Notes: generated from the sequence alone by a model not told the origin. 64,000 nt of DNA from an uncultured Chloroflexia bacterium (GCA_963700285.1 CAVOXA010000001.1:576001-640000), one strand, 5' to 3'. Numbered from the stretch's first letter, positions 1 through 64,000 are shown. Made by a program: numbers and translations.

Positions 1-208
1 AGAGGGCCTGCAGGGGGACAAAGATGTGCCCCCACTCATTGAGCCCATGGGCGATGCCAAAGGCGGCCAGCCAGGGCAGCGGGCGGGCCAGCTCCAGGTG
101 GCTGTGGCGCCGCCACTGCAAGCCCGTCACCAGGCCCATGACAAAAAAGACCTGTCCGTAGACAAAATAGAGAATAATCCAGTTGATTTCCAGGATCTGG
201 GTCAACAT
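1..208 (-). CDS. N-terminal membrane region of a probable sensor histidine kinase (partial, runs off left edge)
   Basis: Manual translation from the ATG at 208 gives MLTQILEINWIILYFVYGQVFFVMGLVTGLQWRRHSHLELARPLPWLAAFGIAHGLNEWG: two hydrophobic helices and an AFGxxHGxxEW motif that I associate with multi-TM sensor kinases. Not in the ORF track. The kinase domain would lie outside the window. Confidence 0.55.
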   Translation of the reverse strand, partial: MLTQILEINWIILYFVYGQVFFVMGLVTGLQWRRHSHLELARPLPWLAAFGIAHGLNEWGHIFVPLQAL

Positions 209-234
209 GCCCACAAACGACCTCCCACGGCGCA

Positions 235-263
235 ATTATAGCATCAAAGTGCGCATCTCACAA
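235..263 (-). promoter_or_regulatory. Sigma70-type promoter for the leftward gene
   Basis: Minus strand reads TTGTGA-N17-TATAAT with an extended TG motif. Confidence 0.55.
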
Positions 264-287
264 TTGACGTCGTGGAGATTGCCGTTT

Positions 288-308
288 TGTCCCTGGAAAT
301 TAGGGACA
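288..308. promoter_or_regulatory. Inverted repeat, candidate regulator binding site
   Basis: TGTCCCT-N7-AGGGACA in the divergent intergenic region, with another GGGACA half-site at about 347. Confidence 0.45.
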
Positions 309-533
309 TCTGTCAGGTGTGCGCCGGGCACAAGTATGGTATGATGGGACATCCTGCACGCGTACTCGGGTGCAGGGTGCCTTTGTTTTCGTGTTGAATC
401 AGCCCTGAGGGCCGGAATATAAAGATGAGGAAGGAGGTGCCTGGCAAACAGTTGATTGTACTCAGTTCAGATCGTTGCAGGCGAACATGTAAGCCAATGA
501 CTGAGATCTTGGTGATTTGGAGGAGATGAAGCG

Positions 534-3015
534 ATGAAGTGGAAAACTGGATTGATTGTGGTAGCGGCCTTGCTCCTTCTGGCCATCCCCGTGGCCCTGA
601 CCGTGGGAGCTGCGCCAGAGAATGGCATCACATCCCCTGCTTCGGGGGAAGCCGTAAAGGGCGAGGTCTCCATTGAGGGGACTGCCACAGACCCAAATTT
701 CTGGAAGTACGAGTTGCACTATGGCCCGGATCCCAACCCTGACGGCATGTGGTTGGACCTCTTGGCACCCCAGGGCTATGTTGATTTGGCTGTGGTTGAG
801 GGGGAATTGGGCAAGTGGGATACCACCATGGTTGAGGATGGCATCTATATCCTCAAGCTGCGCGTGGTGCGCAACACAGGCCAGTACGATGACCTCCTGG
901 TGGAGGGTGTCAAGGTGGCCAATGCTGGTGATGCAGTGCCTCCAGCTGACGAACCCGCTGACGCCGAGCCTGCAGACGCTGAGCCTGCAGCCGCTGAGCC
1001 TACAGCGGCTGCCACGGAAGAACCTGAGGCAGCCGAAGAGCCCGCGGCTCCCGTAGAGACGAAGGAACTGGAGGTTCCTTTTGAGGACATGTGGGCTGGC
1101 TCGCCGCACGCCGATGCCTCAGCCGAGGCTTTCCGCCACTGGGACGAGGACGATCCAGCCGTCGTGCCCGCAAGCTGTGCCAAGTGCCACAGCGAGGGCG
1201 GCTTCCAGGACTTTCTGGGAGCCGACGGCAGCGAGGCACGGGTTGTCGATAGCGATCACGACATCAATACCGTAGTTTCCTGCGTCGCCTGCCACAACGA
1301 TGCGACGGCGACCTGGGATACGGTGGTCTTCCCCTCCGGGGCCGAGATCACCGGCCTGGGGTCGGAGGCGCGCTGCATGGAATGCCACCAGGGCCGGGCT
1401 TCGACGGTCTCTGTTGACGAGGGCATCGCCGAGGCGGGCCTCGAGGACATGGACACCGTCAGCGAGGACCTGGGCTTCACCAACATCCACTACTTTGCTG
1501 CCGCCGCGACCATGTACGGCACGCTGGCCAAGGGCGGCTACCAGTACGAGGGCAAGACGTACGACGGCAAGTTCGACCACGTCGACGGCTTTAACACCTG
1601 CATCGATTGCCACAACCCCCACACGCTGGAGCTCAAGGTCGACGACTGCGCCGCATGCCACACCGAGCAGCGACTCCAAGGACATCCGCATGCAGGGTTC
1701 CCTGGTCGACTATGATGGCGACGGCGACATGGAGGAGGGCATCTACTACGAGGTCGAAGGCCTGCAGGAGATGCTCTACGAGGCCATGCAGGCCTACGGC
1801 GCTGAGGTAGCCGGGCACGCCCATCGTCTACGACTCGCACAGCTACCCCTACTTCTTTATCGACACCGATGCCGACGGCGAGGTAGACGAAGACGAGGCT
1901 GTTCTCGCCAACGCCTACAACGCCTGGACTGGCCGCCTGGCCAAGGCCGCCTACAACTACCAGACCTCCCTGAAGGACCCGGGCGCCTACGCCCACGGCG
2001 GCAAGTACATGATCCAGCTTCTGTACGATTCCATCGAGGATCTGAACGCGGCCCTGTCCGAGCCGGTCGACCTGTCGAGCGCCAACCGCATCGACCACGG
2101 CCACTTTGCCGGTTCCGAAGAGGCATTCCGACACTGGGATGAGGACGGTGCTGTGCAGGGTAGCTGTGCCAAGTGCCACTCGGCCGCGGGCCTGCCCTTC
2201 TTCCTGGCTGAAGGAGCCAATGTCACCCAGCCGATCTCCAACGGGCTGCAGTGTGCGTCCTGCCACAGCGACCTGGAGACCTACGCTATCCACGAAGTGG
2301 CGTCAGTAGAGTTCCCCAGCGGCGCTGAGGTCGACAGCGGTGACCCCAACACCAATCTGTGCATCAACTGCCACCAGGGCCGCGAGTCCACGGCCAGCGT
2401 CAACCGCAGGATCGGTGATGCTGCGGACAATGATGTGACAGAGGGCTTGGGCTTTGCCAACGTCCACTACTTTGCCGCCGGCGCCACGCTGTTCGGCGAT
2501 GAGGTACAGGGCGCCTACCAGTTCGACGGCAAAGAGTATGCAGGCAAGAACGCGCACGTCGCCCGGCTACGCCAACTGCACCGAGTGCCACAGCGCCCAC
2601 ATGCTGGAGGTCAAGACCGACGAGTGCAGCGACCTGCCACGCGGGCATCGAGGACGTAGCCGACATCCGCATGGACAGCACCGACTATGACGGCGATGGC
2701 GACACGAGCAGTGGAATGTCCGTCGAAGTCGACCAACATGGCCGATGCGCTGTACGCTGTCTCCAGGACTATGCGGCTAGCACCGAGGGTGTCAGCGGCA
2801 TCGAGTACGACGCCCATGCCTACCCCTACTTCTTTGACGAAGAGGGCGAGCGCTATGCCACCTGGACGCCGGCGCTGCTGCGAGGGGCCTACAACTACCA
2901 GTACGCCCAGAAGGATCCCGGCGCCTTTGCCCACAACCCCAAGTACGTCATCCAGGCGCTGTACGACAGCATGGAGCATCTGGGTTGTGACGTGAGTGGC
3001 ATGACTCGACCCTAA
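534..3015 (+). CDS. Secreted decaheme cytochrome c (two tandem 5-heme modules) with N-terminal Ig-like domain and acidic Pro/Ala linker; frameshifted in assembly
   Basis: Signal peptide. Heme motifs CAKCH, CVACH, CMECH, CIDCH, CAACH, then CAKCH, CASCH, CINCH, CTECH and CSDCH (the last restored across a 1-nt insertion). Duplicated EAFRHWDED, N(I/V)HYFAA and KDPGA(Y/F)AH motifs. Joins ORFs 534-1715, 2009-2659 and 2671-3015. Confidence 0.85.
948..1004 (+). repeat. 15-bp tandem repeats encoding the (D/A)AEPA linker
   Basis: gacgccgagcctgca/gacgctgagcctgca/gccgctgagcctaca. Confidence 0.75.
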
Positions 3016-3416
3016 GTGGCCTGACCGACGTGGGCTTGTTTGGTCGAGCGGTGACCGGCTTGCTCCACAAAAGTTATGCTTGTGATGAAATCGCGCCCGG
3101 CAGGCCAGCCTGCTGGGCGCGTTGCTTGTTAAGGAGCGCTTGAGGCGTACTGGCAGGCGTCGAGTCAAGACAAGGCAAGCTCCAGGGCATTGGTAAGTGC
3201 TGCGTGCAACTCTGTGGAGGGCACAGTCGCGGTCTTACCTTTCGGGCCAGCCCCTGGGCTTCGACAGATTGACTTGTCGAGACGGCTGAGATGTGGTATG
3301 GTATGCACGTGTTCCCAACCATCCACCTTGCGAGAATGAACCTGCTTGCTTTCATAGGTATGGCTATGGCCGTCTGAGGACGTGGACCTATCTGTGGCCG
3401 ATAACGGGGGTAAGGG

Positions 3417-3900
3417 ATGAGCGACTCAGTAGAATCGAAAGAAGTCGGGACGCAGGATGGATCCGTCAGCCGTCGAGGCTTTCTCAAATACGGATTGTTG
3501 GGCTTCTCTGGGCTGGCAACGGCCGTTGGTGTCCTGACACCCGTCGTCGCCTATCTTTGGCCTCCGAAAGTGGGGGCCAGTGGATCAGGGGGGCGGGTGA
3601 CTGTGGCGTCAACGAAGGACCTGGCCCCGGGGGCGGGTGGGGTCTATTCGGTTGCCAACAAACCGGTGATGGTGATCCACACCGTCGACGATGAATATGT
3701 AGCCCTGTCAGCGACCTGCACGCATTTGGGCTGCATTCTCTTCTGGGATGTCGAACAGGCAGGTGATCGCTTGCCCGTGTCACGAAGCCTACTTTAACAC
3801 CACCGGTGCCGTGATCTCGGGACCGCCACCTTCTCCGCTTGAACCCTATCGGATCCAGGTTGAGGGGGACGAGATCGTTGTAGAGGGAGGCCAGGGCTAA
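3417..3900 (+). CDS. Rieske [2Fe-2S] subunit of a cytochrome bc complex (Tat-exported; frameshift at about 3760)
   Basis: SRRGFLK twin-Arg signal plus TM helix, CTHLGC, then in the shifted frame CPCHEAYF...SGPPP. Stop overlaps the next ATG. Confidence 0.9.
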
Positions 3901-4578
3901 TGGAAGCACAATCTCGCGTCAAGTGGTCGACACGGATAGGGGATTGGTTCGATGAACGTTTCGATGTCCGCATCCCCCTGCAAGCCTTTCTGAAAAAGCC
4001 GGTACCCAAGCACGCCATCAAATGGTACTTTTGTCTGGGTGGGATTACCTTCTCCCTATTCCTCATCCAGGGTGTTACGGGTATTCTGCTCTCCTTGTAC
4101 TACAGGCCAACGACAGAAGGGGCCTACGAGAGCATTCTGTTCATCATGAACAACGTTCGCTTTGGCTGGCTGATCCGCAGCATCCACTCCTGGTCCTCGA
4201 CCTTGATGATTGCCTTCTGTATAGGCGCACATGCTGCGAGTATTCATCACCGGTGCGTACAAGAACCCGCGCGAATTGAACTGGGTTGCCGGGGTCGCGC
4301 TCCTGTTGCTGACGCTGGCCTTTGGTTTCACAGGCTACCTGTTGCCCTGGGATCAGAAAGCGCTATGGGGGTCAACGGTGGGCAGCGAGATCCTGAGTGT
4401 CGTTCCGCTGATTGGTGGCTGGCTTCTCGGTCTGCTGCGCGCGGGTATGGAGATCACCGGCTTGACATTGACCCGCTTCTACGGGATCCACATGCTGGTT
4501 CTGCCTCTTCTGGCCTTCATCTTCCTGGCAGTCCACTTTATTATTATTCGTCGCCAGGGGATCTCGGGCCCTCTTTAG
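3900..4578 (+). CDS. Cytochrome b6-type N-terminal subunit (frameshift at about 4225)
   Basis: [24 protein letters not shown]...[20 protein letters not shown] and TLTRFYGIH motifs. Confidence 0.92.
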
Positions 4579-4602
4579 ACCGGTAACAAGGAGGCTACTG
4601 TC

Positions 4603-5076
4603 ATGGAGAATGGTGCAGAGCAAATGACCCAGCCCGGGAGCGAGCGACCACGCCGGTACAAACATCCCGAATACCGGGAAGAGGATACCATACCCTTCTT
4701 TCCCAACTATGTAATCCTCGAGGTCATCGTCAGCTTCCTTGTGCTGGCTCTCTTGATCGTGCTTGCCTCATTGCTGCCCGTCGGTTTGGAGGAAAAGGCG
4801 GATCCCTTCAGTACACCACAACACATCAAGCCAGAGTGGTATTTCCTGTGGATCTACCAGTTCATCAAGGTGCCGTCTCTCCTCATCGGCCCGGGTGTCT
4901 TGGCCGCGATGGCGGGCATCTTTATCCCGGCGATTGGTATCCTGCTCTTGTTCCTTCTGCCCTTTCTGGACCGCAGACCGGAGCGCCATCCGCGGGATCG
5001 AAAACTGGCCATGGTCATCGCTGGGTTGATCGTGATCTTTTTCGTCGCAATATCGATCTGGGGCTGGTACAGTTAG
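4603..5076 (+). CDS. Cytochrome b subunit IV (C-terminal part)
   Basis: PFFPN, ADPFSTPQHIKPEWYF (Qo-site PEWY motif), LPFLDR and three TM helices. Confidence 0.92.
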   Translation: MENGAEQMTQPGSERPRRYKHPEYREEDTIPFFPNYVILEVIVSFLVLALLIVLASLLPVGLEEKADPFSTPQHIKPEWYFLWIYQFIKVPSLLIGPGVLAAMAGIFIPAIGILLLFLLPFLDRRPERHPRDRKLAMVIAGLIVIFFVAISIWGWYS

Positions 5077-5088
5077 GGGGTGAGGACT

Positions 5089-6762
5089 ATGCGCATCATC
5101 CGGGTCATTCCAATGTTTGTGTTGCTTGTCCTCTTTCTGCTCGCCGGGACCTCGGCCTACGGCCTCCCGCTGTTGCAGATCCCGGCGGTTCCCCACCCGG
5201 TAGAGGGTCGGGACGATTGCTTGGCCTGCCACGACACGGGCCAGGTGGCTGCCTTCCCCGAGGATCATGAAGGCCGGGCAAATGAAACCTGCACCATGTG
5301 CCATGAGGCTCCCGAGGCTGGAGCCATGCCGCCGGTTCCCCACCCGATAGAGGGTCGAGATGATTGTTTGGTTTGTCACGACGAGGGCCAGTTGATGCCC
5401 TTTCCCTCAGACCACGAAGGTCGGCCTAATGAGGGCTGCCTCGACTGCCACGAGCTTGGCGAGGCCGAGGCGCCCCAGCCCACACCCGAACCCACGGCGA
5501 CGCTGCCACCGTCAGTCCAGGTCGTGCCTACCCCGATCCATGAGCCCGTCTTGTTCGAAGAGAATACCTGCGTCTCGTGCCACCGGGAACTAGGTGGGAA
5601 GCATGCCGAGATCACGACTGACTGGGAGGAGGGTATCCACGCCGCCCAGGGCGTAGGGTGTGTAAGCTGTCATGGCGGCGATCCAACGCAGGCGGACGCC
5701 GAGGCGTCGATGTCGCCCGAAGCCGGCTACTTGGGTCCCCTGCCCAAGGATCGTATCCCAGGCTTGTGTGGATCTTGCCACACGGACGTGGACTTGATGC
5801 GACCCTTTAATCTGCCGACCGATCAACTGGACCAGTACTGGCAGAGCCTGCACGGGCAGGCGCTCCTTGAGGGCGATGAAAACGTGGCGACCTGCTTTGA
5901 CTGTCATGACGGGCACAAGGTCCTAAAGACCTCGGACCCTGCATCCCAAGTGTACCCCAGCAACGAACCGGCGATGTGCGCGGGCTGCCACGGCGACGAC
6001 ATGATGATGGAACCCTATCACATTCCCACGGACCAATATGACCTTTACCAAATGAGCGTACATGGTGAGGCTTTGCTCCAGGAACAAAATCTGCGTGCGC
6101 CTACCTGTTCTACGTGTCATGGGACGCACGGCGCTGCACCACCGGGCTACCAGCAGGTGGCCAACGTGTGTGGCCAATGTCATACAGCCACGCAGGAATA
6201 CTATATGGAGGGAGCGCACCGAACCGGCATGACCGGGGAAGCCGCCCCACGCTGTGTCACCTGCCATGGCCGGTACGATGTCATGCCCGCCACGCGGGAG
6301 CTGTTTGTTGGCTCGGAGGAGCGGCATTGCGGCAGTTGCCACCCGTCCGACAGTGAGATTGGCGGGCAGGTGGAGGCGATGTACAACGCGCTGAAAGAAG
6401 CCGATGCGGTCTATGAGCAGGCAGAGGCTACCATTGCCCTTGGTGCTGAAAAACGGCTGATCATGGCTGAACAGGAGGAACTGCTCCAGAGGGCCAACAC
6501 ACCCCTGATCGAGTCCCGAGCCATGCAGCACACGGTCAACCTGGAGGAGGTTCAAGCCAAGGCTGAGGAGTCGTTGATGCTCAGCCGGGAGGCGACGGCC
6601 TCTGCTGAAGCAGCTTTGAAAGAGTTGGACACCCGTCGCCTGGGCATGATCATTGCGCTGGGCTTTATTCTCCTCACGATCGTGGCTCTGGTTCTCATCA
6701 AGCGCCAATTGGATCGGGATCTGCAGGCAGAGCGCGCACCAGCTCGTGACGACTCGGCCTAA
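5089..6762 (+). CDS. 13-heme cytochrome c with signal peptide and C-terminal membrane anchor
   Basis: 13 CxxCH motifs counted. Two N-terminal PHPxEGRDDCLxCH...HEGR...CxxCH repeats, a helical stalk and a C-terminal TM helix (LGMIIALGFILLTIVALVLIKR). Confidence 0.9.
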   Translation: MRIIRVIPMFVLLVLFLLAGTSAYGLPLLQIPAVPHPVEGRDDCLACHDTGQVAAFPEDHEGRANETCTMCHEAPEAGAMPPVPHPIEGRDDCLVCHDEGQLMPFPSDHEGRPNEGCLDCHELGEAEAPQPTPEPTATLPPSVQVVPTPIHEPVLFEENTCVSCHRELGGKHAEITTDWEEGIHAAQGVGCVSCHGGDPTQADAEASMSPEAGYLGPLPKDRIPGLCGSCHTDVDLMRPFNLPTDQLDQYWQSLHGQALLEGDENVATCFDCHDGHKVLKTSDPASQVYPSNEPAMCAGCHGDDMMMEPYHIPTDQYDLYQMSVHGEALLQEQNLRAPTCSTCHGTHGAAPPGYQQVANVCGQCHTATQEYYMEGAHRTGMTGEAAPRCVTCHGRYDVMPATRELFVGSEERHCGSCHPSDSEIGGQVEAMYNALKEADAVYEQAEATIALGAEKRLIMAEQEELLQRANTPLIESRAMQHTVNLEEVQAKAEESLMLSREATASAEAALKELDTRRLGMIIALGFILLTIVALVLIKRQLDRDLQAERAPARDDSA

Positions 6763-6964
6763 GAGCCTTTAGGCAGGGCACAGACAGTGCGAATGTGGGC
6801 ACTAGTGGGTTAGGAGCGCAGCTACAGAGCTGGCGCCAGTACAGGTCATAGCCGGGCGGGCCCGTCCAGCACCTGGACCGCTCCTTTGTGTTCGCGCGTG
6901 TGGCTGCGTCCTCGGTCTGCTCGCCCACCATCTGAGGCGATGCCACCCAGCCACAGCAGCGCAT

Positions 6965-7108
6965 TTGACACCGGAAGTACGGTATGTTATACTCTGGCCG
7001 ACTATGCTAGACTACTCAGGGCTGAGTAATTGAGGCGGTGGATTGCCGGGATAAGGTGATAGACTTGTCGCCGGCCCATTTGACACGGTTTTCACCATCT
7101 AGTATAAT
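6965..7108 (+). promoter_or_regulatory. Two tandem sigma70-type promoters
   Basis: TTGACA(6965)-N17-TATACT and TTGACA(7080)-N17-TATAAT. Confidence 0.75.
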
Positions 7109-7165
7109 CCAGAGACAGAGTATTGCGATCAGAGACTGATCGCGTTGCTGCACTGGGAGGTGTAT

Positions 7166-9485
7166 GTGACTGATTCAATGGAGAGGAAGGTCGACTCGAC
7201 CGAGCAAGTGTCCGAGCCGGCGGAGAGCAAGACTGGCTCGACGGGGCTGCCGTCCGAGCCAAACGGCAAGAAGGGCGGGAACGGCAAGCGGGCTGTACGG
7301 CTGGGTGTGATTATCGGTGCGGCCTTTATCATTGGCTTCATCGTGTTTGGCGTCATCGCCATCATGGTCTGGGACTATTCCAACAGTGTAGCCTTCTGCG
7401 CCGATGCCTGTCACGATGTACACCCCGAAGAGATCCACGCCTTTAGGGACTCGTACCACGCCAACGTCAGGTGCACCGAGTGCCACATGGGCCGGGTAGG
7501 TACTCTCAACAACATTGTCCTCAAGGCCAGCCACGCTCGCCATCTGCCCGAAGTGATCTTTGACTCCTACGACCGCCCCCTGGAATCGGCGACGATGCGC
7601 CCCGCCAACGAGTCCTGCGAACTCTGCCACTTTCCTCCTGCTTTCCACGGCGATACCGTCCGGAAAGTCACGCGCTTTCAATCGGATGAGGAAAACACAG
7701 AGAAGGATACCTATCTGATCCTCAAGACCGGGGCGGGCACACGGAATGAGGGCCTGGGCTACGGCATTCATTGGCACATCACCAATCCTGTGGAGTATAT
7801 TGCCGGGGACGAGCACAAGCAGGACATCCGCTGGGTGCGGACGACGCTGCCTGACGGCCGGACCGTGGAGTACAGCGATGTCACCAACCCCCTGACACCG
7901 GAGGAGATCGAAGCCGCCGAAAAGAAGACCATGGACTGCGTCGATTGCCACAACCGCATGGGCCATCCCTTCCCCTCTCCAGAAGACTTGGTGGACCAGG
8001 CTTTGGCCGACGGGAGTCTGAGTTCAGATCTGCCCTATGCCAAGGAATCAATGCTGGACCTGCTCTCGGCCGACTATGAGACCCAGGAGGCGGCCCTGGA
8101 GGCTGCGGCTGCGACCAGGGAGCAGTACGAGGCTGCATACCCTGAGGCAGCGGCCGCTTACCCGGAGGAGATAGACCAGGCTCAGCAACTGGCTGAGGAA
8201 CTGATTAAACGATTGATATTTGAGGAGCCGGGCGTTACCTGGCAGTCCTTCCCGGACGACAACAAGCACAAGGACTTTCCCGGCTGCTTCCGCTGCCACG
8301 ACGGCAACCATGTGAGCGAAGAGGGTGAGTCGATCCGGCTGCAGTGCAATATCTGTCACAGTGTGCCAGCAACAGTGGAGGCGGGGGACCGTCCGCCACA
8401 GCTGCCGCTGGCCTACATCCAGGAGCCAGCGTCGCACCTGGAAACCAATTTCATGGCCGACCACCGCTTCCAGGCGAACGGTGACTGCGAGGAGTGCCAT
8501 GGCGAGATTGCCTTTGGCAGTGACGACTCCTCCTTCTGTGCCAACTCGTCCTGCCACGGAAAGGCCTGGCCGATGGTTGAGCTGGATGCTGCTTTTGAGC
8601 ACCCCATCGAGCTGGAGGGCAAGCATGCGGAGGTTTGGTGCCACGACTGCCACGAGGGGGTGCGGGAACCCGAATACGCATGTGCCAACTGCCACGAGGC
8701 ACCCCAGCCCCACTTTGGCGACCTGTGCGAGGACTGCCATACGCCGGCCGGCTTTGAGGGAGCGGACATGGGCAACTTTGAGCATCCCGTGCCCGCTGGA
8801 CGGCGCTCACGCCAACACTGGTTGTAGCGATTGTCATGTTGAGGGCCGGGAGCTGACCGGCTCCTGCGCCGACTGCCACCAGCCGCCCAGCGAGCCCCAC
8901 TTTGGGCCCAACTGCGAGGACTGCCACACGCCAACGGACTTTGCCGATGCAACTTTGCCAGCCGAGCTGCACCCGGTGGCGCTGGAGGGTGCCCACCTGA
9001 CTGCCTCCTGTGACGGATGCCATGTCGAGGGCCAGGAGATGCCCGAGTTTGTGTGCAGCAACTGCCACGAGCCACCCCAGGACCACTATGGCCTCAACTG
9101 TGAGGACTGCCACACGCCAACTAGCTTTACCGATGCCAGTCTGCCGGCGGGAATGCATCCAATTGCGCTGGAGGGCGCCCACGCGACGGCTAGCTGCGGT
9201 GCCTGTCACGTCGAAGGTCAGGAGATGCCCGAGTTTGTTTGTAGCAACTGCCACGAAGCGCCGGACAACCACCTGGCAGGTGAGTGCGAAACCTGTCACA
9301 AGCCTGAGGGCTTTGCCCGATCCGCTGCTCTCCTGGTGAATCTGGCGCCGCCGATCGAACACGATCTCTCTGGACGGGACAACTGCCTGGCATGCCACGA
9401 TCCAGAGGGACAGATCAAGCCTGCACCATCCAACCACATCGAGTATGAGAACGAGCAGTGCACCCTTTGTCATAAGGCTGAGTAA
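7166..9485 (+). CDS. NapC/NirT-headed membrane-anchored 22-heme cytochrome c (frameshift at about 8790)
   Basis: GGAGG RBS before GTG. N-terminal TM helix followed by the NapC-like FCADACH...SYH..VRCTECH. 11 heme motifs before and 11 after the frameshift, including one CX3CH and one CX4CH. Four HPxxLxGxH tri-heme repeats. Confidence 0.85.
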
Positions 9486-9794
9486 ATGCTACTGACCTCT
9501 TATAAGCCCAATAGCTTTGACGGCTCCGTAGCCGATCCGGCCTATGCCGAGCCGCCGCTCAAGATCTCTGACGACGCAGGTCGCTACGAGCAAAAGCGGG
9601 GAGTGGAGGACGACTATGGTCAGCCGGGGATGCTTTACTGCCTGATGCCGCCCGATGAGCAGGAGCGCCTTGTTACCAACATCGCGGGTACTCTCAAGAA
9701 AGTGCCCAAGGAGATCCAGCAAAAGATGGTGGAACGTTTTACCATGGCTGCCCCGGCCTACGGAGCTGGTGTGGCAAAAGGACTGGGACTGTGA
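9486..9794 (+). pseudogene. C-terminal remnant of a monofunctional catalase
   Basis: YKPNSFDG...EPPL...DDYGQPG...ERLVTNIA...YGAGVAKGLGL matches the catalase C-terminal helical region. No catalytic N-terminal part upstream. Confidence 0.75.
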
Positions 9795-9851
9795 CGTAAG
9801 TAGGCGGCGCTAGTCAGGTTCCGGCAGGGGTATCACGCCTGCCGCGATCGG

Positions 9852-9887
9852 GACGCCAGGTATCTTTTCGATGCCTGGTGTCTTTTT
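9852..9887 (+). terminator. Rho-independent terminator
   Basis: GACGCCAGGTATC/GATGCCTGGTGTC stem followed by TTTTT. Confidence 0.8.
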
Positions 9888-10019
9888 GTGTGTAGCCGAT
9901 GGCCTGCCAATAGGGCGTACCGGTCCCAAGCCTTTTTCACCAGGAGAATACTACAGCGGATTTCGTCTGTCTCAAAAAGTGTGGTAAGATGGGATCCTCA
10001 TGACCTCCTGGAGAGAACC

Positions 10020-11861
10020 ATGACCTTGGACATGTGGCTGGCCCTGGCCATCCTGGCCGTGGCCTTACTTTTGTTCACAACCGACTGGGTGCGTATCGAC
10101 GTGGTCGCTCTGGGCGTGGTCGTTGCCCTGATGCTTACCGGGTTGCTGACGATCCAGGAGGCTCTCTCTGGTTTTTCCAATCCGGTAGTCCTGATCGTCG
10201 CCGCCCTGTTCGTCGTCGGTGGCGCGGTGATGAATACCGGCCTGGCAGGCCAGCTCGGACGGCGCATCCTGGCCATAGCGGGGGCCAATCCGGTCCGCCT
10301 CACTGTTGTCATCATGGGGGTGGTGGCCCTTCTCTCAGGTTTCATGAGCGATGCTGCTGTCGTGGCAGCCTTTCTGCCGGCCATCATCATCCTGACCTCG
10401 AGCGCCGGGATCAGCCCCTCAAAGCTGCTGATCCCTCTCGCCTTCAGCTCCTTGCTGGGTGGCGCCCTGACCCTGGTCGGCACGCCCCCAAATCTGATCG
10501 TCAGCGATCTCCTGCGCGAGGCGGGACTGACGCCCTTTGGCTTTTTTGACTACACGCCCATTGGGCTGATCCTTCTGGTTGCCGGCATCCTGTTCATGGT
10601 TTTCTTCGGCCGCCATCTCCTTCCTGATCGCAAGCCACCGCAGGACCTGCAGTGGGTAGAGACGCCAGAGGATCTGATGGCCCGTTATCGCTTGCCCGAT
10701 GACCTGTACCGGCTGCGCGTGCGGCAGGGTTCCAGTCTACTCGGCCAGACCGTCGCAGAATCAGGGCTGGGCCAGCGTTTCCGGGTTTCGGTGCTGGAGC
10801 TTTTACGCCCGCTGCAGCCGAGGCGCCTGCCGCAGGTGGGCGGATTACACCATGTCTCGCTGGAAGGGGCGCGGCTGGCGGCCGACGATGTACTGGTGGT
10901 CCAGGGTGACGGGAGTGACGTGAGCCACGCGGTTGCCGTCTTGAACCTCGGGCTCCAACCTGCAGAGGCGGACGCTGAACACTCTCTCATCACTGACGAG
11001 GCCGGCATCGCCGAAGTCCTGCTGCCTGCGCGATCCTCACTTCTGGGCAAGACTGTGGTGGACGTGAGGTTTGGCTCGGTATACGAGTTGACCGTGTTGG
11101 GAATCAACCGGCCTGGCGCCGGAGGCAAGCTGAACGTCAAGCGGACCGTGCTTGGTTTTGGTGATGTGCTTCTCGTCCAGGGCCCCTGGCAGAGCATTCT
11201 GGCCTTGCGAAAGAATCGCCGCGACTTTGTGGTGATGGGTGAGCCAGAGGCCATGGCCGGTGCGCCAGCGCGCCACAAGGCGCGGATTGCCCTGCTGATC
11301 CTGGCCGGAATGCTGATCTTGCTGGTGACTAACGCCGTACCCACGGTTGTGGCTTGCCTGGTCGCCGCCCTCGCTGCTGTCGTGTCCGGGTGCCTGACGA
11401 TGGACGAAGCCTACCAGGCCGTGGATTGGAAGAGCATCGTCCTGATCGCCTGCATGCTGCCCATGAGTATTGCCCTGGAAAAAGTGGGACTGGTCCAGTT
11501 GGTGGCCGATGCCATGGTAGACTCCCTGGGACTGTGGGGGCCCATGGCTGTGCTTGCTGGTCTGTTTCTGCTTACTTCTGTCTTTACTCAGGTCCTGTCC
11601 AATACGGCGACCACCGTCCTGGTCGCACCCATTGCTCTGACAGCGGCTCAGGAGTTGGGTGTTGCCCCCTACGCCTATATGATGGGCGTTGCGGTCGCTG
11701 CGTCGATGGCTTTTGCTTCGCCGGTGGCCTCGCCGGTGAACACTCTCGTGATGGGGGCGGGGAATTACCGCTTTGGCGACTATGTGAAGGTTGGTATCCC
11801 ATTGCTGGTGATTGCCCTGGTCGTGAGCGTTCTTTGTCTCCCGCTGTTGTGGCCGTTCTAG
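10020..11861 (+). CDS. SLC13/CitMHS-family permease with two TrkA-C (RCK_C) domains
   Basis: ALSGFSNP, GGALTLVGTPPN, SNTAT and SPVNTLVMGAGNYRFGDY motifs, with central RCK_C repeats. Confidence 0.9.
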   Translation: MTLDMWLALAILAVALLLFTTDWVRIDVVALGVVVALMLTGLLTIQEALSGFSNPVVLIVAALFVVGGAVMNTGLAGQLGRRILAIAGANPVRLTVVIMGVVALLSGFMSDAAVVAAFLPAIIILTSSAGISPSKLLIPLAFSSLLGGALTLVGTPPNLIVSDLLREAGLTPFGFFDYTPIGLILLVAGILFMVFFGRHLLPDRKPPQDLQWVETPEDLMARYRLPDDLYRLRVRQGSSLLGQTVAESGLGQRFRVSVLELLRPLQPRRLPQVGGLHHVSLEGARLAADDVLVVQGDGSDVSHAVAVLNLGLQPAEADAEHSLITDEAGIAEVLLPARSSLLGKTVVDVRFGSVYELTVLGINRPGAGGKLNVKRTVLGFGDVLLVQGPWQSILALRKNRRDFVVMGEPEAMAGAPARHKARIALLILAGMLILLVTNAVPTVVACLVAALAAVVSGCLTMDEAYQAVDWKSIVLIACMLPMSIALEKVGLVQLVADAMVDSLGLWGPMAVLAGLFLLTSVFTQVLSNTATTVLVAPIALTAAQELGVAPYAYMMGVAVAASMAFASPVASPVNTLVMGAGNYRFGDYVKVGIPLLVIALVVSVLCLPLLWPF

Positions 11862-11914
11862 GAGGATGATAGCCGACGGACGATGTGCAATGGATGACAG
11901 TTGAGGGACGGAGC

Positions 11915-12748
11915 ATGGTTCATCTTGACCCAGATCAGCCGCTAAACACGGTACCATTCGCCATCTTTGATGTCGAGACCACCGGTCTGAGTCCGGCCTA
12001 TGGCCACCGCGTCTGCGAGATAGCCTGCTTGCGCCTGCTGGATGGCGTACAAGCCGGCCAGTTCGAGTCGCTGGTGGACCCAGGGCGGCCGATCTCTTCG
12101 GGGGCCTTCCGAGTCAACCGCATATCGGCTGACATGCTCCTCGATGCTCCGACCTTCGATCAAGTGGCCGAACACCTGCTGTTGCTGATGGACGGCGCCG
12201 TGCTTGTGGCGCACAATGCTCCCTTTGACCTGGGCTTCTTGGCCGCCGAACTGGAGCGTGCCCGATTGCTGCCGCCGGAAGGACCGGTCGTGGATACCCT
12301 GGTCCTGGCCCGCCGGGCCTACAGCTTTGCCCGGAATGGCCTGCAGGCCGTGGCCAGCGCGCTGGACGTGGAGACCGATCCCGCCCACCGGGCCATGGGC
12401 GATGTCTGGACCACCTGCCGGGTCCTGGAACGGATCCTGTACGATCTGGATCGTCGCTGGGGGGTGACGACCCTGGGCGGGCTCGTCGATTTCCAGGGCG
12501 ATCCCATCCTTTACCCTCTGCCTCACATCCTTCCCCTGCCGCCAGCCATTGCCGAAGCACTGGAGAGCCAAGGGCAGGTGCGGATGCGCTACGTGGACGC
12601 CCGTGGCCAGGAGACCGAGCGCGCAGTGCGCCCCCTGCGCGTCCACGCGCGACGGGGCCACCTGTACCTGCTGGCCCACTGCTACCAGGCCGGCGAATTG
12701 CGGACCTTTCGATTGGACCGCGTCGTGGAGATGGTGCTAGAAGACTGA
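11915..12748 (+). CDS. DEDDh 3'-5' exonuclease (DnaQ-like) fused to a C-terminal WYL domain
   Basis: FDVETTG, HNAPFD and HRAMGD exonuclease motifs. C-terminal RYVDARGQETERAVRP...LYLLAHC...RTFRLDRV is a WYL signature. Confidence 0.88.
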   Translation: MVHLDPDQPLNTVPFAIFDVETTGLSPAYGHRVCEIACLRLLDGVQAGQFESLVDPGRPISSGAFRVNRISADMLLDAPTFDQVAEHLLLLMDGAVLVAHNAPFDLGFLAAELERARLLPPEGPVVDTLVLARRAYSFARNGLQAVASALDVETDPAHRAMGDVWTTCRVLERILYDLDRRWGVTTLGGLVDFQGDPILYPLPHILPLPPAIAEALESQGQVRMRYVDARGQETERAVRPLRVHARRGHLYLLAHCYQAGELRTFRLDRVVEMVLED

Positions 12749-12755
12749 GCCAGCG

Positions 12756-12789
12756 AACAACAAAGCCGCCGGGATTCTCACCCGGCGGC
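12756..12789 (-). terminator. Terminator downstream of tRNA-Arg
   Basis: GCCGCCGGG/CCCGGCGGC stem with TTTGTTGTT on the minus strand. Confidence 0.7.
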
Positions 12790-12801
12790 CGTGACCCCAG
12801 G

Positions 12802-12874
12802 CGCGCCTGGAGGGACTCGAACCCCCAACCTACTGATTCGAAGTCAGGCGCTCTATCCATTGAGCTACAGGCGC
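12802..12874 (-). tRNA. tRNA-Arg(TCG)
   Basis: Cloverleaf GCGCCTG...CTGA-CT TCG AA-TCAG...GGTTCGAGTCC...CAGGCGC-G. CCA is not encoded. Confidence 0.93.
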
Positions 12875-13031
12875 AAAAGCCTTTTGGGCCAGACCCGAGT
12901 ATACCACAAGTGGCACCAGAAACAAAATATATAAGCGAATCTGGAGGATGCGCCCTGGAGGGTCGCAGTGCTCCGGAACCGTCTCAGGCTTGCCGCGTGC
13001 GTGCAGGCGCAGCATTGGAGATTGGCCGCTG

Positions 13032-13823
13032 TCATCGGCTCTCCAGATCTGTGTGAAATCGATCTGTGATGAACATGTGGCCTGGCGCGTGGGTGATCAT
13101 CCTGGGAACCCGGCTGGCCTGGGCCACAGCTTGGGTTGTGACCCCACAGGCCCAAAAGACGGGAACCTCACCGGGATACACGGGCACTGCATCGCCATAG
13201 TCGGGCTGGTTCAAGTCTTGAATCCCCAATCCGGCGGCGTCTCCGATGTGAACCGGTGCTCCGTGGGCACGTGGGTAGCGGGATGTGATTTGAGCTGCGA
13301 GTTCCACCGATGAGTCTGGGATGGGCCGCATGGAAACTACCAGTGGCCCCTGAAAGATGCCAGCGCGCAGGCATTGCCTATTTGTGCGGTACATGGGCAC
13401 GTTGCACCCATGCTCCAAGTGGCGTACCGGCAGACCGGCGGATACCAGTGCCTGTTCAAAGGTGAAACTACAGCCTAGAAGAAAGGCCACTGAATCCTCG
13501 TTCCAGTGGCTGTCGATGTCGCTCAGCTCGTCCACTGCCTCGCCCTGCTCGTACACACGGTATCGGGGCAAATCCGTGCGCAGATCGGCCCCCTGGGCCC
13601 ACGCTGGGCTGGGATAAGGGCAGCCTGTTGCAGTCACATCGAGGACCGGACATGGTTTGGGGTTCTGGTTGCAAAAGCTGGCAAAGTCCGAGGCATAGAC
13701 TTGGGGCAGGATCACGAGGTTGGCCTGGACATAGCCCGGGGCCAAGGCGGCTGTTGGACGCTGCCATTCACCAGAGCGGATGGCTTGACGTGCTGCGGTA
13801 CCAGTTGCCAAACTCACGTTCAT
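13032..13823 (-). CDS. DUF1445/YcsI-family putative hydro-lyase (D-glutamate cyclase-like)
   Basis: QNPKPCP, DLRTDLPRY, FLLGCSFTFE, FWACGVT and ITHAPGHM motifs. Confidence 0.88.
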   Translation of the reverse strand: MNVSLATGTAARQAIRSGEWQRPTAALAPGYVQANLVILPQVYASDFASFCNQNPKPCPVLDVTATGCPYPSPAWAQGADLRTDLPRYRVYEQGEAVDELSDIDSHWNEDSVAFLLGCSFTFEQALVSAGLPVRHLEHGCNVPMYRTNRQCLRAGIFQGPLVVSMRPIPDSSVELAAQITSRYPRAHGAPVHIGDAAGLGIQDLNQPDYGDAVPVYPGEVPVFWACGVTTQAVAQASRVPRMITHAPGHMFITDRFHTDLESR

Positions 13824-14124
13824 GATCGGGGGTCGCCTCCGGAAAATCTATCCACAGACAGAACGTTACCTGGCCAAACAGCCGACCTGGGATCTGAAAG
13901 CAACCAAGGTGGTGTCCAGGTACCCGCATTATACGTGCATGATCATTCCAGTGCAAGCAGGCAATTGCGTCACGCGCTCTGGAATGCTCGCCAGGTAGGG
14001 AATTTGCTGTGCGGCCTGTACGCTCCAACCCAGATGAGCGCTCTTGTCATAGGCTAGATTATCTAGTAGAATAGACACAAGTTCGACCGTTCCATTCAGA
14101 ACACTTTTTCACTGGCAGCGCAGT

Positions 14125-15381
14125 ATGTCGCAAAGCTATGAGCTGATGGCAAAACGGATCGTGGCGGAGGCCCACCGGCTGGGCTTTGACTTGGTGGGCA
14201 TCGTACCGGCTGAGCCGCCCACTACTTTCGGCCGCTACCAGGCTTGGCTGGAACAGGATTACCATGGCGGGATGGCCTACCTGGCCCGGCCGGACGCGGT
14301 GGCCAAGCGGGCGGATCTGGCTGCTGTCCTACCTGGCGTTCGCTCGGCGCTGGTGGTGGGCGCCAACCATCATAGTTATCCCCTGCCCTCTGCGCTGCGT
14401 GACGAGCCTGCTCGCGGCATCATCGCCAGCTATGCCTGGGGCGATGACTATCACGACGTGCTGCTTCCGCGACTGCGCCAGTTGGCGGCTTTTGTGGAAA
14501 CCGAGACGGGCCGGTCAGTGGCCCACCGTGCCTACGTCGATACCGGCCCCGTCCTGGAGCGAGACCTGGCTGCCCGGGCCGGGCTGGGCTTTGTGGGCAA
14601 GAATACCAATCTCATCCATCCTCGATTGGGTTCGTGGCTGATCCTGGCTGAACTGCTGCTTGCCACGGAGATCCGGCCCATCACCTCTGTTCGGCAAAGT
14701 CTCCCGACCGCCGCCGAGCGGGGCTCGATCAGAGACCTCGCCCGACACGCAGGGATCCAGGATCTTGGAACCCAAGAACTCCCGCGACGTGCAGAATGCC
14801 AACCTCCCAAGCGGGGAACCTGCGGCGGTTGTACCCGCTGCCTGGATGCCTGTCCCACTGGCGCGCTCGTCGCTCCTTATCTGCTCGACGCCCGGCGCTG
14901 TATCTCCTACCTGACCATCGAGTTGAGAGGCCCCATTCCCATCGAGTTTCGTCCGCAGATTGGCAATCGTATTTTTGGCTGCGACATCTGCCAGGAGGTC
15001 TGCCCCTGGAACCGGCGTTTCGCGCACCCTACAACGGAGCTGGCCTTCCAGCCCAGGCCCGATGCTATCGCGCCCCTTCTGCTCGATCTCATGGACCTGG
15101 ACGACGAGGGTTTCCGGAGGCGCTTTCGCGGCTGCCCGTTGGTGCGGGCCAAGCGGCGCGGTCTGCTGCGCAACGTGGCCGTGGCCCTGGGCAACTGGGG
15201 GGATCCTGCCGCTGTACCGGCCTTGGCTCGTGCCTTGCATGATCCCGAGCCACTGGTCCGAGGGCACGCGGCCTGGGCCCTGGGTCGTGCTGCCACTGAT
15301 CAGGCTCGGCAGGCCCTGGCGCAAGCCCTGAGCACCGAGACCGACGGCTGGGTGCGAGAGGAACTATCGTTTGTCCTCTAG
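14125..15381 (+). CDS. queG: Epoxyqueuosine reductase with C-terminal HEAT repeats
   Basis: YAWGDDYH, VDTGPVLER, CGGCTRCLDACP, CISYLTIE, GCDICQEVCPWN and RNVAVALGN motifs. Confidence 0.93.
   Translation: MSQSYELMAKRIVAEAHRLGFDLVGIVPAEPPTTFGRYQAWLEQDYHGGMAYLARPDAVAKRADLAAVLPGVRSALVVGANHHSYPLPSALRDEPARGIIASYAWGDDYHDVLLPRLRQLAAFVETETGRSVAHRAYVDTGPVLERDLAARAGLGFVGKNTNLIHPRLGSWLILAELLLATEIRPITSVRQSLPTAAERGSIRDLARHAGIQDLGTQELPRRAECQPPKRGTCGGCTRCLDACPTGALVAPYLLDARRCISYLTIELRGPIPIEFRPQIGNRIFGCDICQEVCPWNRRFAHPTTELAFQPRPDAIAPLLLDLMDLDDEGFRRRFRGCPLVRAKRRGLLRNVAVALGNWGDPAAVPALARALHDPEPLVRGHAAWALGRAATDQARQALAQALSTETDGWVREELSFVL
14688..14747. repeat. Degenerate REP-like palindrome inside queG
   Basis: TGTTCGGCAAAGTCTCCCGACCG pairs imperfectly (16/23) with CGATCAGAGACCTCGCCCGACA, within an extra loop of the protein. 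Confidence 0.55.
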
Positions 15382-15424
15382 GCTGTTGCTCTCTCCACTC
15401 CGTGGCCCCGTGGCTCTGTGTGTC

Positions 15425-16117
15425 TCAATCCTCCATCCATGCGTTGCCCGTGTAGCTACATACACCGACCCGTGGTGAATTGACAATGGGCAGCAACCCT
15501 TCCCCGTACCCTTCCGACTCGTCGCACTTTTCACAGAGGAGAGCATAGTCCTCAAAGACGTCGATGTAGATGGCTGGCTTGCCACAGTGGTCGCACGGAT
15601 ACTCGGGTGGCTCATTTCGCGCCAGGATCTGGATGGGATCGCCTGGCTCGGCCACCCCAATGCGCTCGGAGACGACTCTCAGGGCCAGATGGGTTGTGGA
15701 CCCAAAATCGTACTCGTGGGAAAACTTGATGTCTGGCCAAAGGACCTCGCTCAGCGTGATATCCATGTCCCGGTCCATTCCCCAGCCGTCAGTAAAGACC
15801 TGGACCATGTAGTTCTGTTCCTGGATTCTGAACATGCTCAGGTGCCCGCAGCACTCCAGCCAGATGTCACGGAGAAACTGATCCAGTTCATACAAAGTGC
15901 TATTGTCCGGAACCTCCAGGTTCAACCAGTACTCTGTGGCGTACGTCCCTGCCACCGCAAGATGGAAGAGCCGTGTCTTCCGCGCATTTCTACTGTTTTC
16001 TGAAGCGATGGCTGCTTTGCGCGCTGGGCATGCCTGTAGGTGGCGGGACATCCCTGATTTGGCATAGGACCTTGTACAGAAAGTGCAAACTCCACGGGAC
16101 ATAGGACTCCTGGTCAT
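15425..16117 (-). CDS. pRiA4b ORF-3 / IS1096 passenger TnpR-like protein with Zn-binding motifs
   Basis: CTFC...RHLQAC, DIWLECCGHLSMF, YDFGSTT and NSPRVGVC motifs. Confidence 0.75.
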   Translation of the reverse strand: MTRSPMSRGVCTFCTRSYAKSGMSRHLQACPARKAAIASENSRNARKTRLFHLAVAGTYATEYWLNLEVPDNSTLYELDQFLRDIWLECCGHLSMFRIQEQNYMVQVFTDGWGMDRDMDITLSEVLWPDIKFSHEYDFGSTTHLALRVVSERIGVAEPGDPIQILARNEPPEYPCDHCGKPAIYIDVFEDYALLCEKCDESEGYGEGLLPIVNSPRVGVCSYTGNAWMED

Positions 16118-16218
16118 GGCAGTCCTCCTTTCCTCTTTCGTCTTTGACTGCTAGAACTCTGACTGTTTCTCCAAATCTTTCAATAACTCACAATGACTGG
16201 GGCTCGGTTCTGTCCAGA

Positions 16219-17910
16219 TCATCTTTGTACAATTGGCACATAGATCACGTGATTCGCCGCACTGTCCTCCGCCGGCAGCGATCCAGTACGTCGGTAGTTC
16301 CCCCTTCCGGTTCCCCACAGGACGCGCGCCTTCGCGGTGCCAGGAAAGTCGTAGGCGACAAAGCCGGAATGAGCCGTGTTCAGCACCAATTCCAGGTCAG
16401 CATCCGAGTCCAAGTTGGCAAGGGTCGGGGCGGCGAGCGCACCATTCCAATCGGCTGCCTGTACCGGGCTTGACGAAAGCCCGCTGAAAGCAGGTGGTAG
16501 CTCTACTTCGTGCAGTACAGAACCCAGGTGATTGAGAATGTACAGCTTTCCGGTTCGGTTGGTGCCCTTTTGTACCCAGGAGGCGAATATGACTTCGGCC
16601 TGACCGTCATCGTCCAGGTCGGCGACGACCGGCTCCGAGGCAAAGCGATAGAAACCCTCGCCGGCGTCATAGACCGAATAGGGCCAGTTTCCGTGCTCCA
16701 TCTTGTCCAGCCAAAAGGCGTGGACGCGGCCATCGTAGGATGGGTAGAGGATCTCTTTCTCTCCATCGCCATCTAGGTCGGCCACGGCCGGGTTGGGCTG
16801 GTTATTCTCAATGACGCCATAGGCTTCGGACAAGGGAGCGCCCGTGTCGGTGGGCGGATTCTGCCAGTCGTAGCCATCAGTCTTGAAGCGACTACGGTCA
16901 GGATTGAACAGGTACAGGCCGTTGTACTGGGATGGGTAACCGGGGATACAGTCGTAGACGTTGCCGACGGCGGCAACCTCCATCGTACCATCGCCGTTCA
17001 AGTCAGCGATGGCGGCGGGGCCATGGGCAAAGTTGGCCCTGTACCGCTCTTCCCTTCCATCACTAGCGCTGCACGTGCCCCAGCCCCGTACCTCGATGGC
17101 GAGGCTTTCCCACACGCCTACTTTCCCCCAGCCCACACCGCCATACATCGTGTGGGCTGGGATCTGTATGCCATTGGCCTCGTAGGCGCAGATATAGTGC
17201 ACGTCGGACGGTATTACGATCTCGGCTTCCCCGTCGCCATCGAGGTCGCCGACAGCGGCATTGCTGTTAAACACGCCGTGAGCGTAGCCACTGTCGCTGC
17301 CCAACTGGGGCCAGCCCTGGCGCAGCCCGCCGTCATGATTGTAGACCCAAGTATTGACCTTGTCGTGCGTGGCGCCGGTCACAATGATCTCCAACTCGCC
17401 ACCATTGCCCCCGAGATCATCGATGGCCAGCCCCCTCAGCTCCCGTTCTGTGGGTCTCTGGGGCCAGCCAGGCTCAAAATAGCCGTCATGGTCATAGACC
17501 GAGACGTGGCCGCTGCCATGGGCTGTGACGATCTCCAAGTCGCCGTTGCCGTCCAGGTCGGCGACGGCGATGCCCGGCCAGGTACGGCCCGCGCTGCTGG
17601 CAGCGGGTTGGCTGCGGTCGTAGCCCGAGGCCACCCGCCATTCCAGGGTACCTGTCGGTCCGTCGAGGACGACGATCGAATATGCCGAGGCGATCACTTC
17701 CATTGCGCCATCGCCATCCAGATCGGCTACGGCCGGCGAACTGTACCAGCCGGTCTCGCACCAGGAGGCGTAGCAGCCCCCGTGCTGCCACTTGAGCACC
17801 GGTGCGGGGATGGTCCCCGGGGACGACGCCTGCGCGATCTGTGCCGTTTCGGCTCCAGCCCATGGTACAAACAACATGACCAGGACCATCAGGATTGGCA
17901 TCGCCTTCAT
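16219..17910 (-). CDS. Secreted FG-GAP/VCBS-repeat beta-propeller protein
   Basis: Signal peptide, about 8 (A/G)DL(D/N)GDG Ca-binding repeats and C-terminal HVIYVPIVQR. GGAGG upstream of the ATG at 17910. Confidence 0.85.
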   Translation of the reverse strand: MKAMPILMVLVMLFVPWAGAETAQIAQASSPGTIPAPVLKWQHGGCYASWCETGWYSSPAVADLDGDGAMEVIASAYSIVVLDGPTGTLEWRVASGYDRSQPAASSAGRTWPGIAVADLDGNGDLEIVTAHGSGHVSVYDHDGYFEPGWPQRPTERELRGLAIDDLGGNGGELEIIVTGATHDKVNTWVYNHDGGLRQGWPQLGSDSGYAHGVFNSNAAVGDLDGDGEAEIVIPSDVHYICAYEANGIQIPAHTMYGGVGWGKVGVWESLAIEVRGWGTCSASDGREERYRANFAHGPAAIADLNGDGTMEVAAVGNVYDCIPGYPSQYNGLYLFNPDRSRFKTDGYDWQNPPTDTGAPLSEAYGVIENNQPNPAVADLDGDGEKEILYPSYDGRVHAFWLDKMEHGNWPYSVYDAGEGFYRFASEPVVADLDDDGQAEVIFASWVQKGTNRTGKLYILNHLGSVLHEVELPPAFSGLSSSPVQAADWNGALAAPTLANLDSDADLELVLNTAHSGFVAYDFPGTAKARVLWGTGRGNYRRTGSLPAEDSAANHVIYVPIVQR

Positions 17911-17912
17911 CT

Positions 17913-19190
17913 CTACTTGACCTCCTCTGCAGCCAGGGGCAGGAGCAGACGCCATGAGAGCCCGGACGAATCATACTCGTCTGCCCCGATGTCCGATGCC
18001 GGGCCAAAGGGCCTTTCATCCCCGTCATAGTCGTCAGCTACGTTGGCCAGGGGATCTGTCTGGTCAATGATTTCGCTGGCTGTGGGTCGCAGGTGCAGGT
18101 CACCACCAGCGGGATCGATGAACCAGTCCGCCTGGGCGTTTGTCTCATTCTCGCGCACGGTGCTTTGAGCGCCATCCCGGTTGGCCCAGATGCGCATATT
18201 GGTCAAGTTGTAGGCAAAAGTCCCCGCGCTGTCAGGGAACCGGGCCTCCATGCCCCAGGTTAAGCCTGGCGATGGATTGAGCAAGAGAGCGGTGTTGTGG
18301 GCGACCACCCAGCCTCGGGCGTGGACCATGTCGAGTACGGTATCGTGGGGCAGGCTGGCATAGATCATGTTGTTGCGCACAATCCCGCCGCTGTGATCCC
18401 CACTGCCGTGGCTGGCGTTCCCAAAGGCGATGCCCTGGTAGCAGTCGACGAGCAGGTTTCGCTCGACTACAGTATCTGAGGAACCGGACCAGAAGAGGAT
18501 GGTCGGGATGGGGGCATTGCCCGGCGTCCGGATGCGGTACCATTGGTTGTCGCGCACGATCCAGCGGTGCGCCTGGTGAGCACTGATGCCGTTGGTGTAT
18601 TCGTCAGGCGCCGAGGTGGTGTATTCCAGGCGTGAGCAGGCCAATAGCCCGTCCTCACTGCCATTGCCCGCCGGGTTCACCTTGACGAGCTGGTCGCCAG
18701 TATCGAGGACATGAAGGTTGTACAGAACCGGCCGGTCAGCGCCCTGTATGGAAACGCCATGGTCCCGAGCGTTGCGGATGGTGAGATCGGCGATTGTCAC
18801 ATCGCTGGCCGAGACCAGGATGCCGAAACGTCCCGAGTCCATGCCGCCAAAATCCAGTACGACTTCGCCCCGCTTCCCGGACGCGCCGCGCAAAGTGATC
18901 CCGTTGTTCACAAAGTGAACATAATCGGTCATCGCATAGGTACCTGCCATGACCAGGATCGTTGTGCCTGGTGCTGCGTAGAGCGTCTGGTGGCGCAATG
19001 CCTCCTCAGTCGAGACGCTGATCGTGGGCGCTTCAGGTGGCGGCAGGGGCGGGCAACGAATCGCAGAGGGTCCCTGTACCAGTGGCGGGGCCGTTGCTTG
19101 CAGCGACGAGGCCGGTGGTCGTAGCAAGACACAAAGAATCAGCGCCAGAAAGCTCACGACCAGCCGGCGCAGCCTTGCCGCATCTGGCAT
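17913..19190 (-). CDS. Secreted right-handed parallel beta-helix protein
   Basis: Signal peptide, IADLTIRN and IVRNN beta-helix repeats, and a C-terminal DLHL...DYDGDER...DIGADEY cap. Confidence 0.8.
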   Translation of the reverse strand: MPDAARLRRLVVSFLALILCVLLRPPASSLQATAPPLVQGPSAIRCPPLPPPEAPTISVSTEEALRHQTLYAAPGTTILVMAGTYAMTDYVHFVNNGITLRGASGKRGEVVLDFGGMDSGRFGILVSASDVTIADLTIRNARDHGVSIQGADRPVLYNLHVLDTGDQLVKVNPAGNGSEDGLLACSRLEYTTSAPDEYTNGISAHQAHRWIVRDNQWYRIRTPGNAPIPTILFWSGSSDTVVERNLLVDCYQGIAFGNASHGSGDHSGGIVRNNMIYASLPHDTVLDMVHARGWVVAHNTALLLNPSPGLTWGMEARFPDSAGTFAYNLTNMRIWANRDGAQSTVRENETNAQADWFIDPAGGDLHLRPTASEIIDQTDPLANVADDYDGDERPFGPASDIGADEYDSSGLSWRLLLPLAAEEVK

Positions 19191-19327
19191 GGCTTCATCT
19201 CCTTTCAGGGCCCGACCATCATACCACCAAATGCAGTGTGCGTCAATCGTCAGGATGTGGTATAATGCCGCCCACCTGTAATCAGGCTGACTGTCTTGTA
19301 CAGTGGCCGGCTCAGAAGGAGGAGACT

Positions 19328-19786
19328 ATGACCGTTGAAAAAATCCTGCGCGAAGCGATTCAGGGCGAGATTGAGGCGCACCTGCTATACACCGAGGCCG
19401 CAGACATGGTACAGGAAGATTACGTCAAGCAGACCTTGCGGGAATTAGCACAGGAGGAGCAGGGGCACAGGTTTGCCCTGGAAAGAATGCTGGTCAACCC
19501 CGACCAGATCAGCTATAGCGTGCGCAAACTTCAGGAGGAAACGGTCGAGGACTATCAGATCGGTGACCACCTGGTCGCCCAGCCCCTGGGACCCAATTCG
19601 ACCTTCCAGGACGTCTGCATCTTTGCCTCAAAGAAGGAGCAGCAGTCCTACGAGCTCTACCGGGACATGGCGGCGCAGAATGAGGGCGAGCTGAGTGAAC
19701 TGCTGGAGGCCATGGCCAAAGACGAGCTACGCCACAAGAACCTGGTGGAGGGCTGGTACGAGGAAGTTGTTTACCAGGAGTTCTAG
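19328..19786 (+). CDS. Ferritin-like/rubrerythrin-family diiron protein
   Basis: E..A..LY, EEQGH, EQQSYELY and DELRH diiron motifs. AAGGAGG RBS. Confidence 0.85.
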   Translation: MTVEKILREAIQGEIEAHLLYTEAADMVQEDYVKQTLRELAQEEQGHRFALERMLVNPDQISYSVRKLQEETVEDYQIGDHLVAQPLGPNSTFQDVCIFASKKEQQSYELYRDMAAQNEGELSELLEAMAKDELRHKNLVEGWYEEVVYQEF

Positions 19787-20805
19787 TGGAAGCCATCCAC
19801 GTTCTTTCTACGCTCCGTTTTGCTGAGGGCCTGCTCCAACAGCTGCGGTCCGTGTCCCCCTGCTTGCACGTGATCCAGCAGACCTGCCACGACGCTGGAG
19901 AAGTGGCTTCTGTGCTGGCTGGCCATCCTCAGGTGGAAGTCCTGTATACTTTTGATCTGCCCCCGGATGTCCTGGAACTGGCCCCCCGTCTGCGTTGGAT
20001 CCAACTTCACAGTGCTGGTGCGGAGCATGTGATGGACAATCCTGTTGCTGCAAGCAACGTGGCGATCACCACTGTGAGCGGCATTCATGCCACGCCCATC
20101 GCCGAATATGTGCTTGCCTCGATGCTGGCTCATCGCTGGCAGGTGGCGATGTGGACAAACTGCCAGCGCGAGGGCAGGTGGCCGCAGGGTAGGTGGAACC
20201 TCTACTCCCGCCCAGAGCTTCGGGGCGCTACTCTGGGCATCGTGGGCTATGGCAGCATCGGCCGGGAAGTCGGCCGGTTGGGTCGGGCCTTTGGTATGAG
20301 GGTGTTTGCCCTGCGCCGCACGGTCGGGCGACCCGACCAGGGTTATGCTGTCAGCCGCACCGGAGATCCGGAGGGTAGCATCCCTGAGCGTTTCTACCCG
20401 GCTACTGCGCTGCACCGCATGCTGGCCGAGTGCGACTATGTGGTCGTAGCCGTGCCCTTGACGCCGGCGACGACTCATTTGATCGGGGAGACCGAGCTTC
20501 GGGCCATGAAGCCGACTGCCTACCTCGTCAACATCGCCCGTGGCTCCATCGTGGACGAGGCTGCGCTGGTCCGTGCCCTGGACGAGGGGTGGATCGCGGG
20601 TGCGGGACTGGACGTGTTCGAGCAGGAACCACTACCTTCTGACAGCCCGTTGTGGGAAATGGAGAACGCCCTGATTTCGCCTCATGTAGCGGGCTTTACG
20701 CCACGCTACGACGAGCGGGCCACGGTGCTCTTTGCTCAGAACCTGGCCCGCTACCTGGCCGGCCAGCCGCTGCTAAACCTGGTGGACAAGTCGAGAGGGT
20801 ACTGA
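19786..20805 (+). CDS. D-2-hydroxyacid dehydrogenase family protein
   Basis: GIVGYGSIG, NIARG, LDVFEQEPL and SPHVAG motifs. Confidence 0.92.
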   Translation: MEAIHVLSTLRFAEGLLQQLRSVSPCLHVIQQTCHDAGEVASVLAGHPQVEVLYTFDLPPDVLELAPRLRWIQLHSAGAEHVMDNPVAASNVAITTVSGIHATPIAEYVLASMLAHRWQVAMWTNCQREGRWPQGRWNLYSRPELRGATLGIVGYGSIGREVGRLGRAFGMRVFALRRTVGRPDQGYAVSRTGDPEGSIPERFYPATALHRMLAECDYVVVAVPLTPATTHLIGETELRAMKPTAYLVNIARGSIVDEAALVRALDEGWIAGAGLDVFEQEPLPSDSPLWEMENALISPHVAGFTPRYDERATVLFAQNLARYLAGQPLLNLVDKSRGY

Positions 20806-21585
20806 TGGTAGCCTATCCGGAGACTGCTCAGAGAACCAAGGGCATCATCTTTGACCTGGGCCATACGTTGATGCATTTGGACAGCACGTGGCCGGAGGTA
20901 GCAAAGTACGGGGCGGCCGATCTGGCGGCTTTCGTCCAGGGGCAGTCACTGGGGCTGGATGGGCACATCTTTGCCCAAGCTGTGCTAGACCGCCGTGCGG
21001 AGGGTTTTGCCCGGGCAAAAGAGACGATGCGTGAGGTACCGGCTGAGCGTACCATGCGCTGGGTCTATGCCCGCTTTGGCATACCGGATCCAGACCCGGC
21101 TCTGGTGAGGGACAGCATCGACGCCTTTTTCGCCTACGAGCACAGCCGGTGGCAGGCCGACCCGGAGGCAACATCTCTCCTGCGCGAGCTGACGGGGCAG
21201 GGGATGCGGCTGGGGCTGTTTTCCAATGCCACCGACGACCGCTTCATCCAGAATCTGGTAGACCGCCTGGGCTTCCGGCCCTGGCTGGATCCGGCGCTCA
21301 GTTCTTCCGGAACTGGCGTCCGGAAACCGGACCCAACGGCCTTCATGCCCATCCTAGCTGCCTGGGATCTGTTCCCTGAAGAGGTGGTGATGGTTGGCGA
21401 CACGCTGGATGCCGACATCCTGGGTGCCCAACAGGCAGGAATGCGCAGCGTGTGGATCCGGTCCCGTGAGGATGCCCGCCAGGATGGACGTCGGCACTGC
21501 TGGAACCAGCGAGCAGGTGCCGATTCAGCCTGACGCGACGATCTGCCGCCTTGGGGAACTGCTGGACTGCCTGAGAAAACTGTAG
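20805..21585 (+). CDS. HAD-family hydrolase (frameshift at about 21490)
   Basis: FDLGHTL, FSN, RKPDP and GDTLDADILGA motifs. The C-terminus PDATICRLGEL is in another frame. Confidence 0.85.
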
Positions 21586-21670
21586 CGTAGGGCAGTCCTT
21601 GCCCGCTGGCTGTCCCAAGAGTCGACCGGTTAGCCCTTCCCCATCCTTTTCAGATTCTCTACTTCCTGGC

Positions 21671-23402
21671 TTAGGATGCGCCGCAGAATGGCGATGGATG
21701 CCGCATAGGTGGCATCCACGCCAAAGTAGGACAGGCTCTTGGACAACAGCGATCTGCCGCCGGCTGTAGGGCGTGTCCGAGGCATAGTGGATCACGCCAA
21801 TGTCGTAGGGCGCGTTGATGAACAGGTTGACGATCTCGTTGATCGGGATAGCGCTTGGGATAGATGTTTTCATAGACCCCGCTGAGGTAGGGCCCCGCCT
21901 CCATCTCGATGTCGGTGTAGCCCTCCTGGTAGAACACGCCCACAAAGTCCTTGTTCTGCAAAAAGGTGCCGCGCACCGTCACCGCCTTCTGGTTGTCAAA
22001 CACGCTGCCCTGGGTCAGATAGGGCGCGACGTCGCTGGCGCAGGAAGCAGTTCTTGAACAGGAACGTGTTCTGCGAATGCTCGTCATAGACCACGTTGGG
22101 GATCATGACGTCGCCCACCTGGCCGTTGAGGGTCGCCGCCTTGCCCATGAAATAGACCCCCTGCAGCTCGCCCAGGTTGGCAGCGACCTGGCTGAAGATC
22201 TGGTAGGCGGCCATGCCCAGCGGATAGTCCACGTTAAAGATGACGGCGTCGCTCTCCTGGAGGGCCTCCAGACCCGTCGACGCAGACCCGCCGGTCAAAG
22301 CCTTCGGGGCGCAGGGACTTGAGTTCGATGACCTGGGCCGCCACGTCCAGGTAGAGGGGATTCTCGACGTGCAGCAATCCCCGCTCCCGGTGGAAGCGGT
22401 ACATGGCTGCTTGCTTTGCTCGCCTGCGTCTCGGCGTCGCCGTGGCGCAGGTACTTGCCCAGCGCGTAGTAGAGCAGGTTCTCCATAGACTCGTCCGGCT
22501 CCTGGCCGGCCTTGAGGCGCTGGTAGTGATGCCACAGGTTCTCCGGGTTGACCTCCTGCAAGAAAGCCGCCAACTCGTCCTCGATGGCCAGGGCATAGCC
22601 GCCCAGCAGGTTGACCAGGCTGTGGGTATTGGACGAGACAAAGTAGACCGGCCGGTAGAAAAGGTCGCTGTGCAGGTAGCGATCGACCTCCTGGGAGATC
22701 GGTGTACCACCAGCCGTCGGTGGCCCGACGATAGTCGGTCAGCGAGCCGGCCAGCAGCCGGATGGCCATGTCCTTTCGCTCGCGCCCGGCCTGAAGCAGG
22801 TTGGGCCACAGCGCCGGCCCCCAGGCGGCCTGGAGCTTGACAAAATCGTCGGCCGAGATGCCCAGAACGTCGGCCACATCGCCTACCTCTTCGGGCGCCA
22901 GCGGCTCGCCGCCCGGAGACGTGGGCCTCGATGCGGGCCAGCATCGGGCGTGTTGGCCAGCCGCATCGTGGAGCTTGTTCCACTCGATCTGGTAGGCCGT
23001 CAGCATGGGGATCAGGTCGTCGATGTCGGACACGCTGGCGATAAAGGCGGCCAGGGTGCTCTCGCCGTCAAAGAACATCTTGCGGCGGCGCGAGTGGGCC
23101 GTCACCGGCTGCCACTTTTCCACATCGGGAAAGCCCCGCCGGTCGAACACCTCGTCCGACTGGCCCATGAGCACCAGGTCGACCTGCGGCAGGCATTGGG
23201 GCAGGCGCATCACGCTGTAGACAAAGGCCGAGATGTCGGGCGTGGGGTCGTCGGCGCCGACGTGCAGGCTGGAGTTCATGGCCGAGTGGGTCTCTTCCAG
23301 CGAGCGAACGCGGATGTCGCTGGTGGATCGCAGCAGCGAGTAGTAGGTGCGCATGTAGAGTTCGATCTCTTCGTTGCCGCGAGAGGGTATGTCACGGATC
23401 AT
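21671..23402 (-). CDS. Conserved hypothetical protein with C-terminal nucleoside-phosphorylase-like motifs (possibly DUF6909); several frameshifts
   Basis: EIELYMRTYYSLLRS N-terminus; NVDYPLG, FMGKAATLNG.VGDVMIP and IEMEAGPY motifs. Joined from ORFs 21996-23402, 22295-22573 and 21671-22087. Confidence 0.6.
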
Positions 23403-23624
23403 CCGTCAATCTCCTGTTTGGGCACGTTGCTCGCTCACCCAGTTTCGCTGCAGGCCAGGAACAGGGTCTCGTGCCCGACATGCGCTCATCGCAGGTCACC
23501 GATGCAGCCGCGACCAGCGATCTCTAGCCTTGCAGGCGGAAAACGTCTGTGCACGTGGTCGCTGTAAACAACGCCCCAGTTGGTGGTCGTGTCAGGGCGT
23601 CACCAGTACAAGGCGGCAATGTCT

Positions 23625-24050
23625 CTACTCGTCCAATGCCTCGTACTGCTCGGGCATGTCCAGCTCCACAACCTCGCCGTGGGTGTTGATGATCACCCGG
23701 AAACCCAGCATGCCCAGCCAGGCGCGTGCGTCCGTCGGGCAGCCCTTGCTCGAGTCACCTGGTCCATGTTCTTGATCGAGGCGTCGATCATGGCCTTGGT
23801 AAACAGGTCGTCCTTGCCCAGCATCTGGAGCATGGCCTCGGTGGCGATCTCTCGGTGGGCCATGAACTGCTCGCGAAGCATCTCGATCACCTGCCGGTCC
23901 ACGGCTTCCGATTCGACGTGGCGCCGGAAGCCGGCATCATCGACGACATAGTTGGGCACGTCGCCGACCATGACCACATCGACTGGGTTGCCCTCCTCGT
24001 CCTGGACCAGCCCGGCAAAACAGCGCGGTCCGCGGGGTCGAGTCTGTCAT
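23625..24050 (-). CDS. Hypothetical protein (about 140 aa, frameshifted)
   Basis: AAGGAGG RBS. Coherent protein-like segments DEEGNPVDVVMVG...DQV and WLGMLGFRVIINTHGEVV are split across frames. Confidence 0.55.
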
Positions 24051-24132
24051 GCGATACCCTCCTTCCATTGGGTATGGGAAAGGGCAGCGACTGACGCATC
24101 GCTGCCCTCCCCGCGAAGCAATGTGCGATTCC

Positions 24133-24207
24133 TGGTGGACCCGGCCGGATTCGAACCGGCGATCTCCTGCGTGCAAAGCAGGCGCCTTCCCGCTAGGCCA
24201 CGGGCCC
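24133..24207 (-). tRNA. tRNA-Ala(TGC)
   Basis: 75-nt cloverleaf, anticodon arm CCTGC-TT TGC AC-GCAGG, G3:U70 identity pair, CCA encoded. Confidence 0.96.
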
Positions 24208-24215
24208 AATCGATG

Positions 24216-24302
<87 letters not shown>

Positions 24303-24311
24303 CATGATAGC

Positions 24312-24788
24312 GGACGCAGACGGGATCATACCCCCGATTCTGTCAGCCTGCTCCCAGGGCAGAGGGCTGCCGTCATCTGTCTCACTCCACACTCGGAGTG
24401 GCGGCTCCTGACTTGCCGGGTGTGACCCGGCCTCATCGTCGCCGCTGCGACGAGACCGAACCCTGCGCGACCGTCGGTCTGCCGCTGGCCCGGCCCACTC
24501 GCCTTGCTCCCGGTCGCACGCTCGCCTAGCCGGCCGTGTCGCCACGACCGCTGGTGGGCTCTTACCCCACCGGTTCGCCCCTTACCGGCGCTCCAGAGGG
24601 AGCGCTGGCGGGAATGCTTTCTGTTGCGGTTGTAGTCAGGACGCGGCTCTCGCCGGCCTGCCCCCACTTGCTGTTTCGTGGGGCGACCTTGTCCCGCACC
24701 GGAGCGGGACTGGGAGTCGGGAAGTTCCTCTAGGCAACAGACCACGTTGGAGCTGCTTGCTGCCCAGCGACGGCTCACCCATCTGCCC
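24312..24788 (-). ncRNA. rnpB: RNase P RNA
   Basis: GAGGAACUUCCC (P4 5'), CAACAGAAAGC, GGUAAG...GGUGGGGUAAGAGCCCACC, GGAGCAAG and ACAGAAUCGGGGGUA (P4 3'). The ends GCAGAUGGG/CCCGUCUGC can form P1. TGGTATAAT -10 at about 24797-24805. Ends are approximate. Confidence 0.88.
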
Positions 24789-24947
24789 AACTGGAGATTA
24801 TACCACGAGACCCGGCTGCTATCAAATACGGACCATTCCGGTGCCATAGACGGTCTGGGCACGTGTAGGCATGGGATCAAATACACTTGACAGTTCCGGC
24901 CAGATGCGGTATCTTGGACCGGAGAAGGAAATGGGGATCTGAGAACC

Positions 24948-26042
24948 TTGCAACGCGAAACGGGACCGTATTGGAAGACCTGGATCAAGCTCGCGCCACT
25001 ACCGTTGGTGGCGCTGCTGGTCGGTTGCCGCCTACTGGCACACAAGGACACCCGTGTCCAATCCGCCAGTGGGCGCGCCGCCTGTCCAGTCCGGCGTGCC
25101 GGCCACATCTCTGACTGCCACACCCTCTCCCATTCTGACGGCTACGCCTACGCTCACTCCCACGCCTACTGCAACATCGACCGCAACTTCGACGGTCACT
25201 GCCACAGCCGCGCCTACCCATACACATACACCCACTTCCACGCCTACCACGACTGCTACGCCAACAGACACACCCACGGCCACCCACACGCCGACGCGTA
25301 CCCCTACCCCGACGCCCCTGCTGCCCAACGCCCGACGGCGTCGACCGCCAGGCGCGCGTGCCGATCCTGATGTACCACCACATCGATGAGCCGCCGACCG
25401 GGCGCCGATGCGCTGCGCCGCGACCTATCGGTCACGCCCAAGAGCTTTGAAGAAGCAGCTTGCGCTACCTCCAGCAAGAGGGCTACGAGTCCATCACGCT
25501 CAACGACCTGGTCCTGCACCTGACCATCGGCAAGCCACTGCCTGCCCAAGCCGATCATCCTCACCTTCGACGATGGCTATGCCGATGCCTACACCCATGC
25601 CTTCCCGCTGCCTGCAGCGCTTTGGCTTCACCGGCACCTTTTTCCTGATCACTGCGCCGATCGATGCCCAGAATCCCGATTTTCTCTCGTGGGACCAGGT
25701 GGAAGAGATGCACGCTGCCGGCATGAAGTTCGAGCCCCACAGCTACGACCATCCCGACATGCGCAACCGGGGCTTTGACTTTGTCGTCTTCCAGATCCTG
25801 GCCCCCAAGGAGGCCATCGAAGCCCGCACCGGCGAGACCTGCCGCTTTTTTGCCTATCCCGTCCGGCCGCTACGACCAGTTCGTCATCGACGTGCTGCGC
25901 TCGGCCGACTATCTGGGGCGCGGTGCTGACCGAGCAGGGCGCCACCCACAGCCTGGATGACCTGTTCGAGCTGCGCCGCGTCCGCGTCCACGGCGAGGAC
26001 GACCTGGATGCCTTTGTCCGCACGCTGAACCTCGATTGGTAG
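24948..26042 (+). CDS. Polysaccharide deacetylase (NodB-type) with signal/lipoprotein peptide and Pro/Thr-rich linker; frameshifted
   Basis: [24 protein letters not shown]...HSYDHPD and FAYP motifs, plus a TPT linker. Confidence 0.8.
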
Positions 26043-26059
26043 AGTATCTGGGTACCACG

Positions 26060-27848
26060 ATGTACTTTGACGCGCTGACCATGGCCTGCGTGGCCGACGA
26101 ACTTGCGCGGCTACCATCCTCGGCGGGCGGGTGCAGCAAGTTCTCCTGCCCGACAGGCTGTCGGTGGGGCTGGAGATCTATGCCCAGCACCAGCGTCACT
26201 ACCTGCTGGCCTCTGCCCACGCCGAACTGGGCCGGCTGCTCCTGTCCTCTGAAAAGCTGCGGCGGGGCGTGGACAAGGAGACCGGCCTGCTCCTGCTGCT
26301 GCGCAAGTATGCCCGCGGCGCCAGCGTCTCGGCCATCGAGCAGCCGCCCTTTGAGCGCGTCCTGCGCCTGAGCTTCGACCATCCCGAGTGGGGCTGCAGC
26401 GAGCTGGTCGTCGAGGTGATGGGCCGCCACTCCAACATCATCCTGGTGGGCCCCGGCCAGCGGGTGCTGGATGCCGTCAAGCGGGTGGGGCCGCACATGA
26501 GTTCGGCCCGCCCCATCCTTCCGGGACCGGCCCTACGCCCCGCCCCCTGCCCCAGGCCAAGCTTGCGCCCTCTGACCTGACCGAGTATCGCCTGCCAGCA
26601 GATTCTGGAGGGTCACGGGCCCGGGGACCAGGTCTGGCAGGCGCTGGTCGAGCGGCCTGCGCGGCATGAGCCCTCTCCTGGCCCGCGAGATCACCTTCCG
26701 CGCTCTGGGCCAGGCCCCGGGCCAGGATTGCCGAGGTGGAACGCCTCACGCCTCTTCTGGAGGCGGCCAGGTGCCTGCTCTCGCCTCTCGACCTGTCCGC
26801 GGCGACCCGATCTGGCAGCCTACGGTTGTGCTGGAAGAGGACCAGGTCGCGGTCTATGCTCCCTATCCACTGACCCACCGGGGCGAACCGCAGGCCATGC
26901 CTTCCATGAGCCAGGCCATCGAGGCCTATACCCGCGGCGGCCGCCAGCACAGATTCCTACGCCGCGGCCAAGCACCCCGTCCAGGAGTCCATCTCCAAGG
27001 CCCGCGTCCGCCTGGAGCGCCGCCTCGAGTCTCTGGATCGTTCGCTGAGGCAGGGCGACCAGGCGGACCGCTGGCGCCAGTGGGGGGAGTGGATCCTGGC
27101 CTACGCCCACACCATCACCCCGGGCCAGACGGAACTGGTGGCCGAGACCGGCGGCGACAAACCGCTGCTCATCCCGCTGGACCCGCGAGATATCGGCCCG
27201 CGGACAACGCCCAGGCCTGCTTCGCCCGCTACCGCAAGGCACAGCGGGCCATCGGAGGGCGGCCCGGCCCGCCTGGCCGAGGTCGATCTGGCCTTGCGCG
27301 ATCTGGAGCAATTGGAGACCGACCTGGCGCTGGCCGATAGCCGCCCCGAGATCGACGAGGTCCGGACTGTCCTCGCTCGAGGCGGGCTACATCCAAGCAG
27401 AAAAGACGAAAATCATCCATAGTTGCCTCCAGCAAGCCGCTGTCCATGACCTCGCCGGATGGTCTGCCGCATCCTGGTGGGCCGCAACAGCCGCCAGAAC
27501 GACGACGTCACCTTTCGCCACGCGAAAAGCGACGACTGGTGGTTCCACGCCCGGGGCGTGCCTGGCGCCCACGTCATCGTCCGCTCGGCCGGCCAGCCGC
27601 TCCCAGAAGCGACGATCCGCCGGGCCGCGGAACTGGCCGCCTTCTTCTCCGGCCTGCGCGACGACGCCTTCGTGGTCGTGGACTATACCCTGCGCCGCCA
27701 TGTGCGCCGCATCCCCGGCGCTGCGCCCGGTCTCGTGACCTATGTTCAGGAAAAGACCATTCGTGTCAGCCCCTCGGGCCCGGACTCGACTGCTCCGTCT
27801 GGGAGCCAGCGACCCGGCGAGGTAGCTCGGGAGCCTGAAAGAATATGA
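26060..27848 (+). CDS. rqcH: Rqc2/NFACT ribosome quality-control protein (multiple frameshifts)
   Basis: MYFDALT start, EQPPFERVL, EVMGRHSNIIL, ILVGRNSRQND, WFHARGVPGAHV and PGLVTY motifs. Confidence 0.85.
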
Positions 27849-28705
27849 CAGCCACGGCCTCAACCGGGGCAGATACGATCATATTCCTCCATATTCACAA
27901 GACAGCGGGTACGACGCTGCACCGGGTCATCGAGCGCCAGTACCGCCCTGAGCAGATCTGGACCCTCGACGAGCAGAACGGTTTCGACGACCTGGTAAGC
28001 CTCACAGAAGCGCAGAGAGCCCGGATCCGCATGCTCAGGGGTCACATGGAATTCGGCCTGCACGAATTCATGCCGGCGACGACCACCTATTTCACCCTCC
28101 TGCGACAGCCCATCGAGCGTGTCATCTCCTTCTACTATTTCATTCGCCGCAACCCCAACCACTATCATTTCGAACCCATCGTCAACCAGGACCTGAGCCT
28201 GGGCGACTTTTTGGCTACCAGACAGAACAAGATGATGGACAACGGCCAGACCAGGGTGCTGGCCGGGGCCCGGAACAACGACTATCCCATCGGCGCCTGT
28301 ACCCCGGACCTGCTGGCGCTGGCCAAACAGCATCTCAGGGACCATTTCTCGGTCGTAGGCCTCATGGAGCGCTTTGATGAGACCCTCCTCCTCCTGAAAC
28401 AGGCCTACGGCTGGCGCAACGTGCGATACGTCCGCCAGAATGTGACCACCAGCCGCCCCTTGCAGGCCGACCTGCCGCCATCCACCCTGGACCTCGTCGC
28501 CGAATACAACCAGCTTGACCTTGAACTCTATGACTATGCGGCGGCGCTCTTTGAGGAACAGATCCGAAAGCAGGGTGCCCAGTTCGCCGGGCAAGTGCGT
28601 TCCTTTCAGGCAGCCAACCGCGCTCTGGCCCGTCTCATGGTCCTGGACCCAAGGGGCCACGGCCGGCGCATCCAGGACGCGCTGCGCCAGCGCAGCGCGC
28701 GCTGA
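27845..28705 (+). CDS. Sulfotransferase family 2 protein
   Basis: 5'-PSB motif FLHIHKTAGTT, 3'-PB motif RQPIERVIS and NQLDLELY. Confidence 0.85.
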   Translation: MTATASTGADTIIFLHIHKTAGTTLHRVIERQYRPEQIWTLDEQNGFDDLVSLTEAQRARIRMLRGHMEFGLHEFMPATTTYFTLLRQPIERVISFYYFIRRNPNHYHFEPIVNQDLSLGDFLATRQNKMMDNGQTRVLAGARNNDYPIGACTPDLLALAKQHLRDHFSVVGLMERFDETLLLLKQAYGWRNVRYVRQNVTTSRPLQADLPPSTLDLVAEYNQLDLELYDYAAALFEEQIRKQGAQFAGQVRSFQAANRALARLMVLDPRGHGRRIQDALRQRSAR

Positions 28706-28756
28706 CCGCCCGCGATGCGCTGGGACCATGAAATCCAACAGTTCAGGGAGGAAGAA

Positions 28757-29035
28757 ATGACAATCGAAGAACTAAGGGCCTTGGTCAAGCCGGACCAACT
28801 GAGCAGCCAGCACCTGACGGCCATCTGGTATGACCTGCACGGCGACTGGGACACCGCCCATCGTATCGTCCAGGAGATGGTCGACTCCAACGCCGAGTGG
28901 ATCCATGCTTACCTGCACCGCAAAGAGCCCGACATCGGCAACGCCAAGTATTGGTACCGCCGCTCGGGCCACGCCTATCCCGGCAGCATCGGCCTTGATG
29001 ACGAGGTGACGGCCATCCTTGCTGCTTTGCCCTGA
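28757..29035 (+). CDS. Small conserved hypothetical protein
   Basis: GDWDTAH...WIHAYLHRKEPD..NAKYWY motif and GGAGG RBS. Confidence 0.75.
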   Translation: MTIEELRALVKPDQLSSQHLTAIWYDLHGDWDTAHRIVQEMVDSNAEWIHAYLHRKEPDIGNAKYWYRRSGHAYPGSIGLDDEVTAILAALP

Positions 29036-29062
29036 TTCAGAAGGGGGACGGGGGGCGGTGCA

Positions 29063-30085
29063 TCAGGTGAGGCTGGCGGAGGAAGGCCGGGCATACAGAC
29101 CCTCTGCCAGCGCCAGGTAGTGCCGGTACTTGGCCTCAATATCCGCCTCCCAGCCCGCCGACCAGCCCACCAGCCGCCTATCCAACCCCCTGGGCAGCTC
29201 GTACAGGTAGCGGGCCAGACGAAGGACCCACCACACCACCAGGATCTGGCAGTAGGTCTGGATGCGCACCAAAGCCGTGGCGTCCCCTACCAGGTCGTAG
29301 TAGGCGGTCGCAAGCGTCTCCCACCGCCAGGCGGGGACCTCTATATAGGCCACGTGCGTCAACAGGTTGGCTACGTCAAAGGCCGGGTCTCCCCAGCCGC
29401 TGTATTCCCAATCCACTGAGGCCCAGGAGCCCGAACGCCGGACATAGTTGGTGATATTGTTGTCCAGCCGGCAGAGCGCCGTAGGCGGCTTCGGCCATTC
29501 TGGAAACTGTCTATCCTCGAACCGCGCCAGCAGCGCCTTCAGGGGGGCATCCTGCGCGTCCTTGGGGATATGCTTCACCTGCCGCCTGACAACGCGTTTG
29601 CCTTCCTCAGCGCTGCAGACATGGATCCTGCTCTCTCTCAGCGCCAGGTTGACCCGGTCCGGGGTGACTGCATGAACCAGAGCCAAGTGTTCCAGCACCC
29701 TATGCCACTCGGCCGGGGTCTCCGGGGCGCGGTCCTTCACCTCACCATCCAGCCAACTCTGGACCACCACCGGCTGGGCATAGCTGCTGCGATCCAGCAA
29801 GACCGGCCGCGCAGCAATCGACAGGCCTGCCTGGCGCAAGACCGTCAGCGCGCCATACTCTCGGCCGGCCCGGTCGCACTCATCCGGCACCGTAAACTTG
29901 ACGGCCAGGTCACCCCGGGGGCCTCTGGCCTGATACAGAAGATTGTTCCGCCCGCCGGCGATGCGCCTGATCCGCCAATCTCCCCACGCCGTCTCGCCGT
30001 CCCAGTCCGCGCCCGCCAGGTACTCCAGCAGCGGGCGAACGAGTCTCTCCTGTCCCTGCTTTGGCAGGCGACTGGGCATGCTCAT
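29063..30085 (-). CDS. Aminoglycoside phosphotransferase/choline kinase-family protein
   Basis: GGRNN, VKF, RLDNNITN (HxDxxxxN position) and VDWEYSGWGDPAFD. Confidence 0.8.
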   Translation of the reverse strand: MSMPSRLPKQGQERLVRPLLEYLAGADWDGETAWGDWRIRRIAGGRNNLLYQARGPRGDLAVKFTVPDECDRAGREYGALTVLRQAGLSIAARPVLLDRSSYAQPVVVQSWLDGEVKDRAPETPAEWHRVLEHLALVHAVTPDRVNLALRESRIHVCSAEEGKRVVRRQVKHIPKDAQDAPLKALLARFEDRQFPEWPKPPTALCRLDNNITNYVRRSGSWASVDWEYSGWGDPAFDVANLLTHVAYIEVPAWRWETLATAYYDLVGDATALVRIQTYCQILVVWWVLRLARYLYELPRGLDRRLVGWSAGWEADIEAKYRHYLALAEGLYARPSSASLT

Positions 30086-30877
30086 ACAGAGGCTAGGCCG
30101 CGGAATCTCTGGGGCTTCTGCGCGATACAGATAATCGACGTGCCCACCGGCAGGTTCACCCAGCGCAGTACCTGCGACTCGGTCCAGGTCACGCCGCTGA
30201 GGATCGTATTCAGCAGCGGCGGCGCCGGCTCCATCTCTACCTGGTACGATTCGTCGTCAAAGTGCGGCGAGCCCAGCTCCGGCTCCTGGTCAGCGCCCCG
30301 CCGCAGCAGGACCAGCGCCGCGGCCATGGGAAACACGAAAAAGTTGTTGTAGGTCATCCGCCTGATCTGGAATCCAAGCTGCCCCAACCGGTCCCCCAAC
30401 TCCTGGGTCGTATAGCGCCGCTTGTGGTCGTTTAGCACGTCGTTGTGGCTCCACAGCCACATGAAGGCCGGCACCGTAACCACCAGATGCCCGCCCGGCG
30501 CGCAGACCCGATAGCACTCGCCCAACACCGCCATCTCGTCATCGCAGTGCTCCACCGTGTCCAGCAGCGACACCAGCTCAAAGGCATCGTCCTCGAAGGG
30601 CAGGTCCTCGGCCACCCCCTCGCGCACGTCGTAGCCCCGCTCGCGGGCCACCACCAGCGGCTTGGCATTGTTGTCCACACCCACCACCGGACCATAGCGC
30701 GCCAGGTGGTGGAACATGTTCCCCGCGCCGCAGCCGATATCCAGCACCCGCTGGCTGCCGTCGGGCTTAACCTCGCGGTCAAGCATATTCAGCAGCGACC
30801 AGGTCCGCCCGGCGAACCACCAGTGGTTGTCTTCCTCGATCTCGGTGGGTATAGTCGGTGTTGTGTTTGTCTGTCAT
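30082..30877 (-). CDS. Class I SAM-dependent methyltransferase (N-terminal frameshift)
   Basis: HWWFAGR, VLDIGCGAG and VTVPAFMWLWSHND...HKRRY motifs. Confidence 0.88.
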
Positions 30878-30894
30878 AGTCTTATCAGGCTCCT

Positions 30895-30926
30895 GTTCCG
30901 TGGTTCGTGTTGCGTGGTTCGTGTCC
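30895..30926. repeat. Short tandem repeat spacer (TTCGTG-type)
   Basis: gttccgtggttcgtgttgcgtggttcgtgtcc between two genes of an operon. Confidence 0.55.
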
Positions 30927-30931
30927 GGCGT

Positions 30932-32197
30932 TCAGGGCATCGGGATCTCGTACACCCGCTCCATCATCGGCACCACAATCGGCCAGTCATACCCCGCCGC
31001 CGCAAATTCGCGGGCAACCTTTCCCATCTTCTCCCTGCGCTCCCGGTCCCCCAGCAGCGTCACCACCGCCGCCGCAAATTCCTCCGGCGTGTCGCCCAGC
31101 ACCAGCTCCCGCCCCGAGACCACCTCAAAGCCCTCGGCGCCCACCGTCGTCGACACGATCGCCTTGCCCATGGCCATCGCTTCCAGCACCTTGAGCCGCG
31201 TCCCGCCGCCCATCCGCAGCGGCACGACATATACCCCCGCCCCGGCGATATAGGGCCGCACGTCCTCAACCCAGCCGGTGATCACGATGGCCGGATTCTC
31301 CGCCAGTGGCGCCAGCCGTGGGTGCGGGTCCTTGCCCACCACCCAAAACCGCGTCCCCGGCGCCTCCGCCAGGATCAGCGGCAGGATCTCCAGGGCAAAC
31401 CACAGCACCGCGTCCACGTTCGGCCGGAAATCCATCTTGGCCGTAAAGACCAGGTCCTCCTCCCGCGGCCCCTCGGCCAGCGGCGCAACCGGTTCCGTGC
31501 ACAGCGCCATGTCCACCCCGTTGGGCACCACCGCTGGCTCCAGCCCCGGCACCAGGTCCCGCAGCACCCCCGCATCCGTCTCCGACACGGCCACCACCCG
31601 GTCCGCCGTCTCGCACGCCCGCCGCTCGTAGCCCCGCAGCCGCTGCCACTGCACGAACGAATACGCCGCCGGGATCCAGCGCCCTGGCTGCCTGGCATCT
31701 GTCTCAAAAGCCCGCTGCTGCAGCACATACTCGGCATTGTGGTCGTCGAACACAAGTAGGGGCGACGGGACGTCGCCCTTCTTACCCTCACGCACCTCCG
31801 CCGCCTGAAACAGGTACTGCGCCAGCTCGATCCCCTCCACCTCCACGATATCTGGCCGTTCCCGCGCCATGGTCGCCGCCAGCCGCTCCTCAAACTCCGC
31901 CGAAGGTAGCCGCTGCGCCATATCCGGCAGCCGCGAAAACAGCATGCCCCGCAGCCGCTGCGCCGTGCTCCGCACCGGCGGCGCGACAACCTGGATGCTC
32001 GCGCACAGCCCGTCCAGCGGCGTCGACCCGCTCCCGGCCGGATCGCCAAAAGCCAGCAGGTGCACCTCGTGCCGCTGCGCCAGGCCCGCGATCAAATTGT
32101 AATTGCGCATCGTCGTTCCCTGGTGGGGGGGGTAAGGGAACTGGGGCGTCAGGATCAAGATCTTTTTCGAGGGAACAGCCACCCGCTCAGCCGCCAT
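30932..32197 (-). CDS. GT4 glycosyltransferase
   Basis: PYPPHQG, DDHNAEY, VVPNGVD and GGGTRLKVLEAMAMG motifs. Confidence 0.9.
   Translation of the reverse strand: MAAERVAVPSKKILILTPQFPYPPHQGTTMRNYNLIAGLAQRHEVHLLAFGDPAGSGSTPLDGLCASIQVVAPPVRSTAQRLRGMLFSRLPDMAQRLPSAEFEERLAATMARERPDIVEVEGIELAQYLFQAAEVREGKKGDVPSPLLVFDDHNAEYVLQQRAFETDARQPGRWIPAAYSFVQWQRLRGYERRACETADRVVAVSETDAGVLRDLVPGLEPAVVPNGVDMALCTEPVAPLAEGPREEDLVFTAKMDFRPNVDAVLWFALEILPLILAEAPGTRFWVVGKDPHPRLAPLAENPAIVITGWVEDVRPYIAGAGVYVVPLRMGGGTRLKVLEAMAMGKAIVSTTVGAEGFEVVSGRELVLGDTPEEFAAAVVTLLGDRERREKMGKVAREFAAAGYDWPIVVPMMERVYEIPMP
31756..31778 (+). repeat. GTAG-type REP element inside the glycosyltransferase gene
   Basis: GTAG followed by the perfect stem GGGCGACG-GGA-CGTCGCCC. 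Confidence 0.6.
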
Positions 32198-32252
32198 AGC
32201 TTCCCCTCATCTCCCGCTCTCCCCCTCTCTCCGTCTCCCACGCTGCCTTGCA

Positions 32253-33362
32253 CTACTTTTCATACACCTGCCGATAGATCTCCATCGTCTCCCGCGCCGC
32301 CCGCTCCCACGAAAAGCGCCCCGCCTGCACCAACCCCTTCTCCCGCATCTGCGTCCGCAGCGCGCTGTCATTCAGCACCCGCCACATCGACACCGTCAGC
32401 TCATCCGCGTCGTGCGGATCGATCAACTGCCCCGCGTCCCCCACCACCTCCGGCAGAGAAGCCACGTTCGACGCCACCACCGGCAGCCCGCACGCCATCG
32501 CCTCCAGCGGCGGTAGCCCAAACCCCTCGTAAAAAGCCGGATGCGCCAGCATCTCTGCCGCGTTGTAAAGGTAAAGCAGGTCCTCGCTCGACACCCGCCC
32601 CACAAAATGCACCCGGTCGTCCAGCTTTAGCTCGTCCACCACCGCAAAAGCATCCTCAAACAGCCAGCCCCTGCCCCCCGCCAGCACCAGCCGCACGTCC
32701 TCTTTGTAGCAGGTCACAAGCTGCCACAGCGCCCGCAGCAGCGTCGGCACATTTTTGCGCGGCTCGATGGTGCTCACAAACAGGATATACGGCCCATCCA
32801 CCCCATGCCGGTTGCGCACCTGTTCCTGCGCCTCCGCCTTGTCCAGCGGGCAGAAGATAGGGTTCGCCGCCTCGTGCACCACCGTGATCTTTTCCTCAGG
32901 TACCCCCAGGTGCTGGATCGTATCCCGCTTTGTGCTCTCCGAGACCGAGATAATATGGTCCGTCCAGCGCACAGCCTGGTCGATATGGCCGTAATACCGC
33001 GCGCTCTCCTTCGTCAAAAAGTGCGGGTACAACAAAAAGGCCAGGTCGTGCACCGTGATCACCGACTTGCACGTCGGGCGGTGGGGGGGGATAAAATCTG
33101 GGCTGTGCAGCACATCCAGCCCCAAACGCATCAGCTCCACATTCAGCGAATACCGCTCCAGCCGGTGGTGGCTCGGCGTCCACAGCGAAACCCGCTTGAA
33201 ATTCGGCCGCTCCAAAATCGTCGTGTCGTCCTTGCGGCTCTGCAAAAGGACATAATCATTCTCGCCGTCAACCTTGGCCAGACCATCCACCAGGTGGAGG
33301 ATATACTGGCCGATCCCCGCTTGGCTGTAATACACCAACCGGGCGTCAATTCCAACACGCAT
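32253..33362 (-). CDS. GT4 glycosyltransferase
   Basis: MRVGIDAR, TVHDL, EPRKN and YEGFGLPPLEAMACG motifs. Confidence 0.92.
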   Translation of the reverse strand: MRVGIDARLVYYSQAGIGQYILHLVDGLAKVDGENDYVLLQSRKDDTTILERPNFKRVSLWTPSHHRLERYSLNVELMRLGLDVLHSPDFIPPHRPTCKSVITVHDLAFLLYPHFLTKESARYYGHIDQAVRWTDHIISVSESTKRDTIQHLGVPEEKITVVHEAANPIFCPLDKAEAQEQVRNRHGVDGPYILFVSTIEPRKNVPTLLRALWQLVTCYKEDVRLVLAGGRGWLFEDAFAVVDELKLDDRVHFVGRVSSEDLLYLYNAAEMLAHPAFYEGFGLPPLEAMACGLPVVASNVASLPEVVGDAGQLIDPHDADELTVSMWRVLNDSALRTQMREKGLVQAGRFSWERAARETMEIYRQVYEK

Positions 33363-33492
33363 AGCTGCTCCGCTCTGGGGTGACGTAACAAAACGCCCCC
33401 CCCTTTGGGTGGTTCCAGGTGGAAGGCGTCACTGACCCACTGTCGCCAGCCATCATACCATCATTGCCCAGACCCGTCAAATCCCAAAGCCG

Positions 33493-34011
33493 CTAGGCAG
33501 CTCCTGCCTGGCAACCATCCCCAGGCAGCCCGCCCCCACGCCTCGGGCGGCGGGAACCCGACAAACAGGCCCGTCTCCCCCTCTCCCCTCTCTCCAACTC
33601 CCGCTCTCGCGCCCGAAAGATCAGCGCGTCCAAAATCTCCATCTTGTGCGCCAGCCCCGCGATCGCCACGTCCATCCCCACGTCGCCCGGCTCCAGCGGG
33701 TGCACGTCCATCGACCGTTCTCGGATGCCCAGGCTGTTGCCCGAGCCCATCCCCACCCCGCCCTGCCGCACGTACTCCTCGGGGCTCACCCGCCTCAGGT
33801 ACTCAAACCCCTCGTTCTCCTCCTTGGCCCGGAACCCGTGCCGCGGCGCCCCCTTCCGGCTCGCATTCCTCGTTCCCGTATGCGACCGGCACAACTGCTC
33901 GTCCGAGCCGTTCATCTCCGTTTGTGTGCGTCGCGTCCCGTTGGCCAGGATCGCCACACAGCGGCGCCTGCCCCTTCCTGACGAACCCATACGACTCCTT
34001 TCTCCGCTCAT
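33493..34011 (-). CDS. Hypothetical protein with degenerate C...LCxxH Zn-finger-like N-terminus
   Basis: RRCVAILANGTR...GSDEQLCRSH...GAPRHGF. The C-terminus runs into a GA-rich repeat. Confidence 0.45.
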   Translation of the reverse strand: MSGERSRMGSSGRGRRRCVAILANGTRRTQTEMNGSDEQLCRSHTGTRNASRKGAPRHGFRAKEENEGFEYLRRVSPEEYVRQGGVGMGSGNSLGIRERSMDVHPLEPGDVGMDVAIAGLAHKMEILDALIFRARERELERGERGRRACLSGSRRPRRGGGLPGDGCQAGAA

Positions 34012-34169
34012 GAGCTTATCGCCAAAAGTATACCACGAACTCTTGTACGCACCTAGCAAAGTCCGTATGGCAGCCATGCTATGGCCCTATGTTGTCATTA
34101 TACAAAATATATGATACAATGACGTCTCGATTTCGGATGGCCCCATTCTATCGGAGACAGGCAGGAGAA

Positions 34170-34349
34170 ATGACACAGACCCAGATGGTCAAATACCAGC
34201 TACGTCTCGAACGTGAATTGCTAGAGGAAGCAAAAGCCAAGGCCGCCGGGCAGGACGTCACGGTGGCGCAGGTGTTGCGCTGGTCGCTGCGGCGGTACGT
34301 GCGGGGGGAGATGGAAATGATCCGGGGAAGGGGAGATCACGAGGAATAG
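34170..34349 (+). CDS. Small ribbon-helix-helix (CopG-like) protein
   Basis: GGAG RBS. MVKYQLRLERELLEEAKAKA....VTVAQVLRWSLRRYV has the beta-strand plus two helices pattern. Confidence 0.65.
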   Translation: MTQTQMVKYQLRLERELLEEAKAKAAGQDVTVAQVLRWSLRRYVRGEMEMIRGRGDHEE

Positions 34350-34352
34350 AAA

Positions 34353-34388
34353 AAGACCCTTGGGGTTTTCCGAAACCCGAAGGGTCTT
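34353..34388. repeat. REP-like palindrome / possible terminator
   Basis: AAGACCCTT(G)GGGTTT...AAACCC(G)AAGGGTCTT between convergent genes. Confidence 0.65.
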
Positions 34389-34404
34389 GGTAGCGGCGAG
34401 TCAG

Positions 34405-35193
34405 TCACACTGTACCCAGGTCCGGCACCTTGCGGTCCCAACACACCTTTCGTGCAAATCGAGGCTTCTTCTCCTGGATCTGACACGGTGGTTGCTCATC
34501 GCAAGAGTCTGGTACCATCCCAGTACACGCAAGTTCAAACCAAGAAGGTTTGATCCGTGCATTGGCGGCCTGAACCCCAATCAGGAGATAGTAGGTGCCT
34601 TTTTGCAGCACCGGGTCCGTTCCTGGTGATGGACAATCTTCAGGCCAGTTCGTCAAAGTCATTGGTGAAGGGATTACCACTCGCAACTCCAAAGGGGCTG
34701 TGCCTTTATTCTTGACCTGTGCTATGTCTAGATACTCAAAATCATCACCACCTTGAATGATGACAGGACTGAAACCAGTACACTTGTCCTGTCTAGCCCA
34801 GAAGAGAGTGAGCGGATCAAATTTCTTCAACCGTTTACCTCGATCAGGCCAAACCCCGAATAGTCTACCGACGCAATCCTTTGCAGGCGTCATACCATAG
34901 TTCCCGATCTTCAGTCGAATGAACCAACTGGGTATATCACTTTGGATGACGGGAGGAGAACATCGGACCTTATCGATGTACAGGACCAGGCGCGGCCTTT
35001 CCAGAAATGGTCTAATCGAAGCAAGATAGGCAACCAAAGTAGCTACAGCCAAACTGAAAACGGCAACGGGATCTTGTCCTGTGCCCACTCCCCAAACTAC
35101 TATGCCTATCACAAGCAAAGGCACAACCACGATGCTGATGATCTGCTCAGCCCACGAACACAAGCATGTCCGTTGTTCCAGAGTTTCTGGCAT
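34405..35193 (-). CDS. Hypothetical membrane protein (two N-terminal TM helices), visibly lower GC
   Basis: Open frame of about 260 aa with two hydrophobic segments, AT-richer than the flanks. Confidence 0.6.
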   Translation of the reverse strand: MPETLEQRTCLCSWAEQIISIVVVPLLVIGIVVWGVGTGQDPVAVFSLAVATLVAYLASIRPFLERPRLVLYIDKVRCSPPVIQSDIPSWFIRLKIGNYGMTPAKDCVGRLFGVWPDRGKRLKKFDPLTLFWARQDKCTGFSPVIIQGGDDFEYLDIAQVKNKGTAPLELRVVIPSPMTLTNWPEDCPSPGTDPVLQKGTYYLLIGVQAANARIKPSWFELACTGMVPDSCDEQPPCQIQEKKPRFARKVCWDRKVPDLGTV

Positions 35194-35295
35194 CTCTACC
35201 CTCCACCTCCCAGAGCACAATCACTGGATTGTCCAGCGTCCAGTACACGACACGGACAGGCTATAGGCCCTGCCAACCTGGGCAAGCTGCGTCAA

Positions 35296-38200
35296 TCATC
35301 CCGCCCCCTCCACAATCCCAATCTCCTCCGCCGTCAGCTCATACAACTCATACACCAATCGGTCGATCTGCCGGTCCGTAGCCTCAATCTGCCGGTCCAA
35401 CAGCGCCTTGTCTCCCGGCACAGTCGCCACCGCCAGCCTCTTGTGCAGCTCCAGCATGCGTTCGACGAGTGCAACCATCTGGTCGTGTCGGGCGACGTCG
35501 GTCGGGCTGCCAAAGTTGATCATACGGATGGGAAGCTGTTCTATGAACTTGGTCCAGAAGCGCACGTAGCCGCCCCTCAAGGTCGTGCCGATGTGGAGCA
35601 GATATCGAAAGAGAAGAGGCGTATTGACCAAGCCGAGTATGTAGAGCGGAGACACAGAGGTCTCATCCCGTGTCAGAATGCCATAACCGGTCTTGTAGAA
35701 ATGTCCACTATCATCGTAAGTGAATGACGCCCTGTTGTTATAATCAGGGACAACCAGCTTGGGGCGCTGAAATAGAGTCATGCTTTTGGGATAGCCAAAC
35801 GCGAACCAGTTGCTGCCTTTGAATTTGCCTCTCTCACGAGCTGCCAAAGCTCCCTTGTGCTGCCTCAGATAAGAGTAGCTTAGTGGGTACTGGCTCGAAA
35901 GCTCTTGTTCAGAGACAAGGCGGCAGTCATCCTGGCTGATGACGTACGGGCAGATAAGAAAAGCTTGAGCCTCAAGGGGCTCGTATCGCCGAATGTCCTT
36001 TCCGCGCAGGAAAGGCACTACAATACCTGCCTCGATCTTTACCTCATGCCCTGAAGCCTTGCTCGTCCCCACAATGAGATTCTGCTGCAACTGGCAGTTC
36101 TCCAGAACAAAGACCTGATCGGCGCTCGTCTGCGTTCCCACAAAAATATGTGCAAGATCACCAAGGCTGACCGGCATTGCGCTCAGTCGGTGAAGGAGTG
36201 GCTTTTCTGGCCCAACCACAAAATGCCACTCCGGGGAAGTCGCCTCTTGGGCGCTGACTTCCCCGTCAATAGCCTCACCGCTGGACCTCCAGGCATCCAA
36301 GTCCTCTGCCAAGAAAAAGTGGAATTGCTGTTGGCGCTTCCTCTGCAAAAAGAGCAGACAAGTATAGGTGGTCGCGAGGTCAAACACCTGTTGGTCGCCA
36401 AAATGGACGATCTCTGCCAGGTGGCCGCCGTCAGCGATGAGCTTGCGCAGCGGCTCGCCGTACTCTGCCTGGAAGAACTTGTGAGGCAGGATGTACCCCA
36501 TCCGTCCCTGCTCGTTCAGCAGTTGGAGCGCCCTCTCCACAAAAACTACATAGATGTCATAGTTGCCCTTGCTTGCCGCCACATAGCACTGTTTATAGAG
36601 CTCAACCTCCGTCGGCGCCCACTCTTTCATCCTCTGGATTCTGATATACGGCGGATTGCCAATTACACAGTCAAAGCCACCCGCTGCCATTGGCTCGGGA
36701 AACTCGGACTGCCAATCGAAGGGATTGATCCGCCGCACCTCCTCCTGGTCCGGCACAAGCTGCCCCTCAAAATAGTCCCACCCAATCAACGAATTCCCAC
36801 ACTTGATATTCTCTCCCAGATCCGGCAGCGCCCGCTCCCGCCAGAGACTGAGCTGCTGCCCCAGCGTCTCCTCCGTCTCCCCCTCCAGCACCTTCAGCAG
36901 CAGGCTCAGCTTTGTCACCTCCACCGCCTGCCGGTCCAGGTCCACCCCATAGATGTGGTCCAGCAGGATCCGCTTCTTCTCCCCCGTCGTCAGCCGCCAG
37001 TCGCCCGCCCGGCCCCTGGTAGACCGCCGGCTCCTTGCCCGCCGCGTGCTTCGCCGGGTCGTTCGCCTCGTACCAGCTCCGGTAGTGGTCCAGCAGGAAC
37101 TGGTACGCCCCCAGCAGGAACGACCCCGACCCGCACGCCGGGTCCAGCACCCGCAGCGGCGGCTTGCCCCGCGTCCCCCGCAACTGCCGCGGCGACTTGC
37201 CCTCCACCAGCACCCCCACCGTCTGCGCCACGATATAGTCCACGATGTACGAGGGCGTGTAATAGACGCCCCCCGCCTTCTTGACCTCCGGCTTTTCCTC
37301 GACCACGGCCCGGTGCGCGGGCGTCAGCCGGATCACCTTGCCCAGGAACTGCTCGTACACCTGGCCCAGGACCTCCACCGGCAGCACCGAGAACTCGTAT
37401 GGGCTCTGCGGGTAGTACAGGCAGCCCAGGATCGGCTTCAGCACCTTGTCGTCGATGCGTCAGTCCCCGCGTCAGCGTATCCGCCCGAAAGTCAAACAGC
37501 CCCGAGTTGTACTTCTCATCCGCCTGGCGGTACAGATCCCCCATCCGCTCATAGATCCGCCCCCCGTTCGTCAGCGCCAGCAGCCGCCCGTAGGCCTCGA
37601 TCCCCCGGTCCTCCGCCATCCGCAAAAAGATGATCCGGTCGATCGTCCGCTGCACCGCAAAATTCAGCTCCTGCACCGTCAGCGCCGGGTTCCGCAGCGC
37701 CAGGTTCCGCGCCAGCGCATCCCGCCAGCCCTCGATCTCTTTCAGGAACTCGGCGTCCACCTCGCTCGTGCCCCGCTTGCCCTTCGTATCCTCCACGTAG
37801 CGGTCGAACGACCCTTTGAGCACCGATTCCCTGGCGAATACGTCGTATACCTCGTCAAAGTGTTGCAGGTACTCGTCGAAGGTCAGGTACAGGATGCGGG
37901 CGGCCGCCGACTTGTCCGCCGGCTTGGGCCGTATCCGGCAGTCATAGACCGCAAACTCTTCGAAATCGGTCAGAATGCTCAGCGGCAGCTTGGCGCTCCA
38001 CGCGTACCGCCGCAACTGGTACGCCGGACCCACGTCCCCGTGCACCGAGATCGCCGGCTTTTTCGCCTCCACGAAAAACTTGCGCACCCCGCCCACCCGG
38101 AAGCAATAATCCGGCGCCCGCGCCGCACCCGCCACCGTCAGCGCGTCCTCGTGCACCACGTCCTTATACTGCTCCGCGTACCCCTTCACATTCCGCACAT

Positions 38201-38336
38201 CCCAGCCCAGCGCCTCAAAAAACGGGTCAATAAACTCAACCCGCGCCCGAGCCTCCTTATAATCCGGCCGCGTATAAACATCCCGATTACGTTGGAACCG
38301 TTCGACCAAATCCACAACTTGGGAGGGTACACTCAT
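35296..38336 (-). CDS. Fused restriction endonuclease-N6-adenine methyltransferase-TRD (Type IIG/Eco57I-like); frameshifts at about 37450 and 37010
   Basis: N-terminal FIDPFFEALGWD...PDY...FVEAKKP nuclease. GGVYYTP, LDPACGSGSFL and GNPPY methyltransferase motifs. TaqI_C-like TRD and DRQIDRLVYELY C-terminus. Confidence 0.88.
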
Positions 38337-38382
38337 CTTTCCATCCTTGCCTGAGCCTTGTGCTATGCTGCGTCGACTTGTC

Positions 38383-39219
38383 TTAGCGGCTCACCAACAC
38401 GACTACTTTGATTTTTTCTCTTGGCCCTGACAGGTCCTGCTCCAGCGCTCTGGGATTGTCGAGCAAATGGTCGGGATCATATACCATGCAGACCAACGTG
38501 TGGAATCCGGGGTATTCCGAGTATCGCTCTATATCGACAATCAATTGGTCCCCAACCTGGTGGTCAAGCAAGTTCTCTCTTGTCATCTTGGCCTCAACAA
38601 TGATGCTCTCCTGCTTCAGTAAGAAGTCCATTCGTGCATTGCTACCGGCATAGGCAGGAGTCCATACCTCCTTGCCGACATTGTCAAACTTCAGCCGGAA
38701 CAGAGCAAGCAGGAGATACTGCAGATCGTATTCATCTTTGATCTGTAAAGGTGGCCTTGCCCTTTCTCTACTTCTCAATTGCCGAGCAAAGATCGGAAAT
38801 CGTCTACAGATGAAAACGACCCGCTCCAACGCGCCTGCGACTTGCTGAGACGGGCCAAGTGCCAAGATCCCGTCAAGAAAACTGAGGATTCTCTGCCTCA
38901 CGTGTTCTGCTTTTTCGTTGTCCACCTGCCAGAGGCGTTGTTGTTCCCCCGCAGATATCGTGAAACCTGGGCCCATGAACATAATGCCGGCCTCACTCGG
39001 TCTGGAGCAGACTGCCTGGAAGTCTGCATAGAAGTCAGGCCAGCCACTACGAATTGTTGGTGTTGCTTTGGCAATCCAAGACTCAATCCTCGTCCAGGTT
39101 TTCTCGGGAAAGGACGGTGTGGACATCTGAGCAAGCTCTTCTCTCAGGAGGGCCAGTCGGCGGACAGGACCTTCGCTGATAGCTACCTTTGGCATTGATG
39201 CAACCGTATTCAGGGGCAC
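38383..39219 (-). CDS. PD-(D/E)xK nuclease-domain protein (DpnII/MboI-like REase domain)
   Basis: C-terminal DEYDLQ...TP.YAG...RMDFLL....IIVEAK...QLIVDIERY...VYDP. Lower GC than flanks. Confidence 0.75.
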   Translation of the reverse strand: MPLNTVASMPKVAISEGPVRRLALLREELAQMSTPSFPEKTWTRIESWIAKATPTIRSGWPDFYADFQAVCSRPSEAGIMFMGPGFTISAGEQQRLWQVDNEKAEHVRQRILSFLDGILALGPSQQVAGALERVVFICRRFPIFARQLRSRERARPPLQIKDEYDLQYLLLALFRLKFDNVGKEVWTPAYAGSNARMDFLLKQESIIVEAKMTRENLLDHQVGDQLIVDIERYSEYPGFHTLVCMVYDPDHLLDNPRALEQDLSGPREKIKVVVLVSR

Positions 39220-39785
39220 GGATTGGCTCTCAAAATCAAACCAATCATGTAAGAATCCGGCAGTCCTGCTGCCCCGGACTCTATTGATGCCCTAGCTGCG
39301 CCTTGGCGTCCGTGAAGCACGAGGATTGCCGCCTCGAACCACGCAAGAGGTCCGAAGCCTTTTCCCTCGGTGGTCATTTACCAGTATACCACCTTCGCTC
39401 GGAAAAAGCAAAGGCCGGTTATGGAAAACCGGCCTACCTGCTCTGGGAATAGGACAGCGGATCAAGAGGATCCACCGGATCAGACGCCACCGATTCGTTG
39501 AATCCTCCAAATTCGTTGTCATATTGCCGGCCGCAAAGAAAGCATTGCTCGCGTCCATTGGATCAAACCCGGCAAAGGCCGAAAAGCAGTACAGGAACGC
39601 CACGATGCGCCCCTGAACATGGCCGGTAGATAGAGACGACAGCAGGCAGCCGAGCGTACGACACCCAGGGCGTCCAGGGCACCCTAGCCCCAGACACGGT
39701 TGAGCGGCCCTGCGCTCGTCACAGCCCGATTCCTATTACCAGTTGCCAGCAGCCTCACCCGCCAAGTTCTAGTCTACATAACAAC

Positions 39786-39853
39786 AGAGACGCGGAGGAC
39801 ACCGAGTCTTTTCAAGCCTTTCTCCGTGTCCTCCGCGTCTCCGCGGTAAACCC
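39786..39853. repeat. Hairpin of 8-9-nt CTCCG(T/C)GTC units (copy 1 of the 32-bp direct repeat at 39822-39853)
   Basis: AGAGACGCGGAGGACACCGAG is inverted against CTCCGTGTCCTCCGCGTCTCC. Confidence 0.75.
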
Positions 39854-39881
39854 CTACCTGCCGGCCGGCGCCTGCTGCCAC

Positions 39882-40442
39882 CTACACCCGCGCCTCCATG
39901 TTCAGCATCTCCTGCTTCATGTGCACCCCGCCCCCAAACCCCGTCAGCCGCCCGTCGTGGCCCACCACCCGGTGGCAGGGCACCACCACCGGCCACGGGT
40001 TCCGCGCCATCGCCTGGCCCACCGCACGCGCCGCCCCCACCGAGCGGCCCGCCTCCCGCGCCACCTGCCCGTACGTCCGCGTCTGGCCCCGTGGGATAGC
40101 CCGCGTGATCGCCCACACCCGCTGCTGAAACGCCGTGCCGATAGACGGGTCCAGCGGTTCCTCAAAGGCCACCGCCTCCCCCTCAAAATAGCGCCGCATC
40201 TTATCCGCCAGCGCCGCCACATCCAGCCCCGCTACAGCCGCTGGTTCGCTGGCTCCTGCCGCCGGCAGCCCGCTCGCAGCCTCCGCCTCCGTCCCCTTGG
40301 GCAGCGTCGTCCCCACCAGCCCCTGCCCCGACCAGGCCAAACCCACCCAGCCAAAAGCCGTCTCCACCAGCGTCGTCCCGACTTCATTCCCGCTGTCTTG
40401 GTTCGTGGTGTGCTCCTGACTTTCGATTGCATCTTCCTTCAT
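39882..40442 (-). CDS. ogt: Methylated-DNA-protein-cysteine S-methyltransferase
   Basis: GTAFQQRVW, IPRGQTRTYG, ARAVGQA...NP...VPCHRVV motifs. Confidence 0.92.
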   Translation of the reverse strand: MKEDAIESQEHTTNQDSGNEVGTTLVETAFGWVGLAWSGQGLVGTTLPKGTEAEAASGLPAAGASEPAAVAGLDVAALADKMRRYFEGEAVAFEEPLDPSIGTAFQQRVWAITRAIPRGQTRTYGQVAREAGRSVGAARAVGQAMARNPWPVVVPCHRVVGHDGRLTGFGGGVHMKQEMLNMEARV

Positions 40443-41257
40443 CGCAGCCCTTGCCCGCAGAGCACGCCATTGGCCCACGCCGCCTCGTTGTCCTGCAACG
40501 CCGGCTTGGGTGGCTGGCCATAGTTGATGCTCAGATCGTAGGCTGCCTCGTCATAGATGGTGCCCAAAGCGGAGCCCAGTTCCAGGGAAACATCTTTGTC
40601 AGGGGCCAGCAGCGGCACTGGCAGCACCGGTAGCGGCTCGCGCAGGTCCAGGGGCCAGACCTCTACCTTCCGGCCCCGGTCGTACCGCGTCAGAAAACAG
40701 AAATAGGCGGCCTCCTCGACCCGCGGGCGATCCTTCTCCTCTACCCGGTCCAGCAGCACGGGGCGGCGGCCTGTTCGCAGCAGGTCAATCTCGAGGAGGT
40801 GGGCGGCAGACTCTATCACCAACCATCGCTTCTGCTGGTACTCGGCAAAGCCGTCGCCGTGCTTATTCACAGGAGAAAGGATCTCGATCGAGGTGACGAG
40901 CTGCTCATCTTGGCTGTCGCGGATCTCAACCGAGACCAACCTGATGCGCGGTGGAGCGCGTTGTTCGATGATCAGCGGCAGGAGAGTAGCCGGTGACGCT
41001 GTTGCCGCGTCGACCTCGTAGAGGGCAGCCACCTCACTGACCGGCTTGACCAGGGAAACATCCACATCGGGGTAGAGCACTCGACCCCGCTCCGTGTCAC
41101 CCAGGTCAGCCACGTACCGGGTGGATAGGCGGGCCACGTAGCGCGGGCGCAGTCTGGGCGTTAGCCAGCGGGCAACCTCACCTGCCAGCCGTTGGTGTAC
41201 ATCCGGCCACAGATGTCCTTCCAGCCATGGATCCATCCCCGGAAAAGGCGAAGGCAT
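40439..41257 (-). CDS. DUF4058 family protein (PD-(D/E)xK-like)
   Basis: MPSPFPGMDPWLE, PDV, IEILSPVNK, EIDLLR and LPVPLL.PD motifs. Confidence 0.85.
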   Translation of the reverse strand: MPSPFPGMDPWLEGHLWPDVHQRLAGEVARWLTPRLRPRYVARLSTRYVADLGDTERGRVLYPDVDVSLVKPVSEVAALYEVDAATASPATLLPLIIEQRAPPRIRLVSVEIRDSQDEQLVTSIEILSPVNKHGDGFAEYQQKRWLVIESAAHLLEIDLLRTGRRPVLLDRVEEKDRPRVEEAAYFCFLTRYDRGRKVEVWPLDLREPLPVLPVPLLAPDKDVSLELGSALGTIYDEAAYDLSINYGQPPKPALQDNEAAWANGVLCGQGLR

Positions 41258-41432
41258 GAGCCAATCCTCCCACCTGGCTGATACTTGCTAGCCATTCCAT
41301 CATCCGCGGCTCGCACAAACTGCCAACCACTGGCTACTGATTATAGCATGGCTGGCAAGCCACTGCAACCCCGGTAAACCCGTCGCCAAGGCAAATGCAT
41401 TTGGCTCAACACAGGTGCAACGCACCGCAACC

Positions 41433-43097
41433 CTACAAGGGTCTTTCCTCCGTGTCCTCCGTGTCTCCGCGGTAAACCCTCTCCAACGCATCCTCCACCG
41501 TCAGCAGCGCCGGATCGCGGAAGAGCTTGTTGATCTGCGACGCAAACACCAGCGATTCGCTCATCACCTGCCGCGCCGGCCCGTCCACCACCACCTGCCC
41601 GTCGCCCAGCAGGACCACCCGGTCGGCGCACTCGGCCACCAGCTCCACGTCGTGGGTAGCCATGATGATCGTCCGCCCCAGCGCCTTTTCCCGCCGCAGC
41701 ACCGCCGCCAGCGCCGCCTTCTGCCTGTAGTCCAGCCCCCGCGTCGGTTCGTCCAGCAGCAGGATCTGCGGCTCGGCCACCAGGATCGAGGCCAGCGCCA
41801 CCCGCTGCCGCTCGCCCACGCTCAGGTCCCGCGGATAGTGCGACGGCTAACGGAGCTAGGCCCAGGTCCTCCAGCAGGCCATCGTACTCGCCCGGCGGCA
41901 GCCCGTGACCCCGCCGCGTAAAGTCCAGCTCCTCGCGCACCGTGTCGTTGAACAGCAGCGCGTTCGGATTCTGCGGCACATAGCCCACCACCCGGATGAT
42001 CTCCTCAACGGCCGCCTGCCGCGTGTCCATGGCCTGCCGCGAACCGCTGATCCCTGATCTCCACCTGGCCCTGATCCGGTTTGAGCAGGCCCACCAACTG
42101 CTTCAGCAGCGTCGTCTTGCCCGAGCCGTTGCGCCCCATCAGCGCCACAAACTCACCCTGCCGCACGTCCAGCGAAAGCGCATCCAGCGCCGGATGGCCG
42201 TTGTAGGAAAAGCCCAAGCCATGAACCGACACAGACACAGGGAACGGGCCATCCGCCATCGCCGCTCCGGCCTTGGCGCCCTGTTTATCGACCCTTGGCG
42301 CCTGCCTGGCAAACCGGCGGCCCTCCTTGATGGTCAGCGGCAGGGGCGACCAGTCCAGCGCCTTGGCCAGCGTGATCAGCGGCGGCGTCAGATCCACCTG
42401 TCCCAGCACCGCGCGCGGCTCATCCAGCAGGAGCGGCTCGCCCGCCGCCGGGCAGGTAGAGGATCCGGTCCACGTACTGCACCACCCGCTCCAGGCGATG
42501 CTCCGACAGGATGACGGTCAGCCCCAGGTCCTGGTTCAGCTTGACCAGCGTGTCCAGCACCTCCTCGGCCGCCTGCGGATCGAGCTGCGAGGTCGGCTCG
42601 TCCAGCACCAGCACCTGGGGCTGCAGCGTCATCACCGCCGCGATGGCCACCCGCTGGCGCTCGCCGCCCGACAGGGTGTTGACCGACCGCCGCCGCAGGT
42701 GGGCGATGTTGAGCTGGTCCAGCACCTCCTCCACCCGCTTGCGCATGACCATCGGATCCAGGCCCTGGTTCTCCAGGGCAAAGGCCAGTTCGTCCTCGAC
42801 CTTGTCCACCACGAACTGGGCCTCAGGGTCCTGCAGGACAAAACCCACCAGGTCGGCCATGCCCCGCGGCCCCAGGGCCACCGGATCGCGACCGTCCACC
42901 CGCACCTGCCCGGCGACCGTCCCCCCGTAGAAATGGGGCACCAGCCCGTTGAGGCAGCGCAGCAGCGTGGACTTGCCCGCCCCCGAAGGCCCCATCACCA
43001 GCAGGAACTCACCCTCCTCGATCTCGAGGGTCAGGTCCCGCAGGATGGGTGACTCGGCATTTGGATAGTGATAGGTCAACTGCTCGAATTGGATCAT
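41433..43097 (-). CDS. ECF transporter ATPase with two fused ABC domains (frameshifted)
   Basis: Walker A motifs GPSGAGKST and [16 protein letters not shown] and LSVGERQ, and two LDEPT motifs. Confidence 0.9.
41448..41479. repeat. Copy 2 of the 32-bp direct repeat, forming the 3' end of the ATPase gene
   Basis: CTCCGTGTCCTCCGTGTCTCCGCGGTAAACCC is 31/32 identical to 39822-39853. Confidence 0.8.
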
Positions 43098-44183
43098 GGG
43101 TTTTGCTCCATTTTGCCCACCGGCTCCTCCACAAGCTGGGCTCCCTGTTTTGCAGGCTGTGGCGCCAGGATAGCGGGCAGGACGAGCAGCAATAGCGCCG
43201 CCCCCACCAACGGATTAAAGGGGGGCAGCAGTGAATTGGGTGGATAAGGCACGTAGATCAGCGTCTCTGGGACCATCGACCTGGCGGCCAGGACCACGGC
43301 CAGCACAACGGCGCTGGCCACGACCACCGCCGTGTCGCGGCCATACCACCTGGGACGGCGGTAGCGCGTCCGGTGCACCCGCTTCCCCTGCAGCCCAAAG
43401 ACAGCCGCCAGCCCGGCAACTCCCAGTCCGGCCAGCAACCAGCCCCACAGCCGCTGCTCCGAGTAATAGGTGACGACGAACAGCCCGGCCAGCACAGCCA
43501 GCAGCGCCGCCAGCGTGCCCACCTGCGCGTAAACAGCCTGCCGGCGGGACATCGGCTTCACCGCGCTGCCAAAGCCCCGGGCCTCCATCGTCTCGGCCAG
43601 TTGGATGGCCCGTTCCAGGCCATTGGCCAGCAGCGGCATGACCAGGGGCAGCAGGTCGCGGATGCCCCGGAAGCGATGGCCCCGGATGCGCTGCGCCTGG
43701 CGGATCTCGCGGGCGCTGAGGACCATCTGCGGCACAAAGGTGATGGCAATCGAGATGATGACGCCCGCCTGAAACAGGAAGGCCGGGCGTGGCGCGCAGT
43801 AGCTGGTAGTGGTCCACCACCGAATTGAAGGCGGCAAAAACGACCAGAATGGTAAACAGGGCCAGGCCGCTGACTGCCCCGGCGATGATCGCCTCCAGCG
43901 TGATCGGCCCGCCGATGATGGGCCAGCTCGCCGGCAGCCGGAACAGGATGATCTGCCCGATGTGGATCGACAGGGCGTTGAAGGGGATGGCCAGGGCAAA
44001 GAAAAAGAACCCGATCTTCGACAAAGCCGCCCCAACTGCTGCCCATGGGTGACGTCGGCCCAGGGTGGCATAGACGATCCAGGCTGCGCCCAGCACCAGC
44101 ACCGAGTACAGTGGGTTGCGCAGGGTAAAGGCTGGCACCGCTGCGGCGACAAGCCAGGCTACCCAGGCCCAGGTGTGAAACAT
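43094..44183 (-). CDS. ECF transporter transmembrane T component (frameshift at about 43790)
   Basis: Multiple TM helices with AQRIRG and [16 protein letters not shown] coupling-helix motifs. Confidence 0.88.
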
Positions 44184-44274
44184 GGCGGAGCTCAAGTCTC
44201 CAGGGACAGGCCATGATGCTTGATGTAAAATGGGCAGATCCCCAATATCCGGTAACCAGTCTGTACTCCCTTTC

Positions 44275-45132
44275 TCACCTGCGCCGGAGCCACACGATGG
44301 CGCCGGCGGCGGCCAGACCAAGGATCATGAGACCAAAGGGCCAGTAGCCTGCCAGACCCTGGCCGCTGGTCGGGGTTGGTGCTGGGGTAGCGGTGGGCGG
44401 CGGGGCCGTAGCTTGGCTAGTTGGCGATGGGCTAGCCGCTGCCACTGCGTTGCCCTTGAGCAGCGTTGGAGTGGGCGGTGCAGTGGCTGTGTTCACGTCT
44501 GTTGCCAACATCATCGCAGCGCCCGCAGCGGTTGGGGTGACGGTAGGCGCAGGCAGTGCAGTCGGAAGTGGCTCGGGCGTCACGCTGGGTACCGGAGTTG
44601 GCGGCACGCAGATGGCCTCAAAGCCCAACTCGGTGGCGGGCGGCGTATGCCCATCGCCCCACACCCAGGCATCGACTGAGCCTGCTTTTACCTTGTGCAT
44701 GGCAGCGCCCAAAGCCGAGTAGGTCCAATCGCCCTCGCCCGGCTCCCTGTAAAAATAGTTCCAGTAGGTGCACTCGCCGCCGCCCATGCACTGGCAGAAG
44801 CAGGGCTCGGCCGGATGGTTGCAACCCACCTCCTCGATCTGGCAGACAATGAGCCCCATGCCGCTGGCTGGATCGATGATCATAGTCCAGCCCCGAACGG
44901 GCCAGCAGCTCCGCGCCGCTTATCGCATTCGCCTCAAGATCCACACACCGGGTTCCACGCGCCCGTCATCCAACTGCACGACGATGCCTGCACGGCCAGG
45001 CTCATCGGCCAAGGCCCCGGTCGCAGGCACAGCGCTGAGAAGACACAGGACCAGTAGCCCACATAGACCTCGAAGGCCGCGACCCAGGGCTCTGTTGGAA
45101 GCCTCCGATGTCTTTGTCCGGCTAGACCTCAT
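44275..45132 (-). CDS. Secreted, C-terminally membrane-anchored protein, putative corrinoid-binding (DUF4430/SCO2322-like); frameshifted
   Basis: Signal peptide, RAGIVV, SGAELL..SGL, VCQI...C...CFCQC, YWNYF and WTYS.LGA...GSVDAWVWG motifs, a Pro/Thr linker, and TM helix plus RRR. Confidence 0.65.
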
Positions 45133-45174
45133 GCCCGCATGATACCTCGACGATTCTTGGGTATGGTGACAGGG

Positions 45175-46277
45175 CTACCGTCTGCGGCTCAGGACGTAGC
45201 CACCCCCGGCCACGATCGCGCCGCCCACGAGAAGAACCAGAGCCAGGTTGATCCCTGCACCGCCAGTCTCGAGGCACGGTGCTGGGAGTTGCCCCGGCTG
45301 CTTCACCCACGTCCATCGTGGCGAAGGGGAATGCCTTGCCGGCCACCGCTGGCAGCGCCTGCACGGTGGCCAGCAGGTTGTCGTCGGGCACGGCCGCCTG
45401 CCAGGCAAAGGCGCCGCTCTCGTTCTGGAGGGCTTCCAGGGCGGCCAGCGGGTGCACTGCCCTCGGCCGTGGTCCAGTCGGCTCCGGCCGGGTCCTGGCC
45501 CGCAGCGATGATGGCCTGGATGGTGACCGCCGTCGAGTTGGCGTCGGTGTCGGTGCCATAGTCGGACGGGTTCTGGTAGGGCCAGCCACCATCTTCGTTC
45601 TGGATGCTCTTGATAGTAGGCCAGGGCACTGCGTCACCGCCTCGCCGTCGGCGCCTGCGCCGGCGGCGACGAGGGCCTGCACGGCAAAGGCGGTGGTGTT
45701 GGTGTCGCCAGCGCGTCTCGGCTGTGCCATCCCAGGCCCAGGCGCCATTCTCCTGCTGGGCGGCCTTGATATAGTCCACGGCCGCTGCCGGGATGGGCCG
45801 CTGCGGCGCTGGCCAGGGCCAGGACGGCCAGGCGTGTGGCCGACAAAGGTGTCCACTTCGCCACCGATCCTGCCGTCGGCGCCGACCATGCCCTCCAGCT
45901 TGGCCACCGAGTCGACTCCGCCGAAGGTGCGGGGATTCTCGCCGGCAGCGATGGCGGCCAGGATCAGCTTGGCCAGGTCGCCGCCGGTGGCTCGCCGACG
46001 AGGCGTTGGCCGCCAGGTAGGTCAGCGGCGTGTTGCCGCCCTGGTCAAAGGCGGCCGGATCGCCGCCGGCAGCGACGATGGCCAGCACGGCGTCGGCGGT
46101 GGAGCCGACGGCGCTGTCCGGGCTAAAGCCGCTGCCAAAGCCGCCATCGGCGTTCTGTTGGGTCTTGAGATAGTCCAGGGCGGCATCGGTGTCACCGGCC
46201 GCCAGAGACAGGCGGGTAGCGCGGTGGCCAGCAGAGCCACCAGCACGATGGTCAGTGATGACGGTTCGATTTCCCAT
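45175..46277 (-). CDS. Prenyltransferase/squalene-cyclase-repeat (alpha/alpha barrel) surface protein with VPETG sorting-type tail; frameshifted
   Basis: QQNADGGF, QQENGAW, QNEDGGW and QNESGAF repeats. Removing one C restores TVPETGG followed by a hydrophobic helix and SRRR. Confidence 0.75.
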
Positions 46278-46342
46278 TCTTTGCTCCTTGTTCATGAACA
46301 ATAAACGCCCCGACCTTTCGGTCAGGGCTATGGCCTTCCATA

Positions 46343-46370
46343 CAAAACCCCTTGCCTTTCGACAAGGGGT
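46343..46370 (-). terminator. Leader terminator hairpin (candidate riboswitch expression platform)
   Basis: ACCCCTTG/CAAGGGGT stem followed by a short T-run on the minus strand. Confidence 0.6.
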
Positions 46371-46424
46371 GGTTCATGGCTTGTAGGCCATGCGCCTACC
46401 CCCTTTCCGCGAAGGTTCGCAGTG

Positions 46425-46595
46425 CGCGACCGTGGCGGGTGTCCTGGCTTGAGCAGGGCGCATTGGCCAATGGGCTGCTCTTACAGTTGCGGGACAGCGC
46501 CGGACTCTGCGTGCAGTGCACGCACCACCGGCTTTCCCCCTTGGGCCCCGTGCATCCGGGCAACGGGGCACCACGATCAGCAATATTCAGTTGTC
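46425..46595 (-). ncRNA. Cobalamin riboswitch
   Basis: GGTG...AAGGGGGAAAGCCGGTG...AGTCCGGCGCTGTCCCGCAACTGTAA...AAGCCAGGACACCCGCC (B12 box). Promoter TTGACA-N18-TATACT at 46603-46632. Confidence 0.9.
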
Positions 46596-46635
46596 AGACC
46601 GCAGTATAGCACACCTGATGGGCGAATGTCAAACC

Positions 46636-47256
46636 TCACGCCAGGCCGCGCACCTCGTGCTCCAGCCGCTCGAAAAATAGGCGACCATGAAGGCGTGGCG
46701 CTCCTCGGCCAGCTGCCGGGCGCTGGCTGTGAGCAGCCGATCCTTGATCCTGACCAGCTTGAGATGATATTCGTGGACCGGCGTGTGCTCGTGGCGCGTG
46801 CCCTGGTTCTCCTGGTAGCCGGGCGGCACCTCGGCCCACAGGCGCTGGCCCTCGTGCCCGCCAAAGGCAAAGGCCCGAGCCACGCCGATGGCGCCGATGG
46901 CGTCCAGCTTGTCGGCGTCGTGGAGGACCTTGGCCTCCAGCGTCTGGGGCACGGGACCGCCGCGGAAGCGGTGGGCGGCGATGGCGTGGGCCACGGCCTC
47001 GACCTTTTCCGGCGGCTGGCCGGCCAGCAGTCTGGCGGGCGATCTCGGCGCCGGCCTGGGCATGGTCCGTCGCCATGCGGTCACCGTGGCCCCGGGCCAC
47101 GTCGTGGAGCAGGGCTGCCGTGCGCACGATCTCCAGGTCGGCGCCCTCGGCCTGGGCCAGGCGCTCGGCCAGGGCCAGCACGCGCAGGACGTGGTCAAAA
47201 TCGTGGATGGCATCGGCGCCCTCGTAGTACTGGCGAGCTTTTTCAAGGTCGATCAT
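46636..47256 (-). CDS. HD-domain phosphohydrolase (frameshift at about 47035)
   Basis: HDFDHVLRV, ALLHD, HRFR and DADKLDAIGAIGVAR motifs. Confidence 0.88.
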   Translation of the reverse strand: MIDLEKARQYYEGADAIHDFDHVLRVLALAERLAQAEGADLEIVRTAALLHDVARGHGDRMATDHAQAGAEIARQTAGRPAAGKGRGRGPRHRRPPLPRRSRAPDAGGQGPPRRRQAGRHRRHRRGSGLCLWRARGPAPVGRGAARLPGEPGHAPRAHAGPRISSQAGQDQGSAAHSQRPAAGRGAPRLHGRLFFERLEHEVRGLA

Positions 47257-47513
47257 GTTCGTCTCCTGGTGGTGGTCAGCAGCAAGGCGCATTATACCAC
47301 AATGCGCCTTGTAGCCTATCTCTTTGGGTAGTGATACCATATCTGGCCTATCCTTCGCTGCCATCGTTTCCGCTGGAACCGCTGCTTCCGACGGGAATCC
47401 TAACGGCGAGGGCACACGCCGGGACAGTGATACAGTGAGACAGTTCATGTGAGTTTGCCATACTTTGCGTGCCAGCGCTGGATCTCCTCCCCAAGATGTG
47501 GTATAATTGGGAC

Positions 47514-48392
47514 ATGTCATCACTCGACGAAAGGGATGTTCCCGTGGGTAGACGATCTGCTCTCCGTTGGTTGCTCGTGGCAGTGGTCTTGGTACTGCTG
47601 CTGGTCGCATCCTACCTGCTTTCTCTCTACCTGGTCCCAACTCCGCAGATCGCCATCATCCGTATCGAAGGCGATATCTGGGGGGACTATACAACCTACC
47701 TCAGCCAAGCACTGGAGCAGGCGGGCAACGATCCGGCGGTCCATGCTGTGGTTCTGGATATTGCCAGCCCTGGGGGGGAGGTCACGGCCAGCGAGGGATT
47801 GTACTTTGACGTCCTGAGGCTGCGGGAGCGGATGCCGGTCATAGTTTCCATCAACGAACTTGCCGCCAGCGGCGCCTATTATGTAGCCGCTGCCGCGGAT
47901 CAGATCTACGCCAAACCTGCCTCAGAGGTGGGCAACATCGGAGTGATCTCTTTGCTGCCCGAGTCGGATCTGGTGGATGAGAAATTGCTCACCACCGGTC
48001 CCTTCAAGCTTTCTGGCGGGCCTCAGGTCACCTATGTCCGCCAGATGGACATGCTCAAGGATACCTTTCTCGCCGCCATCCTTGCCCAGCGTTCGGAACG
48101 GCTCACGGTTGGGCCCGAGATCCTGTCCCGGGGGGAGCTGTATCTTGGCCTCCAGGCGCGGCAGATGGGTCTCATCGACGAACTCGGCTCACAGGCGGAT
48201 GCCATCGACGCGGCGGCCCGAATGGCACGAGTCCGCCACTACGATGTCGTGGATCGCACCCCCGAGCTTCCCGAGGATTTCGGCATGTTTAATTTCAGAC
48301 TGCAGCGTGGCTCGACTGCCAGGACTCTGTCCGCGGTTCCCAAGGGTCTTCCGCCTGGATTCTACTTCCGCTATGTGTCCCTTCCCCAGTAG
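47514..48392 (+). CDS. S49-family peptidase (SppA-like)
   Basis: N-terminal TM helix, SPGG, AASGAYY and GNIGV motifs. Confidence 0.85.
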   Translation: MSSLDERDVPVGRRSALRWLLVAVVLVLLLVASYLLSLYLVPTPQIAIIRIEGDIWGDYTTYLSQALEQAGNDPAVHAVVLDIASPGGEVTASEGLYFDVLRLRERMPVIVSINELAASGAYYVAAAADQIYAKPASEVGNIGVISLLPESDLVDEKLLTTGPFKLSGGPQVTYVRQMDMLKDTFLAAILAQRSERLTVGPEILSRGELYLGLQARQMGLIDELGSQADAIDAAARMARVRHYDVVDRTPELPEDFGMFNFRLQRGSTARTLSAVPKGLPPGFYFRYVSLPQ

Positions 48393-48418
48393 CTGGCCAT
48401 GCCAATGAGGATCGAAAC

Positions 48419-50746
48419 GTGCTGAAAAAATCCCTGCTTGTTTTAGTGGGTCTTGTCGTGCTGGTTCTGCCTCTGGCCCTCCGCTGGCTCTACTTCCATG
48501 AAGGACAGTACCAGGCGGGTCCGGTTCCCCGCCCCGACCATAGCCAGATCAACGCCGCGACGCCAGATTTGGTGTCCTTCACAGACACGCTGACCGCATC
48601 GGAGCCGGGAACGATCCTGGTGGATCTGGCCCACAACAATCGCGTGGAGATGGCAGAGCTAAACGTTCTGCAAGCCCGTCTGGTGGCTCGTGGCCAGAAG
48701 TTGGACCCAGTCATAGCGTTCGAGAATTCCTCTGATCTGGCTGAGAAGCTGCGCTATGCCAAGGCACTGGCGGTAATCTCACCTGGCAGGAGCTGGACCT
48801 CTACTGAGATCCAGCAGGTGCAGGACTTTGTGGCCAAGGGAGGGCGGCTGCTACTGGTAGCCGATCCAACACGCTTTGACGTCATCCTCGATAAGGAGGG
48901 AGGGCTGGTCGGTCTTGATAGCGACGTGATCCACATCAATGACCTGGCGGCCCGGTTCGGACTGGTCTTCCAGTCGGATTATTTGTACAATACCGTCGAA
49001 AACGAGGGCAACTTTCGCAACATCCGGCTGACAGAGTTCAAGGGCCACGAACTGACCCAGGGCCTCGACCAAGTCGTTTTCTATGCGGTCCATTCCATCG
49101 AGTCTGAGGAGCCGGCCCTGATCAGTGCCAGTGGCGATACTCGTTCCAGCAACACCGAAAGGACCGGGGAATTAGCTGTGGCCACCCTGGCAGCCGGCGA
49201 GAAGGTGCTGGCCGTAGGTGACCTGACCTTTATGACGGAGCCACACAACGACGCCTACGACAATGACCAATTCATCGCCAATGTCGCTGACTTTCTCAGT
49301 GGCGCTCAGCGGGAATACGATCTGGCTGATTTCCCCTTCTTCTTTGGCGACCAGGTCCACCTGGTCATTGCCGGTGACCCCTTGTTGGACGGCGAGTTAC
49401 TTGCCAGCGGCAGCGCGCTGCAGTCCCTTCTTGAGGCCGCCGGCAAGGAACTGATCATCCGCGAGTCGGAGGATGAGGAAGTCGATACCCTCTTCTTGGG
49501 ACTGTATGAAACCGCGGATGAGGTGGAACCATATCTGACCAAGGCCCAGGTAACACTGCTCATTACTGCCACCGATGCCTTGGAGTTGGAGGATGTGCCT
49601 GGAGCAAGCCCTCCTACGCTGACCCCGGCGAACCCCCTGACCAGGACACAGGAAGTGACCCGTACGTTGGAGATCACGTTGACGCCTCCGGCTGTAGTGC
49701 CGCCCGTGACCGGGATCACGGCGACCAAGCAACTCACACCCACAACTGGCGGCAGGCTCAAAGTTGGGTCCATGGGAGAGCTGGCATCAAGTGGGACTAC
49801 CCTGTTCCTGGTTCAGGACGAGGGGCAACGCCACGTGATGACTATCCTGGCCGAAACAGATACGGGTCTGAACAACGCTGTCACGCGTCTGGCCGAGGGT
49901 GACCTCTACGGTTGCCTGCTTCAAAGGGTAGAGCAGTCCCAGCCAGCATGGCTAGCCCTGTGTCCGGAGGACGAGGGTGACCCCGGGAGAAGGGAGGCTG
50001 GCGAACGGGAACAGAGACCAGAAGCCCGCGTACCATCACCTGCGCCACCGGAGATTGAGCCGGTCCAACCCGTGACCGATACGCTGGTTCCGGAAGAACC
50101 GAGCGGCGAACCCGAGGGTGGATCAGAAGGGAGCATACTCATCGTGTCCCTGGACGATGGCCAGGGCCGCTATGAGGGTAGGACGGGCGCTGAGGACTAT
50201 GCTGCCATCCTGCAGAACCACTACGACGTCACCATCTGGAGCAAGTCCGAGGATCCCCCCCTGGACACCTCCAAGCTCCCCGGCTTTGATCTGATCATCT
50301 GGACGGGGGGGGACTTTGAGGACGCGCTTGGCGATGTCGATAGCGAGTTGCTCTTTCTCGTGGTGCTCAACGGAACGCCGGTGCTTGTATCGGGCGCCTA
50401 CGTTGGAGAGGGCACCGCGCAGTCGATCCAGCGTGATATCCAGGTCAAGGTTGCCGATCACCCTCTCGCCCAGGGATTCCAGCCCGGAGAAGTAATCAGC
50501 TTTGTGTCTCTGCCTTCCGGCGTGGAATACGAGATTGACCTGCAGGACAGCGCGGGCAGGGAAGGCGAGGTGGTCTTTGTCCGTGGCCCGGATAGCGAGG
50601 ATACCGGTTCATCATCGATATGGGTGGTGAAGGATGGGGCCACGGATGTGCAGATTGTGTTCATTGGCTTTCCAATCTACCTGCTGCCCGAAGAGATCAG
50701 AAGCCAGTTGGTTCTGAATGCGGTGACCTGGATGTTGAGTCCCTGA
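48419..50746 (+). CDS. Large membrane-anchored protein with DUF4350/GldG-like and C-terminal alpha/beta domains
   Basis: N-terminal TM helix, LVDLAHNN, FVAKGGRLLLVADP and DN.QFIAN motifs, and Pro-rich linkers. Confidence 0.65.
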   Translation: MLKKSLLVLVGLVVLVLPLALRWLYFHEGQYQAGPVPRPDHSQINAATPDLVSFTDTLTASEPGTILVDLAHNNRVEMAELNVLQARLVARGQKLDPVIAFENSSDLAEKLRYAKALAVISPGRSWTSTEIQQVQDFVAKGGRLLLVADPTRFDVILDKEGGLVGLDSDVIHINDLAARFGLVFQSDYLYNTVENEGNFRNIRLTEFKGHELTQGLDQVVFYAVHSIESEEPALISASGDTRSSNTERTGELAVATLAAGEKVLAVGDLTFMTEPHNDAYDNDQFIANVADFLSGAQREYDLADFPFFFGDQVHLVIAGDPLLDGELLASGSALQSLLEAAGKELIIRESEDEEVDTLFLGLYETADEVEPYLTKAQVTLLITATDALELEDVPGASPPTLTPANPLTRTQEVTRTLEITLTPPAVVPPVTGITATKQLTPTTGGRLKVGSMGELASSGTTLFLVQDEGQRHVMTILAETDTGLNNAVTRLAEGDLYGCLLQRVEQSQPAWLALCPEDEGDPGRREAGEREQRPEARVPSPAPPEIEPVQPVTDTLVPEEPSGEPEGGSEGSILIVSLDDGQGRYEGRTGAEDYAAILQNHYDVTIWSKSEDPPLDTSKLPGFDLIIWTGGDFEDALGDVDSELLFLVVLNGTPVLVSGAYVGEGTAQSIQRDIQVKVADHPLAQGFQPGEVISFVSLPSGVEYEIDLQDSAGREGEVVFVRGPDSEDTGSSSIWVVKDGATDVQIVFIGFPIYLLPEEIRSQLVLNAVTWMLSP

Positions 50747-50922
50747 CCTTGGCATTGACGTAAGCTCGGTTAAAATCCGTGGACACACAAATCTTAAGAT
50801 TCGAGGGCAGAGCAGGCAAATTGGACACTAAATGTTGGGTTTCTGTTGCTATCGCCCCCTAGATGTGGACAGGCCCTCCGTTTGCACGAGCAGCTATCTG
50901 CCTTGAAATGCCGGAAACGGGC

Positions 50923-50951
50923 TTGCGCGGAATTCACTTCTCTGATACAAT
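50923..50951 (+). promoter_or_regulatory. Candidate dnaA promoter
   Basis: TTGCGC-N17-TACAAT. Confidence 0.5.
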
Positions 50952-51248
50952 AGCTCTCGACCGTAGAACAGGTAGTAGGGGAACTAGCCTCGCTGGTAGG
51001 TTCCAGCGGGTTGCCTCCGGGGCGTTTTCGGTACAAGACCCTGCGCAGGTCACACCTGCCGGATGCTGAGAACGCTGCCCCAATTACAGCCTCTGCCTCT
51101 TTGAAGCGAAGCGATACCCAATACTCGGCAAGTCCGAGACTGTGAGCTGTCAGAAACTGTTGGTACAGGTCTCTGGTGCCGCGCGGTTCTTGGTGCGATG
51201 CCGTCCGCCTGCGCATGCAACGGAGCTAAACAACGGAACGAGGGATCT

Positions 51249-52658
51249 GTGGGGTCAACACAAAAGTCTAGCCAGGCATCAGGCTGCTCGCTGGAAACTG
51301 CCCAGAAGTTGTGGCGGGCTGCCTTGGGCGAACTCCAGCTACAGATGACACGTGCGACCTTTGACACTTGGTTGCGAGGCAGCCGTGTGATCTCTTGCGA
51401 GGGCGATATCTTTACTGTGTACGTGCGTCACGCCTATGCTGTAGCCTGGCTTCAGAATCGCCTGCTACCTCTCATCAGACGAACGCTGCGACGGCACGCC
51501 GGCCCAGACGTGGAAGTGGTCTTTACAGACCGCGCTCCGGATTCGGAGGAGAACCTGGTTCTGGTACCTGAGACGCTACCTGAGGAAGAGGTTCCTGCCC
51601 AGGCCAGAAATCCGGTTCGGACCAATGGACGGCCTTCGGGCGTTCTGAATCCCGCCTATACCTTTGATACTTTTGTCGTCGGAACGAGCAATCGACTGGC
51701 GCATGCAGCCAGCATGGCTGTAGCTGAAAACCCTGCTCACGCCTACAATCCGCTGTTCATCTATGGTGGGGTAGGCCTGGGAAAGACACACCTGCTCCAT
51801 GCTCTGGGGCACGCTGCCCAGCAACGAGGCCTCCAGGTCCTCTACGTTTCTTCCGAGTGGTTCACCAATGACTTGATCAATGCAATCCGCTCACAAAAGA
51901 CTGGTACGTTTCGGGAAAAGTACCGCAACGGTGACGTGCTGTTGGTGGATGATATTCAGTTCATTGTTGGCAAGGAGGCGACGCAAGAAGAGTTCTTCCA
52001 CACTTTCAACACGCTCCATGGCGCCGGTAAGCAGGTTGTGGTCTCCTGTGACAGGCCGCCCAAGGCACTGGTTGCCCTGGAGGATCGTCTCCGCTCGCGC
52101 TTCAGTTGGGGCCTGATTGCTGATGTGCAGCCGCCTGATCTCGAGACTCGGATCGCCATCCTTAGGGACAAGGCGGAGAGCCATTCGGTACGGATGCCTG
52201 AAGAGGTTCTGGCTTACATTGCCCGCAAGATCCCTAGTAACGTCCGCGAACTGGAGGGTGCGCTGACTCGCGTTCGGGCCCATGCCCAACTTATGCGCGC
52301 GCCTATAACCCTTGATACAGCCCGCACCGTCCTGGACGGCATCCTGGCCTACTCGGCAGACCTGTCGCCAGATCTGATTCTCTCCGCCGTGGCCCGGTAC
52401 TACAAGCTCTCGGAGGAGCAACTTGTGGGCCGCAGCCGGGCTCGGCTTGTGTCGGTCCCGAGACAGCTTGCAATGTATCTCATCCGCGAGGAAACCGACT
52501 CTTCACTGCCCCAAATTGGGCAGCTTTTAGGCGGGCGAGACCATTCCACCATCATGCATGGTTGTTCAAAGATCAGTACCCAGATCGAGATGGATGAGGG
52601 TCTGCGCCGTGACTGGCTGGCCATCAAGGAGGGGTTGATTAGCGGGCGTCCCCACTAG
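51249..52658 (+). CDS. dnaA: Chromosomal replication initiator DnaA
   Basis: YNPLFIYGGVGLGKTHL, DDIQF, QEEFFHTFN, NVRELEGAL and GGRDHST motifs. GTG start chosen after GAGGGA. Confidence 0.93.
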   Translation: MGSTQKSSQASGCSLETAQKLWRAALGELQLQMTRATFDTWLRGSRVISCEGDIFTVYVRHAYAVAWLQNRLLPLIRRTLRRHAGPDVEVVFTDRAPDSEENLVLVPETLPEEEVPAQARNPVRTNGRPSGVLNPAYTFDTFVVGTSNRLAHAASMAVAENPAHAYNPLFIYGGVGLGKTHLLHALGHAAQQRGLQVLYVSSEWFTNDLINAIRSQKTGTFREKYRNGDVLLVDDIQFIVGKEATQEEFFHTFNTLHGAGKQVVVSCDRPPKALVALEDRLRSRFSWGLIADVQPPDLETRIAILRDKAESHSVRMPEEVLAYIARKIPSNVRELEGALTRVRAHAQLMRAPITLDTARTVLDGILAYSADLSPDLILSAVARYYKLSEEQLVGRSRARLVSVPRQLAMYLIREETDSSLPQIGQLLGGRDHSTIMHGCSKISTQIEMDEGLRRDWLAIKEGLISGRPH

Positions 52659-52710
52659 TCCTCCGCCGGATAGGTCGGAGGCAACGCGGGCCGCAACTTG
52701 CACAGAATGA

Positions 52711-52742
52711 GAAAGACCCTGCCGATTTCGGCAGGGTCTTTT
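52711..52742. terminator. Bidirectional terminator between dnaA and valS
   Basis: AAAAGACCCTGCCG-ATTT-CGGCAGGGTCTTTT. Confidence 0.88.
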
Positions 52743-52748
52743 CGTCAA

Positions 52749-55505
52749 CTACTCCTCTAGGGCCAGCAGTCGAGCCTCCAGCCGCGCCCGGCGCTCCTGC
52801 TTCTCAGCCAGAACGTCCTGTTGCTGCTGGATCACGTGCGGCGGCGCTTTGGAAGTGAATCCCTCGTTTGACAGTTTGGCTTGGGCGCGCTGGATCTCCT
52901 GGTCCGTCTCGGCCAGGGCCTTGCGCAAGCGGGTGGTCTCCTGCTCCAGATTAACCAGACCGGCCAGCGGCAGATAGGCCTCCACGCCCTGGGGTGCCAC
53001 CAGCGTCACTGCTTTCTGCGGCTTCTCTTCTAGTGCCCCGGTCAAGGTCAGATGGTTGTCGTCCACCTTGGCCAAGAAAGCCAGCAGTTCCCGCTGGTCC
53101 TCCAACATCCCCAGCTTCTCCCCGGCAGCAATGATTGCCGGCACACGCTTGCCGGGAGTCACGTTGAACTCGGCTCGAGCATTGCGTATCTGCCGGATCA
53201 GATCCATAAGTAGCTCCATGTCACTTTCGGCCTCGACATCAATCTGGACCACGGACTCGGGCCAGCGACAGATCATCAAGGCATCCTCCCAGGTGGAGTC
53301 GCCAGAAGGCCAGGCGGCCCTCAGATGCTGCCAGATCTCCTCTGTGACAAAGGGCATGTACGGATGCAACAAGCGCAGCGCCTGGTCCAAGACCATCACA
53401 AGCGTAGCCTGAGCTGTGGCCCGCGCCGCCAGATCCTGCCCGTAAAGCCGGATCTTGCAGGCCTCGATGTACCAGTCACAGAACTCGCTCCATAGAAAGT
53501 CGTTAATCCGCCTTCCTGCTTCGCCATACTGAAATGAATCAAAAAGTTCCGTCACATCGTTGATGAGGCGGTTCAAGCGGCTGACTATCCAGCGGTCGGC
53601 CAGCGACAGCTCGGTGTAGGGTCCGCCTGAGGTGAACTCCTCCAAGTTGGTGACCACAAACCGAGCAGCGTTCCAGATCTTGTTCGCAAAGTTGCGCGCG
53701 CCCTCCAGCCTGCGCGGATCTAGGTTCATGTCACTGCCAGGCGCCGAGCTGGTTAGCAGCGTGTAGCGCAGCGCGTCGGCACCGATCCGATCGATGATGA
53801 CCAGCGGATCGTACTCGTCAATGTTCTCCATCGACTTGCTGATCTTGCGGCCGTGTTCATTTCTGACGAGGCCATGGAGATAAACCGTCTCGTATGGGCT
53901 CTTGCCTGTCATCTCGACACCAAGCATCATCTCGCGGGCAACCCAGAAGAAGAGGATGTCGTACCCAGTCTCGCGCATGTCGTTTGGGTAGAAGCGGCGC
54001 ATGTCTGCAGTATCCTCGGGCCAGCCCAGCGTACTAAAGGGCCACAAACCGGAGCTAAACCAGGTGTCCAGCACGTCGGGATCGCGGCGGATGTTTTCAC
54101 TGCCGCACTGAGCGCATTCGTCGGGATCGGCCATCTCGGTGAACTCGTCCCCACAATCGTCGCAGTACCACACCGGAATCTGGTGTCCCCACCAGAGTTG
54201 GCGGCTGATGCACCATGGCCGGATGTTCTCCATCCAATGAAAAAAACGGCGCTCCTCTCGCTCGGGGATGATGGTCGTCTCGCCCCGGCGCACGGCTTTC
54301 ACTGCCGCCTCAGCCAGTGGTTTCACGTTCAGAAACCACTGTGTGCTGATGCGCGGTTCGATGACTGTGTCGCATCGCTGGCAGTGGGCCACGGCGTGGT
54401 GATAGGGCTCGATTTTGAGCAGCAGTCCTTCTGCCTCAAAGTCACGCACGATAGCTTCGCGGGCCTGGTAGCGGTCCATCCCTTCGTAGGGTCCAGCCAG
54501 CTCGTTCATCACGGCCGTGTTATCAAGTACCGTGGGTGCATCTAGATTGTGGCGAAGTCCCATCTCATAGTCATTGGGATCGTGGGCGGGTGTGACCTTG
54601 ACTGCCCCGGTGCCGAATTCGGGATCGACCAACTCGTCGGTGATGATGGGGATGTGCCGGTTGATGGCTGGTAGGACTGCCATCCTACCCACCAGCCCTC
54701 CGAATCGCTCGTGGGCCTCGTGGGTGGCCACAGCCGTGTCGCCCAGGATCGTCTCTGGGCGAGTGGTGGCCATTTCGATGAATTCGGACGCCCCCTCGGC
54801 CCAGCGCCCGCTACCCCAGGCATGCCGGGGTCCTTCCCACTCGTCGTCGAGCAGGGGATAGCGGATGGTCCATAGTTGGGTGTCGTGTTCTTCAGCGATC
54901 GCCTCCAGGTCAGAGATGGCGGTCTCGCAGCGCGGGCACCAGTTCACCAGGTAAGCTCCCCGGGTGATCAATCCCTTCTTGTACAGCCGGACAAATGCGG
55001 TTCGCACAGCGTGGCTTAACCCATTGTCCATGGTGAAACGGTCTCGATCCCAGTCACAGCTGATGCCCAGGCGCTTGTGCTGTTCGGTGATGCGAGCGAG
55101 GTAGACCTCCTTCCACTCCCATACCTTTTCCACAAACTTGTCGCGGCCCAGGTCAAAACGGGTGAGGCCTTCTTTGCGCAGCTCCCGCTCGACCACATTC
55201 TGGGTAGCAATGCCGGCATGGTCGGAACCGGGCAAGAACAGTGTCTCGCGTCCCTTCATCCGGTAGTAGCGGGTCATCAGATCCTCGACTGCGGCCGTCA
55301 TGGCATGTCCCAGGTGCAAGGCACCCGTCACGTTGGGCGGGGGCATGGTGATACACCACGCCGGCCCATCCGAGTCCGCTAGTCCGTTCTCTACCGACGT
55401 CTCCGGCTTAAAGTAACCCTGTGACTCCCACCACGCATACAGGCGTTTCTCCGTCGTATGGGGGTCGTACATTTTGGCCATCTCTCGCTTCTGCTTGTCA
55501 CTCAT
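52749..55505 (-). CDS. valS: Valine--tRNA ligase
   Basis: PPPNVTGALHLGH, WCISRQLWWGH, DVLDTWFSS and KISKS motifs, with a C-terminal coiled coil. Confidence 0.96.
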   Translation of the reverse strand: MSDKQKREMAKMYDPHTTEKRLYAWWESQGYFKPETSVENGLADSDGPAWCITMPPPNVTGALHLGHAMTAAVEDLMTRYYRMKGRETLFLPGSDHAGIATQNVVERELRKEGLTRFDLGRDKFVEKVWEWKEVYLARITEQHKRLGISCDWDRDRFTMDNGLSHAVRTAFVRLYKKGLITRGAYLVNWCPRCETAISDLEAIAEEHDTQLWTIRYPLLDDEWEGPRHAWGSGRWAEGASEFIEMATTRPETILGDTAVATHEAHERFGGLVGRMAVLPAINRHIPIITDELVDPEFGTGAVKVTPAHDPNDYEMGLRHNLDAPTVLDNTAVMNELAGPYEGMDRYQAREAIVRDFEAEGLLLKIEPYHHAVAHCQRCDTVIEPRISTQWFLNVKPLAEAAVKAVRRGETTIIPEREERRFFHWMENIRPWCISRQLWWGHQIPVWYCDDCGDEFTEMADPDECAQCGSENIRRDPDVLDTWFSSGLWPFSTLGWPEDTADMRRFYPNDMRETGYDILFFWVAREMMLGVEMTGKSPYETVYLHGLVRNEHGRKISKSMENIDEYDPLVIIDRIGADALRYTLLTSSAPGSDMNLDPRRLEGARNFANKIWNAARFVVTNLEEFTSGGPYTELSLADRWIVSRLNRLINDVTELFDSFQYGEAGRRINDFLWSEFCDWYIEACKIRLYGQDLAARATAQATLVMVLDQALRLLHPYMPFVTEEIWQHLRAAWPSGDSTWEDALMICRWPESVVQIDVEAESDMELLMDLIRQIRNARAEFNVTPGKRVPAIIAAGEKLGMLEDQRELLAFLAKVDDNHLTLTGALEEKPQKAVTLVAPQGVEAYLPLAGLVNLEQETTRLRKALAETDQEIQRAQAKLSNEGFTSKAPPHVIQQQQDVLAEKQERRARLEARLLALEE

Positions 55506-55544
55506 TTTCGGCCGCATCTCCTCGCATTGTTGGCTGTCTTCACA

Positions 55545-55930
55545 CAAAAACCCCTTTCATCCACAAGGACGAAAGGGGCATCTCCCGCGTTACCACCCTG
55601 TTTGGCAGAAAGCTGCTAGTATCCAGCTATCAGCACGCCTTGAAGCCCATCGCCTCTTTGAGCAAACAAGAACTGATAGCCGGGTGCCGTACGCTCTTCA
55701 CCCACTCTGTCGCGATAACGGGCGAACCCGGACTGGCCTACAGCTGCTCTGGAAAGCTTACAATCAGCAGTTCTCGGTCAGCCAACTCCCAGGCGACCTT
55801 CAGCGGATGGCTGCTGTGGGGGGCTTGCAGCCGCTGACCCCCCTCTCTGCCGGACGGCATTCCGATGCTCGCAGGCACCCCGTACCTGTTCTCCAGGGCC
55901 CGTCCGCCTACTCCTCCTGTTCACTGTCAG
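55545..55930 (-). ncRNA. T-box riboswitch leader (Val)
   Basis: Stem I AGGAGGAGTA...AGAGA...GGCTGCAA. Specifier GAAG-GTC (Val codon, 55795-55797). T-box ACAGGGTGGTAACGCG. Terminator CCCCTTTC/GAAAGGGG plus T-run. Confidence 0.9.
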
Positions 55931-55976
55931 TGCATTATGACGGGCGGGCACGCATGGCCCGCCGAATGGTGCGATT

Positions 55977-56039
55977 ATTATACCCGACTTTCACATGCCT
56001 GTCAAGTAGTTTGACAGATGCCTGGCGTTGGAGTATAAT
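55977..56039. promoter_or_regulatory. Back-to-back perfect consensus sigma70 promoters (valS leftward, secD rightward)
   Basis: TTGACA-N17-TATAAT on the minus strand (56005 to 55977) and on the plus strand (56011-56039). Confidence 0.85.
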
Positions 56040-56113
56040 CACTTCGTTTGCGTACCGCAGGTCTCGCATCCGGGAAAGGCATCACCAATGTTGGGAGGAA
56101 TAGCGAACGGGAT

Positions 56114-57730
56114 ATGAAAAAGAGAAATACTATCCTGCTGATCATCATACTCATCCTGGGCCTCATTGTGCTGTACATCGATCTGTCGAATCGCAGTCTG
56201 ATCTTTGAGTTGGGCCCGATCTCGGTGGATCAGGATTTCACGATCAAGCAGGGACTGGACCTGCAGGGCGGGTTGCAGGTCCTCCTGGAGGCGGACCTGC
56301 CTCCTGGCACAGATCCCGAACCCGGTTCGCTGGATGTCTCAGCTCAGATTATCGGGAACCGGGTCAATGCGTTGGGTGTTGTCGAGCCTTTGGTGCAGAC
56401 TCAGGGCAGCCGTCGAATCATCATCGAGTTGCCGGGTGTCAAAGATCCAGAGCAGGCCGTCGCTACTATCAAGGAGACCGGCTTGCTGGAGTTCATCGAC
56501 GCGGGCGACTTTTTCGTCCCACCTGGTACTGCAGTCCAGACCACCTATCCGCTTTTGGAATCAGAGGGGGCCAGGACTGAGTTTGTGGAGGCCGGGTTGG
56601 AGGGCGTGGTTCCTCCTGACAGCCCGATCACAGGGACGCAGCAGATCACGCCTTCCCAGGAGACCAAGCAGCCATCAACGGAAGTGGATGCGCCTGCGGG
56701 ACCGGCGATTACGGACCGGGTTTTTGCTACTGTCCTCACGGGCGCCCATCTCAAAGCCGCCGCGGTACAACGCGATGAGCAGACAGGCCAGTTCCTGATC
56801 GCCTTTGAACTCAGCGATGAGGGTGGGCGTATCTTTGATGACTATACCGGGCGCAATATCAACAAGATCCTATCCATTGTCCTGGACAAGGAGATCATTT
56901 CCAGCCCTGTGATCCAGTCCCGGATCCCCGACGGCCGGGGCGTCATTCAGGGGGACTTTACTCCAGAGGAGGCGCAGAACTTGGTGGTCCAGCTCAGGTA
57001 TGGCGCCCTCCCTGTGCCGCTGCGCGTGGAGGCCACCCGCGCCATTGGCCCCACCCTGGGGCAGGACTCTGTGCGAAAGAGCCTTCAGGCTGGGGCAGTA
57101 GGCCTCTCCATCGTCCTGCTATTCATGTTGATCTATTACCGCTTGCCTGGGTTCTTGGCTGACTTGGCTCTGATCCTGTATGGTCTGCTCAACTTGGCGG
57201 TCTACAAGGTTGGCTGGCCGGTCCTGCTGCTCATCAGTCTTGTCCTGTTCATTAGTTATATTCTCGACCGTAAGGATGTCTGGCCATTAGCCCTTGGTGG
57301 CATCTTGCTGTTGGCAACCCTTGGCCTCGCTGCTGCTGGCTTCACGGGGGTGACGCTGACCCTGCCCGCAGTTACTGGCTTTATCCTGTCCACCGGCATG
57401 GCGGTTGACGCCAACATTCTCGTCTTTGAGCGGATGAAGGAGGAGCTGCGTGCCGGACGCAGCCTGAACTCGGCAATAGAAGCTGGGTTCAGCCGCGCCT
57501 GGACATCCATCCGCGACTCTAATATCTCGACCCTGATAACCTGCGTCATCCTCTTTTATTTTGGTTCAACTTTCGGTGCAGGAGCAGTGAGGGGTTTTGC
57601 AGTCACCCTGGCACTGGGTGTGGTCATCAATCTGTTTACCGCTATCATTGTCACCCGGACTCTGATGCGTTTTGTCTTTGACACATGGGGCGAGAAACTG
57701 CAGGACGCCAAATCCTTGATGGGCACGTGA
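56114..57730 (+). CDS. secD: Protein translocase subunit SecD
   Basis: GLDLQGG, IIELPG, YGALPVPL, GPTLG, GMAVDANILVFER and DSN motifs. Confidence 0.95.
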   Translation: MKKRNTILLIIILILGLIVLYIDLSNRSLIFELGPISVDQDFTIKQGLDLQGGLQVLLEADLPPGTDPEPGSLDVSAQIIGNRVNALGVVEPLVQTQGSRRIIIELPGVKDPEQAVATIKETGLLEFIDAGDFFVPPGTAVQTTYPLLESEGARTEFVEAGLEGVVPPDSPITGTQQITPSQETKQPSTEVDAPAGPAITDRVFATVLTGAHLKAAAVQRDEQTGQFLIAFELSDEGGRIFDDYTGRNINKILSIVLDKEIISSPVIQSRIPDGRGVIQGDFTPEEAQNLVVQLRYGALPVPLRVEATRAIGPTLGQDSVRKSLQAGAVGLSIVLLFMLIYYRLPGFLADLALILYGLLNLAVYKVGWPVLLLISLVLFISYILDRKDVWPLALGGILLLATLGLAAAGFTGVTLTLPAVTGFILSTGMAVDANILVFERMKEELRAGRSLNSAIEAGFSRAWTSIRDSNISTLITCVILFYFGSTFGAGAVRGFAVTLALGVVINLFTAIIVTRTLMRFVFDTWGEKLQDAKSLMGT

Positions 57731-57796
57731 CCAGGCCAGGCCTTTTGACCAAGGGCCTATGGTCCGCTTTGGTACAGGCAAAGGGGAGGATTATCG

Positions 57797-58720
57797 ATGT
57801 TCAACATCGTTGAGAAACGACAGTGGTATTTCTTACTATCGGCGCTGATCATCTTGCCGGGGCTGGTGGCCATGATCTATTCGATCGTGACCTATGGTTC
57901 GCCCATCAGATTAGGCATCGACTTTACCGGGGGCGCCCTGGTAGAGCTTCGCTTCCAGCAGCCTGTGCAGCCGGCCCAGGTGCGCCAGGTCTTTGTGGAA
58001 CACGGCTTTCTGGGTATTACGGTGCAGACGACCGTGGATGAGCAGACGATCCTGATACGCACCAAGCCCACGGACACGGAGACCATGGAGCCGATTCTGG
58101 ACGAGCTGCGCGCGGGTTATGGTGAGGTGGAGCTCTTGCGTTTCGAATCGGTGGGACCGGCTGTGGGTGCCGAGGTGACCCGTGCGGCAGGCATTGCTGT
58201 GGCAGTCGCTGCTCTATTTATCCTGGGCTATATTGTCTTTGCTTTCCGCAATGTGCCCAACGCTTTCCGCTATGGTGCCTGCGCCATTGCGGCCATGCTC
58301 CACGACATTCTGGTTACGGTGGGGCTCTTTTCCATCGCCGGACTGGTGCTGGGTTGGGAAGCGGATGCTCTCTTTCTGACTGCGCTCCTGACCGTGATTG
58401 GCTTCAGTGTTCAGGATACCATTGTTGTGTTCGACCGCATCCGTGAGAACATTACCAGGCGCCGGGGCGAGTCGTTTGAAACTATTGCCAACCGCAGTCT
58501 CCTGGAGACCTTGCACCGCTCCCTGGCCACCCAGCTAAATGCGATTTTCGTGCTGGTTGCTCTCTTGCTTCTGGGCGGGGCCACGACCCAGCAGTTTGTG
58601 GCCATCCTGTTGGTTGGCCTGATCTCGGGCACCTACTCTTCCATCTTTACGGCGGTACCCTTGCTCGTCACTTGGGAGACTGGGGAGGTACGTGGCCATC
58701 CTGTCGAGGCTACTGCCTGA
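57797..58720 (+). CDS. secF: Protein translocase subunit SecF
   Basis: GIDFTGG, VGPAVG, HD, DTIVVFDRIREN and GTYSSIF motifs. Confidence 0.95.
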   Translation: MFNIVEKRQWYFLLSALIILPGLVAMIYSIVTYGSPIRLGIDFTGGALVELRFQQPVQPAQVRQVFVEHGFLGITVQTTVDEQTILIRTKPTDTETMEPILDELRAGYGEVELLRFESVGPAVGAEVTRAAGIAVAVAALFILGYIVFAFRNVPNAFRYGACAIAAMLHDILVTVGLFSIAGLVLGWEADALFLTALLTVIGFSVQDTIVVFDRIRENITRRRGESFETIANRSLLETLHRSLATQLNAIFVLVALLLLGGATTQQFVAILLVGLISGTYSSIFTAVPLLVTWETGEVRGHPVEATA

Positions 58721-58726
58721 GCCAAG

Positions 58727-59491
58727 ATGACCGGAGCACCGATCTCGGATCGCCCGCTCAATTACGCGCACCGTGGCGCTAGCCACGATGCGCCAGGCAA
58801 CACGCTGGCAGCCTTTCTTCTGGCGGCTGAGCTGGGCGCCGATGGCATCGAGCTCGATGTACATCTCTCAAAAGATGGCGAAGCTGTGGTCATCCATGAC
58901 TTTTCACTGGAGGCCACGACGGATGGTCAGGGTCGTGTCCGGGATCATACCCTGGCAGATCTGCGGAAACTGGACGCCGGAAGCTGGTTCGATGTAGCCT
59001 ATGCTGGCCAGCGCATCCCCACCTTGCAGGAGGTTGTCGATACCGTCGGCCACCGCTTGCTGATCAATGTCGAACTCAAAACCAAGAACCTGCGCGACGA
59101 GGGTCTGGCTGCCGAAGTGGTGCGCATCGTCGAGGATAGCAACCTGTCGGACCGGGTCGTCATTTCCTCCTTTAACCCCATCGCGTTGCGCTGGGTGAGG
59201 AAAGCCAATCCTACGATCCCTTTGGGGCTTCTTTACGACGCTGATCAGACTCTGCTCCTGCGCCAGGCGTGGCTTCGCCACATTGTGCAGCCCGAGGCTC
59301 TGCACCCCCATCACTCACTGGTGGACAGCAAGTACGTGCGCTGGGCCAGGGCAAGGGGCTATCGGCTCCACGTCTGGACCGCAGACGACCCGGGCGTCAT
59401 GCGAGAATTGATCCAGTACGGTGTCGACATCATTATCACCAACCGGCCTGACCGGCTGGGAGAAGTCTTGAGGACAGAGCGGGGAGGGTGA
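58727..59491 (+). CDS. Glycerophosphodiester phosphodiesterase
   Basis: AHRGAS, ELDVHLSKDG...HD, NVELK and IITNRP motifs. Confidence 0.92.
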   Translation: MTGAPISDRPLNYAHRGASHDAPGNTLAAFLLAAELGADGIELDVHLSKDGEAVVIHDFSLEATTDGQGRVRDHTLADLRKLDAGSWFDVAYAGQRIPTLQEVVDTVGHRLLINVELKTKNLRDEGLAAEVVRIVEDSNLSDRVVISSFNPIALRWVRKANPTIPLGLLYDADQTLLLRQAWLRHIVQPEALHPHHSLVDSKYVRWARARGYRLHVWTADDPGVMRELIQYGVDIIITNRPDRLGEVLRTERGG

Positions 59492-59494
59492 CCG

Positions 59495-59695
59495 ATGCCC
59501 CAAGATGTGCAAGTAGACGACCTGGTACGGCTGCGCAAGCCCCATCCGTGTGGCAGCTACGAGTGGCTTGTCGTGCGCATCGGCGCTGATATCGGCCTAA
59601 AGTGCCAGGTTTGTGGCCGGCGAGTGCTTTTGGACCGCCGCAACTTTAATAAACGTGTCAAGAAAGTGATTCATCGCTTGGGTGGCGAGGGCTAA
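59495..59695 (+). CDS. DUF951 family protein
   Basis: [10 protein letters not shown]...R.GAD..LKC..CGR motif. Confidence 0.9.
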
Positions 59696-59759
59696 TACAT
59701 AGGAGATTTGGTGGCCCCAAGAACCACCATGTCTCTCTCCTTGATCACAGAACTCGACG

Positions 59760-60341
59760 CTACGAGACAAAGTAGGCCAGTGCCAACCGCACTCGCTCCT
59801 CCAGTGGCATCGACTCACGAGGCAGGGTGCCGATGGCACCCTGCGCCTCGGCTACGCTGTAGCCCAATCCTGTCAGCGCGGCGATGAGGTCGACGTCAGC
59901 GCCGGAGATGGCAGGGGTAGGTTCACCCCCGATTACCTCAGCTCCCATCTTGTCTTTGAGGGTAAAAACCAGTTTCTTGGCTGTCTTGGGCCCAATACCC
60001 GGCACCCGGGCCAGAAGAGCTATGTCTTCCTGGGCGATGGCTGCGCGCAGGCGGTCGGGGGGTAGTGTGGAGAGGATGGCCAATGCCACCTTCGGTCCAA
60101 TACCCGACACGCCCAACAGCGTGCGGAACAGGCCCAGTTCATCCTCTGTTCCGCAGCCGTAGAGGGTCAGCTCGTTCTCCCGGACGTGAAGATGGGTGAA
60201 CAGGGTTACGTCCTGCCCCGGCCTGCCCAGGGTGTCCAGATGATTCTTTGGAACAAAAACCTGAAAGCCTACTCCGCCGACTTGAATGACGACAGCTTCC
60301 TGGCCAACCATGGCAATGGTACCTTGGAGATTTGCGATCAT
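59760..60341 (-). CDS. ruvA: Holliday junction branch migration protein RuvA
   Basis: VGGVG, LYG, VSGIGPK, VPGIGPKTA and AL.GLGY motifs. Confidence 0.95.
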   Translation of the reverse strand: MIANLQGTIAMVGQEAVVIQVGGVGFQVFVPKNHLDTLGRPGQDVTLFTHLHVRENELTLYGCGTEDELGLFRTLLGVSGIGPKVALAILSTLPPDRLRAAIAQEDIALLARVPGIGPKTAKKLVFTLKDKMGAEVIGGEPTPAISGADVDLIAALTGLGYSVAEAQGAIGTLPRESMPLEERVRLALAYFVS

Positions 60342-60345
60342 CGAT

Positions 60346-60843
60346 CTAGGCCGCCCCAGCAAGAAGAGCCTTCATGTGCGCCGAGTGGATATGGCACACA
60401 GCCACGGCCACGGCATCGGCGGCATCGTCGGGCTGGGGTACATGGTCTAGGCCGAGCAGCATTCGCACCATCTCCTGCACCTGCCGTTTGTCCGCCCCGC
60501 CATAGCCGGCGACAGCTTGTTTGATCTCCAACGGCTTGTATTCGTGAATCGACAGTCCTGCATCGGCCAAGGCCAGCAGGGTGACCCCTCGGGCGTGGCC
60601 CACTGACAGCGCTGTACGCGCGTTGCGGCTGAAGAACAGCTCCTCGACCGCGGCTGTCTGGGGTTGGTGCTGGGTGACAACGTCCCGCAGGCCCTGATAG
60701 ATAGTCTGCAACCTCTCTGGCAGCGGCTGTCCTGCGGGCGTGGTGATGACGCCATAGTCCACCAGGGCCAACCCTGCTTGATCCTCACGCACTAGCCCAA
60801 AGCCGGTGATGGCTGTGCCGGGGTCGATCCCCAGAACCAGCAC
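60346..60843 (-). CDS. ruvC: Holliday junction resolvase RuvC
   Basis: LGIDPG, EELFF, ARGV and DDAADA motifs. Confidence 0.95.
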   Translation of the reverse strand: MLVLGIDPGTAITGFGLVREDQAGLALVDYGVITTPAGQPLPERLQTIYQGLRDVVTQHQPQTAAVEELFFSRNARTALSVGHARGVTLLALADAGLSIHEYKPLEIKQAVAGYGGADKRQVQEMVRMLLGLDHVPQPDDAADAVAVAVCHIHSAHMKALLAGAA

Positions 60844-61598
60844 TATGCCTGCGCCTCGTACGCAGCCATCAGCTCGTCCGAGATGTCCAGGTTTGAGAAT
60901 ACCTGCTGGACGTCCTCCAAATCTTCCAGCGTGGTGATCAGGTTCATGTTCTGAAAGGTTTGCTTTTGGTCGAGCTTGATGGTGGTCTTGGGCATCATGG
61001 TGACCTCTGCCGATTCCAAATTGAGACCGTGCTCTGTCAGGCCATCTCTCACCATTTGAAAGTCGGTAGCCTCGGAAAAGATCTCTACCAAATCCTCGCC
61101 AAAAGTGACATCGTCAGCGCCGCTTTCCACGGCCATATCAAAGACCTCGTCCGGGTCCAGATCGTCGGGGGCAACGGTAAAGTAGCCCCTGGGTTCGAAC
61201 TGCCAGGCCACACAGCCTGATTCGCCCAGGCTGCCGCCCAGCTTGTTGAACCAGCGCCGGATATCGGCCACGGCCCGGTTGCGATTGTCGGTGACCACCA
61301 GCATTAGCAGCGCGACGCCGTGCGGCCCATAGCCTTCGTAGGTGACCTCCTCCAGGATCGCGCCCTTTTCCAGTCCAGCCCCCCGGCGGATTGCCCGGTC
61401 GATGTTGTCCTTTGGCATGTTGGCTGCCTTGGCCTTGTCCATCACCAGCCGCAGCTTAAAGTTAGCTTCGATGTCTGGCCCGCCTTCTCGGGCGGCGAGG
61501 GATAGTTCCTTGCCTAGCTTGGTAAAGATCTGTCCTCTTTTGGCATCGGTTGCCGCCTTTTTCCGCTTGATCGTAGACCACTTGGAGTGCCCGCTCAA
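60843..61598 (-). CDS. yebC: YebC/PmpR family protein
   Basis: SGHSKWSTIKRKK, YEGYGP and TDNRNR motifs. Confidence 0.95.
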   Translation of the reverse strand: MSGHSKWSTIKRKKAATDAKRGQIFTKLGKELSLAAREGGPDIEANFKLRLVMDKAKAANMPKDNIDRAIRRGAGLEKGAILEEVTYEGYGPHGVALLMLVVTDNRNRAVADIRRWFNKLGGSLGESGCVAWQFEPRGYFTVAPDDLDPDEVFDMAVESGADDVTFGEDLVEIFSEATDFQMVRDGLTEHGLNLESAEVTMMPKTTIKLDQKQTFQNMNLITTLEDLEDVQQVFSNLDISDELMAAYEAQA

Positions 61599-61636
61599 AT
61601 GTACCTCCTACCTTTTTCCGCTAGCGAGCGGCATGC

Positions 61637-62308
61637 TCATGCCCGCTTGCCGCCTTTTAGTCTGCCTTGAAGTGCTTGAAGCCCGTCCCAGTCGCCGGAA
61701 GCGGCCAGGCTGGCTTGTTCGGGCCAGGTGTCGGGATGGGCTATCCGGAGCAACCGGGGATCGCTCTCTTCCAGAATCTGCCGCAGTTGGGCTGGATCGC
61801 TATCAGCCAATTGGACGTAGGTCAAGATCCCGCCTGCCTGAAGCACGTTTGCGATCTTGGGGCCGATCCCCTCAATGCGTTTCAGGTCATCTGGTTTGGC
61901 CGGGGCGGCAGGTTCCTCAGCCGCTGCCTCCATCTCTTCAGCCTCTGCTGCCATCTCTGCCGCAGGTTCTTCCACATTCACCTCATCCGCACGCGTTCCG
62001 AGTTCCGCGGCCGATGCTGCCACGGCGACTTTTTCCACAGGTGTTCCTTTCTTGATCTCAAGCGTTTCTTCCTCACTTATAGGTATAGGTGCCTCCACCT
62101 TGGCCTCTACGAGCGGCTGCTCAGGCTCAACCTCTAGACGTGGTGGCTCCGGCTCGATGGTGGGTGGTTGGGCCTTGATCTCGATGGCCTGCACGGTCGT
62201 CTCCTCCTCGCGCTGCCCCCATAGTTGCCATAACCACCATACCAGCAGTCCCAATCCCGCGACCGCCAGACTCAAAGCTACAAGTGCCATAAAAATTGGT
62301 CCTACCAT
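61637..62308 (-). CDS. Membrane-anchored protein with C-terminal helix-hairpin-helix domain
   Basis: N-terminal TM helix, Glu/Ala/Pro linker, and DDLKRIEGIGPK...TW.EQA.LA domain. Confidence 0.8.
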   Translation of the reverse strand: MVGPIFMALVALSLAVAGLGLLVWWLWQLWGQREEETTVQAIEIKAQPPTIEPEPPRLEVEPEQPLVEAKVEAPIPISEEETLEIKKGTPVEKVAVAASAAELGTRADEVNVEEPAAEMAAEAEEMEAAAEEPAAPAKPDDLKRIEGIGPKIANVLQAGGILTYVQLADSDPAQLRQILEESDPRLLRIAHPDTWPEQASLAASGDWDGLQALQGRLKGGKRA

Positions 62309-62444
62309 GGTTGTCTCCTCCTTTTCGTTGTGATTGTTTTTGGTTTGATCTAGCCTCACCTTGTTACTCCCTTCTTAATGTGCTAGAAGGCGCCCAGCCC
62401 CGGTCCGTAGCATCGCAGGATAGAGCACTGTGCCGATTAGCTGT

Positions 62445-64000
62445 TTACTTTGGTGCTACGCCTGGCAGGCGTTCCTCAATCTCCTCAAAATCAACTTGAC
62501 GGCCGATGAGCACCTCGCGCCCGCGCCCGGCTCCCTCATCCGGGCCGACGACGTCCTGTTCTTCCATTTGGTCCATCAGTCGGGCGGCACGTGGAAAACC
62601 AATCCGCAGTTGCCTCTGGATGAAGGAGGTCGACACCCGGTCCCTCCCCTCGATCAGAGCGATGGCTTCCGCCAGCTTGCCATCAAGCTGAGCGTCTGCC
62701 TCAGCTCCTGTCCAGGGTGAGAATAGTGGCGCCTGTTCCTCAACGGGTTCCTGGCCTCTCCAAAAGTCGGTCAGGCGCTGGATCTCGATATCCGAGACGA
62801 AACAGCCCTGAAGCCGGACGGGTGCTGCTTGCGAGGGTGACATAAACAGCATGTCGCCCCGGCCCAAGAGGTTCTCTGCGCCCCCCTGGTCGAGGATCAC
62901 GCGAGAGTCAATCTGACTGGTGACGGCAAAACTGATACGGGCCGGAAAGTTGGCCTTGATTAGGCCGGTCACGACATCCACACTGGGCCGCTGCGTGGCA
63001 ACCACCAGATGAATGCCCGTTGCCCGTCCCATCTGAGCTACGCGACAGAGGTGGCGTTCCACCTCGTCGGGGGCGGACATCATGAGGTCAGCTAGCTCGT
63101 CAATAAAGACGACCAAGTAAGGCAGCGGCTCTTCGTTCTTGCGGCGACTCATTCGCCGGTTGTACTCCTCCAGGTTCCGAACGCCAACCTTGTTGAATAT
63201 CTTGTAGCGACCGTCCATCTGGCGGGTGACCCAGGATAGCGCGCCTACTACTTGTTCAATGTCAATCACCACTGGAGCTAGCAGGTGAGGAATGCCGTTG
63301 TAGCCTGTCAGCTCGACCATTTTTGGGTCAACCATCAACATCTTGAGATCGCTTGGCGTGTTTCTGCACAGCAGGCAGCTGATGATGGTGTTTACGCAGA
63401 CGCTCTTACCCGACCCCGTGGCGCCAGCGATGAGCAGGTGGGGCATGAGGCCCAGATCCACCCCAACTGGGCTGCCAGAGACATCCTCGCCGAGAGCGAT
63501 GGCCAGTCCAGAATCGATGCGCTTGAACCCGGGCGACTCCATGATGGCGCGTAGGGATACCAACGAGACTACCTCGTTGGGCACCTCCAGGCCAACCACG
63601 GGCCGTCCCGGTACCGGTGCTTCGATGCGGATGGGTGATGCGGCCAGGGCCAAGGCCAGGTCGTTGGACAGGGCGGCGATTTTGCTTACCCGTACCCGAG
63701 TACGCTGTACTTCTCCGCCAGCAACCCGTCGTTCTGTGTAACCCGGGTCCAAGCCGTATTGGGTGATGGCGGGGCCCTGGTTCACTTCGACGACCCGGAC
63801 GGGAACCCCAAAGCTCTCCAGCGTGTCCTCAATGATCCGCGACTTGCGACGTGCGTCGGTGTCTCCATAGGCCCTGGGTGAGGCCGGATCTAGAAGTTCC
63901 AGTGAGGGAAGGTTTCCCGGCTGAGAGCGAGGCCCTGCCTGCTTTCTCCTGCCGGTTCTCTTGGACGTGCGCCTTCGTGTCTTGGCTTGTGCCCCGACCT
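62445..64000 (-). CDS. ftsK: DNA translocase FtsK/SpoIIIE (5' part outside the window)
   Basis: PHLLIAGATGSGKS, DPKMVEL, ATQRPSVDV and LLGRGDML motifs, with the gamma domain QRQLRIGFPRAAR. Confidence 0.95.
   Translation of the reverse strand, partial: VGAQAKTRRRTSKRTGRRKQAGPRSQPGNLPSLELLDPASPRAYGDTDARRKSRIIEDTLESFGVPVRVVEVNQGPAITQYGLDPGYTERRVAGGEVQRTRVRVSKIAALSNDLALALAASPIRIEAPVPGRPVVGLEVPNEVVSLVSLRAIMESPGFKRIDSGLAIALGEDVSGSPVGVDLGLMPHLLIAGATGSGKSVCVNTIISCLLCRNTPSDLKMLMVDPKMVELTGYNGIPHLLAPVVIDIEQVVGALSWVTRQMDGRYKIFNKVGVRNLEEYNRRMSRRKNEEPLPYLVVFIDELADLMMSAPDEVERHLCRVAQMGRATGIHLVVATQRPSVDVVTGLIKANFPARISFAVTSQIDSRVILDQGGAENLLGRGDMLFMSPSQAAPVRLQGCFVSDIEIQRLTDFWRGQEPVEEQAPLFSPWTGAEADAQLDGKLAEAIALIEGRDRVSTSFIQRQLRIGFPRAARLMDQMEEQDVVGPDEGAGRGREVLIGRQVDFEEIEERLPGVAPK

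Follow-up and report, generated by a model that had tools for sequence, protein, structure and literature searches.

By what route, and towards what acceptor, might a bacterium send electrons from quinol through a run of genes that encodes 45 haem-binding motifs? The question is raised by six genes from an uncultured Chloroflexia bacterium, all on the + strand at 534–9485 of the window (the whole 64,000-nucleotide stretch of DNA that was analysed). An earlier note on this DNA had described a co-oriented block with about 45 haems and with no porin, molybdoenzyme or oxidase gene. The place and strand of the block were verified, the lack of these three kinds of gene was borne out for the block, and a recount of the motifs gave 10, 13 and 22 in genes 1, 5 and 6 (45 in total), versus just 11 isolated, loose matches in the remaining 54.5 kb. 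Over their Pfam cut-offs are the Rieske (PF00355), cytochrome b6 (PF00033), subunit IV (PF00032) and NapC/NirT (PF03264) domains. The account that we favour, and that we regard as on balance probable, is outward electron transfer from quinol, in which a Q-cycle branch serves acceptors of high potential.

The first possible exit is a Rieske/cytochrome b complex. The Rieske [2Fe-2S] protein (3417–3900, + strand; PF00355 and PF25471; frameshift near 3757) has a twin-arginine-like anchor (N-terminal helix 27–45) and both cluster boxes, CTHLGC and CPCHEAYF; the Ser and Tyr that raise the potential are replaced by Ala and Phe. The cluster is predicted to lie near +0.1 V, so that the Q-cycle branch would serve high-potential acceptors only and the second, ImcH-like branch lower ones. 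Cytochrome b6, the N-terminal half of cytochrome b (3900–4578, + strand; PF00033), is frameshifted near 4230; the four ligands of haems bL and bH are His 96, 110, 197 and 212 in the intact ortholog of G012, and the window reads the same His stretches on both sides of the frameshift. The signature of the covalent haem ci, as given in the accessible part of one account (PMC4122944), is CxGG with an upstream Tyr; here, YFCLGG has the Cys, but Phe stands directly ahead where the rule wants Tyr, and the Cys is missing in most distant relatives. Subunit IV (4603–5076, + strand; PF00032) has three helices and the Qo motif PEWY, within KPEWY, and 64 of the 68 Qo-motif matches in 76 related loci are PEWY.

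The putative acceptor subunit of this complex is a 13-haem cytochrome (gene 5, 5080–6762, + strand), whose 13 motifs lie in one intact frame that runs from a signal peptide through two dihaem modules, a nonahaem core and a three-helix bundle to a C-terminal membrane anchor. The core, with seven conserved His and two Met for nine haems, could be fully six-coordinate. It is distantly related (24% identity, pairwise E 1e-31) to the CbcL-type haem domain that these loci also encode; whereas CbcL (GSU0274) is a fusion to an FdnI-type cytochrome b, the nonahaem core has a Rieske/cytochrome b6 core as its partner. The likeness of its model to an HAO-like fold (Z 10.2, rmsd 5.0) is a lead only, barely above the Z of 9.6 for unrelated helical bundles, and Foldseek with the same model gave no match at E < 0.001. 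Searches of solved structures with the 13-haem sequence returned short NrfA matches only. Identity with ExtM was considered and rejected, the score being 18 bits and the cut-off 800.

The Rieske, cytochrome b6, subunit IV and C-anchored nonahaem-core cytochrome genes form the conserved unit, and the cytochrome gene lies next to the Rieske and cytochrome b genes at 61 of the 76 related loci (45/56 of those titled Chloroflexota and 16/20 of the others). Synteny across Chloroflexota genomes had been proposed as a check on the block as a whole; this core is indeed kept, but the other genes are variable neighbours, genes 6 and 1 often lying far from the core in relatives, and the core itself, present in 5 of the 251 genomes sampled, is rare in the phylum. 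No description of a Rieske–nonahaem module in Chloroflexota or Acidobacteria was found in the literature searched, which was mostly open and without supplements.

Two known systems resemble this core. Like Geobacter Cbc6/ExtMNOPQS (GSU2930-2935), it belongs to a conserved cluster in which a Rieske protein and a split cytochrome b (ExtP/ExtQ in Geobacter) are encoded together with multihaem c-type cytochromes. Cbc6 has been proposed as a quinol-oxidising, possibly proton-pumping step of metal respiration (PMC2825233, PMC5877670). However, cytochrome b6 and subunit IV fall below the ExtP and ExtQ cut-offs (259 against 290 and 29 against 150, respectively), and the block, in an apparently monoderm host, has neither a porin nor an ExtKL gene. 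Like the anammox Rieske/cytochrome b complexes (PMC12954380), it has a split cytochrome b/subunit IV and an anchored multihaem subunit; unlike them, it has no NAD(P)-linked subunit, and its Rieske protein lacks the Ser and Tyr. The anammox Rieske proteins were measured at +303 and +335 mV (PMC12954380).

The haems might instead be an electron store or relay for oxidases, charged anoxically and discharged to oxygen via an aa3-type or B-type oxidase. An oxidase is the usual end point of a Rieske/cytochrome b complex, two haem-copper oxidase loci (aa3-type and B-type) lie elsewhere in the genome, and the variable haem number of the acceptor subunit, 9 to 24 across relatives, would suit a capacitor. 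However, the oxidases could be served by an alternative-complex-III-like cluster or by another Rieske/cytochrome b locus, both of which the genome holds, COX1 has no match in any of the 61 core loci, and the neighbours found there are CbcL-like, ImcH-like, MtrC-like and MtrAB genes. We therefore consider such a store very unlikely.

The second possible exit is gene 6 (7145–9485, + strand), an ImcH-like quinol dehydrogenase of the NapC/NirT type. Besides 20 CxxCH motifs it has one each of CX3CH and CX4CH, and a frameshift near 8790 splits the series, while the ortholog in G001 is a single 779-residue frame with 22 motifs. A core of one helix and six haems is followed by 16 further haems, the protein ending in the type of dihaem module found in the 13-haem cytochrome. 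PF03264 scores 31.8 bits (cut-off 24.1), and NrfH matches at E 3e-4. Like ImcH (GSU3259), it joins a NapC/NirT-like domain with a CX3CH motif by the membrane helix, which is the first motif in 119 of 120 homologs, and it is 36% identical over 362 residues to an acidobacterial protein of ImcH-type layout. With the quinol-site numbering E127, K173, Q179 and Y188, taken from the available portion of a preprint (10.1101/2023.05.03.539133), the spacing from the haem-1 His places Lys in 120/120 and Tyr in 115/120 homologs at the K173 and Y188 positions, but His replaces Gln179 in 120/120 and Asn replaces Glu127 in 119/120. Moreover, gene 6 has one helix versus three in ImcH (one is also reported for the Anaerolinea thermophila homolog) and 22 haems versus the 6–10 of the homologs covered in the accessible part of a survey (PMC6295460). 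With one helix and 22 haems, it is classed from its sequence as ImcH-like and not as a strict ImcH member. The proposal of two parallel quinol exits is thus supported, one with Q-cycle signatures and the other NapC/ImcH-like.

Where both chains might end is suggested by gene 1 (534–3015, + strand), which encodes a secreted or anchored decahaem cytochrome and is frameshifted in the assembly. Nine CxxCH are readable over the frames, and the tenth is disrupted by one additional base at 2629. This base is not present in near-identical RNA contigs, and the count agrees with the ten haems first assigned to the protein. A surface location is predicted from the export signal, and a lipobox occurs in 92 of 120 homologs. 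The C-terminus may resemble Geobacter OmcB. Sequence gave little guidance: PF02335 (NrfA) reached 15.7 bits, below its cut-off of 24.1; searches of solved structures with the decahaem gave no useful match, only OmcS at E 9e-4 over 60 positions; neither sequence nor profile searches matched 6I5B or 6QVM (identity 16–20%); and the ESM Atlas returned generic cytochrome names only. With the predicted structure, Foldseek had no match at E < 0.001, whereas a comparison with 48,161 chains placed OcwA best (Z 11.5, rmsd 3.8, 217 residues aligned) and OmhA second (Z 10.6), unrelated rows scoring at most 5.4. OcwA (Thermincola potens, 6I5B) and OmhA (Carboxydothermus ferrireducens, 6QVM) are surface cytochromes of monoderm metal reducers. 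Gene 1 is modelled as two tandem five-haem modules of OcwA/NrfA fold, each matching OcwA residues 281–525, the C-terminal part that includes the helix bundle. The fold which OcwA and OmhA share in this haem domain and bundle is thus predicted here, but as tandem five-haem repeats with no c554-like half, versus nine or eleven haems in one series.

The same model feeds the main rival, in which the decahaem would be an extracytoplasmic enzyme with two NrfA-like catalytic modules acting on a soluble substrate (nitrite, hydroxylamine, NO or a sulfur species), with electrons supplied by the Rieske complex and the ImcH-like protein in the way that NrfH supplies NrfA. NrfA chains match one module nearly as well as OcwA does (Z 9.3–10.1), and that module is predicted to have the five haems and three-helix bundle of the NrfA-type fold. 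For its five haems, each module offers six conserved His outside the motifs, and it also has an invariant His-Tyr that could form a catalytic pocket; however, only five non-motif His are invariant in a seven-sequence alignment, enough for five bis-His haems. OcwA, which has a His-His pair to which the His-Tyr has a putative correspondence only, is described in the part of the report available (PMC6703420) as having open catalytic haems and slow nitrite reduction. The catalytic haem motif CxxCK occurs in none of the 120 homologs, which argues against such an enzyme. Nevertheless, NrfA-type activity would still be possible without CxxCK because CxxCH-type NrfA exist. The earlier note had held that catalytic haem signatures would count against a conduit; this is partly so, since the NrfA/OcwA fold with its conserved His-Tyr makes a candidate pocket.

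The neighbours of gene 1 bear on the same rival. In G011, the decahaem adjoins the ImcH-like gene alone, lying directly ahead of this NapC/NirT-type gene, a point in the rival's favour, and in four of five matches on plasmids of diderm alphaproteobacteria, a single-module homolog lies beside an nqr-like operon in divergent orientation, no porin gene being annotated within 9 kb (the plasmid search found no homolog of gene 6). Elsewhere, the decahaem lies with CbcL-like and ImcH-like genes (G021, G014), with a CbcL-like gene alone (G058) or with the Rieske block (G001, G004, G006, G007, G008, G012, G015, G019), the CbcL-like genes adjoining it as split pairs. Its partners, namely Rieske, ImcH-like and CbcL-like quinol exits, are therefore interchangeable among relatives, and 23 of 28 Chloroflexota core loci of at least 15 kb also carry a decahaem, MtrC-like, ImcH-like or CbcL-like gene. 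In G016, moreover, an MtrC/F-like decahaem (PF22113 at 88 bits, the cut-off being 30) holds the decahaem slot, which speaks against a soluble substrate, as does the consideration that such a reductase would need no very long haem chains. Taken together, these points make the soluble-substrate enzyme unlikely.

Another possibility is that the chain runs inward, from reduced minerals, humics, sulfide or partner cells to quinone, with the Rieske complex possibly reversed. CbcL/MtoC-type proteins and MtrAB-type conduits occur in metal reducers and oxidisers alike, according to the accessible part of the survey mentioned above (PMC6295460), and the oxidases could be the electron sink. The same part, however, places ImcH homologs in Fe(III) reducers only, and the closest folds to the decahaem are terminal reductases; this direction seems the least probable of the accounts weighed here.

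The outward, porin-free conduit proposed at the outset remains the best reading, given the MtrC-like swap and the MtrA/MtrB-type pairs in some diderm relatives: DmsE/MtrA decahaems exceed their cut-off in L118, L126 and L132, the last also having an MtrB/PioB porin over its cut-off, while 15 of 20 non-Chloroflexota loci have no MtrA/MtrB-type gene within the stretches available. The part of the proposal that loses its force is the lack of a porin. The host, a Chloroflexota of Anaerolineae type, appears to have no outer membrane (monoderm); Omp85/BamA was not found in its genome, the control being positive in seven genomes, so the lack of a porin is expected, and the idea that it is unusual in itself was rejected. 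The missing porin had already been noted for Anaerolineales (PMC7399161). MtrB-type tblastn queries had no match in the genome and an MtrA query only a weak c-type one; a TIGR03509 profile search was blank, but its control was also silent. As alternative partners, NrfA, NosZ, NarG and NapA were searched for in the genome and none was found, and neither of the menaquinone-pathway markers tested exceeded its cut-off (the genome is 89% complete).

Gene 1 has near-identical RNA contigs in all seven sediment metatranscriptomes compared with it, the runs being chosen by shared words and the contigs being unable to rank genes; over the Rieske-to-13-haem genes there is one 251-base piece, and a control stretch at 10–20 kb is also nearly bare. 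The earlier note had asked for the frameshifts to be polished. Five of the indels tested, all in gene 1 (1811, 2561, 2629, 2730 and 2757), are missing from these near-identical contigs and are, for this reason, probably assembly errors; the frameshifts were rejected as marks of a pseudogene.

The genes are co-oriented, as first described, but a single operon is unlikely. A terminator-like, 13-pair GC-rich hairpin follows gene 1 (3092–3121, + strand), the RNA contigs over gene 1 stopping at 3029–3066 (a weak hint only), and two sigma-70 consensus promoters are predicted ahead of gene 6 (6965–7108, + strand), at 6965–6993 and 7080–7108, with 11/12 and 12/12 matches. The block probably has several promoters, and its three parts seem to have separate ones. 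A divergent sensor kinase and a conserved upstream palindrome belong to it as well. The 5' end of the kinase gene (membrane sensor histidine kinase, HisKA_3) lies at 1–208 on the − strand and the rest upstream of the window, where PF07730 is found; a relative's kinase used as a tblastn query matches G000 C1:576208-575462 at 70%. Response-regulator genes come after the kinase gene, which is present in 15 of 76 related loci. The palindrome, TGTCCC-N9-GGGACA (288–308, upstream of gene 1), is a likely regulator site: it occurs in 15 of 19 matching intergenic regions, compared with a mean of 0.49 in shuffles. A search for a wider regulon found none, the genome holding one convincing site only.

How, then, would electrons flow? 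In the outward reading, quinol would be oxidised at the PEWY site, whose signatures are present, one electron passing to the Rieske cluster and the other back via the b haems in a Q-cycle that moves extra charge. The order of the genes and the topology of the anchor suggest that the 13-haem protein would replace cytochrome c1/f, its dihaem modules passing electrons outward. Gene 6 would, by analogy with ImcH, oxidise quinol without a Q-cycle and use its own haem chain. Both chains would reduce the decahaem, which would act at the surface as an OcwA/OmhA-like terminal reductase and pass the electrons to Fe(III)/Mn(IV) minerals, to humics or to partner cells. We infer the direction of flow and the acceptor by comparison. 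Counted for this reading were the conserved core, the exchangeable neighbours, the MtrC-like swap, the OcwA/OmhA fold, the lipobox, the lack of BamA and of an NrfA, NosZ, NarG or NapA partner, and the gene 1 RNA in sediments; counted against it were the NrfA scores near those of OcwA, the nqr-like neighbours, the two oxidases, the dispersed genes with separate promoters, the menaquinone markers below cut-off and the 15 of 20 non-Chloroflexota loci without an MtrA/MtrB-type gene. A bolder and more tentative idea, possible rather than probable, is that Anaerolineae, though they have no outer membrane, respire extracellularly in three gears tuned to potential. The Q-cycle complex would serve high-potential acceptors, ImcH-like and CbcL-like exits would lie below it, and all of them would connect by way of a common dihaem module to an OcwA-fold surface cytochrome, governed by a dedicated two-component switch.

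All of the parts have precedents, the closest being Geobacter Cbc6, ImcH and CbcL and Thermincola OcwA. The block bears on how cells manage to conserve energy while exporting electrons: by stoichiometry, a Q-cycle branch would add about one translocated charge per electron, and the Rieske route is predicted to save extra energy. ImcH is electroneutral, according to the available portion of the preprint (10.1101/2023.05.03.539133). Sediments commonly harbour Anaerolineae, which have many large multihaem cytochromes, and earlier work has suggested that they respire extracellularly but has not defined the pathway (10.1101/2021.08.23.457424; PMC7399161). The block points to membrane entry points and relays, to a candidate for the terminal protein and to a candidate regulator site, which makes each step testable. 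If the three-gear idea is true, Q-cycle-coupled extracellular electron transfer would exist in one of the most abundant uncultured lineages of sediments.

The six genes of the block (534..9485) occupy, all on the forward strand, the positions that the earlier note had assigned to them: a decahaem cytochrome (gene 1, 534..3015), a Rieske protein (3417..3900), cytochrome b6 (3900..4578), subunit IV (4603..5076), a 13-haem cytochrome with a nonahaem core (gene 5, 5080..6762), and a 22-haem cytochrome (gene 6, 7145..9485). A six-frame scan reads 9, 13, and 22 haem motifs in genes 1, 5, and 6, and finds 11 loose matches scattered over the other 54.5 kb of the window; with the tenth motif of gene 1, broken by an indel at 2629, the total is 45, as proposed. 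Relative to intact relatives, frameshifts occur in gene 1 (near 1670, 1814, 2560, and 2630), the Rieske gene (3757), cytochrome b6 (4230), and gene 6 (near 8790). They are treated here as assembly errors because the indels at 1811, 2561, 2629, 2730, and 2757 are absent from near-identical RNA contigs, and because the genes affected by the remaining breaks, which lie outside the near-identical contigs listed, are whole in relatives; an intact gene 6 from the same genus has 779 aa and 22 motifs. Right after the gene 6 stop begins a 102 aa catalase C-terminal remnant (PF06628; 9486-9794), covered by near-identical RNA contigs and not found at the corresponding place in the related genome G001. 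The window's ORFs also include a frameshifted gene resembling a fused restriction-modification enzyme (35296-38336, reverse strand).

In each of the seven sediment RNA libraries compared, near-identical contigs span a large part of gene 1; five or more of the libraries also have contigs on parts of gene 6, and one has a single piece of the 13-haem gene. These contigs, from runs picked by shared words, show presence in RNA libraries, not levels. The block probably comprises several transcription units, given a hairpin after gene 1 and two consensus promoters ahead of gene 6. Divergent to gene 1 lies a sensor kinase gene, and the palindrome TGTCCC-N9-GGGACA is present in 15 of 19 intergenic regions of this kinase–gene 1 type (versus 0.49 in shuffles). 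The N-terminal membrane part of the kinase (1-208, reverse strand, in the window; L040:7001-8449 in a related locus) has no Pfam match and carries a recurrent AFGxxHGxxEW stretch, with which the kinase could sense the redox state of haem or quinone.

The Rieske/cytochrome b core retains two Rieske boxes, the four b-haem His, and PEWY. The second Rieske box, CPCH-E-A-Y-F, has Ala and Phe in place of the Ser and Tyr whose loss from the yeast protein lowers the potential by 130 and 65 mV, respectively (PMC12954380). Since these replace potential-raising residues, we infer a potential near +0.1 V, the value reported for complexes using low-potential quinones; most of the latter are tied to PDWY rather than PEWY, with heliobacteria among the exceptions (PMC4122944). 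Cytochrome b6 has a CxGG motif that hints at haem ci, in the window's clade only.

Hydrophobic segments of the 13-haem protein (residues 6-24 and 522-540) give it the topology of cytochrome c1/f. Across 69 sequences, the non-motif residues kept in its nonahaem core are seven His and two Met, that is, one possible distal ligand per haem, so that a wire would fit better than an enzyme. The predicted structure of the core (pLDDT 91.6) is weakly HAO-like, and the haem domain of CbcL-type proteins is distantly related to it. In Chloroflexota the haem count of this protein ranges from 9 to 24, with additional dihaem modules at the N-terminus; 18 non-Chloroflexota loci (L117-L135) have exactly 9 haems and no such module. 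Gene 6 ends in the same dihaem module, which thus lies at the far end of both anchored chains.

Gene 6 (20 CxxCH, one CX3CH, and one CX4CH) is ImcH-like: it has one helix with an adjoining CX3CH kept in 119 of 120 homologs, and a Lys and a Tyr spaced as K173 and Y188 of ImcH, with His at the Q179 position. A stretch of 362 residues shares 36% identity with an acidobacterial protein that has the ImcH layout. A one-helix ImcH homolog is already on record for Anaerolinea thermophila (PMC6295460). In ImcH, protons and electrons leave on the same side (10.1101/2023.05.03.539133), in agreement with the uncoupled quinol branch suggested earlier.

The gene 1 family (5382 matches among 7999 scored candidates; 1345 clusters at 50% identity) is built of a five-haem module present once, twice, or three times. 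When the predicted structure of an unbroken ortholog (pLDDT 88.7) was compared with 48,161 chains, the best fold match was OcwA (Z 11.5, rmsd 3.8, 217 aligned), followed by OmhA (Z 10.6) and NrfA-family enzymes (7.5-9.7), with unrelated folds at 5.4 or below. OcwA and OmhA are terminal reductases at the surface of monoderm metal reducers (PMC6703420, PMC7829351). Among 120 gene 1 homologs, none has CxxCK, and a strict pattern detects a lipobox in 92; the window protein instead has a signal-like helix and an additional N-terminal domain. Haem 1 of each module may be either open, as in OcwA, or bis-His. A stand-alone paralog, about 50% identical, lies elsewhere in the window's genome (C10:1715057-1717743). 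On balance, we slightly favour the reading that the block moves electrons outward to extracellular acceptors.

Synteny across Chloroflexota holds in part: the core (Rieske, cytochrome b6, subunit IV, and nonahaem-core cytochrome) is kept in related loci; it is rare phylum-wide (5 of 251 sampled genomes), and its gene 1 and gene 6 neighbours vary. Of 61 relatives, 17 carry the 13-haem gene (within the family, 11 of 22; one match is to the dihaem module only), 28 carry gene 6, and 24 carry gene 1; these counts and those that follow come from related genomes and are hence not independent. A scan of species genomes gave 479 stretches encoding a relative, and among the best 76 of these, examined as loci, 61 have Rieske, cytochrome b, and nonahaem core together. 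The 45 Chloroflexota core loci, many cut by contig ends, include gene 1 in 19, an ImcH-like gene in 20, and a CbcL-like cytochrome b in 14; the quinol exit beside gene 1 differs from genome to genome, and in one relative (G016) an MtrC-like decahaem takes the gene 1 slot. Of the 20 loci outside Chloroflexota, 5 also carry the MtrA-type decahaem or the large gene that partners it; the sole porin confirmed by family score is in L132. Larger clusters combine CbcL-like, ImcH-like, and Rieske exits (L101:970-18017, L109, L086), with a decahaem in L101 and L109 and an MtrC-like gene in L101; another (L089) has ImcH-like, decahaem, and Rieske genes.

Named homologs and related-locus titles are mostly Anaerolineae or Chloroflexota. 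In the window's genome (7.05 Mb, 89% complete), tblastn found no MtrB-type porin, and no Omp85/BamA match was obtained in a search whose control was positive in 7 of 14 genomes. The porin absence pointed out in the earlier note thus stands but is not special, since it reflects the envelope; it had been remarked for Anaerolineales (PMC7399161). Neither menaquinone marker tested reached its cut-off in this genome, so the quinone is an assumption here. Cytochrome c maturation genes are present; NrfA and NosZ were not found, and none of the scanned molybdoenzyme-locus frames reached the cut-offs for NarG or NapA. Two haem-copper oxidase loci offer an alternative outlet, and it is conceivable, if rather doubtful, that the block stores electrons or feeds an oxidase; inward electron flow seems still less probable. 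A second Rieske/cytochrome b locus (C14:135382-138497) has two dihaem cytochromes, and a cluster at C10:202023-208644 has what we take to be the layout of alternative complex III; counting both, the genome has three quinol:cytochrome c systems. Upstream of the window, an island (C1:548000-571000; L022, L001) resembles a sulfur-respiration module: it has two modules that join NrfC/NrfD with multihaem cytochromes (about 23, 8, and 15 motifs), along with rhodanese proteins in tandem and genes of two-component systems. The genome also has the 3' part of an OmcA/MtrC-like gene (C10:1915727-1917354; L143), which looks interrupted because an IS630 transposase lies immediately upstream, a 913 aa lipoprotein with five separate haem motifs (C10:657691-660432), and an NiFe hydrogenase with a seven-haem cytochrome downstream (C9:234720-239416).

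Precedents exist for every part of this scheme. Geobacter Cbc6/Ext (PMC2825233, PMC5877670) and anammox likewise have Rieske/cytochrome b with multihaem cytochromes; the Geobacter quinol exits ImcH, CbcL, and CbcBA are tiered by potential (10.1101/2021.04.15.440034); porin-free export is already known in Thermincola and Carboxydothermus, and large cytochromes in Anaerolineae (10.1101/2021.08.23.457424). On the Rieske–nonahaem module itself, neither a survey of Desulfuromonadia cytochromes (PMC11492766) nor a study of Desulfobacterota (PMC12133095) gave anything further, and we found no published description of it in the literature searched, most subscription journals being outside its scope.

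That the block instead reduces a soluble substrate is a minority possibility; single-module gene 1 homologs on five alphaproteobacterial plasmids count against the outward reading. On four of the five (L145-L148: NZ_CP067130, NZ_CP029209, NZ_CP015737, and NZ_CP060437), the pentahaem gene diverges from an nqr-like operon whose NqrB-like subunit is short (only ~257 aa), and no porin is annotated within 9 kb. The plasmid homolog is probably periplasmic, which leaves room for a role in reducing a soluble substrate or as an electron sink, and the operon may be an NQR variant sending electrons to a periplasmic cytochrome. The hosts of these four plasmids are cultured, so the gene 1 family is testable there.
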